DNA of 63,861 bases, filler included, from Rhabdomonas costata (taxonomy: Eukaryota), in the NCBI GenBank assembly GCA_019059605.1. It is 40 parts of 40 records of this genome, joined end to end, with 100 filler letters (N's around TTAATTAATTAA, not from the genome) between each part and the next. Parts side by side here need not be neighbours in the genome. Positions count along the whole stretch, not along the records: positions 56,197 to 57,701 come from JAHMHO010014288.1; positions 57,802 to 59,306 come from JAHMHO010014289.1; 38 more parts are not named here. One strand, written 5' to 3'. Below, piece by piece: positions 1-63,861 of this stretch (position 1 is its first letter; every line of letters begins with the position of its first letter). A model generated the notes under the pieces. That model did not search any database. It saw only the letters and a list, made by a program, of their open reading frames with translations, and was not told the DNA's origin. Both the position numbers and the translations under genes were made by a program.

Positions 1-57
1 GGGTTGGGGTTAGGATTAGGGTTAGGGTTAGGGTTAGGGTTAGGGTTAGGGTTAGGG
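1..57 (+). repeat. (TTAGGG)n telomere-type repeat tract, G-strand reading into unique sequence (interstitial orientation)
   Basis: Seven perfect TTAGGG units plus variants at the window start; opposite-orientation CCCTAAA variants at about 162-197. Confidence 0.9.
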
Positions 58-68
58 CGAGCACTCAC

Positions 69-141
69 CTGTGGGCAGCGGTGGAACTTGATAGGTTGTT
101 GACGGCAAAAAACACAACTTCGACCAAAACTCAGTTGGTCA
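69..141 (-). CDS. Internal exon encoding a probable MYND-type Zn-finger half (DQLSFGRSCVFCRQQPIKFHRCPQ)
   Basis: Acceptor cattccAG and donor GTGAGT bound a 73-nt open exon with a CxxC...RCxx pattern. It may belong to a multi-exon minus-strand gene that includes ORF 991-1497 (inference). Confidence 0.45.
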
Positions 142-1508
142 CTGGAATGACGAATTCGGAAACCCTAAACCCTAAACCATGATTACCCAACCCTAAAGCA
201 TGATTACTCTCCACGGTCGTTCATCGGGGACAACTATCGAGCTCGTAAAACGGAGGGGGACGCCTGCAATATCATTATCATCATCACGGGCAGTGTTCAA
301 TTCACGAAGACGTGCGAAAGCCTAAATGCAACAGTTACGTACAGTGTACAGTCTCGCACCAACAAAACAGTTGCTGTGAAGACAGATACGTTAATACGAA
401 CGCAGTCAAAATTCCCTCGGTGCGGGGCAAGAGCGGCACTTGAGCGAGCCATGCTCAAACAGAAACCAACATACTCAGGAAAAGTTGTGGCGATGTGCAC
501 TTTGAATGCTTTCTTCATCAGTCATCAGTCATCAAAAAGTGGAAACTGGATGAACAAAAATCAATCTACCAGGGATAATAGCATTGACAAAGAATACCTT
601 GCAGATCATGAAGGCACTTCACCAAACGGTCGGTCGCTTGGCGAACTGACCACGGAGCGATGTACAATGATCCACTCTGCGAAAGACAATGTTCCCGCCT
701 CACAGTTTGTACAAAACAGCATAATTGACTATCTTGCGACGATATGGAGCGAGCACTCTGAGACGAGTGGTGAGGATGTGAGCCATAATCCTGGAACTAC
801 CTCATCCTGCAAATCAGCTCTCCATCCATATAAATCCCACCCCAAATCTCCCGGTTGCTGATACCTTTTCCGAGACGGTGTGGCGACTATTATCATGAAT
901 TGCTTTCAATATGGTACTGAAACATACACACACATACCCAAACACGCCGAGAGGCACTGCAACATACATCACCGTGAAAAACACCATAATTCACACCTGG
1001 AGAAGGCGTGCTGACCAATGTGAACACCACATCTGTTCCTCCGCTTCATCTTCAGGCGTCAGTTGAGAACCGGAGCGACGGAGGATATCTCCGCAATGCC
1101 CAAACGGGGCCATCCACCAAGGGGTTTGACTAATTTTGTGCTCAAGGGAGGTGAAATCTCCACAGCCGCAGTCGCGGTACTGTCGCATATCAACAACCTT
1201 CAGAAAAGGTTCCTCCACGCCCATTTCAGCCAGCAGGCGTCCAACTACACTGCAAAGAGCAATCAACTCTGTCTGTGCAGAAACCGGATCATGGATACAC
1301 AGACTCTTCAAAAACCGCACAACATTTCTGAGAACCACTTCTGCGCTGTCAGGCACAAGAACCAAAGCCTCCGAGACAGTCTGAACAGCGGAATGGGTGG
1401 AGGCAGAAACCGCGGACTGGCTATGCACGTCGCAGAAGAAAAGCTTCGCACAGCTGCTCAGAACGCCGTCCTTGGGAGAGGCGGCTTGCTTGTCCAAAAA
1501 AAAACAAC

Positions 1509-1608
1509 NNNNNNNNNNNNNNNNNNNNNNNNNNNNNNNNNNNNNNNNNNNNTTAATTAATTAANNNNNNNNNNNNNNNNNNNNNNNNNNNNNNNNNNNN
1601 NNNNNNNN
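1509..1608. other. Artificial contig spacer (44N-TTAATTAATTAA-44N), first of 39, recurring about every 1.6 kb
   Basis: Identical six-frame-stop linker between contigs of near-identical length. Confidence 0.99.
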
Positions 1609-2490
1609 GGGGGTTTGGGCCATGTCCCCGGGGTACAACGTCACAGGCAGGGACTCCCCGGTCAGAGCGCTCTGGTCCACGTCGAGTTGCCCATCGTTGA
1701 TCCCGCAGTCCGCAGGAATCGCAGAGCCCGCCCCAAGCATCACCAGATCCGTGGGCACCAGAAGCGTGGCATCGATGGTCTGGAACTTCCCGTCCCGCTT
1801 CACCGTCGCAGTGGGCTTCAGAGAGGCCTTCAGCGCCGCCACCGCATTGCCCGCCTTGCACGACTCGTAGAACCCAATGCTGGCGTTCAGAAACTGGATC
1901 CCCAAAAGAATGCCCACGTCCATCCAGTCCTCGATCGCGGCCTCCACTATCACAGCTAGCCACAGCATGCACGGCATGGGCTGGTACAGCAGCCGCAGGA
2001 ACACCAGCCACTTCGGGTCGGCTTTGTCCTCCAGGCAGTTGGGGCCGTACTCCCGCAGCAGTTGCTCCGCCTCCGCCGTGGTCAGCCCCGTGGCCTTCGT
2101 GAAGGTCACCTTGTCCTCGTGGTCGGAGCCCTCGTCCTCCTCCTCCTCCGGCGCTGCCGCAGGACCGGCAGCGCCCTTGTCGGGCCGCGGGAGCGAGCGG
2201 CGGGAGGACATGCTGCGCTTGATCTCCCCGGTCAGCACCCCGTCATGCTGGCGGGACCGCACCGCGACGTCGACCCGGGACTTCGTGCGCTGGACTGGCT
2301 CCAGATCTGCAGTGGGGGTGGCATGCCCAGCCGTCCGTAAGGGAACCGTCATGGCCCGGTGGATGTCGCTCTTGCCTATCCCAAACCTGGAGGCGGGAAA
2401 GCTTGTGGTCCGCTTTCCTTTTCGGCCATCGTCCACCGCGCCCTCGTCGGAGAACCCTTCGAGGGACAGCACCCTCTCCTTTCCGGACAT
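1609..2490 (-). CDS. PMA: Plasma-membrane P-type H+-ATPase (P3A), N-terminal part, truncated by contig end
   Basis: GLTTAEAEQLLREYGPN, two TM segments, KAGNAVAALKASL, KRDGKF, IPAD, VDQSALTGESLPV (TGES actuator motif); uninterrupted ORF. Confidence 0.93.
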
Positions 2491-3262
2491 CTTGGGAGGT
2501 AATCAGCAATATATGAAAAGAGGCGCTGTGTGGCTGCACATCACACAATCAAGGGTTGAGACATAATCACGGCGATACCGGCACGACACCGTGCGCTTCC
2601 AGAACATATCGGCACGACGGTTCCTAGAAGGGGTCGGATTTCGAAGTACAATACAGGCAGTTTACCATACTGGTAGAAGAGCGGGAGAAAGAGTACCCTC
2701 TCACCGCTACACTGCCGCAACCTGTTGAAAACACCCATTGGGACCGGCTTGTCGGGAGAATTCAAGAGCTACCTTGAACCAAAAAGATCTCCTCCTCCAA
2801 TCCGCTCCCAATGTCCGTTCTATTTCCAGAATGCTTCGGAGGAAGAAAACGAATAAGGCACACCGTCTTCTTCAGAGTCACCATGCCACTGCCACGAAAA
2901 AAAACCCAGGAGGTCTGGAGGGCCACGCTGGGGCAGGCCAGGGCAAGCCCATTCGAAATCACCTCACCAGAAACCCGCAACACGCAGAGAGCACAGAAAG
3001 GCCTCACGCGTATTACTGCACAGCAGACCAAAGGCAAATGGGCCTGCCGGCTGGTGGGCAAAGAGGGGTCGCAAGGGAGGCAGAGGGGCCAATCAATCTG
3101 GCTCACACAACACCNNNNNNNNNNNNNNNNNNNNNNNNNNNNNNNNNNNNNNNNNNNNTTAATTAATTAANNNNNNNNNNNNNNNNNNNNNNNNNNNNNN
3201 NNNNNNNNNNNNNNTTGTTTTTGGAGCCAGATGACAGTGCCAATGTGGATAAACTCATCCAG

Positions 3263-4622
3263 GCGGATACGGGCTACTTCTCATGGTGCTCCTTCAGTTA
3301 CTTCTTCTTGAACTTCTCCAGCTCCTTCTGGATGAGTTTATCCACATTGGCACTGTCATCTGGCTCCAGAAACATCGAATGGAAGACCTTCACTGCCATA
3401 TGTAGCAGGTCCACCACGGATGCACTGCGTGCCAGCCGGAAGACCTTGAAGTTGTATCGCAAGCTCAGCGGGACCTGTTCATATACGAACTACATTTCCA
3501 GAAGATTTGTGAAAAGTCTCACCAGAACCCGCTGTGCCGCTGATGCCCGCGATCTAGGCAACAAGGGTGGCCAGCAGCTCGCGCCGGTTGAATGGCTCCC
3601 ACGCCACGACGACAAAACGGCTGAGCAGAGACGAGGAGTGCCGGAACCGCTTGCACGCGTAGGCCAAATCGGAGGGGTTCTGTGAGGCGAAGAGGCGGAA
3701 ATCGGGGTTACGGGGAATCCGCAGCGTGCGGTAGGGGCCGACGAGGTACCCACACTGGGCAAGGTTCCACGGTATCTCTCGCATTCCACGGTCTATCGGC
3801 AGCTCCAAGCACTGCAGCACGTGGTCGGAAACTGCGGCAAAGAAAACGCGCAAAGATGGAGAGTGAATCAAACGTTTAGGCTGAGGAGGTGAGCTGTGAG
3901 AGGGCTCAGGAATGAAGACGAGATGGAAGATCCAGCAATCTTCGCATTGCATTGTGGTGGTGGATAGGGAACAGAAGCTATCTTGCACATGGCATTGCTA
4001 ATCGACAGCATTGGTTTGATTGCGGTTTCCCATTTCCCATTTCCCGTCTTGTTCCCACTTCTTCACAAAGTAGAGAAGACAGATGGTGTGTGGTAAGGTC
4101 CCGCCAGGAGGCGGCAACACATACGAGGCGGAAAGATGGGGTGAATTTCGAGCGACTGTGTGGTTTTTGCTCATGGATCAGGAGTCAAAGCTGTCATGCT
4201 CGTGGCACTGCTGCCTTTTTGCTTTGCACAGCTTTGCTTACCCTCTTAAGTTGTCAGCAAGCCCTTGAGCGGAAATACAACAACATCCAACGGAAAAGGC
4301 TGGCGTGCATCAAGACGAGTAAAACACACAAACTACCTACAAGGGAAAACTTGTTGTGCTCCATGCGAGTAGCCGCGGGGCGGGGGAGGGAGAGTACCCA
4401 GGTTAAATTCGTCGAGGAAAATCCAGCAGCCGTGCAGGAAAGCATAAGCAAAACTTCCCAGGGTGAACACAAAGCGAGGCTCACCACCCCCCTCCACAGA
4501 GGTGCACAGCTCTAGCCGCCCCAGGAGGTCATCGATGGTGAGGTTCGCGGACATCAGGAACCGCTGCAAGGGGGCCCCGAACAGCTCCGCGGAGTAGCCT
4601 ACCAGAGCCGACTTCCCAATTC
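3263..4622 (-). pseudogene. Midasin/MoxR-like (AAA_5-type) ATPase module, two exons (4622-4398, 3831-3263), disrupted at the 3' end
   Basis: Walker A end (G)IGKS, DDLLG, Walker B WIFLDEFNL. Splicing gives VSDHVLQCLE...PDFRLFASQNP...SLLSRF, then TAG at 3554-3556, a frameshift into a VPLSLRYNFK frame, and further TAG/TAA stops. Confidence 0.65.
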
Positions 4623-4635
4623 CTACACAAGGCAA

Positions 4636-4637
<2 letters not shown>

Positions 4638-4666
<29 letters not shown>

Positions 4667-4688
4667 AAGAAGAAGAAGAAGAAGAAGA
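4638..4688 (+). repeat. (GAA)n microsatellite, reading as the (TTC)n polypyrimidine tract of the AAA gene intron
   Basis: About 17 GAA units directly upstream of the minus-strand acceptor at 4623-4624. Confidence 0.95.
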
Positions 4689-5275
4689 GCAAGAACAACA
4701 AAACCATCAGCCACCACACCNNNNNNNNNNNNNNNNNNNNNNNNNNNNNNNNNNNNNNNNNNNNTTAATTAATTAANNNNNNNNNNNNNNNNNNNNNNNN
4801 NNNNNNNNNNNNNNNNNNNNGGTGTTGGTTTAGACCAGGCTCGATCCTTCGGTGAAATGAGCGGGCCTGGTCTAAAGCAGCACTATGCAGGGTTGCATAC
4901 ATCCAACAAATGGCCCTTCCCAGGCTCCTTAAAATATGGCGATATGGTGAAGTCGAAGAACTCGAAGTCTTTCAACGGGCCAAAATAAACCCTTAGGACA
5001 CCGAATTGGGCGAAATCATGCTGCCAACGGCAGGGGGGGGGGGTGCTAATAAACTCGGAGTACCACCATCATTCTAAGGATGGGTTGGACCAACCGACCG
5101 ACCACTTAAGCCCATGTTATGCTAGTGCCAGGATTCCGGTCCGGTCGGCTTTGGTCCTGGGCATATGTTGCGAAGGTTTGAGCGGACTGGTGAGATTGGG
5201 AGGCGGGCAAGACCGGACTGGAAGACCCACTCCCCAGAATCATATGGAGCGATGCTTGCAGTATCCCGTGCGCAC

Positions 5276-5492
5276 CCCGCTTGGCGGATTTTGATGGTGT
5301 CCAGCACTCCGGCGCAGGCCAGCTGGGCCATCACCTGGCCACCGTGGAAATGCCCAGGGCTCTTGCAGCTGTGAGGCTTAATGCAGCGGATCCAGTGCGG
5401 GTTGGTGGTTCCGATGCGCTCCATCAGTGCCCGCAGAGAGGTGCGGAAGATTCCCCCCACAGTGGCCCGCCGTCTGCCCTTCGCAGAAGGCT
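5276..5492 (-). CDS. Myosin motor-domain exon
   Basis: TVGGIFRTSLRALMERIGTTNPHWIRCIKP...QLACAGVLDTIKIRQAG matches the myosin PHFIRCIKPN / QLRxxGVLExIRI motifs; AG and GT boundaries present. Confidence 0.9.
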
Positions 5493-6867
5493 CTGCGCAG
5501 TGGAAGAGCAGGGTTGGTGAACTCGTAGAAAGCGAACAAAAACGGGCAAATAAAGCAGGTAACAACCCAACAGCAAGAGAATGGTGCGTACGAATTCTGA
5601 ATTGAAGTTTTTTATGGCGACTTTCACACAGCTGGCTATTTTGGTGTGGGTCATGTTGGTTTGACCGATAAATTCAGGTTCTGTGTTTACAGTGTAACCT
5701 GCTTTAGCAAACAAGGCCAAATACAAAACTTCTCAGGCAGGTCGGATGCAGGTGCTTCGAACCAAGCAGGCAAGCGGGAAACTTCTCTAGTCGAGCCACA
5801 TCTACGCTTGAGTCAAGTAACTCAGGAGCTGCTCCCAGCACCTCCCCCTTAAATCCCCCACTTCTTCCCCGAATACTGCAACGCAGAATATACCACCTGG
5901 GCCAGCATTCACTCTTTGTGTTTATTTGACCCCAAAACACAATCCTCAAGTGAGATTTTGTTAGCACTCGGCATAATTGCAGCGGTCCTGAGATGCTTCC
6001 ATTGGACCTCGCAAGCTCTGAGATTTACCGCAAAGATTTCGTCCATCGACACAGCAACCAATCCTTTTATGACTTCAGTCAGTTCGTAACTCAGCACTTC
6101 CCACCACCTGGATGTTTCCTGGTAAATGCTTTCAGGTCTGGGGAGGGGCTCTTGAGTAACGGCAAACTGGTTTTAGGGTTCAGGGGGTTTAGGGTGAAAA
6201 TTTATTTCACACTTTTCCCAGCTTGCGTCCACGGACATACTCTTCTGCAGCGGTGCAGCGGTTGAGGAAGTTGTGGACGCAAGCTGGGAAAAGTGTGAAA
6301 TAAATTTTCACCCTAAACCCCACAACNNNNNNNNNNNNNNNNNNNNNNNNNNNNNNNNNNNNNNNNNNNNTTAATTAATTAANNNNNNNNNNNNNNNNNN
6401 NNNNNNNNNNNNNNNNNNNNNNNNNNGGTTTGTAATAGAGTGCGGTTACATGCCTGTTACCATCGATCACTTCGGGGGTTCTGTGGGTTTTGTGGGTGTT
6501 GGTGAATGCAAACTTAGCGGTGTCCGTCCGTGCTGACACCTCACGCATACAGTTGCATGCGGCCCTGCGAGCAGCGAAGTTCATTCGCACGTTTGTTGTT
6601 TCGCTGATCATGTCTCTTTTTGCGGTTTGAGGCCTTTGCTGGAGGGAAAGGGAAAGTCTGGAACCGCAACCACCGCAATGCAAAGAAGCAGCAGGGGATT
6701 CGTTCAACGTCTTTCAGCAGCATTTGAGGCAAAGGTGGGCAGGAAGGAAACGAATGAAAAAACGCCTCCCATCCAGCTGGAAAATGAGAACTCATGCAGC
6801 ACCAAAAACAAAGTGATTTAAGCCCGGAAAGCAGAGCGAGCGGAGGTTGCTTCTTGCTGTGTCGCAG

Positions 6868-7469
6868 GGCCCGGGCGACAGCAGCCTTCCCACTGCAGAG
6901 GCAGGGGAGGCTGCTGTCCCCGCGGCAGTCTCTGCGGGGAAGGTGGACGAGGGGTCTTCCGAGGAGAAGCCCGAGGAAGCCCGAGGGGGTAGCAAGAAGC
7001 GCAGCCGCAGCAAGAGCCGAAGCCGCAGCAAGAGCAGAGGTCACCGCCGAAGCCGGAGCCGAAGCCGAAGCCGTAGTCGCAGCAGGAGGTACACGGGATG
7101 TGTGTGTGATGCTTGACTTGGGACTGCATAAAGAGCGATAAAAGATGTGATATGTGGTTTCTGAGGATGGAATGGTGTGAAGCATCTAGCGTTGCTTCAG
7201 TGTGGGACGCGCGTTAGGGAAGCGTCTCGTACAAAAGTGTCATGGCGTGTGTGTGTGTGTGTGTGTGTGTGTGTTCCTTGTGCTTTTCTTTTGCTGCTGT
7301 TTTTTCTGCTCCTCTCCATCATGGATTCGGAGCATGTCCCTATTATTTTGCTTTCCTTTGCGTTTGTTTGTTTGCAGGAGCAAGGACCGCAACCGGAAGT
7401 CCCGTGACCGCGACCGCGACCGAGGAAAGCATGACCGCCTGCCCTTCCCGCCGTTCCCAATGCCCCCAG
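6868..7469 (+). CDS. RS/RD-rich protein (SR-type splicing-factor-like), exons 6868-7088 and 7378-7469
   Basis: KKRSRSKSRSRSKSRGHRRSRSRSRSRSRSR splices in frame to SKDRNRKSRDRDRDRGKHDR; the GT-AG intron contains (GT)n. Confidence 0.7.
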
Positions 7470-9850
7470 GTAACGTTTTGCTCTGTTTTGCCTGCGGTGT
7501 ATAGTTCTTGGTCGAGATGGAATTGTTTGAAAACATGAAATTTGTTTCTAATAATTTTGGGTATTGTCAAAGTGTCGCAGAGGATTTCACGAATGTGGCA
7601 CGACAAACAAATTACAAAAAACGCAATGCCACGAAGTTACAAGGGAATAGGCATGAGATGGATGGAATGGGTTTGAGGCTCAGTCGCCAAAATGACTGTC
7701 CAGGCGTGCCGCGGTTAGCGGCTGCTGGAGTTCAGGGTCTTCGCAATGAGAACAAGATGTACGGTTGATAAAAGGGGAGTATAGGGAAAGGGAGGATTGC
7801 TGACCCCCCTTGCTTAGCTCCGTGTTTTGAGGAAAACCATCATTACCGTGAAAGCCCGTTTGCAAGGGACATCACCAGTCCTTTTGCTATGCTGTAGTGC
7901 TCCCCACGACGTAAGTCTGCGCCACACACCACAAACNNNNNNNNNNNNNNNNNNNNNNNNNNNNNNNNNNNNNNNNNNNNTTAATTAATTAANNNNNNNN
8001 NNNNNNNNNNNNNNNNNNNNNNNNNNNNNNNNNNNNGTGGTGGGTGTGGGTGGGGTTGGTGGGTGGGTGTGGGTCCCATGATTCACATGGAGAAGGGAGA
8101 GTGGATGCAAATGACGATGTGGGTGTGGAGTGACCAGTGAAAACAAGTTCCCCTCATTGAATCATGCATTATAGAATTCGTTGAAGGGCATTCGTTGAAC
8201 GACAGAAATATTTAACGTTAATTGCCGGAGAGAGCAGTGCTTCCGCAAGGCTACGCTGCGTTTGTTGTTGTCCCGTGGCTGCGGCGTCTCTTTCAATGAC
8301 ACATGCACACAACACACTCGCTCAAAGGTATCTTGCCATTGGGATGCTAAGCTATTTTCTCGACCGCAAACGAAACGGCCCATTCACCACTCAAACCAGA
8401 TTTAGCAAATGAAATTTCCAAAAAAAAAATTCAGCAAATGACATTTTCCGAGAGAGGCCCTCCCGGCGCTACAATGGCAATCGTATTGTACATTTTCTCG
8501 AAAATGAAAACATCCGCCCCGGGCATGATATTAAAACTGAAAAAGCATGGGAAACTTCCCAACCACTTTTCTGCTTTTCTTCTCTTCTTTCCTCACCCAT
8601 TTCACATCCCTAGCTGGGGGTGCCGTGACAAACGGAGAGCGCAGGGCAACCCGCCTCCAACCTCCTTCCCATACATCCTGCACCCTGTTGAAGGAGTTTC
8701 TTCTGAAAAAAACCTGTAACCTTTTACATTGTGCAATGGCAAACCCGAGGCAACGATAAATGGACACAGGTGGAGGGTGAAGTTTACAGAGTCGTGCGAA
8801 AAAAGTGTGCTTCCTCTGAAGCTCTGAAGGAGCACAAACAAACAAACAGGGGACAACGTTTCCGGGTCCGCGCGTTCCATTAGGCCGTGGCTTCCACCCT
8901 TGTGCGTGGTTTTGTGCGAGACCCTCGCCAACCTGAGCCAGCCGGCCGCCTGCGGGGGCTCATGGAGGAAGGAAGGTCCCCACCCCCACTGGCATTGATA
9001 GGCTGAGTACTCACCGGGAGGCTCCGAGACCGGCGTGATTGGGCCAGCCTTTCTCTCTCGCTGGCAGGGTACATGTCTTTGCGGCCATGCTCGAAGGAGC
9101 AGTGTGGCGGGCGAGGCCCGTGGGAGGAGTGACAGACCTGCCCGGGAAAGAAGAAGCAGACGGCAGGGTGGCCGTGAAAAACGACCTGTGCGCGTCTCTG
9201 CTTTGGCCCGGAGGAGAGCGAGCATACTGTCCGCTAGGAGCTCACCGGCAGCTGTCTTTCTTTCGCTTGCAACGCGTAAATCTATCAAACGCTCGGCTCC
9301 ATCGATGTTCCCTCTTCCCTCTTCGCGGGCGCAGCAAAGAGAAGGATCACCCAACAGTATCAGCCATACAAACCTCAGCGGACAATGGCGACCCCCCCCC
9401 CCCGACACTGCCGCAGCAGAAGTCTGAAGATGCCCAAAAGCTTGCTGCATAAACTGATAGCTTTCCAAAATTCATATCTTCCATTAACAAAACTTGGGAA
9501 TCCCTGTCCTTCCTCCAGCAGCCCCCGGCATGCGGTGCGGGGNNNNNNNNNNNNNNNNNNNNNNNNNNNNNNNNNNNNNNNNNNNNTTAATTAATTAANN
9601 NNNNNNNNNNNNNNNNNNNNNNNNNNNNNNNNNNNNNNNNNNTTTATTCCACCCACCCACTCACTCACGTGGAGGGGGGGGGGACGGGGGCGGCGTCCGA
9701 GGCTTGTGAGAATCCCTGAGATCTGTGTATACGATGTGGTCTAATCGCTTGGCTCGAGAATAATCAAGACAGCAGTCGGCGTGCTTCCTATGGGTGGAGA
9801 GTAATTCGTCAGGTTTGACCCCCCCGCTTGACTTGGACGGCTGCTGGTAG

Positions 9851-10791
9851 GTGGCCTGTCCTTTTTGTGGAATTCTTTGTCCTGTTTCTCGAAGATGAGG
9901 ATGTCCGCCACCTCCAGGCCTTGGCGAAGTATGTGATAAGCGGGGAGTTCCGAGACACAATGTTCCACATCGGGCCCTCAACCTCGACGCGGCGCAGGAG
10001 CACTGTCATCTCTGGTCTGTGTGCACACAATACTTAGGGCGCTTGGGCTCTCACAATCACTCCTTCATCCTGAAAGCAGGAAATCGCACCCCCACCCACC
10101 CGCAAAATGGTTTCCTATTTCGATTTAAAGAACAGGCTTCACGATAGCAAAAAGGAATAGGAGGTGTGTTGTTTGAATGGGGCAAAGAGTTTCACTTGAG
10201 ATTGGTTTTTTTACGGACTACGGTTACGTCGAAGACCAGATATATACATGTTTTCAGTGATAGTGATTGACCAAGATCCAAAACTGCCCTATGGGAGGGG
10301 AGGGTTAACTACCCTAAATGTGTGATGTTCGGTTGCTTGGAAAGCGTTGTGTGCCTGTGTCTTTGTGAGAGATTGGGATGTGGGAAGAGGACCCCTCTCC
10401 TGTGGAGGTTCACTGTCTTTTGACGTGCAGCCCGCCTCACTCGGGAGAGAAGCCAGGGCTCTGTGGCCGAGGATATCGTGGAGGAGGCCTTTGAGCCCGA
10501 GGCCCCGGTCAGTCCTGTGCAGGATTCTGGCCCGGTGTCCTTGTTCCAGGCCCGAGTTTCGCGCCCCCCAAGGTATGCGCTGGGTGGTGGGAATTGGTGG
10601 GGGGTTGGAGGGCTTCCCCCTTTCCCCCTCGAAAGCGTTTGAAAAAGCCTTCACTCGCGACCATCCGCACGCGTCACTGCCCAAGGCCAAGACCAGAAAA
10701 GTCTAACCCCTTGTTCTGCAGACTGGCCTCCAACCCCGACCACTGGAACCCCGTTAAAGCAAGACCGTTGACCACTGATCACTGCCCCTAG
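9851..10791 (+). CDS. 3' end of an uncharacterised spliced gene (about 9851-10015, 10431-10572, 10722-10791)
   Basis: Three AG/GT-bounded exons join in phase and end at TAG; no recognised motif. Confidence 0.4.
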
Positions 10792-11457
10792 CTAGGGGAA
10801 TGGTTACCCGCCATTGTGTGTGTGTGTGTGTGTGTGCGTTTTTCAGTCTGTGTTTTTTGCTCGTGGGAGACTTTTCACCACACGAAAGTGCTCGTTGAAT
10901 GGCCCAAACCTTGCTTTGACCTCCGATAACCCAGACCACCCCTCTCCCCATCCCCTCTTCAACCACGCACACCTCCTCCTCCTCTCCTTCGTTGCCGCCC
11001 CCAAACCAGTGAACCCGCGTCCCCGGGCCAAGGTATGGTGCGGCCCGTGCGGCGCGTCCCGGGCCCAGCTCACACCGCTTTGGAGAAGCTCCACGTGGAG
11101 CCCCTCCTGCCAGGCACAGCGCTGACCCCACCCAACACACCCACCACANNNNNNNNNNNNNNNNNNNNNNNNNNNNNNNNNNNNNNNNNNNNTTAATTAA
11201 TTAANNNNNNNNNNNNNNNNNNNNNNNNNNNNNNNNNNNNNNNNNNNNGGGTGGTGGGTGGCGCTGTGGAGAGGTCTTCAGCTCAGAATCGCCCACCTAT
11301 GGGACTTGACTTGCAAGGGATCAGGTGAGGTCAATTTGCAGTGAATCTGTCACTGCGAGGGTGGCTCCTGGGAGGCATTATTTGCTGCTTTCCAGTGAAT
11401 GTTCTAAAATTTCCTGCCTTCATGTCCTGCTCCGCTGCCGCTTTTTGCTGCTGCTGC

Positions 11458-12440
11458 TCAGAGTTGGCTCGTGCTATTTTTCAGCCAATCGGAAAGGGTG
11501 ACATTTATTCTGTCGGGCAGACTTCGTGGAGCACACCGCTTTCGCAGAGCAAGGGAGGAGGCTGCCTTCTTGGCCGAGGTTGGGGCGCCATCCCAGGCCT
11601 CTGAGCGGGGCTGCAGGTCCTCGAGGGCCCAGACGTAGACCCCCCAGTCGTCGCTACCGCACCCGATGAACTCGTCGCGGTCACCAAGAAAGGATGCCAT
11701 CTTCACCGTGACCTGTAGAATGGGCGGGTGGAATCGCGTGGGGTGGTGAGCCAACGAAGAAAACGGCCGATGAAAAGCTTTTCAGCATTTTCAGGAAGCA
11801 CAGCAACAATTCCCACCATGGATTCTTGGATTCTGGACGTCCCCATCCTTCTGTCTGTCTTCATGTCAATTCATCTGTGACACTGATCCATCCGAGAGGA
11901 GGTGATTATACATCAACGCGGCGACGCGCCCTCACGGCGAGCTGCTGCCTCCACGCACTAAATGCATCGGGGCTGGATTCGGGTCTTGAGAAGGTGGAGC
12001 CAGAGAGTGCTGGGGCGCCAATGGTATCCCCTACACAGCAGGCAACCCGTGCGAATTCAACCAACTTAAACTCATGAATTCAACCGAAGCAAACCTTTGG
12101 GCTCCAAACAAACAGCACCTGTACCGGTAACTCGGGTCCCACGGGAAGGGGAACATGCATCTGATTTCGGAGGGGGGGGGGTGCTTCCCAACTCAATGTG
12201 ATTTCAGCGCGGACGTGCAGCACAGGTGCCACGCTACTAGGAAAGATCGTAACCCCGGATGAAACCTCTCCTCACATTTGGAGCGGACCTTGTTGTCATA
12301 AGTGGCGGAGTGAGCCTCGATCCACGGCATCTCCTCAGCCGTGCGGAACACCAGCGGAGGACACTTCCGCACGCTGCACACAAACGTGGAGCCGTCCCGG
12401 CTGAACTCAATCCCAGATATCTCCGCACTCATCACAAAAC
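11458..12440 (-). CDS. DCAF5: DCAF5/WDR22-like WD40 protein, exons 12440-12289 and from 11712
   Basis: Spliced FSRDGSTFVCSVRKCPPLVF...YDNK|VTVKMASFLGDRDEFIGCGSDDWGVYVW parallels the recalled DCAF5 segment RRLPPVLY...TMKSCCFAGDRDQYILSGSDDFNLYMW. Confidence 0.75.
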
Positions 12441-12654
12441 CTGTGAGGCACCCCCCCCCGCACACACAGAGCTGGGTGTGAAGGGTAAACCCTGGTACGG
12501 ATACTGTCAGGGGCATTGAAATCGGCTCGAATCCAACTTCTTGCTCTGGCGCAGTGTGCCAAAGCCCAACACAATATTTAATGGTCCACTCCTGGTCTCG
12601 CGCAGGTGTGTGGGTAAAGCAACTCGGCGCGCAAGGTAGACTGAAGTCTCATAA

Positions 12655-12690
<36 letters not shown>

Positions 12691-12720
12691 AACACACACA
12701 CACACACACACACAAACACA
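12655..12720 (+). repeat. Compound (GATA)n(CA)n microsatellite
   Basis: Directly visible. Confidence 0.95.
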
Positions 12721-15700
12721 CCAGTCCACCCAAACCACCAACCACACCCAACACNNNNNNNNNNNNNNNNNNNNNNNNNNNNNNNNNNNNNNNNNNNNTT
12801 AATTAATTAANNNNNNNNNNNNNNNNNNNNNNNNNNNNNNNNNNNNNNNNNNNNCTCTCTTCTGCAATGCTGCTGTATCCCTCCAGCGCTGTTTTCCCAT
12901 CGCAGCTGAACCCAAGTTGGAAAGGTTTTCAAATGTACACGGATGCGTTGCGGGCGCGATATCGGGACATCTCACTCAATCATGCAAGCGTGCGAGGCGA
13001 CAAAAAAGAACAAAAGGGAATATCAGTGAAGCAAGGCGAAAAAAAAATGATTTTACTTAGTATTAATTCACTCTGTTTCAACTGATAGAGAGCTTTGTTG
13101 GATCCGCAGAATTCTACCTTTTAAGTTTTCCTCCGTTGTACGAATCAGGCAACTGCCAGCGCGCCCAACACACACACACACACATACGCACACAGGTTCT
13201 ACCGCAAGGAAGCGGTAAAGGTTGAGCTTGACCGCATCGTTGCCAGCATCCGGGAGGCCACTCTTCATGTGATTAATGCTCTGATGCGCTGGAAGGTGCG
13301 GAAAGGGGTTAAGGTCGAGGGGGTTGGGGGCGGTTTTTGAGTGAGATTGGCACTGCATTGCTGTGCTAGTTTAGGTCATTCAGGTTGCTGTGCGCCGCTC
13401 AGCTGTTCCTCTTAGCAATTGAAAATCTGTAACGGAAACGGTACGAATGTGTGCAGCGTGTATGACTGTAGTGCTCTCTGCCTGATATCATGTCTCGCTT
13501 GGCTTTGGGCGCACCAATTGACACCTCCAATTCGCAGGCCTGCCTAAACCGGAGCCTGGGATTTCAGTACAAGGACTCCACCAGCTACTGCCAGAAAATG
13601 TTCTCTGATCTTCAGGCGTGTGTGCGCGCGCGCGTATCGATTTATTGCAAGTCTCTTTGACGTTTCTCAGGTGACGTTGATTGTTGACGGGGGGCCATTC
13701 CTGACGAAAGCATCTGGTCCAGAGTGTTATCGTTATTGGTGATATAGAGTTCGCCGATAAAGACCTTGTACGTACTTGTCATGTGCAACGTTTTCGAAGT
13801 TGCGCGGGTGCAGATGTGAACATCCTGTCTCTCCTGTTTTGTGTTTTCTCCCTCCCTCCATCCCATCTTTAAGACAAGAGCATGCGACAACGCGCCTTGG
13901 ATGCATGATAAATTGCTATGTTGAGATTATTGATTACAAGCATCGGTACCGACCTGTAAGGAGTCAATTTCAGCTCCGCAATCAGCTGGTGGAAAAGGGT
14001 TGTTGAGTATGGGTGTGGGCGGATTGGCAGTTCATCAAGGATACCCCCTTGGCGATCATAATGGGCATCAGCGTGGTCAACAACCCTCTGCTGCTGTCCC
14101 CAAAGCTGACCCTGGTGCTGGGCGAGGTCTCCCCCCCCCCGCACAAAACACAAGGTTAAGAGCCGCAGCAGATGTGCATCTCGTCGCTTGGGGACTGGTT
14201 AGTGGTGGTTTCCGTGGTTGGCATTTTCTGCATCCATTAATGCTGTCGATTCACGGACAGGTACGCGTGATGGCCTTCCGTTAGCACCATGTCGGATATT
14301 TCGCGTACCTGTCCGTGAATCGACAGCATTAATGGATGCAGAAAATGCCAACCACAAACANNNNNNNNNNNNNNNNNNNNNNNNNNNNNNNNNNNNNNNN
14401 NNNNTTAATTAATTAANNNNNNNNNNNNNNNNNNNNNNNNNNNNNNNNNNNNNNNNNNNNGGTGTTTTTTTTTGCAGCCTTTCTTCTTTCAGTATCCATT
14501 TGGAGAGTGTTTGAAAATTCACGAGTCTGCTTGATGTAAGTTATCCTTTTTTAGTGGAGACAGGACTCTTTTGTATAGAATTCAAGCCGAGCCGCGACAA
14601 GATTTGCTCCGCGTATGCCAGACGCCTTGCCTAACGTTTCCCGATCTTCCCAATGTTTAAGTGGAACTTCGTCGTTCCGCTTCGCTTTGGGGTTGTCCCC
14701 TTTTCTGTTATCCGGCACCAGTGCAATGGTGTTTTAAACTTTGTGCCTTTCTCTTTTCATTGTAAACCAGATAAAACCTGCTGGAGATTCCTCATTAGTA
14801 GATAACGGTGATTCCAAATATACGATTCTCTCGTTTGTCGCTCTGGTGTGCAGGGCTTGTGTACTTTGTTTTTTTTGCCTTTTACCATCCTTAGCCTCGA
14901 AAAAAAAACAGCGCACCTTAGTTATCTCAGCGCCCCCAATTCACATAATGGCTTGCCCCTGGGCCACCGATGCTGACAATGGGAGCGCCCCGGCTTCCTT
15001 TGGACGCCGCAGGGCTTCACTTTCCAAAGGTTTGTGGTGCTTCGGACCCAAAGCGGAGAAGGATCATATACGGCCCGTCAGTGCCGTAGACCCGTTTTTT
15101 CGCTTCTGTGAGAAAAAGAATATGTTGTTGGTGCTTTTCATTCCTTTTTCCATTACTGCTTTGGCATTGTGTTGTCGTGTTTTGGGTTTCTTCCAGAACG
15201 CTTTTTTTTGAAGGCAGTGATTGCTTCATCCGTATTTTGCTTCTGTGAATTGTTTTTTGCTTGATTATGTTGATCCCCAGACATCTTATACTGCACCAAA
15301 CAAACTTTTCGTGACTTTCAATGCAAAAAATCCGAAATCCTTGATGAGTTTGTTTGGTATTTGTGATGTGCCAGATTTGGATTTCGACTCTTCACACATT
15401 TCCCGCCGATGCCATCATTATTTTCTTGGGTGGGCATCTGAACCCACCTCCTGAACACAAACAGGCGGAGAATAATAAACGGATGTCGCCTCTGGAAAAA
15501 CCCGTGAGAAACTGAATGATAACTTGACCTCGTGTAAGGCCTTGGTTGGATGTCCCCCAGGGGGTGGGTACCCGAATCTATGCACATCTTTCATTTAATC
15601 TAACCTAGCCTTGTTATCCAAAGGATCCTCCGAATTTATTCGTCACCGTTAACTTTGCTGTTGAGTCCCGTGATGGTCTCACTGACTGCTTTTTAGGCTG

Positions 15701-18129
15701 TACTTCCAAATGCGTACCAGCCAGGAAGCTAACATCTCCAATCATTGAGAAGGGGCATCCGCCATATGGATAACCCTGCCTTATCGGATTTTCCCCATTG
15801 GACGGTTTGTAACGAACGTAAGGCCCCCTTTATCTCCTTTTTTTTTTGTCCCTTTGGCTCCTGGCGCTTGATGAATAGGGAGATGCTTCCCATCTACCGA
15901 CTGCTCCCGGCAGTTGAGGTAACCATGACTCCCCATCCGCATCGACGGCCAGGGTGACCCAACACANNNNNNNNNNNNNNNNNNNNNNNNNNNNNNNNNN
16001 NNNNNNNNNNTTAATTAATTAANNNNNNNNNNNNNNNNNNNNNNNNNNNNNNNNNNNNNNNNNNNNGGTGTGGGGTGGCTTCTAGGAGAGACGCGCGGGC
16101 AGACGAAAGAAACAGGCGCACGGAGGCGCAGGGAAGGGCACCGGTCCCGGAGTTGTGGGCCACACCGGGCTGGTACCGGCACCGGCCGCCCTTTCATGCG
16201 CCGACGGCTTGTGTTTATCACATGGTTCCGGAATTGTACGCGAGTTTGCGCGCATCAAGGCTATTCTGGCCAATTGCTCGGACTTTGGCTAGGGAGGGGA
16301 AAGCCCTGATTTATGGCCAGTCCTCTGCAAACAGTGGCGCCGGGCGGGCGACGACCCCATGCGAGACCATTATCTTCTCCTCCGGAACCGTGGGTCCATA
16401 ATCCCACAGAGGCCAAATAAATATAAAGACAAAATAGTGTAAGATTTAACGTGCAAGTCGCGCCCATAGGTAGCGGACCCAAACCAAAGCAGACGGCCGT
16501 GAGATACTGAACTCCAACACCTACAAAACCTCGCATACCGTCAACACAAAAACTGGTAACATCCCGTCCCAATCTTCTTGGTGCATCAGGGCTGCTTCAG
16601 TACTTGTGTTTCAACCCACTCAGAGCTCAAAATGGCATTGCACCAACCACAGCCATGTTCATAGCCCAAACGTTGTCCGACGCGAAGCAACAAGGTACAC
16701 GTGTACATCTCCTTCAGTGAGGCCTTTCGACTTTGCACCACATGACGCATATTGTATCCAGCGTGCTAATTTCAGAGTAGTTTTCATCGAAAAGCCAACA
16801 ATCCAATTTCCAATAACGTCATTCAAAATCCTAAACATCATCGTCCTCATCCACCACCACCTCTTCTCCTTGGCGAGAGCTCTGGTTGCTGCTTCCTTTC
16901 TCTGAGGAGGATTCCGTGTCTGGGTAGTCGTTTGCAGGGTTGTCGGAGGCGTTGGAGTCCCACTCCGCTTCCAAGCAACCTTCAGTATGTCCAGTTCCGT
17001 CATCACGATCAACCACAAGGTCCTCTGTGACGAGCTCCACAACAGGCAAATTATCATCCTCATCATCGTCTGAGAGGAAGACATTGATCTATCGCACATT
17101 GGGGGTGGCGACATAACAACGGTATTTTGTGTTCCCAATTCCCAAGGGTCTCCAAAATGCTCTCCAAAGCTTCGGCCAATACCGAAGCTGCTCGGCCCCC
17201 CATTCCCTCGCACCATCGATTTGGATAGTTTTCATTGATTTTCAGGTCCAGAGACACTGAACCAGTGAATACCAAATTCAGTCTCTTGAGGGAAAACGAG
17301 AAAAGCATGGAAACAGTCCGTAGTTCAGAAAAAATCGTACCGGGGCTCGAATTGCTTCCCCCCATGGACGCAGAGTGCGGGATCACGAAAAGTATGCTAC
17401 AGGCAGGAACCTGGCTCAGAATCTATTGGAAGAATATGTGGGCGTCAAGAACTTTGCCAAAGGTTTACCTGCGTTCCAACGACTGTTGCTTCAAAATCAC
17501 CGCATAAGGGTTCGCTTTACAAGCTCACCCATGCATTCACATGTATTTGAGATGCTAATGCGACCAAACACCNNNNNNNNNNNNNNNNNNNNNNNNNNNN
17601 NNNNNNNNNNNNNNNNTTAATTAATTAANNNNNNNNNNNNNNNNNNNNNNNNNNNNNNNNNNNNNNNNNNNNTGTGGGTCTTCTGCCTCACCGCCACGCT
17701 TCGCCAAACTTGGAGGGGGACTTGGGTGAAATGGGCCGCCTGCTGTCCAGTAGCAATTTCAATGCTACTCTACCTCCAAAATGTCCTCTTACCTCCTTCC
17801 TCCTCTTTGGCTTTCCAAAGAGATCGGCGGCACAACCACAATCACACCCAAAACGTCCACACAGATTGTCCCAAAACCCCGCAGAAACACACCAAACCAC
17901 CTGCACTTCTGTGATACAAGAAAAAGTGGCAACCTCTTGGATTCCTGGCGCACACTCCTTTTTTGTTGGTCTGGTTTTCCTTCCTCGCTACTCTCCCTGC
18001 TTCTTTCTTGATATTTTTGCTTGTTCTGGAACTCCAGCTGGTCGGAGGCCTTGCTATTGATAGGCTTCTTTGTCTCTGCTCTCGATCTCCTCCGGGATCC
18101 TTCTGAAAACAAACTGGGATAAAACTCTC

Positions 18130-18730
18130 CCCTCAAACCTCGCTCGATGGAATGCTTTGATGCCACCCACCTCTTGATCTCATCAGCTGTCATCTCTTGG
18201 TATCATCCGCTCTGGAATCCACGCCTTCCCTCGCTGCACTCGTCCTCACTTGCATCCTTCGCTTCCCTTCTCTATCATGACATTGACTCTCTTTTTCTCT
18301 TCTGGACTGCTCCATCCTTCTCTAGCCACACCTCCACGACTTCTATCTCTTGACACACCTATGTGATCTGGGCCGTGACACACTCCTCTGCTCTGGAGGA
18401 AGAGAACCAACGGTTTTCTTCCCCTCACTGCCTCAGTCTTGTGCTTCCACTCTCCTTCTGATACACTCTACGGCCATCGTCTACACAATTACACGATGCC
18501 TTGCCTCCGCGCTTCTCTCCGGTGAAACACCAGTGACTCCTGTCTTGGTTTTATTCCACAACACAATCCACGCTTCCCCCTTTTTGATCTTCATCTTCCG
18601 TCATAAACCTCAGTATTCTCGGTCCATCCAACAACGGTCCATACTCTGCCTTGTCCAACGCATACAAAGCATAGAACATGACCTTCAAAGCGCTACAGTA
18701 GTCCGACTTCTGGTCCAACTCCTCGCACAA
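18130..18730 (-). mobile_element. Possible highly decayed tyrosine-recombinase (DIRS/Ngaro/Crypton-like) remnant
   Basis: Broken frames give ALKVMFYAL, WIVLWNKTKTG and GRRG...MTADEIKRW in the expected order for YR boxes; many stops and frameshifts; strong purine skew on the minus strand. Confidence 0.25.
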
Positions 18731-19278
18731 TCAGGGTACTAAGTTCTCACTCTTACTTCACGCCTTCTCCACTCCAACCACATCTCCTAACTCCGCTATC
18801 TGACATGAAACTGCTTGATAGCTTGATAACCTCTTGCAAAGCCTCGCTCAGCTGCACTCTTCCCCCACAACGCCACTGTGCTCGACATCCACACACTCAA
18901 AGCTTGCGCAGTTAGTCATCACACACACAATCAGCACTTACACACTGACATGAGCTCTTTACTACACCACGTTCTTGCCTCCACACGGAGATGAACTGCA
19001 CTGGGTATCCTCTTTGCCAGCAACTCCTGAAGAAGATACAAGAAGGAAATGTCTCTTCAGCTCGCTTTTAAGAAAGGAATGAAATCGACTGCTCCGCAAC
19101 CACCCCTCCGGCTCAACTCTGAAGATCCTTCTGCTGCACAGCTTCAGACTCTCTGGCTCCGTAAATTCTCAACCCACANNNNNNNNNNNNNNNNNNNNNN
19201 NNNNNNNNNNNNNNNNNNNNNNTTAATTAATTAANNNNNNNNNNNNNNNNNNNNNNNNNNNNNNNNNNNNNNNNNNNN

Positions 19279-20524
19279 GCTGTACTGGGGAACTGCTACC
19301 TCTCACAATTCATTGCGGCCTCCAGCGTGCGGCCGGAGCTCCTGCAGGGCTCACTGAAGGCCTACTCGCAGGCCTTCGCCCATGGCCAGGACACGGACCC
19401 GGACCTGCACTACAATCGCGCCGTGGTATCCAGGTTTGTGTATATGCAGAATACTCACTCTGGGCGAGCGCAGAGACCTCGAATCCTTCGAAACGCAATC
19501 GAATGCCCCATTGAGTTTTTTATGGCAAAATTGATCACTTTTCTTTACAATCATAAAAATGCGTCAAAAAATCCGTGTAAAAGAATCGCAAAATCCTGGA
19601 TTCCCGAAAAGCACACCTCTACTTTATGTTGTTTATGTTTCCCCACGTTTTAATTTGCTTTGTTTTTACTTTGCTCACATCGGGAAAAAATCATCGTAGC
19701 CAAACACCGCCTGCTGCACGGCGTATCCTCACACACATACCATGTGACCTGCCCGCTTTCTCTGGGCATAGGTATCTTCTTCAGTACCAGGCCGCCTTCG
19801 AGGGCTTTCTTAGGGCCTACACGCTGGACCCGACCTTGTCCGAGGCACGCTCGGCAACACTTGCGCTGAGGTATGCTGTCAGGGAGCAACTGTTGGTGGG
19901 TGCTGCTCATTGTGTTTCTCCCTTTCCGTCAACTATTCCCCCCTAACGAGTGTGTAGTGCCCAGCTCACGGGTTGCGCCGTCTGGATTTTGTTTCTGGTT
20001 GGAGATATTGATATTGGACTGCCGATGGCCGCAAAGGAAGGACGGTATAAAATCTTGTGTACTTTCACCACCTATGTGCCGCCACTTCACAATGGGTGCT
20101 ACAGAAAGTGAAAGTTGGAAGACAGCAATAATCCAGCCGAAGGGAACAGCCCCTGGGAATCGCCTCCTTCCCTTCCCAAACTCGACAGCAGTAGTGCGGC
20201 CGAGGTGTCAGTGCCGTACTATTGCTCTCTCCCTCCGTGGCCAAACACCCATCGCCCCATTATTTAGAGTTTAGTTTTTATTAAAAGGTCATAAGAGTTT
20301 TGCCACATGACATACCAGGGATGAGAAGGACCCCGAAAACTCTCTTTTGGTGACGTACACGCTCTTCCTCACTTCTTTCTGTATTCACTGCTGAAATTCC
20401 TTGCAGGGCGACGCTGGACCAGATTCGGGGTGGCCTCAGCGGACTGCAGGCGTTTCCCCGGAGAAAGCTGGAGAAGCAGCTCGCCACTCTTCCCGAGCCT
20501 GGCTCCACCATTTCCGTCGGAAAG
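19279..20524 (+). CDS. TTC5: TTC5 (Strap) TPR protein, exons 19279-19433, 19772-19870, 20407-about 20524
   Basis: VLGNCYLSQF...SLKAYSQA...DPDLHYNRAVVSR|YLLQYQAAFEGFLRAYTLDP matches the recalled TTC5 ILGNSYLS...NPDLHLNRA...EGFSRAAALDP. Confidence 0.85.
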
Positions 20525-21596
20525 GCATGCATGATAGGAATGTTATTTCATGTGCCTGCGCACTAATTGTACGCGTGGCATACATTTGTGAACGAGCATA
20601 GTAACCACGATGCCAAATTCCTGTTAATAAACGGGCATGTCAAGTAACCCCGCATATTCGAGTCGCGGAGCCCAATGATGAGGGTTTCCACGGAAAGTTT
20701 TCAGCCCTCAAAGTCACCTCAAAATACTACATCCAAGCTTAGGGGCGTACAGCTGGCACTCTTCAGGGCAACCTCCCCACACAANNNNNNNNNNNNNNNN
20801 NNNNNNNNNNNNNNNNNNNNNNNNNNNNTTAATTAATTAANNNNNNNNNNNNNNNNNNNNNNNNNNNNNNNNNNNNNNNNNNNNGGGTTGTGTAACTTTT
20901 TCCCTTCTTGACCTTGTGCGCGCTTGGGGCAGTACTGGGCAGCATATGAAAGTAATGCGTTTTGCCGTGCATCTTGGTAAGGAAGGAATTTGTGCTGAGT
21001 TGAACTCAAGGGGCTACCACCACAGCTTTTTCCCATCAGAACAGTGACCACGGTAATTCGCGAGTTAGTCGTTGACTTTCCTCTTTTTTACTTCTCTGTG
21101 ATGTCTTCTGGGCCTGTGTTTGATGCCTTGACCTGCAGGCCCAGGATCCGCGCGGCCGCTCTCCCAGCGTGCGTTTGTTACGGAGAAGGGGGCAGAGGAC
21201 GAGCCGGCACCGACAGAGGGTGCATCGGCGATTGTAGCTAGTGAAGGTGAAGTGCGGTGCTGCTTTGTGAGTAACCGGAATTCCAGCAATATGTCCGCGT
21301 TTGTTATCTGCGGCCTTTAAGGTCTGTATGTGCATGTGCATCTGTACCTTTACAGATGAAGCTGACTGACGAATTCCCGAAATGGTATTTGAGCACGGGA
21401 TGTTGGTGGGCTTTGAAGTTCAGAAATTTGCTGTTAGTGTATTATTAAATGCAATCGCAGAAATAAACAAAATATCTCTCGCTGTGGGCGAGGTGTTGCG
21501 GCGTTCTTAAAAATTGCTGTCCGCACTGACCTTTTTGAGCGCCAGTATTTTCGTTTTTCACAGCATATACATTTTGCCTTGTGCACGCGCTCGCAG

Positions 21597-21730
21597 CTCC
21601 TGAGGACTCGACCCGTACCCGGGCCTTTGACTATGTCACTGCCCTAGGAGAGGCCGCGGGCGTGTGGCCAAGTGCTGAGCTGAGGTCCCAGCAACTCATG
21701 GATGGTGAGCTGATATCGATGGACGAGCAG
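21597..21730 (+). CDS. Isolated internal exon of an unknown gene
   Basis: cgcAG...GTAATT boundaries and open frame APEDSTRTRAFDYV...SMDEQ. Confidence 0.3.
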
Positions 21731-23465
21731 GTAATTCCTATCACCACCACCACCACGCACGCACGCACGCATGCACACACACCTCCTTTGTAACTGTGTA
21801 CTGCTGTCACGAATGAAGGTTTGTGGTAAGAACATGCTGTTCTAAGACGGCAACCGAAGCAACCAACCACTTTTCAAACAATATGGAAGGGAATGAGGTT
21901 TTTGGGTGTGCAATCAAGGATTTAACAAACATCAACCTCCGTGAAAGCAGTTTTATGCTGGAGCTGCTTTCTTGCTTCTGCTGCGGGCAATAAGCCTTAT
22001 TGAACCAGAAGAAGCTTACGGACGCTTCCCTTTCGAAGAAACTCTTTCAGCTGTGACTTCCAACGGAAAGGGCTGGTGATGCTGGTACCCGTAGAATGCA
22101 TGTGGAATGCCTTCATTTGGTTTTGCGTGTGTTTTCCTTAGGTTCAGTTTGAAACGATTCTCGCCGCGGAGGGCCGAGAGCGTGGCCGCGTCCCGCTGCT
22201 TCCGGAGCTGTCCCGAAGGCTCTCCTCAACCAAGCTCGCCGCGGAGCTGTCCTCTCGTGTGTGGCGCGCACGAACGGATAAGTTCGAGGGGGGGCGCTTT
22301 GGGTATCTGCTGAGAAAGGGGTGGTCAGTTCAGATCCAGAGCAGCGAGAAGTGAGGTGGGGAAGGTTGCTTTGGTGATCCCAAACAAAACNNNNNNNNNN
22401 NNNNNNNNNNNNNNNNNNNNNNNNNNNNNNNNNNTTAATTAATTAANNNNNNNNNNNNNNNNNNNNNNNNNNNNNNNNNNNNNNNNNNNNTTTTGGGTGT
22501 GGTTTGAACTTGCCCCTTCATCGGGCCCCCTGGAACCTCACGAATAGTGGGAGAGCCTACTGGGTCCTGGGTCTTGGGAAGGTGCAGGACCACTCATTTC
22601 GGCTCGAAACGTGACGAGATTTGATGGGCGAGATGCCTCATGGTCACTTCCGGACCAGAGCATGTTAGACCTCAGAAAAGAAGCCCGGGCCCCAGTTGTG
22701 GCGTTGTGGCGTTGGGGTTAATACTAATTAATAGTGCTTATTTGGTGCAATGGTTATTCTTTGGCTTTTTGCTTGGCTCGGAACATTATCTACAGCCCTG
22801 ACCAGGCCTCGTTTCTACAACATGGAGGATACGCATATGGAACACGCATATGGAGGATACACATTTGCTTGATGGCACTGCTTGATGGCAGTAGTGCCGC
22901 AATAAAACTTCGGAAGTTCTATGTCCTTCGTCCCGAAAAGTTGGACTGGTGGTAAATGATATGGTGCGACACTCGCACGAGTATAGTTACAGCTGGGAGG
23001 ATCAGTTTTTCCCTAAACCCATCCTCCCGCTTTCTCTTCACAACACCACGGCTTTGAAAAGTGGTTAAAATCCCCTGCGTCCACTGCAGTCTGGGCTTTC
23101 CACACAGACTCATTCCCGCCATGCCATAATACGGCCCCTTACGCCCCCACTCCTGTTGCTTCTCCACCCCTCTGCATTGACCGCGAGACCTGTGGGTGCG
23201 CTCCTATGGTGGGGCCTTACCTCACATACCCCCACAGAGTTTCAGATCACCAAAGGCCCCTCGCTGCGTTGGCGCACGTCATTCCGTCCTGCAAACCCTC
23301 GCTGTCCTTTCCTTCATTCCATTTTTCTGGCTGCACTCAACGTCGGACAACATGTCACGCGGAACTTCTGCTTAAATCATCTTTTGGGACTTATACTTCC
23401 ATGCACTTTCTCTCTGTGCCTCTGTCTTTTTCTGTTTACGTGGTGTGTCGATGTATGCCGTGTAG

Positions 23466-23565
23466 GATTCCGAAGGGACAACCTGCCCTCCATGTTGCCG
23501 TCGTCAGCAGCAGAACGGAGGCCGTGGATGCCCTACTGGAAGCGGGAACCAGCGCTTCCATTGCG
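23466..23565 (+). CDS. Ankyrin-repeat exon
   Basis: GQPALHVAVVSSRTEAVDALLEAG fits the ankyrin consensus; AG/GT bounded. Confidence 0.7.
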
Positions 23566-24237
23566 GTACTTTGTTTGTGTTTGTGTTTGCAGCCTGACTC
23601 CCTTAGCATGGAGCATAGGGTGGGTTGTGTCCTCGCATCTTCGCAAGACTTCCCCACCCCCTTTCTCATCTGTGTATGTCACCGCTGCATAGTCGATTCC
23701 CTGCAGCACATCAATCCCAACAGTCCACACAGATGTTCTCAGTATACAACTTTTTTGCGATGGTTCCCTTCAGAGCTCGATTGTATATACATGGCATACC
23801 TCGGAATCCCGGCCCAGGGAAGTTCAGTGAGAAACCAGAAGGAATCACTGAAAGCGACCACTTTTAATGCACAGTAGGAGTGAAAAAATGGGTCAGCGTC
23901 TCAAGGGTTTCTACGTATCTGCACAGACGAGAAGTCTCCCTAACCCTAAGAAAGTTGCTGCCCCACCCCCGCACGTGCATGGCGCCACCACCCCCCNNNN
24001 NNNNNNNNNNNNNNNNNNNNNNNNNNNNNNNNNNNNNNNNTTAATTAATTAANNNNNNNNNNNNNNNNNNNNNNNNNNNNNNNNNNNNNNNNNNNNAATT
24101 GAAAAATGGGATGGTGACTAAGATGAAGTGGGAAAATCCCGTTTTCCGGGGAACGGTTGGCGGTATCACAATGCAACAAGAGGGAGGTTATGCGAGGAAG
24201 CGCTCTGTGGATATGTGGGATGGGGGGCTGTGCGCAG

Positions 24238-24420
24238 GGGCAGTGGGAAAAGCGGCGGTTCACGGGGCAGCCCGTGGGCAACCTCTTCGCGTCGATGCGG
24301 CATGCTCTACCGGACATGCTTGTGGCGAACTCCGGGGCACACGCCTTTCACCTCCCCGGGATGGAGCTGGAGCTGCCCACCGCAGCGGCTGTGCAGAACT
24401 ATGCCGTCAACCTCACTCGG
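24238..24420 (+). CDS. Exon of an SGNH-like (PC-esterase/TBL-type) acyl esterase or transferase
   Basis: PDMLVANSGAH resembles the PDVlvlNsGxH block; a possible later exon (CFLWKANN, about 25515) resembles the following strand motif. Confidence 0.45.
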
Positions 24421-25751
24421 GTGAGAACCTGTGGGTGCATACGGGGGGATAGCTCAGCGGCGAGCGCCGGGAAATGCCTCCTCTATCGATAAACCAGTGG
24501 CCCATCGTTGAAGGAAACAGGACCCTGTCGGTTTTGGTAACGTTACCTTCCCCTCCTCCGCCAAATTGGCGATGCGCACTTTGATGATTCAAAGGCAGGG
24601 GGTTCTGTGGCGATGTTAGAGATACGAAGCGATGCAATTCCGGAGGGGGGAGAACCCCCCCCCCCCCGGCAACATGCCCGGGGTTAGGAGGCCGTGCAGG
24701 TTACAAAGGAAGCATGTGGTTGTGGGAAACTAGGGAGGTGGATCCCAGGGGGTGGGGATGCAGCTACTTGCCTCCGTCCGAGATGGGGTGGGGTGCATTA
24801 TCGTGATGATTGTCTCTGTCCCGGTTATATTTCCAAGAGACGTGCCGGCCCAGTGACCCAGCGTTGACAGCGGAATGTATGTTGACAAGGGCGAATCGAG
24901 GTGCCGATAAAAGCATCCTTTTCGCTTCGTCTTGGTACTTAAATTGGGGAGAGGGGGTGGTCTGTTCTTCTGACCTTAGAATAGGTATGCGTAGTTTTGG
25001 TGTTCACTTTCGCAGTTTATTGAGCTGATCCAAAAGCGCTACCTGGGGAGCTCCGGTGGCGACAGAGCAGAGGTTTTTGCCTTCCTTGTCTCCCACTGTC
25101 CATCCACACACGTATATTAATATATACAGTCGGGTGTACCCCGGGAAGTCCCTAAATTATATCCCTGAAGTTATTTTCCGAGGATTTCGCCTCCAGCATT
25201 GGGCCCATTCGCCGTCTCTTCGGGGTTGCTGTGAACCTTCAAACCATCACCTCCGGGAAGCCGAAGGTTGTCACAGGTTGGAAACAGTCAGGATGTTACT
25301 GAAGAGTGGGAAAAAACACATGCTTGAGGGTCTCCATCTGTCCACTGCTCAGCAAATCTCAAAAATCGATCGAGTCGAAGTGGAATGGCTGGGAGGGGGA
25401 GGGGGGAGGGTTGCTTTTTTTTTTTTTTTGACTGAAGCATTATGTTGTCAACATGGACAGTTTTCTGGTGCAAGTGAGCACCACACCGAGGGAGTGTCCC
25501 CGCGGCAACCCCGGTGCTTCCTCTGGAAGGCCAACAACGTGCCCCCAACGCACCGCTGCCCCAACCACCATTTCCCAATCATACCGTAAGATACTCGTTT
25601 CNNNNNNNNNNNNNNNNNNNNNNNNNNNNNNNNNNNNNNNNNNNNTTAATTAATTAANNNNNNNNNNNNNNNNNNNNNNNNNNNNNNNNNNNNNNNNNNN
25701 NGGTGTGGGGGTGGGATTTTTGCCTACTGTTTGATGTTTGCCTCCTTCCAG

Positions 25752-27176
25752 TGTGCCAAGGAAGTTGCTGAGCGTGAAAGCCATTTGTTTTCAGACCATG
25801 GCTGCGTGATATACGGGTTTTTGAAAGTCAACAAGGTGTGCGAACACCTCGCGTGGAAAATCTGTTCACAAAAGGGTGCTTTTATTTTTGCTATCCTTTT
25901 GCTTTGTATTCTCTGCTAGGTGCAGGGCAACTTCCACTTTGCTCCTGGAAAGTCTTTTCAGATGGGTGGAAGTCATGTTCACGACTTTCTTCCTGCTGAA
26001 CTGGAGCACTATAACACCAGCCACATCATACACAGGTGAAGTCTGAGGAGGTACTTTGAATTCTGGGATCCAGAGCTTTCCTTCGCCACATCCTCCGGGG
26101 TGGTATTTTTCTCAGGCTAGGGTTCGGTGCCGACTATCCGGGGATCATCAACCCCCTTGACAATCGCCAGCACATTCTTCCAAAGAGTATGTAAGGCTTT
26201 TCTTGTTCCTGTTTATTTGTGTCACTGTGGCACTATCGCCAGCATTGTGCCGAAGAATTGCTGACATCCAACGTGAAGGAACCTTCGCCTTGAGTAGCAA
26301 ATCTTGTTTCTAAAATATTTTTTCCAAACAAAGTCACAGCACTGCCGCACAAAAGTTCTTGCAGTAGCAGGGGTCAGCACCAAACAGCTTTTACAAGAAG
26401 AAACGCAAATCTTTTCTAAAATATTGTTTCGCACTGGCATTTTTTGTGCAAAAAAAGGCATGCGATTTCTGGAAGGGAATCGCTGATTGACTATCACCGT
26501 AAAACAGAAGAGCAGCCCCCCCCCCACCGCGTGGCATTGGAGACGAGGGGTCGCAGCAGGCGTTTGTCTTCTGCATTCAGCCCACACGGGTCTGTTTCAG
26601 TACTTCATCAAGGTGGTTCCCACCATATACGAGAACCTTGGAGGGCAAAAACTGCGCACCAATCAGTACTCTGTGACGGAGCACTTTAAGCCGAAGCCGG
26701 TGCCTTCGACGGAGCCTAGCCAGCCGGGGGGCACCCTTCCTGGTTTGCGCAACCTCTTTGCTCAGACTTGTTCTCATCACCTGTGATGTGATGTGACTGT
26801 GATATTCTCCAGGTGTGTTCTTCATCTACGACTTCAGCCCCATAATGGTGCACATCCGGGAGGCCCAGAGGCACCGCTCTGCTCTCCACTTCCTCACCAA
26901 CCTTTGCTCCATTGTTGGTGTGCTCCCAGTTACTCGGTGCTTACCGCAAAGTGAAAACCAAAGTCCCAAAATATGGAATGCGGCTTCTGTCAGGAACTTA
27001 GAACTTGCCGTTTTCTCTTTTTTTAGGGGGGGGGTCAATCCTGTGAGCTTTTCCACATTTACCTGCGTGTTTTTTTCCCAGGCGGTGTGTTCACTGTGGC
27101 TGGAATTGTAGACCGGCTCTTGTACCACAGCTTGCGGAACTTGAGGAAGAGGATGGAGGGGGGCAAGGGGAGCTGA
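25752..27176 (+). CDS. ERGIC3: ERGIC3/Erv46 family COPII cargo protein, C-terminal six exons to the TGA stop
   Basis: GCVIYGFLKVNK|VQGNFHFAPGKSF...NTSHIIH|RLGFGADYPGIINPLD...FQYFIKVVPTIY...TNQYSVTEH...LPG|VFFIYDFSPIMV...FLTNLCSIVG|GVFTVAG...GKGS*; five GT-AG introns, all in phase. Confidence 0.93.
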
Positions 27177-27803
27177 CCCCCTGACCCCCCCTCCTTACCC
27201 AACACANNNNNNNNNNNNNNNNNNNNNNNNNNNNNNNNNNNNNNNNNNNNTTAATTAATTAANNNNNNNNNNNNNNNNNNNNNNNNNNNNNNNNNNNNNN
27301 NNNNNNTTGTTGGCGATATCAATAAGTCTGTTAAGGTGGCTCCTCCGCGCATGCCAAACAGCGGCGTGATGCAGCCGTGCCTGACGGCAGCGGTGCATCA
27401 TGTTGTTAGAACGAGCCGCACCAACAGCGCTCCTAGTCATTGCCATCACCATGGACCTCGGGCAGTTTGCAATAAAGTAAATGATGTATTTTTATTGGAA
27501 TACTATGAATTTCCCATTTGGGGTTTACTTGCTTGTATCGGTCTCACCGGAAGGCTTTGGAGGGGGGGGTCCCCAAACTCGGAAATGCTTGTTGGTTGCT
27601 TTAACGATGCAAAACTCGGAGGACTGCAGCCATCCGGGGTGCGCCGTGAAATGGGATGCCATGAAGTAGGTGGCTGTCCCCCCCCCCCGGCTCGCTAAGC
27701 AAGGGCAGAATTGAAAGCATGGGGAAACAGTAGCCATTAGCCGGAGGTCTTGCCCGGTGTATTGAGATTATATTCACCAAGGCGGTGGGGTGCACATTCC
27801 CAG

Positions 27804-28812
27804 GATGGCTGGCCACACTTCCAGCGCCTGCTGGTTGCCTGCCTGAAGTTCCTGGACCCCAGCCTGCGGAACGCGCAGCTCACGGAGGCTATTCGCCTGT
27901 TCTACAAGGGCCGACGTGCACTCTGCGCACAGCCTCTCATTTACACCCCCCCTCCCTCCACACACACACACACACACACACAAACACATCTCAGTTACCC
28001 ATTCAAGCACGCTTTTGTAAAACCGCACCTGGCCTCCCAAGAGGGGGAAGACTTTTAAGAACTAGCGCTGGGGCATCGTGAGGGTGCGATTCAGCACTGG
28101 CTCCACACACATACCGCAGTTTTCGCGCGAATTCGCTGCTTCAAATCTGAGCTCAGCCGGAACACAATTACAAGCATTAGCAGCTAGTTCTAGTTCTGCC
28201 TTGTCTTAGCGCAGGCGCTTTATGCTGCGGTTTTGGTGTCCCTCTCGATTTGAAGCACGGTTGCATGTAGATGAGGAAATTAAGACGTTGCAGCTATCAT
28301 TGAAAGTGGGTGTACGGTCATCACTGAATCTCCATTTTGTGTATTTATGATGCTTGGGGTCGGGGCAGGCACGCTGAAGATTCTGCTGGTGTTGCTGCAC
28401 GACTTCCCGGAGTTCCTGTGTAACTACCACTTCAGCTTCTGCGACGTCATCCCCCCGCCGTGCATCCAGCTCCGCAACGTCATCCTGAGCTCCTTCCCGC
28501 GCCACATGCGCCTGCCCGACCCCTTCACTCCGAACCTCAAGGCAGCCCACCCGAACCTGCTCCCTTTCTGACCTGCCTACAATTGTCCCTAGCGCTGTCT
28601 TACTTTCCGGGTCTTAATAAAGGCTATTAAAGGTACTCACCAGTCTAATATGAGTATGGAGTGGGAATGGCACAAAAACCTTTCCGGGCCGAATGTTTGA
28701 CTCCCCCACTCAGTTTGGCTTCCTCCCTCAGGTGGACCTGCTTCCGGAGATCACTCAGGCCCCGAGGATCCTCTCCAAGTACATGGAGCAGCTCAAGCAG
28801 CAGCTCAACCAC
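27804..28812 (+). CDS. CNOT1: CCR4-NOT scaffold Not1, C-terminal domain; exons about 27804-27909, 28369-28541, 28732-28812
   Basis: [69 protein letters not shown] is the conserved Not1 signature. Confidence 0.95.
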
Positions 28813-28912
28813 NNNNNNNNNNNNNNNNNNNNNNNNNNNNNNNNNNNNNNNNNNNNTTAATTAATTAANNNNNNNNNNNNNNNNNNNNNNNNNNNNNNNN
28901 NNNNNNNNNNNN

Positions 28913-29630
28913 GTTGTGTGTGGCCTGACACTTCGTTCTGCTGGTGGGGCTGAACCATCGTCGACCCCATCCTCATCTGGTCCTTCTCCCGCATCTTCAT
29001 CGACATCACCCTCACCCTCTGGTAACATTCCCACTGGGTATAACACCCTTGTTTCGTATGGGATTAGATCACTTGAATGTAACACTGGATGCGCTCTCCA
29101 CCGCACTTCCTTAGGAATGTCTAACAAAAAGGTCGTGTCTGTAATCTTCTTGGTGATGGCAAACGGTCCCACGGCCTTTGGCATAAGCTTACCTGGTGGG
29201 CCTCCAAACCTCCCTTTGTAATGCCTCCTCTTCCTGATCAACACATCCTGACCCACACAGTGCTTGTAATCTGCCCTCTTGCGATTGGCATATGCTGCGG
29301 CCTTCTGCTTTTCTCTCTCAAATGCCTCCCCCACCTTCTTCCAAATCGCCTTCATTCTCTTGACCTGGTACCTCACTGGAGCTCGCGCTGCTCCTGGATC
29401 TTGGTCTGCTGTATCTAGCAGATCCCACCAAAACACTGGATGATACGCGTCGTTGAGGTAGAAGGACTGTACTCAGTGTTTGCGATGGGGGCACTGTTGA
29501 TCTCAATCTCCAACAACACCAAAAGGTCCATCCAACCTGTTCCAGGATACGAATACATCAGCGTGGTCATCACCTGATTCATGGTCTAATTGGTTCGCTC
29601 TGCTTGTCCGTTGGTCTGTGGATGGTATGG
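28913..29630 (-). mobile_element. Degenerate Ty3/Gypsy LTR-retrotransposon integrase C-terminal half
   Basis: YHPQTNGQAERTN*(TAG), then TEYSP with a frameshift to FYLN, VGQDVL, KLMPKAVGPF (GPY/F motif) and HPVLHSSDLIPY. Confidence 0.9.
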
Positions 29631-31278
29631 CAAGGATCTTCTGCTATGGCAGGGGGCGAAAACGGCGCGTGTCGTTCTCAGTGTGTTTTCTCAATCCCAG
29701 CGGGCAAGCTTAGCTGCTTTTTTGCCTTTGCCTTTCCCCAAAAAGCAAAAACGCCAACCGGAAAAAGGAGCGTAGTTTGTGTGGTACGGAAGAAAATTGC
29801 GGAAAAGGTGCCACACGATAGTTGGGACTGGGCTGCGGCCTTACGCTTCGGGGCCAATTCTTTGCCGACCACTGACCAAATCCCAACTCTTCCCAAATCA
29901 GTGTTTCAGCCCGGGGGAAATGGCGGGATAAGCGCAATTGACGTGTGGGACGTCTTCCCGGTGCTGAAAGGAAAAGGGCGACACCATGTTGGAATGAGAC
30001 TTTGGGTGCCCTCACTTTAACTAAAACTTCCCTCGGCCATCTTTTCGTTCATATCACGGCCGCACAACCACTACCTTGACACAACACAGTTCTTTAGACA
30101 GGCTGTTTGTTTTCCTGCACCTTCGAGATCCCTTGGGTTATCATGCGAGCAAAAAATGGCTGCACATGGTCTGCTCGTCTCTTTCGACATTGCCGTCGGG
30201 GGCTAGCTCCGGCCCGCCGTCCTGGACATCACTGGCTGGGCGTGGCCAAAGCCTGACTGTCCATCGCATTCTCTTTCGCGATGTCTCCTTTGCCTCAGCT
30301 GTGCGTGCCTGAGTGTCTCGTCATTTCTTTGCCCCCAGAAACCAGAATCTACAGGAGTTCGCTACAAAGAGCTCATTAACATCTCGGCCAAACAGCTGAT
30401 CCATGGATACCAAAAACCNNNNNNNNNNNNNNNNNNNNNNNNNNNNNNNNNNNNNNNNNNNNTTAATTAATTAANNNNNNNNNNNNNNNNNNNNNNNNNN
30501 NNNNNNNNNNNNNNNNNNGGTGTTGGGTGTACTACTGGTGCCCCGTGTGTGCGGGCATGCCCTGTTCTGATTTCCGTGAGACTTCTGCTGTAATTCATGT
30601 CTTGTGATGACAGAAGACGTGGTTTAACCCACACACTGAGTTGGGTGCAAAGGGTAACCACTGGTATGGATACTGTCGGACACCAAAGTTGGCTCGAATC
30701 CATATCACGGTTTTGATTGAGCATTAAGTTGAAGGCAATGGGGTCAGCAGGTGCCTGGTTCGCGACATACAAGTTGCCAAATGGCCGGAGTCTCGTTCTG
30801 TGGTGAAACTTTGGATGGCTACTGGGAAGGGTGACCATGAGAAAGTGCGTCGGGAGGAAAAAAGACGACGGGAACCCCCGGAGAAAGGCGGCCGTGAGAA
30901 AACGTCATAAATCTAATATGACCGCTGGTTCGTTCGACTCAGTTGACATACAATAAAGTTCTCTCCTTTCTTTAGCCAGCCGTCCACTGTTAACCACCAG
31001 CAAAAGGTTTTAGTGCCACCATCACCCCAACCGCCCAACTTTATATCTCAAGAGATAAAACTTTCTCCCCGAATAGCGGTCATCAAAAGCAAAACCCTGT
31101 TTTAAACTCTCTTGGAACTCCTAGTATCACTTTCAAAGGCAACGAGGCCTTGAAGCCCAAGTAATTTTCCACGAATACCTGCCACCTAGGCCCCCCAAAA
31201 AACTTACCAATCAGCATTTTCTTCAGACGACCACAATCGAAAATCTCCTCACGCGCCCCCTCCCCGAGGCCGACAAAC

Positions 31279-31497
31279 CTCAACATTGATCTCGTTTCCG
31301 GTGACCTCGCACGCGGTGGCCATCTGCTGGGTGCGCTTCACTGCAGCCAGGGACTGGTCCTGGATGGTGATGGCCTGGCACAGCACTTGGTCCGAGGTCT
31401 GGTACATCGGCGACTCGGGCTCGGCACTGGTCGGGCCGGTGCTGCTGCTCCCGGTATCCTTGCACGATCGGAGCTCCTTCTCATAGTTTGCGAGGTC
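31279..31497 (-). CDS. Qb-SNARE (NPSN/Vti1-like) exon
   Basis: SDQVLCQAITIQDQSLAAVKRTQQMATACEVTGNEINVE resembles the start of an NPSN-type SNARE motif; TAG acceptor, GTTTGT donor. Not in the ORF track. Confidence 0.6.
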
Positions 31498-31847
31498 CTA
31501 ACAACCGGTGCAACGTGGTGGTGGGTAAGTAAACCAAAACGCAAAAGCGCGAAGAAGAGCGGTATTAGAAAGGGCCATGAACAGACGCCCAGGTGGCTTT
31601 CATACCAGAACGCCACACAGGAAGGGACACCGTCGTTCAGACTTGACCAGAAGAAAAATCGCGGGTTATCCAAAACTCAAAATAAATAGCAGTTACAATC
31701 AAAATACCACTGTTTAGCAACAAAGGGGATTGTGACTTGCGCTTCAGCCCGCGTTTTGCCCTCTAACCTCGAGCGAGCCCGACAAGCTGTCCCATGATTA
31801 TGGGAACATCTCTCGTGTGTTGGTGACCAGCATTACAATCGGCATAA

Positions 31848-31990
31848 GTGCATTTATCCCCCCCGCCTCGCCACGTACCCCACCAAAAAAGCTTCTACTT
31901 TAATCCCGAGAACCGTGCATCGCCACGTAACCCCTTGCAAACTACCATACTAGAATCCCAGGTAAGACGTGTATCACCTCCTAATCCGCT
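31848..31990 (+). repeat. Diverged copies of the about 51-bp minisatellite family
   Basis: gtgcatcgcc..taacccc..gcaaa...gaatcccagg matches the units at 54285-54480 and 55205-55602. Confidence 0.7.
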
Positions 31991-32402
31991 GCTAACTCAG
32001 AAAGGGGACAAACAACCACCCCCNNNNNNNNNNNNNNNNNNNNNNNNNNNNNNNNNNNNNNNNNNNNTTAATTAATTAANNNNNNNNNNNNNNNNNNNNN
32101 NNNNNNNNNNNNNNNNNNNNNNNATTTCACCTCACTATCATGGTTGGTTTCTTTACTCCTGATATTGCTTTGCGGATTTTTGGAAGTGTCCTTGGTGGGC
32201 TTTTGCAGACATAGACAAGGTTCTTTTTGGTTCGAAGGCCAGTGCGCGGTGTGGCCGAAGCGGTTATGCACATTGTTATTCTTCCGCTAGGGAGACACAC
32301 TTTAATTTTAGAGTGGTTAGAAAATTTATGACCGTTTTGCAGTGTTAGACGTTCAGCTGCTGCTTGCCGTCGAGGAGCCACCGGTGCCGCCGCCAGCGGT
32401 TG

Positions 32403-33238
32403 TTATGGCTCCGGCGCCTCGTCACCAGTTAGCGGAGGTGCGCAGAACGAGGAGGGTAGGGTGGCAGGTTGGGCGGGGCAGCTCAAGCACCGGATCATTT
32501 CCACGCCCATCTCCCGCAGCACTGCCGACTCTGCATCCATGCTGCTGTCGTCATCGTTGGTGGTATCCTCGTCCTCCTCGTCGTGGCGCGCCACCTGCAG
32601 CACGGTGGCTGGGATGTATGGCAGGTACAGCTGAAGGTTCCCCACGATCTCCTGCACGTAGGAGGGAGGGGAGGCGTTAAACCAAGAAAAGCGCTTTCCA
32701 TATTAGGATCTGGGGCGGCTTTCAGGAGGACCTCTTAGCGGGCTGGTTCTACACACATGTACCCTGGATGCGGTTCATCAGTTGCGGTGTGCTCTACTTG
32801 ATCAACGCTCTCGTTTCGTTCTCGTTTTTTCTCCTTCGTCAAGCGGACATGCGTAAGGTGCCATTCTGTTTGTGTCTCACAATCTCATTGGCGGTGGAAT
32901 CCAGGGAAAAAAGTGAAAGAGAGAGTTTGCCTGTGTGTAGGCTCGTCCACTAACCCTCACCCTTCATCGCGAAATATGACTCTATCCTCCTGATTTCCGA
33001 GTCCGAGAATTCCCATCCATTGCACAGACTCATACCATCTCTTGAACTCAAAGACGTACAAGTTCATCACATCGCTTCTGGGGGTAAGGGAAGTCTGTCA
33101 AGTCACAAGAAAGCCAGAACGGAAGGGATGAAACGGGGGAAGAACCTTAAGGTTGAGGATCAGCGAGCCGTCGACCTTCGCCCACAGTTCGTCAATGTCA
33201 TCCAGGTCCATAACCTGAAGCGACCATTGCGAAAAAGT
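32403..33238 (-). CDS. Putative receptor nucleotide-cyclase-like protein linker region (paralog A); exons 33238-33146 and from 32651
   Basis: Phase-0 splice gives VMDLDDIDELWAKVDGSLILNLK|EIVGNLQLYLPYIPATVL followed by an acidic stretch; homologous to 52987-53777. The cyclase label is inference. Confidence 0.5.
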
Positions 33239-34005
33239 CTGTAAAGAAATTGCATATTCGGTTCCGGGAAGATTGCTTTCCTTTTTGGAAACACACACAA
33301 CATTCGTCATCCCAGTGGCAAAAGGTAGCAAGGCAAGGCAACACAACACAAAGAAGCATCACTCGCAGTAGTAAGGAAGCGAGGGAGGGAGAAGGAAGAC
33401 AGAGAGAGGTCAAAGCCACTCCTTTTGCATGTCAACCTAGAACACCTCCGTAAAAATGCATCCGCTCAAATCAACAATTGACCAGCGAAAAAGATGAGAC
33501 TCCTCTCAGAAGTGGGAGGGGGGGGGTCACATTGCTGAGGGGAAAGCCGAAGCTGGCCCTGGGTATATATGGGGGGCCTCCTGAAATGCTGCGAGGACGG
33601 TCCTTTCTCCCTCAGGCCACCAAACCCNNNNNNNNNNNNNNNNNNNNNNNNNNNNNNNNNNNNNNNNNNNNTTAATTAATTAANNNNNNNNNNNNNNNNN
33701 NNNNNNNNNNNNNNNNNNNNNNNNNNNCAGAGGGGCTATGGCCCGTCGTTCCCGCGGTAAGTGGACACATTTGCCGCCAATCTTCGGATGAGTTGCGTTG
33801 ACAAAAAAAAGGATCTTGTTATGTTTACGTTTACGTGTGTCCTTCTTGAAGTATACTGTGTGCGCTGTGGAAGCAACAACTGTGTGTGGAAATCGCTACT
33901 GTTCCTGTTCCTGTTTCTGTTAAACTCGTTTCCCTTCCTTTGCGATGAAATGCTTTTTTGTATGCTCTTTTGTCCTTTTTGTATTCTCTGATTTGCTGCT
34001 CCCAG

Positions 34006-34305
34006 GTGGTGGCTGTGTTCCAGCCCTCGCGGTTCACGGCGGTGCTCTTTTTGGACGAGCGCAGCGCAGCCTCGGGCAGCCTGGGGCGCCCCCCTGCGGG
34101 CGACGGTGCAGGCACGCTGTGCGACTACCCCGGCTATGCCATAGCCAGCCGCACCGTCAACGAGTTCGAGCCGGGCTACACCACAGTAAGGGCGACCTAC
34201 AACAAAACAGGCGGCGCTTCTGCTGCTGCTGGCCCCGTGGGAGGCACCACACCCACAGCTCTGTCACAGGCCCAGGGTAGCCCGGAGCCGCACTTCCCTT
34301 CCTAG
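34006..34305 (+). CDS. AMD1: S-adenosylmethionine decarboxylase, last exon
   Basis: VVAVFQPSRFTAVLFLD...YPGYAIASRTVNEFEPGYTTVRATY parallels the recalled trypanosomatid AdoMetDC end (VF.P.RF..IVF.D...YP.Y....RTVNEFAPGY); ends in TAG. Confidence 0.75.
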   Translation: MVAVFQPSRFTAVLFLDERSAASGSLGRPPAGDGAGTLCDYPGYAIASRTVNEFEPGYTTVRATYNKTGGASAAAGPVGGTTPTALSQAQGSPEPHFPS

Positions 34306-35380
34306 CGCCGCCCTGCTGATGTGGGAAAGGTCACTGATTGCTGTTGGTGAAGTGCACTTAACGAGCCTTCGCGTGAATGTTCGGCACTGTCACAAATGCG
34401 CACGGAAGAGTCAGTTGGCGCTGTCCCATTCGCTCATGTGGCCGAAGCATTGCTTTCAATGGTTGCGCTTTCAAATTAAGTCACCAAGCGAAATGAGGCC
34501 GCCTGGTTTCCCACCAACTCGTATGGCCCACCGCCTGCTAAGGACACTCGATTCGGTTGCATTGTAAATGTTTTCAGTGAAACATTGGTTTTGCTGGCTC
34601 TTGGCCCAACGAATCACCCTCCAGTGCGGTGCGGTGCTCTGGTTGCGCCGGCGGTTCCCCCCATGCGTGCCTCAAAGTCCTTTGAAGTGAAATGCCCATT
34701 ATGGTCCCAACGCATTCTTCCATAGCGGAAAAGTGTTTTCCCGGACACCCGACGGAATATAACTTCCGCCCCTAACACCACCATCATCTCCGCCAACAAG
34801 GAAACCGGATGCCGAGGATGGAAGCCGACTTGGCGGCATATCTTGGCACTGCGGGATCAGGGTTTGCAATTTGAAAAGCCGAACTTCCAGCAGTTCGATA
34901 ACCATTAGGGCCAAAAGGAATCCAAAAGAGACGGGCAAGCGCAAACGGAATCTCAACAAACGGACTACGAGAGGAAAAGCTTCGATCAGGGTTATCGCCG
35001 GATGATCCTTGATTACCCCCCGATGTTGAGCCCGCTGGCGCTTCATGCGCCGATGCGGATGGTTTTGGCGTGCGGCTTTGACCCTGTTTTCTGAAATGGC
35101 ACCTTAAAAAACCAAGATGCCATTGCTCATTTTAAGTCATTTTGAAGCGTGTTTGGGTTAGGGGTCCGCGCCCGTTGCCCGGAAAGCGCTTGGCATAAAA
35201 ATATCGACCTAAAAATCGTGCCCAAAAAAACCNNNNNNNNNNNNNNNNNNNNNNNNNNNNNNNNNNNNNNNNNNNNTTAATTAATTAANNNNNNNNNNNN
35301 NNNNNNNNNNNNNNNNNNNNNNNNNNNNNNNNCAGTGGTAAGGGAAAAAGAAAACAGCTTTTGAGGCTAAGAAACAATTA

Positions 35381-36527
35381 TCAGAAGCTCGCGGAAGTAT
35401 CCTCGCCGTCCTTCCTGTTGTTAAAGAAAGAAGTGGCTGGGGGAGAGGGGACCTCGAGACAGGGTGCCCGAGCCGCGGGGGTGGTCGCGGGAGGGGGTGC
35501 GCCCCCAACAGCGACAGCATTGACAGGGGGAGCGATGGGTCTCTGCAGTATCCTGAGCTGGGCCTCCTGCAGGAAGGGCAGGCTAAGGACCTTGGAGGCG
35601 GTCAGCCCACGACCACTGGGGGACTGACAAAGATACGAACAACCAGAAAGAACGATGAATTGTGTCCGAAGCATTTTTTAGGGTCTACTAAACTGGTTTT
35701 TAAAGTTTAACCAGTCAACGTTGCTAATCATTAACCGCCATGAAACCGCACCGAGCAGGAAAATAACAAGTGGTTTCTGATCTGAGGAGAGCAGTAATAA
35801 ATTGCCACTTGGTAAAAACTTCTGAAGGACGCCTTTACAAAAACACACCCCAATTCACAGTGAAAAGATTTGCTTCCTTCCAACTGTCACATTCCCTTAG
35901 CTTGAGCAACAAGATCGGGTCAGCACAGCGCTCATCACTGTCACCCACCCTTAAACTCCTCAAAATGACAAAAAGCCAAAAAAGGGTCACATTTCTTTTA
36001 CGTGCAGGCAGACCCCCAGAATGCGCATCCAAACCTTCCAAACCTTACAAACCACCCAAAAAGTGGCCTCAGGGTTCGTTTTGATAACGCCTTAATGAAT
36101 CACACAGCATTTTTGAAATCGCGCTTTGCCATCCACCCACCCACACCCACACCCACACACGCGGGAAAACTTCCGTTTTTGTCATTTGGATTTTTGGTGT
36201 TTTGGCGTTCCTGAACGGAATGTGTGAGTGCCGATGCAAAAGGCAGAGGGGCGTGAAGCAGCAGACCTCGGAGAGGGAGGTCAGCTGGGTGGCCAGGGAG
36301 GCCAAGTCTGGGCTGTAGTCCGTCCGGATCGCCCTCAAGGGGTCCGGCAAGCTGAGCAGCGCTCGAGCCTGCGACACCGCGCACGCACGACCATCATCTC
36401 CCATACATTGGAAAATGGAAGCGAGGCAATCCACAAACCAGAACGCCGAGGAAGCACCCTGCACCTGGGCTGAGGATGCTCGAGTGCACAGCTGCACCAG
36501 TACTACCCCAAGGCCACGGAGATCACC
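35381..36527 (-). CDS. Divergent NEK-like protein kinase or pseudokinase C-lobe exons
   Basis: GDLRGLGVVLVQLCT (subdomain IX-like), YSPDLASLATQL and LTASKVLSLPFL (subdomain XI-like). Confidence 0.5.
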
Positions 36528-38861
36528 TTGCGGGGACCCCCTGAGCCACAATAAAGGAGTGCCTCCCATAAATGCACATAGCGCACGCGGAGGCGCCAAA
36601 AGAGGCTACGATTGGCAGCGGGGGAGGCATTCATCTTCACCTCTTTGACTTTTCATTCAGGAAACAACTAGACAGTTGGGAACGCAGCGCTAGAAAGCAA
36701 AGAAAAAAGAGCAGCCGCAACGTACTTTGAGAAGTCAGAAGTGGGAACGCTCGGACCCTGCGAGGAAAACCAGAGGGAATCCCCCCCTCAATGTTAAAAA
36801 CAATCATGTTCCGTTTCGGCAAGAAAACCCCCAACCCNNNNNNNNNNNNNNNNNNNNNNNNNNNNNNNNNNNNNNNNNNNNTTAATTAATTAANNNNNNN
36901 NNNNNNNNNNNNNNNNNNNNNNNNNNNNNNNNNNNNNAGGGAATTCGCAGAGGGAGAAAGTACGACAGTCAGAGAGGACAAGTTCTGATTTTGTGGCTGG
37001 GGGTTCTTCCTGCCTGTTTCAAGGTGTGGGCTTCGGCTCAAACCCAACACAGAGGAGTGTTGGCATCAACCGCAAGGCCCTACGTCATGGACAATTTAGA
37101 AGAACAACGGTGAATTCGACCGGTGGAGCTGATGGGCACCAACAGACGTCAGCTCCCGACCTCCGGTGACAATCTCTGGCACAGATGCTGTTGCGGCCCA
37201 GGAACCCCCCCTCTCCCGGCCGCAGAAAAGGCCAGAGAAGAATAGTAAGGAAAGAAGTCGACCCAGTATATGGCTTTTCAGCATCACCACTTCATAAAAA
37301 AGAACCCGCATGTCGCACTGTCGTTGATATGGGGGGGGGCTGCACCTGGAGAGGATGTTGAGTCCCAAGGAGATAATTTTGTCCACAGGTTCCCACACGA
37401 ATACCAAGAACAACATCAGCCCTGAAGCAAACCACCGCACCGGAAAACCAAATGGCCCCATCAGACTTCACGCTGGAGGGGGGCGGTAAAACAAAAAAAC
37501 CCTTATCTCTGAATGTGACTTAACATTTCGCTCCTAACCAGCGCTGCTCCTCTGGGATTTTGGGAAACACAGCCCACAGCCCGGCGTTTCGGGACAGCCA
37601 GGCCTGCGCCAAAACTCACTGATCGACCTATGTCACGATGCGACGACAAAGGCGGACGGAGGCTTACACGCGAGTTGTCAACACGGCTAACAAAGTCTTG
37701 CATTTGCCAGTCAACGGCTGTGGCTTAAGCTGCATGTTTCACACATATCTCGGGTTCCATTCAGATATCAAAACGTTCGACTGGCGAAGGATGCACACAC
37801 GCTATTATTCAATACAAGCGATTGGGTCAGCAAAAATTGATACCCCACACACCACACACAAAGACAAGAAGAGAAAAGAAGAATACCGATTAGCACGGGC
37901 CGCCTCGCCGTAGCCTCCAAATGAAATCCAAAGAGGTTCATCAGCACATCAGAGGTGTTGACCCACTTAAAGCAGTACAGCAACAGGGTGATGGACGACA
38001 TACCGATGGTACACTCTTTCCTTGGAACACACACACACATGAGAAAAGTGTCACCCACTTACACATGTCCAAGAACCGTCACACACTAGTGCGTCAGCCG
38101 TGCGAAAGCACGCCAGGCAAGAGAGGCAAGAAAGACCCTTTTCGGAGATGCGTCCAGGAAGAACGGCATTCGCGAGACATTCAACCACTCTGTGTCGTGT
38201 GCTGTTCCACTGGTGCCCTGGCATACGTGATTTGGAGCAAACCCACCCAAGTGTGCTTAAGTCTGATGATTTTGACGTCTTTCAGCAGGTCCCACCGGGT
38301 TCCACCGGCCGGGCCAATGGTCAGCAAAGACTGGGTCCTGTGGCCCGGGCTTGCGGTGCTCCATTGGTACATATGTCTCGAGGCTCGGTTCTCGTGGCTC
38401 AAGGTACGGTTACCACTCGTAACAGAAAACTGGCTTAGTTTTTNNNNNNNNNNNNNNNNNNNNNNNNNNNNNNNNNNNNNNNNNNNNTTAATTAATTAAN
38501 NNNNNNNNNNNNNNNNNNNNNNNNNNNNNNNNNNNNNNNNNNNCCGCTCGCTCTCCTGAGCCGCGGAAGGACACGCACGCGCAAACAGAAGTTATGTTAC
38601 CGTGTCTGTCCCGTCCGCTTTGTCCCCGCAGGTGACTGCTTTCTTTTGACATCGATAAGCCTCCCTCTGCGACGTCCTAGCGGCATACGCAAAGGCTGCG
38701 GAGTGTGCTGAGACGCGCAGCGACAGATAAGAGCATACGGTGGAAGACAAAAATTTGTGGTGGGGTACTCCTTTCTTTCGCCGCGCAAAGGACCTCAAGC
38801 TGCTTTGAAATGGGGTAGACAAACGCAGCGGGAAGAAAATGAGAAAGGGCGCATATCAACA

Positions 38862-39501
38862 CCTGACCACTCGCGCGGTATTGCGCGAGCTTCTGCATGT
38901 AAAGCTCCAGCAAGGCCTGCACACATTGTCGACGGCTGCTCGGCTGCGAGGGAAAGAACAGAGAGTACCCGTAGCGGTAACGGACCGTGTTCGCGATAAA
39001 GACCCAAACTAACACACATGATAATGGTGTCTGGAGTGTGGTAAGGAAGGCACTATCCCGAGCAAAGTGGCGCGTGCTGCACGGTGCAAAAATGGTGTAT
39101 ACATTGGCGCCTAGAAACTCCGAACACATACCATAGCACCTGCAGAAGGCATCCGGATTGGATAACTTGAAATCCTCTGATCGGCTTCGCAGGATGCTGA
39201 CTCCCTCATTCTGGGGGGGGGATACTGTTTCAGTATTGACAGTGTTGTCCCAGAGGAAACGTGTCTCACAATCGGCCCCAAAAGTTCTCCACAATGGAGC
39301 GATAGGAGAATCCAGGTGAGAGAAGGCGAGAAGGGGTTGGGGAAGGGGGCACGCCCATGCCTCTGGCGGCTTGCCCTCAGAGACGCTGCTGTTACCATCG
39401 GAGGAGGAGGAGGAGGAGGAGGTCTCTGCCTCCGTGGGGTCCATCTGCAGTGCCTCGAAAAAGCTATCCACCTCTTGCAGGATCACCACCACCGACTCCA
39501 C
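38862..39501 (-). CDS. Exons of an uncharacterised gene
   Basis: Acceptor gctcAG before VESVVVILQEVDSFFEALQ; long open frame ending at a GTGTTG donor near 38861. Confidence 0.35.
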
Positions 39502-39751
39502 CTGAGCGACCAATCATATGATATAACCATTCATAGATTCATTGACATGGTCATGAGTGACGTCATTGGTATCGTCACTCAGAAATGACGTTTTTTGTTT
39601 TGGGCTGTCAGACTGCTACATTGCACTTGGACTGAAGTTAGGCGGAGAGTTTGTCGTTGGCTTTCTTCCTCCGTTTTTCGGTAGGATGTATGTACGTGGT
39701 CCGATTAAATTGCTCGTCACCCCTCCTCCCTTTGGCGCGGTTCCCTGGCAG

Positions 39752-39970
39752 AATGCTTCCGGGCTCGTGCCGTTCACCATGGCCTTGGCCGCCCACAACG
39801 ACCGCGCTTGTGCTTTGCTGGCCGAGCCCACCTTCGCCTGTAAGGCCATGCACCTCAACCACATCGTTGACGCCGTCACGGGCACCACGCTGCTGCACGA
39901 GGCTGCGAAGTATAATATGGTGGAGTTCACTACCGCCTTGCTGAAGCTTAGCGCCGCAGTCAATGTCCAG
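39752..39970 (+). CDS. Ankyrin-repeat exon
   Basis: TGTTLLHEAAKYNMVEFTTALLKLSAAVNVQ; AG/GT bounded. Confidence 0.8.
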
Positions 39971-40631
39971 GTGTGTTTTTGGACGGCTGGAGAATGTTAT
40001 AAATTTGGTAATGCTATCGAAGCAAAAAAAAAAGGAAGGAGAAGCACCNNNNNNNNNNNNNNNNNNNNNNNNNNNNNNNNNNNNNNNNNNNNTTAATTAA
40101 TTAANNNNNNNNNNNNNNNNNNNNNNNNNNNNNNNNNNNNNNNNNNNNGTTTTGGGGGGGGGCTGTTCCGTGTTTGCGTCGACCGTGCCTTTGGGTCAAG
40201 GGGAACTGCCGCCCTTGCTGGTAAACTTCCTTATTCCCACCCTTTGGAGGGTGAGTATTTTAACCCCTCCCCACGGGAAGGGCTTCGTGAGTGCTTTGAA
40301 AACCGTGTTGAAAAAGTTTTGGAGCACCATATCTGAAAAAATACTTGCAATCAAATTTTGGACCTATTTTTTTTTCCTTCTTTCATGCTAACCTGCCGAA
40401 CAAGTTTCAGCGCAACCGTCACTTTGGCTGCAAAGCAGAATCAGACTTTGAACTCATCGCAAAGCTGCCTCCGTCACAAACCGTGCAAAATGAAATCAAG
40501 GACGCCTTCAAACACCGTTTGCATTCAAAAGACATCCAGCGTGCCTGCCGACCCCTCTTTTTTTTTTCGATTTGCACGTCTTTTCTCAAGCTCTCCGACA
40601 TTTGCCCACAACAGTCCCCAAAAGAAGCAAA

Positions 40632-41078
40632 ATGAGGTTCCGAGGATTGCGCGTGGTGAGCCTTGGGCTAGTCGCTGCGCTACTGCTGGGGACCACGGCA
40701 GAGGCCAGCCTCCTGCGAGGTCTGTTTCCCCCCCTCCCCATTGCCAGACCCACTCGCGACCTGCCGGACCTCAGAGGTCATCTCCTCTCTCTTTTTCTCT
40801 GTGCGAATGTTTCTTTTGGGGAGTGGGGGTCGAGTTTCACATGAGCTACACGTGACCTCGCCCTCCGAAGTGGGGTGCAGTGCTGGGGTAGGGGGGACTC
40901 TTAATTTTTTTCTGTCGGCTTTTGCTAGGCTCTGCTGGAGCACTGTCTTGCAATCCCAACCTCGACGACTGCAACAAGGGCTGCGTGGACTCGACGACAT
41001 GGCAGCCCAAGAAGTGCGACCCATGCCCGAACGGCGATCACGGGTGGCTGTGTCTGCCGACCACTCCTGCGCCTCTGG
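40632..41078 (+). CDS. Secreted Cys-rich protein N-terminus (exons 40632-40719 and 40929-about 41078)
   Basis: Signal peptide MRFRGLRVVSLGLVAALLLGTTAEA splices in phase to a six-Cys module (CNPNLDDCNKGC...CDPC...WLC). Confidence 0.55.
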
Positions 41079-42262
41079 GTGTGCCTCTCTCTCTACCACC
41101 CCCCAAACTCCAATCAGAGGTAGGGCTTAGTGTTGGTGTCAAGTTTTCGAAGACGTTAGGGTTCTGTGTTTGCCGTCATCTTTGCCTGGGGTCTGGATGC
41201 GATGCCGCTTGGGTGCTCCAGCGGGTCCACACACACACACAATTCCGGGCTCTCCTGCATTACAGGAGGCTGCAAGTTATCAGATGGCCCGTCAGTTTCC
41301 GTGTTCAGGGGGACACTTCGCTTTCTGTTTTGCTTCGTGCGTTGCCCCCGAGCCGTTGTGACGTCGGAGGCAAAGCCATAGCGCTGGGCCATGTCAAGGC
41401 ATGGGGGTGTTTTGTCGGGCGATAGGACGATTTTCAGACCCCCCCCTTCCCTCCCTCCCTCGTATGCTCCCCTTTCCTCACCTTCCAACGTTTTAACGGC
41501 GAACATCTAAACGATGGTTGTTGTTTTTGAAACCGTAGTGCAGTTCCTCAAAACATTTGAACTGTGCTGTGACGTTTTCTACCGATAGGAAGTCGAACCG
41601 CAACCCCGATCGGACCTCAAATCATAATCACAACCCACCAAACACACCCACCACNNNNNNNNNNNNNNNNNNNNNNNNNNNNNNNNNNNNNNNNNNNNTT
41701 AATTAATTAANNNNNNNNNNNNNNNNNNNNNNNNNNNNNNNNNNNNNNNNNNNNGGTGGGTTGTACAGCAGCTCCCCAGTTGTGTTTCCCCCAGCGCTGC
41801 CTTTGTCCCGACATTGGCGACAGCAAAATGGAACCCCCTGGGTTTTTGTATCCTGTTGTGCTTCGCATTTCTCAGGGTGCCGTCTCCAGGTCAGGGGCAT
41901 TGTTAACCTCACGCGCGCGCGCTGGTGCATCCAATCCTGCGCTGCGGTAATCCAGTGCCAGCCGTATTCTAGTGGTCACGTGTCCGCACAAGATCTGGCT
42001 CGTGGCTTGCAGACCGATCAGATTTAAAGGCGTTGGGATACTTCGCTCGCCTGTCTTTTTCTGGATCGTTACCAATCTTGCTTTGCTTTGGCTTGTTTCG
42101 CTCACGCACTGAGCTCCTCACCGCTTTTTTTTTACAGCCTTGTGTACCTTTCTGTTTGTTTTGCGTTTGCCCTGTGCTGCCTCCGAAATATATTTGCTTG
42201 TTTCTCGAGTTGTGAGTGTACATTCCGGCTCAGAGTCGACCCGCGTCTCGGGACTCTTGAAA

Positions 42263-42905
42263 ATGGGTTGCTGTGGATGCTGCAGCGACAAGGAAGAGAT
42301 GAAGCGATATGGTGTGCCTGTATGAAGATGTGGAATGTGAGTCATGAATTATGTGGACGTGGTATCCCACCTTAGGCGCGTTATGGGGATTATCATTTCC
42401 GTTTCATTACGCCACTTCAGAAAACTGATTTCAAGGCAACACCAACCACCACCTGCTCTGTTCTGTCCCATTCATTGTGGTGTGCGCAAGGGGTCGGTTT
42501 TGATGATCGGGTTATTGCACTGTAGCTGTGCGGTGATAACATGAATGCTCATGCACCGTGCTTCAGTACGACGTAACGAGGAATTTATCCAAGACCCAAC
42601 CACCCGCTAACGAAGTCCTGAGTCTCGGGGAACCAACGGTTTGGAAACCACAGCTTCGACAAACGCACCACTCACATCCCATCCTTCATTTGTGGTGCGG
42701 TGCAGGGCTTCACGCGGACCGCAGCTGCACCGACATTCTGTTCCTGCTGCTGTTCCTGCTGTTCTGGGCCGGCATGGTGTGGATCGCGGCGGTGTCCTGG
42801 AGCAAGAGCGATGTCCGGCTGCTGTGGAGCGGGATGGACTACCGCGGCAACGTGTGCGGGGCCTCCAACGCGCCCAACCCACCCACCGCTGCGGAGTTGG
42901 CACAG
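42263..42905 (+). CDS. Choline transporter-like (CTL/SLC44) protein, first two exons (42263-42311, 42706-42905)
   Basis: MGCCGCC...YG|LHADRSCTDILFLLLF...GMDYRGNVCG contains the CTL RxCTD and DxxGNxCG motifs. Confidence 0.88.
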
Positions 42906-44088
42906 GTTAGCGTGTTGCCTGGGTGCCTGGGTGGGATAATTATATCCTTTCGGTTATGGAGGTCTTCCTGCTTCACCATATATCCTCGCCTGCCGGCCTC
43001 CCGACTGCAGATGTCAAATGCTTCTGAAAAACATGTTCCGGCGACTTGACGGAGGAGGTGCCTATGTGCGCAATGGCGCACGTCAAACGCAACAACAACA
43101 GCAACTGCTTAGTAAAGGACCCCCAGGTTCTTTCTGAAATTGGGCGCTAGTGCATATATGCCCCCCCCGGTAGGGTGAGCTGTGAAGTTTGTTTTTTGTT
43201 CTCCTTTCTGAGTGTGCAGGGGGTTAGGAGGTGATGTACGTGTACCACAACAACCCCNNNNNNNNNNNNNNNNNNNNNNNNNNNNNNNNNNNNNNNNNNN
43301 NTTAATTAATTAANNNNNNNNNNNNNNNNNNNNNNNNNNNNNNNNNNNNNNNNNNNNGAGGTGGTGTGACCCCTTAGCGCTGCGCCCGGCGCGCAGCGCC
43401 CTTGAAGATGTGGGGAAAGGGCAGAAAAAAAAGTGAAGATTACCGCTCCCAAGATTACTGCTCCCACTGCAGAGGGCAAAAACTTGCAAAATGCCATTTT
43501 TATTTTGCAGCCTCAGCTCTTCGGATGTTCAAAAGCACAAGTATATGATCGGTTGAAGCAGTTGTTTACGCACACTGGGAATTTTTAACAGTATAATAAA
43601 ACGTTCGACAAAACCAAAAAAAAAAAAGACATAATTCTGCATGAATGCATTTATTTGCGCCCGCGTGGTCACCGTACCGTAGACTATGTCAACATTGACT
43701 TTTCGAGGGATGGGGGGACGAAATTGACGACACAGAAGCTATTTTACGAGCATATTTGCTGGTTTTTCTTTTTCTTTCTTTCTTTCTTTCCTTTTTCTTT
43801 TCTTTTCTTTTCTTCTTTCTTTTTTGCTTAAAATAATGCAATATTTTTTCATCGCAAATTTGCATTTATATTTGCAATTTTTTCCCAGCTGAGTTGCTGT
43901 GGAGAGTACAGTTCTTTCTCTTATCGCTGTTCTGGGGGTTCTTCCAGGTGGACCTATCTAGCCTCTTCAGCCGGCCTCCGGAACCTCACCAATGGTGGGG
44001 CCTCATCGGAAATCAAGGGGGGGGGGACCACTTAACTTCGGCCCAAAACCTCGCCCTATTTGCTGGTTGACATTCGCCATGGTCACTC

Positions 44089-44113
44089 CCGGACCGGACC
44101 GGACCGGACCGGA
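44089..44113 (+). repeat. (CCGGA)5 pentanucleotide repeat
   Basis: Directly visible. Confidence 0.9.
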
Positions 44114-44516
44114 GACCTAACATTGACCTCAGAACTCGAGCTAGACCGTCCGCGCACCTGCACGCCTGTGTGCTTGCAACGATTTATCCTTTTGTAATGT
44201 TTGTTCGCACAGTTTTGGTTTCTTGAATTGAAGATTTTTGGAGTTGGGAGATTTAGGCAGTGGCTTCAAAAATTCTAATCCGCTCTTCCAAAACCTCACT
44301 CTCGTTTACCTTTACTCTAGATGGGATTTGAACACTTGGCTGTCGTCAAGAACAAGCGCTCTCGCAATGGGACGTTCAACTTTGTCTTTACTGTTGAGGT
44401 TTGCCGTTGCCGTCCTCCCGCGTGTGGGTCTTTCAGCGTACTGAGCCCAGCTTTTGGGACCGATCCGTTATGGGGGGCCCCCATAACGGGTTGCTATCGA
44501 CCCAAACTCCCGACGT

Positions 44517-44701
44517 TAGGATTTGCTATCAGCGGATTGCAAATGCTACCGAGCTCTATCAATAGGCAGGGTTATTTTCCCGAACAAAGTCACAGCACAA
44601 AATTGGCATTAGCAGTGGCATTAGTCAGGGTTCGACAGCATTTGCTGTCGGACCACCAATGGCAAATTATACAGTGGGTGCGTCGGCGATAGCAAATCCT
44701 A
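44517..44701. mobile_element. Candidate MITE: TA-GGATTTGCTATC ... GATAGCAAATCC-TA
   Basis: Perfect 12-bp inverted repeats with TA on each side around a 181-bp non-coding span; internal copies of a TTGCTRTC motif. Confidence 0.5.
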
Positions 44702-47700
44702 TTTCCGGTGCTTTTGCTGAGAATTTCTAGTCACCTAAGGTGAACTTAAAACCCTTTCACTGACCCGTCCCCTCCCACCCGCACAGCGCATATTAACACT
44801 ACTTGCTATTGACCCTTGAGCTGAGTCAAGATTTGCAGACAACCGCACACAGACAACCCCACNNNNNNNNNNNNNNNNNNNNNNNNNNNNNNNNNNNNNN
44901 NNNNNNTTAATTAATTAANNNNNNNNNNNNNNNNNNNNNNNNNNNNNNNNNNNNNNNNNNNNAGCAAAGGGATTTGATTTTTGTTTTGGAGGAGTTTTGG
45001 ACGGACTTCCACTCTATGGAATGCTTCTGCATACTCTGAACATGAGAGATTTCGTACACTGGAGTGTGTTTTTATTGTGGAGCAATATGTGCCAATGCTT
45101 GGGAGATGAGCTTGTTTTAGGGGCATTCTGAGATGGGCAAGCAGGTTTTTTGGGGCAAGACAGGCACTGTACTGAGTTGGATTGTAGAGTATCGGGGAGT
45201 GGGGAGAGGGAACCTCCCTGAACGATAATAAACGCCAACTGAGAAGTTGTGCGTTCAGGGTAACCTACAATTTTTTCAAAACCAAAACCATGGGTTTTGT
45301 TCAACTCCTTTACCCCTGTCAATATTGAACAAGGGACGATCGCCCCTTGTGGTCTTTCAGCATTAGCTGTGGGTTAGAGAGGGCGCAGATGTAGATGTCC
45401 CAGGTGTACATCCCATACGCGCACGCACTTCTTTCCCACAGTATCCTGAAGGCTCTGTTGTCCCCACGGTGGAGGTGTTCCCAGACACCCAGGGCAAAGT
45501 TCGGGGCACTGTTCGGTGGGGGATAAAGCTGCTGACCACCTGAGTCCCTCCTCGATCCTACACGTTGGGGTCAGTGGCCGGTGAATGAGCTGGAAAAACA
45601 TGAGCTGAAAAACCCCAGGCCAGATTCGTTTCTTGTCAAAAGTGGCCCTGTTACTTTTTGAGCTGTTCTGATCCATACCCCCCGTTTTTCTGTAAAAAGC
45701 GCTTGTTGTACAGGTTGGTGTTTGCGTTGCGGCAGGGAGACATGTGCAGACCGTGGCTCTCTCGTAAATGCACGTGTCGGTTTCCGTCCAAGCTTGGTTT
45801 CGTCCTGCTTCAGCGTTCTGTGAGGTGAAACATTAATAAGCAGCTTGCTTGGTTGAGATACCATATGTTTGCGGTATGCGGTTTGTGGTATGCTTTGCGG
45901 CGATGCATTTCGAAACAGGTATCGCCACTCTAGTGACAATCTGAAATGCTTTGGCACATGTTCCAAAATATTTGTGCCAAAACCAAAAATGAAAAGGACC
46001 CTACTTTTTTCTGCTTAATTTTGCCCATTCCCCACCTCCACTTTTGCCTGTGTCTGGTTAAGTTTGGGCATTTTATGGTGATTTTAGGTCAAATTTGGAG
46101 CAAGGCCAGCGAGAAGGTCATGGTGAAAAAAGAAAAGAAGGAATTTCAGGGGAAGGACTGTGCAGTGGTCACAACGAGCCCTTGGGAAAGGAGCATTAGA
46201 GAGCTTCGGAAATATTTGACTTTTTTCCTATGAAGATCATCCGTTTTTGCCATGCTAAAATGCAAAAAAAAACGAAACGTGATGGAACATGATGGAAATT
46301 GCGAAACCAAAACGTGTTGGAACGTGATGGAAATATTTTTTGTAACTCTTGTCTTGCCTCCCGCACACACACACCTTCTACTGAAGGTGACTGCGCACTT
46401 TTTGGCTGGAGCTTTGGCACCAGTCAGATACGCGCTTCGGCCCACGGGGGATATACAACCCACCACCNNNNNNNNNNNNNNNNNNNNNNNNNNNNNNNNN
46501 NNNNNNNNNNNTTAATTAATTAANNNNNNNNNNNNNNNNNNNNNNNNNNNNNNNNNNNNNNNNNNNNGGTGGGTTGGGGTCGTGGAAACAGTTGTGCGGC
46601 AAAGGAGGAAATCTTCCTACCAAAAATTGTCGGGGCACCTTTGACGGCAAAGGTGCTGCAAATGGCGCGAAAACCGAAGAAAGCAATGAGAAACCGGCAA
46701 CAGCAACCCAACCTTACCCGGATCTGGGGGTTGGCTTCGCCTCAGAAAACATGGGCCTGCTCAGCGCTACCACAAGCGCGGTGAAGAAAATGACACTCCG
46801 GACAGGATGTACATTCCGCTAAGATTTTGGTTTTCCACATATAAATCCTTCACAACTTAATTCCGAAACTTTGCAAATAAAAATTCAATCTCCTCGCAAA
46901 GCAGTGAAAATGGGGCGAAAAGCCCTGCTATAAGACTGGGATACAAGGATTAGTAACACGCACACGCACACACGCACACTTCCAGATTTCCAAAATGCGT
47001 GGGCTACAGATTCTGAACTTGAAATGCAGCGCCAGACACTACAGAGGCCATTAGGTGAGGGATTAGAACTCAAAGAGAACGACAGGACCCACAGCGAATA
47101 TCAGCGGAATCAGCACGTGCTCAATGGTGAGCGACATAACGAGTGGCTCAGCAGCTCTCAAACCACTCTCGGGCTCGGCAACAGCAAACAACGCAAAAAA
47201 TCCAGGTTGTGCGCTGAACCCAAGAGGCAGGACAACATAGCAGTGAAATCTACCACCAGACAAGCCCACAAGACCAAAGCCCATAATCTCAAGCGCTTGG
47301 CCAAGAAATGCAAAGCACAGAAAAAGAAGAATGTTCAGGGGGCTTTCCAAAGCGTATTTCGTATGGGCATCGCCCCGATTACAAGACAACAGCATGCAGC
47401 AGAAGTTTTGTGAACCTCCAACAGGACAATAGCATAAGGACATAAAAAGCACACTCAGGAGAGCCCACGTTGGCTGTCCCCCGGTAGTGCAGGACGTCCT
47501 TTACCTTCACCGAACAGCGATATACAAAAAATTTCATGGAGTGGTGGCATCGCACTTTCTTCGCCTCACATGAGCTCGCACATTCTGCCCAAACTCTTGT
47601 TTTGTTTCTTTGAACGCCCTGCATAGTGAACTATCTGCGGATTCCCGATTGTTGTTCTCCTGCTCCATGACCGCCCCGTGCACCAGGAATGACGGCCACC

Positions 47701-50700
47701 ACCCTCCGAGGTGCACTTGACGTTTATCAGGGTCCATGATGGAAAAAGCCAGATGCATTATGCGCTGCGTGATGAGCTCGTGTTACCCACTTCCCGCTCC
47801 CTGAAGGCGCTTTTTGGGGTGAGAGCGCTGAGTCTTTCGCATGCCCAATGATCAGTGCTTTCGACTCCGAACCAACATCCGAAATGCGTAACCGCACAGC
47901 ATCATTTTTCAACAGCTCGTACCGAAAGGACGCAAAGAAAAAGGCTACTGGATGCAAGAAAGCAGGATCCAGACCCCATAACGCTGCGCAAAACACCGCA
48001 AGAGTTTTGGCACCACTTCCACCCCTAAGCTTGCAGGAGGAGTGGACGAGTGTAGAGGAGGAAAAAAACACNNNNNNNNNNNNNNNNNNNNNNNNNNNNN
48101 NNNNNNNNNNNNNNNTTAATTAATTAANNNNNNNNNNNNNNNNNNNNNNNNNNNNNNNNNNNNNNNNNNNNTGGGTGGGGGACGGCAAATGGGGCAAATG
48201 GGGCAAATGGGGCTAATGGGAAAGACGGCGGGTGGGCCACACGACACAGCAGCCGGAAACGCGGGTGCCTTCAACGATACGATCGATTCAGGGCTGGGTG
48301 CAGCCTTTTGTGGGGTTCCCTTTTGGCGTGATTTCCACAATATGGTGTGGGTTTCCTCCATAAGTAAAGGTGCACACACACACAGGTTCGGTTGGCCAGC
48401 ACCATTTGCAGAATGTTGCAGACAGCATGCACGATGTTTAGCAGCAATCGCAATTGTTTTTCATCTATTCCAGCGCTCACCAGTGGATGGTACGTCAAGG
48501 CGCCAAGGCTTTGAATTTTATTGTGATAGGTTGAGTGAGTGAGACCCAGGGCTCATTGCGTGTGTGGGGACTGTACTTTGGGGTGTACATCCTGTCATCA
48601 ATTCTGATCCACAACCGAGTGCTCTTCTCCCAACCATGGAAACCGCTGAAGAATGAGAACGAGAAAAGGGTGGAATCGTTGTCCTCGGGCAAGATATAGA
48701 AGCACCCTTACCACCACCCTTGGGCAGGGGACGGTTCGTTCGCCCACGACCCTTGTGCTTCAGTACACAGATCCTAAAACACAGAACTCGTCGCTCGAAA
48801 GGGAAAGGCTGTACAACATGAAAGACTTGCTGATTGTTTCTTCCGCAAGTGTGTGGGCACCCAAAACCTCACCCATTCGATCCGACTGCAAAGGGAAAGG
48901 ACGGCTGCAACCCACACAAGCAGAACTAGCGTCGAGGGGAAACAACGAGGCAGAGAACGTCATACCTACTGCTGGCGTGAAAACAAAAATAAAGAAAGAG
49001 AGAGAGGTGTGGTGGAAAGATGTCACACAAATTGCGGAAGGCACCAGTGGTGTCCTCCAGCGTCGGGGTAGCCACAGGAAATGTAGGACTCCTCCTGATG
49101 CGCAACAGTGAAGTTTCTGGTGACAGCTGTCTGTGATAACCCCCTCCCCGGCAAGCAGCGGTGCACAAAAGCGCTGCTCCCAGTCCGAAACCAAAAGGTT
49201 CTCTCCTCCATACCTTGATCCATCCATTTGCTCCACACGGGCTGATTTTCTCTTCTCCCCACACCAGTCAAAAAGCCCAAAAACAAGCAAACGGGCAAAG
49301 GGGAAAGATAAACTCTAAGAACTACTACTTCAAGAACCAAAAAAACGTCCAGCCTCGAACTGCATCAGTGCAAGGGGGCCAAGAATCCCCGGGGGAACTC
49401 CGTGCAAGCACCCAGGCAGCGCGCGTTGAATGCGAATACTTCGGTTTTCTTGGCGTTAGTATTTGAGTGACTGCTTTTTGGCCTCTTTTGCAGCTCTCTC
49501 CACACAACAGAATCGAAAACTGTGTGAGCTTTTTTGCACGGGCGAAGAACAGATGAAACCCCAAACATTGCCGGCAAAGAAGACTGTTACCGGGGGAAGG
49601 CGGACGAGTGGAGGCCTTAGTCACCAAAATAGCCGAAGTGAACATGCACCTTCTCCTTCAGCTGGTACACCCACCCNNNNNNNNNNNNNNNNNNNNNNNN
49701 NNNNNNNNNNNNNNNNNNNNTTAATTAATTAANNNNNNNNNNNNNNNNNNNNNNNNNNNNNNNNNNNNNNNNNNNNTTGTTGTGTGTCTCATTGTTCTGT
49801 TGTGGTGCGCCGGCTGATCCGCGCCCAGAGCATGAAGCTCGGCGAACCGGTGGCTGCTGTGGCGGCGGCTGTGTGGCGGCGGCTTGCCGTCGCGGTGGCG
49901 AAAGAGGTGGCACAGTGCTTGCGGAGGGCGTTCCCTGGCTTTGAGCATCAGCTCTGCCGTTGGGAATGAGACTGCACCCCCGCCACGGGGAGTAGGTTGG
50001 TAGCGCCAGCATGGCTGGACAGCGTCGGCTTAGCCGTCGCCTGAAGTGAGTGAGTTTGCTTCGGCTTACCGTCACCCCCGTCCTCCTCTTTGTGTGCGGG
50101 TGCGGGACCCTTTTGCACCCGCGCCGAAGGAGCAGTTCCCTCCTCAGCTCTTCCTCTTCGTCTTCGCACCGATGTGGTTTCCTTCCTCCCCGTCCGTCGT
50201 TTTCATTTTGTTCGCTGCACGCTTTTCTCTCCTTCGTGGCCGCTACCCCTCTTGCCTCCCCTCGCAAATGCGCATACTTTTTCTATGCCGCCTTGTTTTC
50301 TCGCTGGGATTGAGTTAGTTAGCGCTGGAGTGCTCGCCATTTTCTTGTGAGACAGCGGAGGGCCCAGTTGGTTGGTTGGTGGGTCGGTTGGTGGGTTGGT
50401 TTGTTGGTTGGCTGGTTGGTACGTTGCTCGTTGGTTCTTTTGTTCGATGGTTGGCGCCGCAGTGGAAGTCTGGATACGGCGGTGGCCCAGAGATGCCATG
50501 GAAGTTTCCGAAGTCACCCGAAATAACGCAGGGCACACCGACAAGTGCAGAAGAGGGGAAGTTGTTTGTCACTGAGCCGGCAAGACAAGAACTCTGCTGG
50601 CTGTGATTCCGACGGACTGGGTAAGGACGGGAAACCATCACACAGAACCAGTCATCCACACGTGCTCATATTTCATCTCCTTGTGTTCAAATCAAATCTG

Positions 50701-51381
50701 GGTGGGCTTTTGAAACCCCTGAATACTGAACGAAGCAGTACTGGCTAGCGTTTTCTTTTCGCTTTTGAGGTCCTGGATAACGTCCTTCTTTCTCAATGTC
50801 AAGAGTACTTCTGGTTATAATCTCTAATACCGTGGGGCGATAGGTTGTACTTGGCTCTTTTGCCGGCGATTCAGGCCCCCTTCGCCGGGGTCAAGGTACT
50901 GGCCTTCTGGAACGTCCGTAACCTGCGCTCGGACCACGCCTCGCGGTGCGTAGCTGCAGCACATTGCTGCTTGCGACCACTCAGAAGCTGGGGCTGATCG
51001 TGCGGCTGGCTTGCACGGGAGAGTATGCTGCCCGTCAGTAGTTGCTTTTTAATTTCCGCCGTGCTGTTTTTTGTCCTGCTCTGAGTCGAGACCAATGTCC
51101 GATTGAGCGTTTGGTATTCGCAGTTACCTTGTGCTTTCAGGTTGGGCTCGTTTGGGCCGCTGGGCACGACGACGCAGCGGGCCTTCACTGTGGTCTCGCC
51201 GTGCGTGCCTCGTGGACTAGTGCTTCAGAAGCTGTCAAAGTTGATTCCCTTCAAGGTCGGGATTCGCTCCCCCAAACCCCCNNNNNNNNNNNNNNNNNNN
51301 NNNNNNNNNNNNNNNNNNNNNNNNNTTAATTAATTAANNNNNNNNNNNNNNNNNNNNNNNNNNNNNNNNNNNNNNNNNNNN

Positions 51382-51728
51382 GCGGACGATGACTCCTCGG
51401 AGAATTCGCCCCCGAATGCTGACATCCCCGGTGAAGGGGCACTTGTGTCAATGTAGGTGCCTTCAATGGCCTGCAGCAAGAGACCCGACTCGAAACAAAA
51501 CTGGGTTCCGAGGAAAACCATGAACTCTTCAAAGAAGTAATCCAAGAAAACCAGACAGAAATTTCCTCAAAATAACAGCACCTCCCGCGGGGTTTCAAAC
51601 CCAAGACCGACATTCTTCCACCATCTCAGCTGCTTCTTCTTGTTCAGCCACTTCTTGACAGGCTTCTTGGAAACAAGGCAGATGTTCCGCTGCTTCTGGA
51701 AAGCCCTCTCTGTCTGCACGTCTCCGGT
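51382..51728 (-). CDS. RPS11: 40S ribosomal protein S11 (uS17), exons 51728-51582 and from 51470; 1-nt deletion near 51445
   Basis: DVQTERAFQKQ...WWKNVGLGFETPRE|AIEGTYID, then after a frameshift KCPFTGDVSIRGRIL. Confidence 0.92.
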
Positions 51729-52986
51729 CTGGTGCACACGCAGAAAGGAAGTTCGGCGACCCCGAAAACAGGCAAAAACCAGTTGCTCGACTCCAAAACA
51801 CATGTCCAAACTATAAATCTAAGCAACGAAAACATTTGCTTATTTCCACGCAGACGAAATACCCCGTTCACCTTTCAGACACTCACCAACCAGCCTCGGA
51901 ACCCAAGGGAAGATCAACCCTGGCGTGCAACTTCCAACCACGTCACGATGGCTCCGACAATTAATTAAATTCAAACGTCAGAGGGAACGTGAAAGGTATT
52001 CGCTGCGACCCAGCCGTCGAAACAGCCGGTGCAGCAGCTCCTTTTTCAGGTTCAGTCACTGCTGCCGTTGCCACTCTTCAGCGACCCCATGCGACTACGA
52101 AACTAGGATTGACAGTCGACACATACTCGAGGATCGAATACCGCTGTCCAGACAACCTCAATTACTCATTGCTGTTCGTTTAATTTTGTGCCCATTTCCG
52201 ACGGAAAGTCATGAAAAAGAATTCCTCCAAATAGGAGCTCGATTACCGATTGCCGATGAGCAAAAACATGAAGGAAAAAACACCGAAAATTTCCAAAAAC
52301 AAATATCACGCTCCACAGGCAGCTGCCGCCCTTTCGTCCGACCGGCGCCTGCCCAAGCCCTTCCGCTCAATCGCTCGTCTCCTGGTGCTCTTGTTTTGTC
52401 ACACGAACACAGTCAGACCACCTTTCCAACCAACGCCGCTCACGACAGCGCTTCCCACTCCAGGTCCTGAGAAACTGCACTGAACTACAACTCCGAAAGT
52501 CTACTGAAAAAAACGCGCCTTGTCAGCGTTTGGATCCTAAAGACTTCTGTGTCGTGAGCGTGAACGGGTCTGCCTGTGAACGGACGTGGGTTCACCTGCC
52601 GTGAATGGAAAGTGAACAAAAAAGTCAGGCCCTCTGCTTATGACTTCTGATCTTCTTCTATGACTGCTTATGACACAAAACAGCGCAATGTAGTGTCTCC
52701 GAGACTCAACTAAACTCCAAAAGGCACGGCTAGAGTAGTTTGAACCCAGTTGAACTTAATGCGTTTAACTTTAACGCAACGCAATCATCCCTTTGGCACC
52801 TTCAGTGAAGTTGGAGAATTTGCTTCACAGCTAGTCGGCCCCCAGCAGAACGGGTTCAGTTCACAGATTTTGCCAGGCCCCCACAANNNNNNNNNNNNNN
52901 NNNNNNNNNNNNNNNNNNNNNNNNNNNNNNTTAATTAATTAANNNNNNNNNNNNNNNNNNNNNNNNNNNNNNNNNNNNNNNNNNNN

Positions 52987-53777
52987 TGTGGAATGTGAAC
53001 ACAAAACATTGCCAAATCTTCACAAAGTCGGGTCACCAAGTCGGCGAATCGGTGAACAAAAAAGCGCACCCCAGCGGATTCTCTCTGGCTGGAGTACTTC
53101 CGCGACCGAAACGAGTTCAGCTCGTCGTTGTCGTCGTCGGCTATTGTGAAGAGGGCGTCTGGCAAATAGGGCTTGAACTTCTCCAGGTTCTCCACAATCG
53201 CTAGCAGGCATAGCTCAAGCTCCCTGCCACATATGCCAGAGATGACTTGTTTGCAAATGGAAAGATGCCCGGTACTCTTGAACACACCACCCCAATCAAA
53301 CTTCGAACAGAGAGTTTCCACCAACCTTGCAAGACGTTGTTGAGCATTTTGGTAACTTGTTCGTTTTGTCTCATCAGTCAGAGTTAAAGTTGATTGTCTT
53401 GCCCCAGTTGTCCTTCAAATGGCCCTCGCGAACCGCAGTGCTCCCAAGGGGTGCTTCAAGGGATGCCTCAAAGTTTTGGCCCCTGTATTTTGCATTTTTT
53501 TTCTTTCTAATTAGCACAAGTCAAGACCTCCCCCCTATGACGCTCGTTAAAAAGTTCATGATACCGATCGTTAAAATCTAACAAACCTCTAGCTCAACCC
53601 CACACCGCAGCACGTACCCAGGGCTGGAACTCCGCAGGTTCTTGGCGGAGTCCAAGTCCATCACGGATATATACTTCGCCAACTCTGTGCTCAGTTGCAG
53701 GCTTTGAAGGAGCTTCTGCTCCTTCTCCACATTGGATTGCTGGAAGACTCGAATGCAGAGCAGAGCAGCGACCAGCC
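52987..53777 (-). CDS. Putative receptor nucleotide-cyclase-like protein, TM end plus linker (paralog B); exons 53777-53618 and from 53223
   Basis: GLVAALLCIRVF...LSTELAKYISVMDLDSAKNLRSSSPG|ELELCLLAIVENLEKFKPYLPDALF followed by an acidic DDDNDE stretch. Confidence 0.55.
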
Positions 53778-54284
53778 CTTAAAAAAGATAGAACCTTTCC
53801 CCTTTACCAGCGCGCCTGTACTTCCCATAGTGGAAAAAGCTCTCCAAAACCCAGACGCTGACTCCTCCACGCCGACATATACCTCCCGAAAGTTCTAAGA
53901 AAAAGATCAAAGGGTCTGAGGTGAACTGTTTGGAGACTTGACTTGCAGTGTCCCAGCTGGGATTATTATATATTATTACCGTAGCTCAACATGTGCCAAA
54001 ACCTCTGTGATCACCTGCAATATTGGTAAATTCTGACTTTTTTCACTCCCCCACCCGTAGGGATCCGTGAGGGACGACGTTGGTGATATGTTGATGAAGG
54101 GTGGGGGGAGGGATGCTTGAAACCCCGGATCGGTCTCATACCCGCTGGTGGAAACCCGCTACCGAGACTGAAACCTACAACTGCAACGGAAACAAACGGA
54201 TATAGTTGTTTTGCGAAAGCACCTAGGACCTTGGGCCGCGGAGCGCAAGACATCCTGGACAAGATGGAAAACACCTGTTCATCG

Positions 54285-54480
54285 CTGGAAACACGTGCAT
54301 CACAACCTAATCCCTGCAAATCTTCCACTGGAACACGTATAATGCCTCCCTAACCCCCTGCGGAGAATCTGTCGAAATTCCAAAAACGCGTGCATCGCCA
54401 CCTAACCCCCTGCAATACGCTCTATTGAAATCCCAGGGGATGCGGGCATCGCCACCTTACCCCCGGCAAGTCTTCTACGA
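54285..54480 (+). repeat. About 51-54 bp minisatellite family, roughly four diverged units
   Basis: Repeating acacgtgcatcgccacctaacccctgcaaatcttctattggaatcccagg-like units. Confidence 0.8.
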
Positions 54481-55204
54481 CAAACAAAACTNNNNNNNNN
54501 NNNNNNNNNNNNNNNNNNNNNNNNNNNNNNNNNNNTTAATTAATTAANNNNNNNNNNNNNNNNNNNNNNNNNNNNNNNNNNNNNNNNNNNNGGTTGGTTT
54601 GGTATACCTAGTATTGCAAGTATTGCTTTTATATATTTGCTTAGCGACGTCGGTGGCATCCCGCATGGCCTATGCCTCTTGGCGACCGTTTGGGACCTGC
54701 TCCCATGAATGCCATGTCGCGGAGTCTTCCACATCAGGAGATTTTAACAGTGCAACCAATGGAGTTTATGAATCTTCTTGTTTGGGGTGGTGGTCTTAGT
54801 CTACGTTCAAAGTTGGGAGCCACCCCGCAATAGGTTGGGTTGAGCGACCAACTGGGAAAGGAGAAAGGAAAGGAGAATTTCACAGGAAGAATCTCCTTTC
54901 GTGGAATAGTTCTGAGGATCTACCTCTGTGGATCACGAAGGACACTAGCAAAACCCAGAGGGAAGAAACGCAAGAAGCCAAACAGTGGCATAAGCTTTAC
55001 TCGCTCATCTCGCTCCTTCAATGTTCGGGAGCACACCGCTTCCCTGGAAAGGGTTCGTTCCTCCCTGTGGAGAGCACAGAACTCCTACAACACAGCACCT
55101 CACTACTCCTTATCTCTCCAAAACTCGTTGGGCAACGCAATGAGACAGTATTATAGCCTATAGTGGAAAAAATTTTCCCCAAAGTCCCACGTGAAGGCGA
55201 CACA

Positions 55205-55602
55205 GGAGTCCCCCCTAACCCGCAAAATCTTCTATTGGAATCCCAGGGGACATGTGCATCGCATTCTAACCCCATGCAAAATCATCCTTTGGAGTCACAG
55301 GGATTCCAATAGAAGATTTTGCGGGTTAGGGGGCGATGCACGTGTTCCCTGGGATTCCAATAGACGATTTTGCGGGTTGGGGGGCGATGTACGTGTCCCC
55401 TGGGATTCCGATAGACGATTTTGCGGGTTGGGGAGCGGTGCACGTGTTCCCTGGGATTCCAACAAACGATTTTGTGGTTAGGAGGAGATGCGCCTGTTCC
55501 CTGGGATTCCAATAGAAGATTTTGCAGGGGCTTAGAATGCAATGCACGTGTTCCTTGGGACTACGATAGAAGATTTTGTAGGGGGTTAGGAGGCGATGCA
55601 CG
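55205..55602. repeat. About 51-bp minisatellite array with an internal orientation switch
   Basis: Units starting ctgggattcc at 55349, 55400, 55451, 55501; opposite-orientation units at 55205-55281; each unit contains a GGGTTAGG-like core. Confidence 0.92.
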
Positions 55603-56196
55603 GGATGAAAATGCAGACTGACTCTCACAAGTCTTACGCTTCTCTGGGGGGTCTGAGGGTTATGTACATGATGCTGTGGACCACAAGGAGTTTGTCTTGC
55701 GTCCGAGAAAGCAGGTGCTGCACCTTCTGTGATGTGTTGGAGCCTTCCTCAGTGGTTGGGGGAAATTTTTTTGGGGAAATCTTTTCACTACCCGTATTAC
55801 AGGTGGGGGCAACAAAATGTAATATATACACGCAACCACAACGCACACATTCAATGATTCTGCATCATCCACCTCAAAGCACAAGCTCAGAACAGCTCAG
55901 AGCAGCAAACAAAGGATTTGCGGCTGGGCGACTCTGGTTGGAAAGACAAAAAAGGACACCCCCTATCTCTCTTAGCTGGTGTGGCCCGCGGTGAGCTCCT
56001 TCATCGCGCTCTCATATGCCGCGACGTACTCTGGAAGGCTGCGATAGGGAATCTTGCTCCGCGCGAACTGCCCTGTGCCCTTGGCCAAAACCACCCNNNN
56101 NNNNNNNNNNNNNNNNNNNNNNNNNNNNNNNNNNNNNNNNTTAATTAATTAANNNNNNNNNNNNNNNNNNNNNNNNNNNNNNNNNNNNNNNNNNNN

Positions 56197-56562
56197 AAGG
56201 TAACTGCAGCAGAGGTCAGAGCTTTTAAGGCTATGCGCAAGAATGGTCGCAGTTTTGCCGAAATAGGAAGGCTGAAGGGCAGAAACCGCACCACTGTGCG
56301 GCGTTACTGCACTAACCAGCTTGTTCCAAAGCGATGTTTGAAGACCCGAATTATTCAAGCTATCAAAAAGCTGAGGCGCAAGCTTCCTCTACGAAGGAAG
56401 ATTGGATGTGAGTTGGTCGCAGCTGAGGTTCGAATGAGCCGTCAGCATGTTTCCGCTGTGATGAAGGGGCTTGGGATGGTGGATAGGAAAGAGAAACTTT
56501 GGCTGCACCCAAATTCTTATGAATACGGGACACATGTGTACTCCCAGGCACGCAGTCAGTGA
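56197..56562 (+). CDS. Small basic HTH protein upstream of the transposase (frame open back to the contig start)
   Basis: KVTAAEVRAFKAMRKNGRSFAEIGRLKGRNRTTVRRY is a transposase-type HTH; a second HTH-like segment is IGCELVAAEVRMSRQHVSAVMK. Confidence 0.7.
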   Translation, partial: KVTAAEVRAFKAMRKNGRSFAEIGRLKGRNRTTVRRYCTNQLVPKRCLKTRIIQAIKKLRRKLPLRRKIGCELVAAEVRMSRQHVSAVMKGLGMVDRKEKLWLHPNSYEYGTHVYSQARSQ

Positions 56563-56652
56563 ATTAGTTGACGTTTTTTCCCACTGCATTGGAAAGAGGA
56601 GATGATCGCGTCGCGTGTGCACACCAATTGCTTTTCTCTTCTTTAGCTTTTA

Positions 56653-57678
56653 ATGGCACTTTCAGAGCTCATAATTGGACGTATTCATGGAGAAGCAAAC
56701 CATAAGTCGCTTAACTCCCTTGCTAAGCAGTATGGATGCACATGGAGAACCATTCAACGGGCAGTTAACTACAATGGCCGCTCACATCGTGCTCCTCGCT
56801 CTGTGTCTTCCAGTATTTTCTGCCGTCGGCAGAGAGTTAAGGCGCTTGCAAAAAAGAGAGTCACCCTGAATGGTCGGCGCTATCCTATGCACAGTTCTGC
56901 CAGTTCAATTCAGCAGGCCCTCAAAAAGGAAGGTTTTTCCACCTCAAAAGCCACAGTTCTGCGGGACCTGCATAAGGCAAAGCTGTTCTGCCGAGTTCGG
57001 CGTCGTGTTCCGACCCGCGACCCGGTTGTGATTAACAAGAGAAAGCAGTTCTGCTGCGCCTGGGTACGGAGGACACGGGACTTTAAAAGGCTGGTGTTCT
57101 CCGATGAGCACACTGTTTCCATCAATGATCACACATCTAGGACTATGTGGGTGGATAAGCATGAAGAGGTTCTTCCTCGAGAGAGACGCCGGCTGCAGAG
57201 TGTTCCGCGTATTATGGTGTGGGCTGCTGCCGGGGTGGGTTTCAAGTCTTCTGTGGTCATGTTTCCTGAGCAGACATCTGATGAGGACGGCAATCGGCGT
57301 ACATTTCGCCTCAATGGGAATGGTTACATACGCCGTTGCCTAGGGAGCATTACAGCGGCTCTTACACTGCAGCGCCGTATCTTCCAGCATGATGGAGCGA
57401 AGGCTCACCAGAACAATCTTGTCCGAGAGTATTTTTCCAAAAAGGGTGTGGACTACATTACCGATTGGTCACCATACTCACCTGACTTGAATCGCATCGA
57501 GCTTCTTTGGCCACTGCTAAATCAGTTGATTGCTGAGCAGCATCCAGTCACAATGTGTGAGCTGCGTGCAGCGGTTAAGAAAGCATGGGATAGAATTCCC
57601 CAGAAAACCATTGACGTGATTTGCAGCGGTTTTGAATCAAGGCTCAAGAAGGTATTGCAGAGAGGTGGCCGTTGTTGA
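56653..57678 (+). CDS. IS630-Tc1-mariner transposase, intact, DD35E
   Basis: N-terminal HTH (SLNSLAKQYGCTWRTIQR), VFSDEH, IMVWAA, IFQHDGAKAH, WSPYSPDLNRIELLW; 35 residues between the second D and the E by hand count; intronless, 341 aa. Confidence 0.95.
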   Translation: MALSELIIGRIHGEANHKSLNSLAKQYGCTWRTIQRAVNYNGRSHRAPRSVSSSIFCRRQRVKALAKKRVTLNGRRYPMHSSASSIQQALKKEGFSTSKATVLRDLHKAKLFCRVRRRVPTRDPVVINKRKQFCCAWVRRTRDFKRLVFSDEHTVSINDHTSRTMWVDKHEEVLPRERRRLQSVPRIMVWAAAGVGFKSSVVMFPEQTSDEDGNRRTFRLNGNGYIRRCLGSITAALTLQRRIFQHDGAKAHQNNLVREYFSKKGVDYITDWSPYSPDLNRIELLWPLLNQLIAEQHPVTMCELRAAVKKAWDRIPQKTIDVICSGFESRLKKVLQRGGRC

Positions 57679-59136
57679 TACGTTTGCGGCTTGTACTGCA
57701 TNNNNNNNNNNNNNNNNNNNNNNNNNNNNNNNNNNNNNNNNNNNNTTAATTAATTAANNNNNNNNNNNNNNNNNNNNNNNNNNNNNNNNNNNNNNNNNNN
57801 NGGGTTGGGGTGTGGGGACCCTGTTCTCCGAGGGCGGTTTTTCCGGGCGGTGAACCGCCTGCTGTGCATATCCGTGTGTGTGGGTGTGCGTGTGTCGTAG
57901 ATGAGCTCGTCAAGATGTAGAAGCTAGAGCCTTTGTTTCTTTGTTCGTAATGTCTCTTAGAGCGCCCTAGCGACACGGGCTGTGCGTTGTCACATCGCCT
58001 TGTCCGTGGCCTGTCCACATTACCCAGGCACTCGCTAACACCACCAACCCAAGTTTGCGCGAGTGTTCCGACTTTATTTGTCTCCTGGTGTTCTATTTTT
58101 CTTCTTCTCACCTCGCTTGCTTTGCCGAATCCTGCACGGTGCTGACCTTGTCTTCTTCGGTGACGTGATGTTTTAAAAAAAAAAGTCTGCAGAAGGTCCA
58201 TCCAGGACTTTTGGTGGACCTCGGCGCCTTGTTGTGGACGCAGCGGTCCACCACAATGGAGGTGGGCGAGCTCCTGTAGTTTACCTGAAACCAAGCAAAA
58301 AGCTCGGTAGCGGAGCTACGAGATCGGGGTGGACGTGTCCACCGTATGTCCTCTACCAGCTGCCTGGGGGCAGCACCACAAAATCTCTCACCGATGAGAA
58401 AAGTTAGATTTAAAATTAGAAAATATGAAACCTCAGTTCTTCTTTTGCAATCCCAGCAGTAGTGCTCCATCTCCCTGCAATTTATCTAAAACACCACAGA
58501 GCCAAAATCCTTACTGGTTTCTTTAGATAGAAAATTCACTTGCAGGAGGAAAAAAAGCAGGAGGAAACAAATACTTACTGCGCTTAAAGTTTTTTGCGGC
58601 TATTTTTGAAAATGCAAACGGTCCTTTCTCACAGCACTGGTCGTTTCTACCAATAGTTTACCTCCCAATTTGCAGAGTATGAAAGGAACTTCCCGAAATA
58701 CCTGTGGTGTCTGTGGCTATTATTGTCCTGATTGCTGTTAAAAAAGAGTTTGGTTCGCAAACTTTTGTTTCGCACATGCAAAGTCAAATCTTTTCACTTG
58801 ACCAGTGTCCCCAAACAACCCCCCTCTCGTTGCCAGAAACGGGGAATGACCAAAAAAAAATGTGAGAAGGGGCGGGCGAGGATGTGGAGACGTATGGATC
58901 GGAGAAGAGCGAGATAAGGTGGGAGCTGATGGATGCGAGATGCCGGGTTTGAGTTGCGGCGTTGAGCAAGAGGGCGTGAGAGCAAGGGCAACTTAAAAAA
59001 ACTGGTTTGCCACTCGCCAGATTCGGCAAAGGATACGAAGGAAGACAGGATGCATAAGAGACGCTCTCTCGGAACTGGGTGCGTAAAAGGAGGCAGCACT
59101 GTCTGTGACGACACATGTGTGTTTTGAGGGGTTTGT

Positions 59137-59165
59137 GCTGCTGCTGCTGCTGCTGCTGCTGCTGC
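59137..59165 (+). repeat. (GCT/CTG)n microsatellite
   Basis: About nine to ten units, directly visible. Confidence 0.9.
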
Positions 59166-62100
59166 ACCCTTCCCGATGGAAGCGCATGATGAGGCACAGG
59201 GCATGGGTGGGAACGCGCACAACCTGAGAATGAAGAAGAGGCAGCGTCTGCGTGCGGTCGTGCGTGAGGTTGGCGATGCGCAGGATGCCCACCCCCCTGC
59301 ATCTGCNNNNNNNNNNNNNNNNNNNNNNNNNNNNNNNNNNNNNNNNNNNNTTAATTAATTAANNNNNNNNNNNNNNNNNNNNNNNNNNNNNNNNNNNNNN
59401 NNNNNNCCCGATGTGCCTTATCATCGACGTCCGAGGTTGTTTTTTCAATGCGTTGGTAACCAAAACAAAATGTGGTGCAAAAATAGGGCCTCCATCCACA
59501 AAAGGCGGAGTCGAGGCTCCCCAGCCGCCAGAGGTTCCACACAACACCCCGTACAGCAAATAAGCTGTTAAGGGAGTTTGCCTGGCCGTTTAGAGTCGCA
59601 AAACCACTCCCTATCAATTCGTTTCGCACAAAGTTTTCCAAGATAAACTCCTTATAGCGAGGGCGTCATGAACCGGTTGGTAACCGGCTACCGGGAGGGC
59701 TGCTTCTCCCGGAAATCCGGAAACCAATACCGAGTGATTCGGACCGCTGCTCGGTCCAATCCTCAACAAGTGGTAGGGATAAAATCCCCAAAAACGTTGC
59801 CAATTGGTTGAAGACGCTTTTCATTCTTTCACAAGGTGCCCCAGGTATTCGAGATTTTCAACAACACAAATGCAGCAGCCATTTCCGATTTTGTCGCCAG
59901 AGAACCTTCCAAACAAAGCAGTGGTTACGTATACAGAAGCGGATAACACCTACTACTGGAACGTAGCATCCGATAAGTGATTTCTTTCGTATGAACAACA
60001 CGACCTGAAATCACCGACGCATGTGAAGCAGAGACCGTTCTCAGCGCGTTGTTCTCTAGACAACTGAAATTGTCGTCACGCAAGGCGGTTCGAGAAAAAG
60101 CGTCATCTGCAGTTTTGGTTTTTCCAGATATGCGAGCAATATTCAGCGGACTGTACAACTGCATTTTTCCACCAATGTGACCCGAAGCGAGGAAGGAGAA
60201 GCTCAGTTTTGGATATCCTTTTGGCAGAGGCTTTAGGCAACTGCAAGCGGGGCGATTATCAATTCGCGGTTTGGCATGATGTATTGGTCAACCACCGTTG
60301 GCCCCGTTGGCCATTACAATATCAAGAGGGAGATCACGATGAACACCTTTGAATTTGACATACATTGACATCCATTTCAGCTAGCTGATCCCATTCGATA
60401 CGAGGGATCTGGACACCGTTGGCCAGCTGTCCCAGCAGGCTGATGATACCGTTCTTCAAGATGATGAACAAAGGGATCTGGAACAAGCACTGAGGTTTCC
60501 ACTGGAGGATTCCAATGCCAAAGATCACCAAGAGCAAGCCGTTATCAGGAATTCCAATCTCTTGACGCGCCTGCGCAATGGCAGCTCCGGGCGAAAACAC
60601 CTTCAATTAACACTGGAGACCAGACGATGTTTTTTGAAAATCATCTTGGCCCTTGACAAGGTACTTGAAAAAATCCGCGCTGAAAGGAACATGGCTCATG
60701 GCATACGGTGCTGAAAATAATTGGGTGATATCAGCGGTACCGGAGGTTGTTTGTTTGCTTGGTTTTCTGGGCTTCTGGGCTACGAAAAAAAACGCAAGGA
60801 CCCGGTGAAGGCCCCACCACTCCCAGGTCGAAGGGTCGGCCCTCCGACCCTTCAGGGCTCATGCCCTGCCGCTCGTCATCGTCAGCAGCAGCGCGGATGT
60901 AACCACCCAACNNNNNNNNNNNNNNNNNNNNNNNNNNNNNNNNNNNNNNNNNNNNTTAATTAATTAANNNNNNNNNNNNNNNNNNNNNNNNNNNNNNNNN
61001 NNNNNNNNNNNGGTTTTGTGGCTGTGAGCTTTTTTGTTCTTTTGGTTGGTGTCGTTGGCAGTTTGTGAATGTGAGTGCGCAGTGTCGGGGGATCGGATGG
61101 TGAGCCTTGAAGGGATCGTCCGCATTTTGCGGTGATCGCCTTTTTGCGACATTTCTTTTTCTGCATCTCTCTGGAGCGCCTTTCAGGGAGAAAGAACGGG
61201 GACCGGTTTACCATTCAACCTAAAGCAAATCAGGTGCATCCAACGCTGCAAAACGTTTGAATAGAATCTTGCTACTCCCTTCCTCGGTTATCCGGTTTTT
61301 AAATACGCCGCGGCTGGCTGAGCAACTTCAGTCTTTTGTGATTGCAGAAAGCAGAACGTTCACAGGGGTGCCCCGAAAGGCTTCATAATACCATGGGTTC
61401 AGGCCTTGTCTCAACAGATGGGACCTCTCGTTACGGTCATCCACCTTCTCTCTGACAGGCGCTAGTTAGGACTACCTCTTGCGCCTTAGGCGCCGCGAAA
61501 ATGTTGTGCGTAGCTCTCCTTCCCACTCACCTTCGATCTGTGCTGGAAATGCGTGCGTGTGTGGGTGCCGAGTCCAACTTCAACGCGCGTGCATTTTGCA
61601 TTTTACTGGGGTTGTTTTTCTTTTCCTTGTGTGACCTGAATAGACCGACGCCGCACACTTTGACTTTGTCACCCCTTCTCCAAAAATGGACAGGAAAACT
61701 CTCTCTCACACTTAATGTGGATGATGATGGTTTTTTTGTATGGATTCTGGTTAGGGCAGTCCGCCCTGTGAGACCCTGAATGTACTTTCACCTCTTCTCC
61801 TTTTTTCTGGATTTCTTTTGTTTGTGCCCGTGTTTGTGTGCCTTGCTCGCAGCGCTCGGTGAGACGGTACCCTCCGTTACACTGCGGTGCTCTTGCTTTG
61901 TTGGCTTCACCAATTTTAAGTCATCCTCCTCCCGTTCCCCATCAATAGTAAAGAAAAAAGGAGTCAGCTCTCGTCCAAAAATTTGGGTCGGGGTGGGGTG
62001 CGGGCTGTTGTATAAGCCGGAAAGTGGCCTCTTTTTGCCGCTGAGTTGGGGGAAAATGTGCAGAGGATACTTGATTTGAACCCTAACGGTGTAAACGCGC

Positions 62101-62326
62101 ACACCCTCCTGGAAGCTATTTTCCCCAGGCACAGGGAGTCCCACCTGCCGCGGGGGGGGGGGGTCTCAGCTGTTGCCACACTTGGGTCGCTGCCGGTGTG
62201 CCGACTGCTTTCCCCCAAAGGTCTCATCTTCACGGAAAATCGGTCCGGAAGTCAAAAAAACGGATGACGTTTTCTTTGCAACAGACAGAACCAAGTTTTC
62301 TTCAGCTTTCAGTTTCTCCCTTCAAA

Positions 62327-62470
62327 ATGGCCAGCAAAGCCAAGCTTCTTGCTCCCAAAGATGACGATGCCTTCTCCGACAGCGAGGGTGTCGATATCGT
62401 TTCCACATTTGAGGCGATGCCGCTGAGCAACGATCTGCTTCGTGGGGTCTTCAGCTACGGCTTTGAAAAG
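62327..62470 (+). CDS. EIF4A3: DEAD-box helicase eIF4A, most like eIF4A-III; first exon
   Basis: SEGVDIVSTFEAMPLSNDLLRGVFSYGFEK (start of the Q motif); 144-nt exon ending at a GTTTGA donor. Confidence 0.8.
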
Positions 62471-63861
62471 GTTTGAACACCCTCTTGACGCGTTCTGCCC
62501 ACCAGTAAAAACCACANNNNNNNNNNNNNNNNNNNNNNNNNNNNNNNNNNNNNNNNNNNNTTAATTAATTAANNNNNNNNNNNNNNNNNNNNNNNNNNNN
62601 NNNNNNNNNNNNNNNNATACGCGACGACAAGTAAACCAGCGATTCGGCCAATATCGTCCCACAGAGTCAAGTTTCCCACGAGTTTACAGTCCCCAAATCC
62701 CCCCGCAAAAGACTGACTCCTGACATACTACAAATGAAACACATCGAGTCGAAAACGACAAGGGCGGGAGAACAAACAGGAGAATTACACAACCCAACCC
62801 ATGACCAATGAAGCAAAGAGCATTAAAGCACGTGGGAAAGGACGAGGATGGGTAGGAATGCAATGTATGGTTTCAAACAGACTTGCTCTTGCAACCTGCT
62901 CGGCATCGCATGCAGAAGTCGTGGGGGTGGGGGTGCTTTGGACACCTTGAGTCTTGCGCAAGGCCTCCGCCAACTCAGCGCCCTCGTTGGACTTGTACCC
63001 CTCAAATGCCTCGTTGCGATCGGGGGGCTATTTTTTTTGCAGGCAGACCACATCATCGCATTGAGCGCACAGAGGGTGGCGTGGCATCCTCCTCCGGAAG
63101 GACCTCATCGAGCACCTTAATTTCTCCAGAAACCTCTCCTCTCCACAACAGAAGCAAAACGAGGGGAGCAATTCAGGCGCAGTGGCGACTCCGAATTGGA
63201 AGAAATTTAAAAAATTGCCTGCCCCTGGAGCTGCCTCAACAATTGCGCCGAGAAGAACGGAGTGAAGGGAAGCTCGATGGGGAGGGACACAGACCGCCAC
63301 AGCGGAGGAGCGGGCGCCACCACCAGCACCAGCAGAAGCTCCAGAAGCGGTCTTGTGGGCCGTGCCCAAGGGGTGCGCCTGTGAAGAGTGAGTACAGCGC
63401 CTGCGGAGCTGCGCAGACCCGCAGCATAGCTGGCGCGCACGGCTGAGGTCTTTCCCTTATTGTTGCCACGATGGGAGCTAGATTTGCACGGTGAAAGCAG
63501 TCACTCAATGTGAGACGGTACAAGCTGCACGCCAGAAAGGCAGAAAGAGGAAACGAAAAGAATGTGACAGAATTGGCTGCATTTGAGAAGGCTAAAGTGG
63601 TAATAGCAGGAGAAGAACAACCTCCGAGGCCTGCTTGTCCACCTTTGCCGGAATCGCCTGCGCGCGTTCGGGCGTGAGTGAGTGCGTGTGGGTACGCGTA
63701 TGGAAAGGATGAAGACAGAAAACAAAACGATCCTACGCAGGGTTTTCAGGAACGCATGGTGTGGATGCTAGGGAACGAAGGCAGCGTACCGTGCCAATGC
63801 CGAAGCCACCCGAGCCGTCCACCTCCCCCACTCCAGCGTCCTGTGCTGCAGGAGTGCTCTC

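Follow-up and report, generated by a model that had tools for sequence, protein, structure and literature searches.

Transposons of the Tc1/mariner group are textbook one-gene elements. A contig from Rhabdomonas costata carries two consecutive open reading frames, a short one (ORF1) followed by a transposase (ORF2), and raises the question of whether they are two genes of a single element, what the first would do and how the second would be expressed.

The locus and its setting

The window, i.e., the whole stretch of DNA analysed (63,861 nt, filler included), is a chain of about 40 unplaced and unlinked contigs of 1503-1510 nt each, the final piece (1245 nt) being cut at the window end; artificial linkers of the make-up listed below stand between the contigs. 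The two reading frames are confined to one contig of 1505 bp (56197-57701), with these features:

56097..56196, no strand: artificial linker (44 N + TTAATTAATTAA + 44 N), separating the element contig from the unrelated preceding contig
56197..56562, + strand: ORF1, two helix-turn-helix (HTH) modules, very basic; 121 aa seen, 5' end cut by the contig edge
56563..56652, + strand: 90-nt spacer between ORF1 and ORF2, with two further in-frame stops (TGA 56569-56571 and TAG 56644-56646)
56628..56646, + strand: pyrimidine tract plus AG, candidate 3' splice acceptor (cis or trans)
56653..57678, + strand: ORF2, complete Tc1/mariner-type transposase (341 aa); two-part HTH, with helices at 5-38 and 53-108, and, for catalysis, an RNase-H-like domain
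57103..57105, + strand: codon of catalytic D151
57391..57393, + strand: codon of catalytic D247
57499..57501, + strand: codon of catalytic E283, 35 residues past D247
57679..57701, + strand: 3' tail of 23 nt to the contig end, ...GTACTG then CAT, with no adjoining TA
57702..57801, no strand: artificial linker, separating the element contig from the unrelated next contig

The element contig is physically linked to no other contig of the window, and no second copy of the element was found within the window. An earlier note on this DNA had misread the setting: because the element sits on a single 1505-bp contig, the ORF1 "start" at 56197 is the contig edge, and transposon ends are not visible. 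In the same way, the right "end" is the end of the contig, 23 nt past the stop codon, with no demonstrated terminal repeat. In reverse complement it reads CAGTA, and from these letters a Tc1-like CAGT right end is possible. No inverted copy of the last 45 nt was found anywhere in the contig, which is without the left end. The case that the earlier note had named as speaking against a two-gene element, a left terminal repeat inside the gap, was searched for and not found, either there or in ORF1 (best local score 13, against a shuffle mean of 14.8). Since terminal repeats and target duplications are not visible, we only infer that ORF1 lies inside the element, whose length is probably under 2 kb.

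The trypanosomatid framing given earlier to the host is unsupported, because other contigs of the window carry a Ty3/gypsy integrase fragment and a GT-AG-flanked myosin exon, the latter indicating ordinary introns in at least part of the sample. A search of the window with two short spliced-leader motifs gave a single chance-level match (one mismatch) for the kinetoplastid motif and none for that of dinoflagellates, and a search against Rfam returned nothing at gathering scores.

A complete DD35E transposase

As had been claimed, ORF2 codes for an intact DD35E transposase that carries an HTH of its own; this DNA-binding domain is in two parts. The catalytic triad is D151/D247/E283, and both Pfam HTH_Tnp_Tc3_2 (residues 75-138; 36.2 bits, cut-off 31.5) and DDE_3 (31.7 bits, cut-off 28.6) score above their thresholds. 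The family profile matches the catalytic domain of Sleeping Beauty (E 1.3e-25) and Mos1 (E 2.7e-8), and the AF2 model (pLDDT 83.9) matches the folds of Sleeping Beauty (E 6.4e-12) and full-length Mos1 (E 1.4e-10). All but one of the 66 full-length relatives have the DDE triad. A spacing of 35 between the second D and the E is found in the window copy and in 34 of these 66, and one of 34 solely in nine distant ones; as the spacing varies from 32 to 39 within the family, it does not by itself define kinship. The start Met falls in one alignment column in all 20 aligned sequences, window copy included, and the motif after it recurs even in a DD38/39E sister clade. The nearest named protein in our searches came from Chaetomium, at 27% identity, while the 69 relatives above that value are all from environmental contigs, none with a UniRef or nr source.

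A separate gene for a small HTH protein

The open frame at 56197-56562 and its TGA end were described correctly in the earlier note; its true start is not at 56197. ORF1 relatives begin M-T/A-R-A/P immediately ahead of K-V-T and the contig opens at K-V-T, so about four N-terminal codons are missing. In an exhaustive HMMER search the relatives numbered six, all of them small (105-193 aa; E 3.2e-36 to 3.9e-8); a long, fused form was not among the matches, the strong ones being of at most 193 aa; a further profile search returned three relatives, all already known. A conserved C-terminus, ...Q-G-W(-C), ends at one shared position in four of the six, which upholds ORF1 as a real and separate gene. 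In the window copy the stop (TGA 56560-56562) comes 3 codons ahead of the relatives' stop position and the G-W-C tail is absent. With the start also lost to the contig edge, this copy of ORF1 may, to judge from its sequence, be slightly decayed. The proposal that intact frames point to recent activity stands for ORF2 only; it does not extend to the tail-less ORF1, and a single copy is visible.

At the protein level, the upstream gene codes for a separate, very basic protein (predicted pI 11.4) that is about 125 aa long and comprises two HTH modules, each of three helices, plus a disordered tail. This protein matches solely HTH families in Pfam (HTH_38, HTH_23 and HTH_31, not Myb) and NCBIfam. 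The AF2 model (pLDDT 77) has two three-helix bundles, the helices of the first lying at the same residues as in the model of ORF2, and hhalign places the whole of ORF1 colinear with ORF2 residues 2-145 (probability 86.5%, E 4.5e-6). A Foldseek search with this model had no match at E <= 0.001. The best VIA-align rows were transposase HTH domains (IstA, Z 7.7; the two-part domain of Tc3, Z 6.6; Tc3A 1-65, Z 6.5), values in the range that the tool calls common for helical folds. Identity to the DNA-binding domain of ORF2 is 11%, so ORF1 is not a recent truncated copy of the transposase; the protein comparison makes it a remote paralogue of the two-part HTH domain in the transposase, duplicated long ago and since diverged.

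Apparent pairing of the two genes in relatives

Three ORF1 relatives are on contigs that match those of close transposase relatives in nucleotide size and source (P0098 with P0079, 1857, ENA; P0111 with P0076 and P0077, 1971, ENA; P0102 with P0003, 1962, NCBI and JGI). Of 20,000 jittered trials, 0.015% (about 1.5 in 10,000) produced three matches of this kind, although co-location is here deduced from the contig sizes and 8 of the 11 ORF1-family entries have no partner. The partnered transposases span the base of the five-row clade that holds the window copy (SH-aLRT 99), and on the strength of these matches the pairing looks ancestral to this five-member clade. Identities in ORF1 and in the transposase DNA-binding part were, pair by pair, 59.5 vs 60.7, 37.2 vs 51.7 and 40.6 vs 49.7%; judging by these values, the divergence of ORF1 is in step with that of the DNA-binding part and somewhat faster. 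These three co-occurrences, the six ORF1 relatives, the hhalign match to the transposase domain and the lack of a repeat in the gap all favor the two-gene Tc1/IS630-type element proposed in the earlier note.

More widely, a metagenome scan with very general patterns gave, among the matches listed, distant loci with at most 34% identity over the longer matches, and at least 80 such distant loci, again among the matches listed, showed no ORF1 relative (0/80). No relatives were found on viral contigs or in 185,579 prokaryotic species genomes.

The spacer and the expression of ORF2

ORF1 and ORF2 are in the same frame with three stops between them (TGA 56560, TGA 56569 and TAG 56644), and the 90-nt gap does contain the polypyrimidine tract described: TTGCTTTTCTCTTCTTT at 56628-56644, with pyrimidines at 16 of 17 positions, then AG at 56645-56646, 6 nt ahead of the ORF2 ATG. 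Comparably good tracts number six in the 119,922 nt of the window (both strands), and this is the only one with an ATG within 60 nt that opens an ORF of at least 100 aa; we estimate from the window count a chance of about 0.005 for such a tract in a given 90-nt gap. In four of seven relatives with an N-terminal extension, F, L, S and P make up 50-69% of the residues just upstream of the Met (background 22%), the remaining three having an upstream stretch weakly pyrimidine-coded or not at all; ORFs that are open upstream are, it must be said, biased toward stop-free, pyrimidine-rich DNA. RNA folding in the spacer was no better than in shuffles (z +1.06). From its sequence, we put the tract plus AG at about even odds of being a splice acceptor, cis or trans.

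The tract might instead be a core-promoter or other regulatory element, with splicing absent. Pyrimidine-rich stretches are also found upstream of ORF1 in relatives (in the extensions of P0099 and P0098), which fits one such element per gene, and no splicing mode can be presumed for the host. However, an AG stands exactly at the end of the tract, with 6 nt between it and the ATG, and the myosin exon on another contig has a similar acceptor, pyrimidines up to a CAG. A promoter within a spacer of 90 nt would, besides, give a transcript with hardly any 5' UTR. We regard a promoter role as unlikely.

The earlier note had also offered a cis-spliced intron that removes the stops and yields a fusion transposase with four HTH modules. 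The common frame of ORF1 and ORF2 would permit it, the AG at 56646 can be reached by in-frame joins free of stops, e.g., from GT 56536 (111 nt) or GC 56548 (99 nt), and the sample has, at least in part, ordinary introns. Against this, the ORF1 tail V-Y-S-Q-G-R-x-Q-G-W-C lies downstream of both donors and is conserved as protein in four of six relatives, while the ORF2 Met keeps its single column in 20 of 20 sequences, with the motif that follows it present also in the DD38/39E clade. The proposed GC donor, moreover, is a poor match to the usual splice donors. The fusion is thus disfavored and improbable as the main product of the locus, although an occasional alternative splice between ORF1 and ORF2 may occur.

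Is ORF1 foreign, or the contig an artefact?

Slightly harder to sustain is the idea that ORF1 is foreign to the element, be it the remnant of a neighboring or nested transposase or a host gene beside one insertion. It draws on the resemblance of ORF1 to a transposase DNA-binding domain, on its being cut by the contig edge and on the terminal repeats not being visible in the contig. A remnant would hardly have relatives that are small complete ORFs with a shared end, strong matches being no longer than 193 aa, instead of pieces of transposases, and three of these relatives co-occur with diverged transposase relatives in other samples. The low identity to the ORF2 domain (11%) speaks against a recent truncated copy, and the gap holds no end-like sequence.

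That the contig is an amplification or assembly chimera, or stems from a contaminating organism of the sample, could be argued from the make-up of the assembly, which consists of pieces of about 1.5 kb, most of those in the window opening with a G/T-rich stretch and closing with a C/A-rich one as primer tails would, and from the GC3 of the element (0.51), far from that of an H+-ATPase gene elsewhere in the window (0.84). A chimera is hard to reconcile with the apparent recurrence of the gene pair in independent public assemblies, and contamination would alter the host and not the element; an artefact is very improbable.

A reading of the stops as sense (Blastocrithidia-type code), for which NCBI table 31 gives a single open frame of 501 codons over the whole contig, was rejected: there are only four in-frame stops, all at the relatives' ORF ends or in the unconserved gap and none within the 121 + 341 conserved codons, the conserved ORF2 Met comes after the gap, and the H+-ATPase ORF and the myosin exon of the window are open under the standard code.

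Proposed model and its significance

The best explanation, to which we give a probability of roughly 0.6, is that the contig holds most of one copy of an undescribed two-gene clade of Tc1/IS630-type cut-and-paste transposons, in which the tract would be a splice acceptor and the ORF1 protein would tune transposition. That the element has two genes, with a separate ORF1 protein, is by itself very probable. We infer that the two proteins would be made separately, since each frame has a conserved boundary of its own, a stop in ORF1 and a start Met in ORF2. Because eleven ATGs precede its start, ORF2 is most likely translated from an mRNA of its own. Read most simply, the tract plus AG would be a 3' splice acceptor through which ORF2 becomes the first frame of its message; the 5' partner could be either a spliced leader or a cis donor located ahead of ORF1. 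The ORF1 protein probably binds the element ends or subterminal sites and would tune transposition there. It could be a competitor or repressor, by analogy with those products of bacterial insertion sequences that have a DNA-binding part only, or a recruiter, by analogy with PIF/Harbinger ORF1; either direction of the effect, taken singly, is doubtful. A bolder and rather unlikely extension would be a Tc1-like lineage adapted to hosts with spliced-leader trans-splicing (e.g., euglenozoans), organized as a small operon with a tract plus AG acceptor for each cistron, the first of them coding for an element-specific end-binding regulator derived from the transposase DNA-binding domain.

The multi-gene relatives described in the cited literature are large ciliate elements (PMC7325037, PMC3464196). 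A compact clade that keeps, as a second gene, a diverged copy of the DNA-binding domain of its transposase would be a natural example of a transposon that supplies itself with an end-binding partner or a brake, which bears on the self-regulation of these elements and on the engineering of Tc1-type vectors. If the tract-AG signals are trans-splice acceptors, this would be a DNA transposon that fits its gene layout to polycistronic hosts. Merlin was, according to a 2021 survey, the first DNA transposon reported for kinetoplastids (PMC8101967); were the host a kinetoplastid, this would be the first Tc1/mariner-type element there.

Comparison with known systems

Two features of the IS630-Tc1-mariner (ITm) superfamily are present: a DDE triad in an RNase-H-like fold, with a spacing of 35 where about 30-40 residues are usual, and an N-terminal two-part HTH. 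Like members of the Tc1 family (Tc1, Sleeping Beauty), the element encodes a transposase of some 340 aa that combines a two-part HTH with a DDE domain, and the Sleeping Beauty catalytic domain is the best solved match to ORF2 both by sequence profile and by fold. It differs from Tc1 in the strict sense (DD34E) by its D-E spacing of 35 instead of 34, and by the second gene upstream.

Bacterial IS630 elements share the DD35E spacing, and the NCBIfam IS630 model (NF033545) aligns to ORF2 over nearly its whole length (E 1.6e-18), with a score of 67.2 bits that is below the curated cut-off of 100; ORF1 matches weakly the N-terminal 119 positions of the same model (E 0.034). Some IS630 members have a split ORF, with the DNA-binding domain in the upstream one. 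Here, in contrast, a full DNA-binding domain is present in the downstream ORF as well, and the two ORFs are set apart by three stops and 90 nt where split IS630 ORFs overlap at a frameshift site.

Traveler (DD35E/TR) has a transposase of about 340 aa with two HTH motifs encoded by a single ORF, short terminal repeats ending in CAGTC or CAGCC and, in the account cited, a range restricted to ray-finned fish, frogs and squamates (PMC7093834). Compared by description only, the element resembles it in the DD35E spacing, the transposase size and the two HTH motifs, and departs from it in having two ORFs and a contig right end, not established as an element end, that reads CAGTA.

The ciliate elements TBE, Tec, Sardine, Thon and Anchois combine IS630/Tc1-type transposases, called DD35E in Sardine and Thon, with extra ORFs; as described in these sources, they are of 3.6-6.7 kb or more, with 3-4 ORFs that include a tyrosine recombinase, a zinc-finger protein or ORFs of unknown function (PMC7325037, PMC3464196). 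They are alike in that an ITm-type transposase travels with an extra ORF, whereas the present element, probably under 2 kb, adds a single small HTH gene. By the same descriptions, ORF1 is unlike their accessory ORFs (tyrosine recombinase, zinc-finger protein, ORF2 of Anchois and Sardine), as it matches HTH families only.

Finally, in the published description of PIF/Harbinger, the ORF1 protein of Harbinger3N_DR binds the terminal repeats and interacts with the transposase, the PIF transposase itself lacks a DNA-binding domain and that of ORF1 is Myb-like (PMC2836001). On that description the likeness, a small DNA-binding protein gene beside a DDE transposase gene, is a functional analogy only: PIF/Harbinger belongs to another superfamily, whereas ORF2 here is of the DDE_3/Tc1 type with its own DNA-binding domain, and ORF1 is of the HTH_38/HTH_23/HTH_31 kind and not Myb.

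A Tc1-like element with an upstream gene

The element contig (56197–57701, 1505 bp) carries a member of a Tc1-like clade that has, upstream, a conserved gene for a paralogue consisting only of a DNA-binding region. The layout of an open frame, a 90-nt gap and a second, 341-aa frame, described in an earlier note, was borne out, although what had been taken as the start of the first frame at 56197 is really the contig edge. Both frames were read from the sequence:

56197–56562, plus strand: open frame of ORF1
56653–57678, plus strand: ORF2, 341 aa

ORF1 and ORF2 lie in one frame, interrupted between them by TGA 56560, TGA 56569 and TAG 56644, and GC3 is 0.51 in both. The pyrimidine tract (TTGCTTTTCTCTTCTTT) followed by AG was also found as previously described, ending at 56646 with the ORF2 ATG 6 nt further on. 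Tracts with at least 16 pyrimidines in 17 positions directly before an AG occur six times in 119,922 nt (window, both strands), and only that of ORF2 has an ATG within 60 nt that opens at least 100 codons.

The transposase

ORF2 is a complete Tc1/mariner-type transposase. Pfam HTH_Tnp_Tc3_2 and DDE_3 were both above their cut-offs, the family profile matched the catalytic domain of Sleeping Beauty (E 1.3e-25) and Mos1 (E 2.7e-8), and NCBIfam IS630 aligned end to end at 67.2 bits, below its cut-off of 100. The AF2 model (pLDDT 83.9) has two helix-turn-helix (HTH) modules followed by an RNase-H-like domain, and Foldseek retrieved with it Sleeping Beauty (E 6.4e-12) and full-length Mos1 (E 1.4e-10). 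A word-indexed search gave 75 relatives at E <= 0.001 among 3461 candidates, the window's own protein not being one of them, and the best was 63% identical. Nearly all came from contigs of 1–3.6 kb in ENA, JGI and Logan; none of the 69 above 27% identity had a UniRef or nr source, and the first match with a named organism was a Chaetomium Tc1-like protein (27%).

The residues D151, D247 and E283 were invariant in an alignment of ORF2 with 19 relatives, and the triad was kept in 65 of the 66 relatives of at least 300 aa (the exception, P0044, carries M in place of the E). The DD35E assignment of the earlier note is correct for this copy but cannot serve as a stable family mark, since the spacing from the second D to the E varies among those 66 relatives: 35 residues in 34, 38–39 in 17, 34 in nine, 33 in three, 37 in two and 32 in one. 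The 17 transposases with 38–39 residues (P0011, P0013, P0014, P0017–P0019, P0021–P0026, P0029, P0031–P0033 and P0045) form a sister clade (SH-aLRT 98) that keeps the same N-terminal motif; their spacing is due to a short insertion, so that it shifts within one family.

ORF1 codes for a small HTH protein

When 1.84 billion representatives were searched exhaustively with HMMER, 11 matched ORF1 at E <= 0.001, none of them a genomically fused ORF1-transposase form. Six are small proteins (P0098–P0103, 105–193 aa, E 3.2e-36 to 3.9e-8) with 60% to 37% identity over the matched stretches. Among the remaining five are P0107 (a 119-aa HTH protein), a resolvase-type protein, two multi-HTH proteins and one of 1564 aa that matched in three stretches, of which the best covers 43 residues; these five align over short HTH stretches and not over the entire ORF1. 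The small relatives begin with M-T/A-R-A/P-K-V-T, from which it follows that the contig edge costs ORF1 only about four codons. At the other end, P0098, P0100 and P0102 finish in Q-G-W-C and P0099 in Q-G-W, all four where the second TGA (56569) sits in the element contig, so that ORF1 of this copy stops three codons early, without G-W-C. The tails of P0101 and P0103 diverge from the rest.

ORF1 is very basic (pI 11.4, 31 K+R per 121 residues) and gave only sub-threshold Pfam HTH families (HTH_31, HTH_38, HTH_23 and HTH_28). Its AF2 model (pLDDT 77.2) has three-helix bundles at 4–38 and 48–92, with the tail disordered from residue 97 on. The helices of the first bundle (4–15, 20–27 and 31–38) almost coincide with those predicted for ORF2 (5–14, 20–27 and 31–38), and by hhalign the entire ORF1 is colinear with ORF2 residues 2–145 (probability 86.5%, E 4.5e-6, 11% identity). 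Searches with the predicted structure are only suggestive of a link to transposase DNA-binding domains: Foldseek gave nothing at E <= 0.001, its top rows including those of IstA, SETMAR-TIR, Mos1 and Tc3, and the best rows of VIA-align were IstA (Z 7.7) and Tc3 (Z 6.6 and 6.5), a range that is common according to the tool's own warning. Our interpretation is that ORF1 represents an old copy of the DNA-binding domain of the transposase that has diverged and stands alone.

Association of both genes

Comparing 11 ORF1-family entries with 49 transposase entries, we found three pairs, defined indirectly by matching contig sizes and sources in cluster look-ups:

P0098 (ORF1-like) and P0079 (transposase, P0001 cluster): ENA contig, 1857 nt each
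P0111 (ORF1-like) and P0076/P0077 (two halves of a broken transposase): ENA contig, 1971 nt
P0102 (ORF1-like) and P0003 (transposase): NCBI/JGI contig, 1962 nt

Three same-source size matches arose by chance in 0.015% of 20,000 trials with jittered ORF1 contig sizes. The other eight ORF1-family entries had no partner, and ten further clusters looked up added none. A quick maximum-likelihood tree (67 rows) grouped ORF2 with P0001–P0004 in one clade (SH-aLRT 99) and put the two partnered transposases on opposite sides of its first split, by which the pairing looks ancestral to this clade. The identities of ORF1 follow those of the DNA-binding part of the transposase at a slightly lower level (59.5 vs 60.7, 37.2 vs 51.7 and 40.6 vs 49.7%). 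None of the 80 distant Tc1/IS630-like metagenome loci listed carries an ORF1 relative. A left terminal repeat within the gap, considered previously as a sign that ORF1 was foreign to the element, was also searched for, and the last 45 nt of the contig had no inverted counterpart in its first 520 nt, gap included.

Expression of ORF2

Seven relatives of ORF2 have N-terminally extended ORF calls. In P0086, P0006, P0011 and P0036 the 16–20 residues ahead of the conserved Met are 50–69% F/L/S/P (family background 22%), the signature of pyrimidine-rich DNA, and in P0239, P0029 and P0015 the value is 26–40%, with the bias that frames stay open more easily through DNA of this kind. Similar-looking extensions precede ORF1 in P0099 and P0098. 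A conserved pyrimidine tract is thus likely ahead of each cistron. For the tract that runs into an AG next to the ORF2 ATG, the simplest interpretation is a candidate 3' splice acceptor; its 5' partner would be a spliced leader, as in the trans-splicing model of the earlier note, or else a cis donor located upstream of ORF1. That the tract before ORF2 acts instead as a promoter element is a fair rival explanation. No unusual RNA fold was found in the gap.

A constitutive cis-spliced fusion of ORF1 and ORF2, the second model of the earlier note, is unlikely. Stop-free in-frame joins to AG 56646 do exist, among them those that use GT at 56536 (111 nt) or the GC donor at 56548 (99 nt) originally proposed, but each of these two would delete the ORF1 tail that four of the six small relatives keep as protein. 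Besides, all 20 aligned sequences have the ORF2 Met in a single column, and the motif following it (M-T/A-L-S-E/D-L-x-I-G) is found again even in the DD38/39E sister clade, which argues against such a fusion. Leaky scanning to ORF2 is unlikely under the standard scanning model, given the 11 ATGs ahead of its start within the contig.

Origin of the contig

The window (63,861 bases) is made of some 40 pieces of 1503–1510 nt and a last one of 1245 nt (cut by the window end), in roughly descending size, joined by linkers of 44 N, TTAATTAATTAA and 44 N (for example 1509–1608, 56097–56196 and 57702–57801). It is not a single continuous stretch of genome and resembles a collection of unplaced contigs; the sequence features themselves are real although their setting was misread at first, anything that crosses a linker is artefactual, and the element contig has no physical linkage to the neighboring pieces. 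Most pieces have a G/T-rich start and a C/A-rich end, presumably primer tails of a whole-genome-amplified library; an 18-nt amplification primer matched contig ends three times with two mismatches each (0.09 expected). The element contig lacks primer-like tails (0.4 and 0.4), indicating that its two ends are assembly breaks. The unrelated contig just before it contains a 51-nt tandem repeat (55300–55602, 5.8 copies, 80% matches). Four frames of 230–289 codons without Pfam match, at 8605–9471 (minus), 23017–23874 (plus), 38680–39513 (minus) and 169–858 (plus), may represent lineage-specific genes, or else have arisen by chance in GC-rich DNA.

Three other contigs carry recognizable genes:

5269–5496, minus strand: myosin-head match, 76 residues (Pfam positions 546–621)
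28915–29472, minus strand: ORF with the SH3 domain of a Ty3/gypsy-type integrase (SH3_Tf2-1, E 2.5e-11)
1609–2490, minus strand: intron-free N-terminus of a P-type H+-ATPase, running off the contig

The myosin match stands isolated, with a pyrimidine tract that closes on CAG ahead of it and GTGCGC behind it, and none of the 19 remaining frames of at least 25 codons on the same strand of that contig matched myosin. It is an ordinary spliced exon, and at least part of the sample has therefore ordinary spliceosomal introns. The SH3_Tf2-1 ORF is a fragment of an LTR retrotransposon. Nothing ties the element contig to a trypanosomatid, and framing the element in terms of that group has no support. 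Rfam and two spliced-leader motifs gave no pointer to the host in the window, which may mix organisms; GC3 is 0.84 in the H+-ATPase vs 0.51 in both element ORFs. Immediately upstream of the H+-ATPase ATG there is a short pyrimidine run, and an AG directly adjoins the ATG. The first contig opens with 9.5 copies of GGGTTA (1–57), a TTAGGG-type telomere repeat.

Comparison with known elements

A narrow search, over excerpts of the literature and not amounting to proof of absence, gave no Tc1-type element with two ORFs in which an HTH gene lies upstream. Tc1/IS630 members are described across kingdoms in a 2024 survey, one of them from Bodo saltans virus (PMC11544213), and, according to a 2021 report, Merlin was the first kinetoplastid DNA transposon (PMC8101967). 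Traveler, a vertebrate family, shares DD35E with the element described here but is reported with a single ORF instead of two (PMC7093834). The multi-ORF relatives described are the ciliate elements TBE, Tec, Sardine, Thon and Anchois (PMC7325037, PMC3464196), and PIF/Harbinger is described as requiring, besides its transposase, a DNA-binding protein encoded by ORF1 (PMC2836001).
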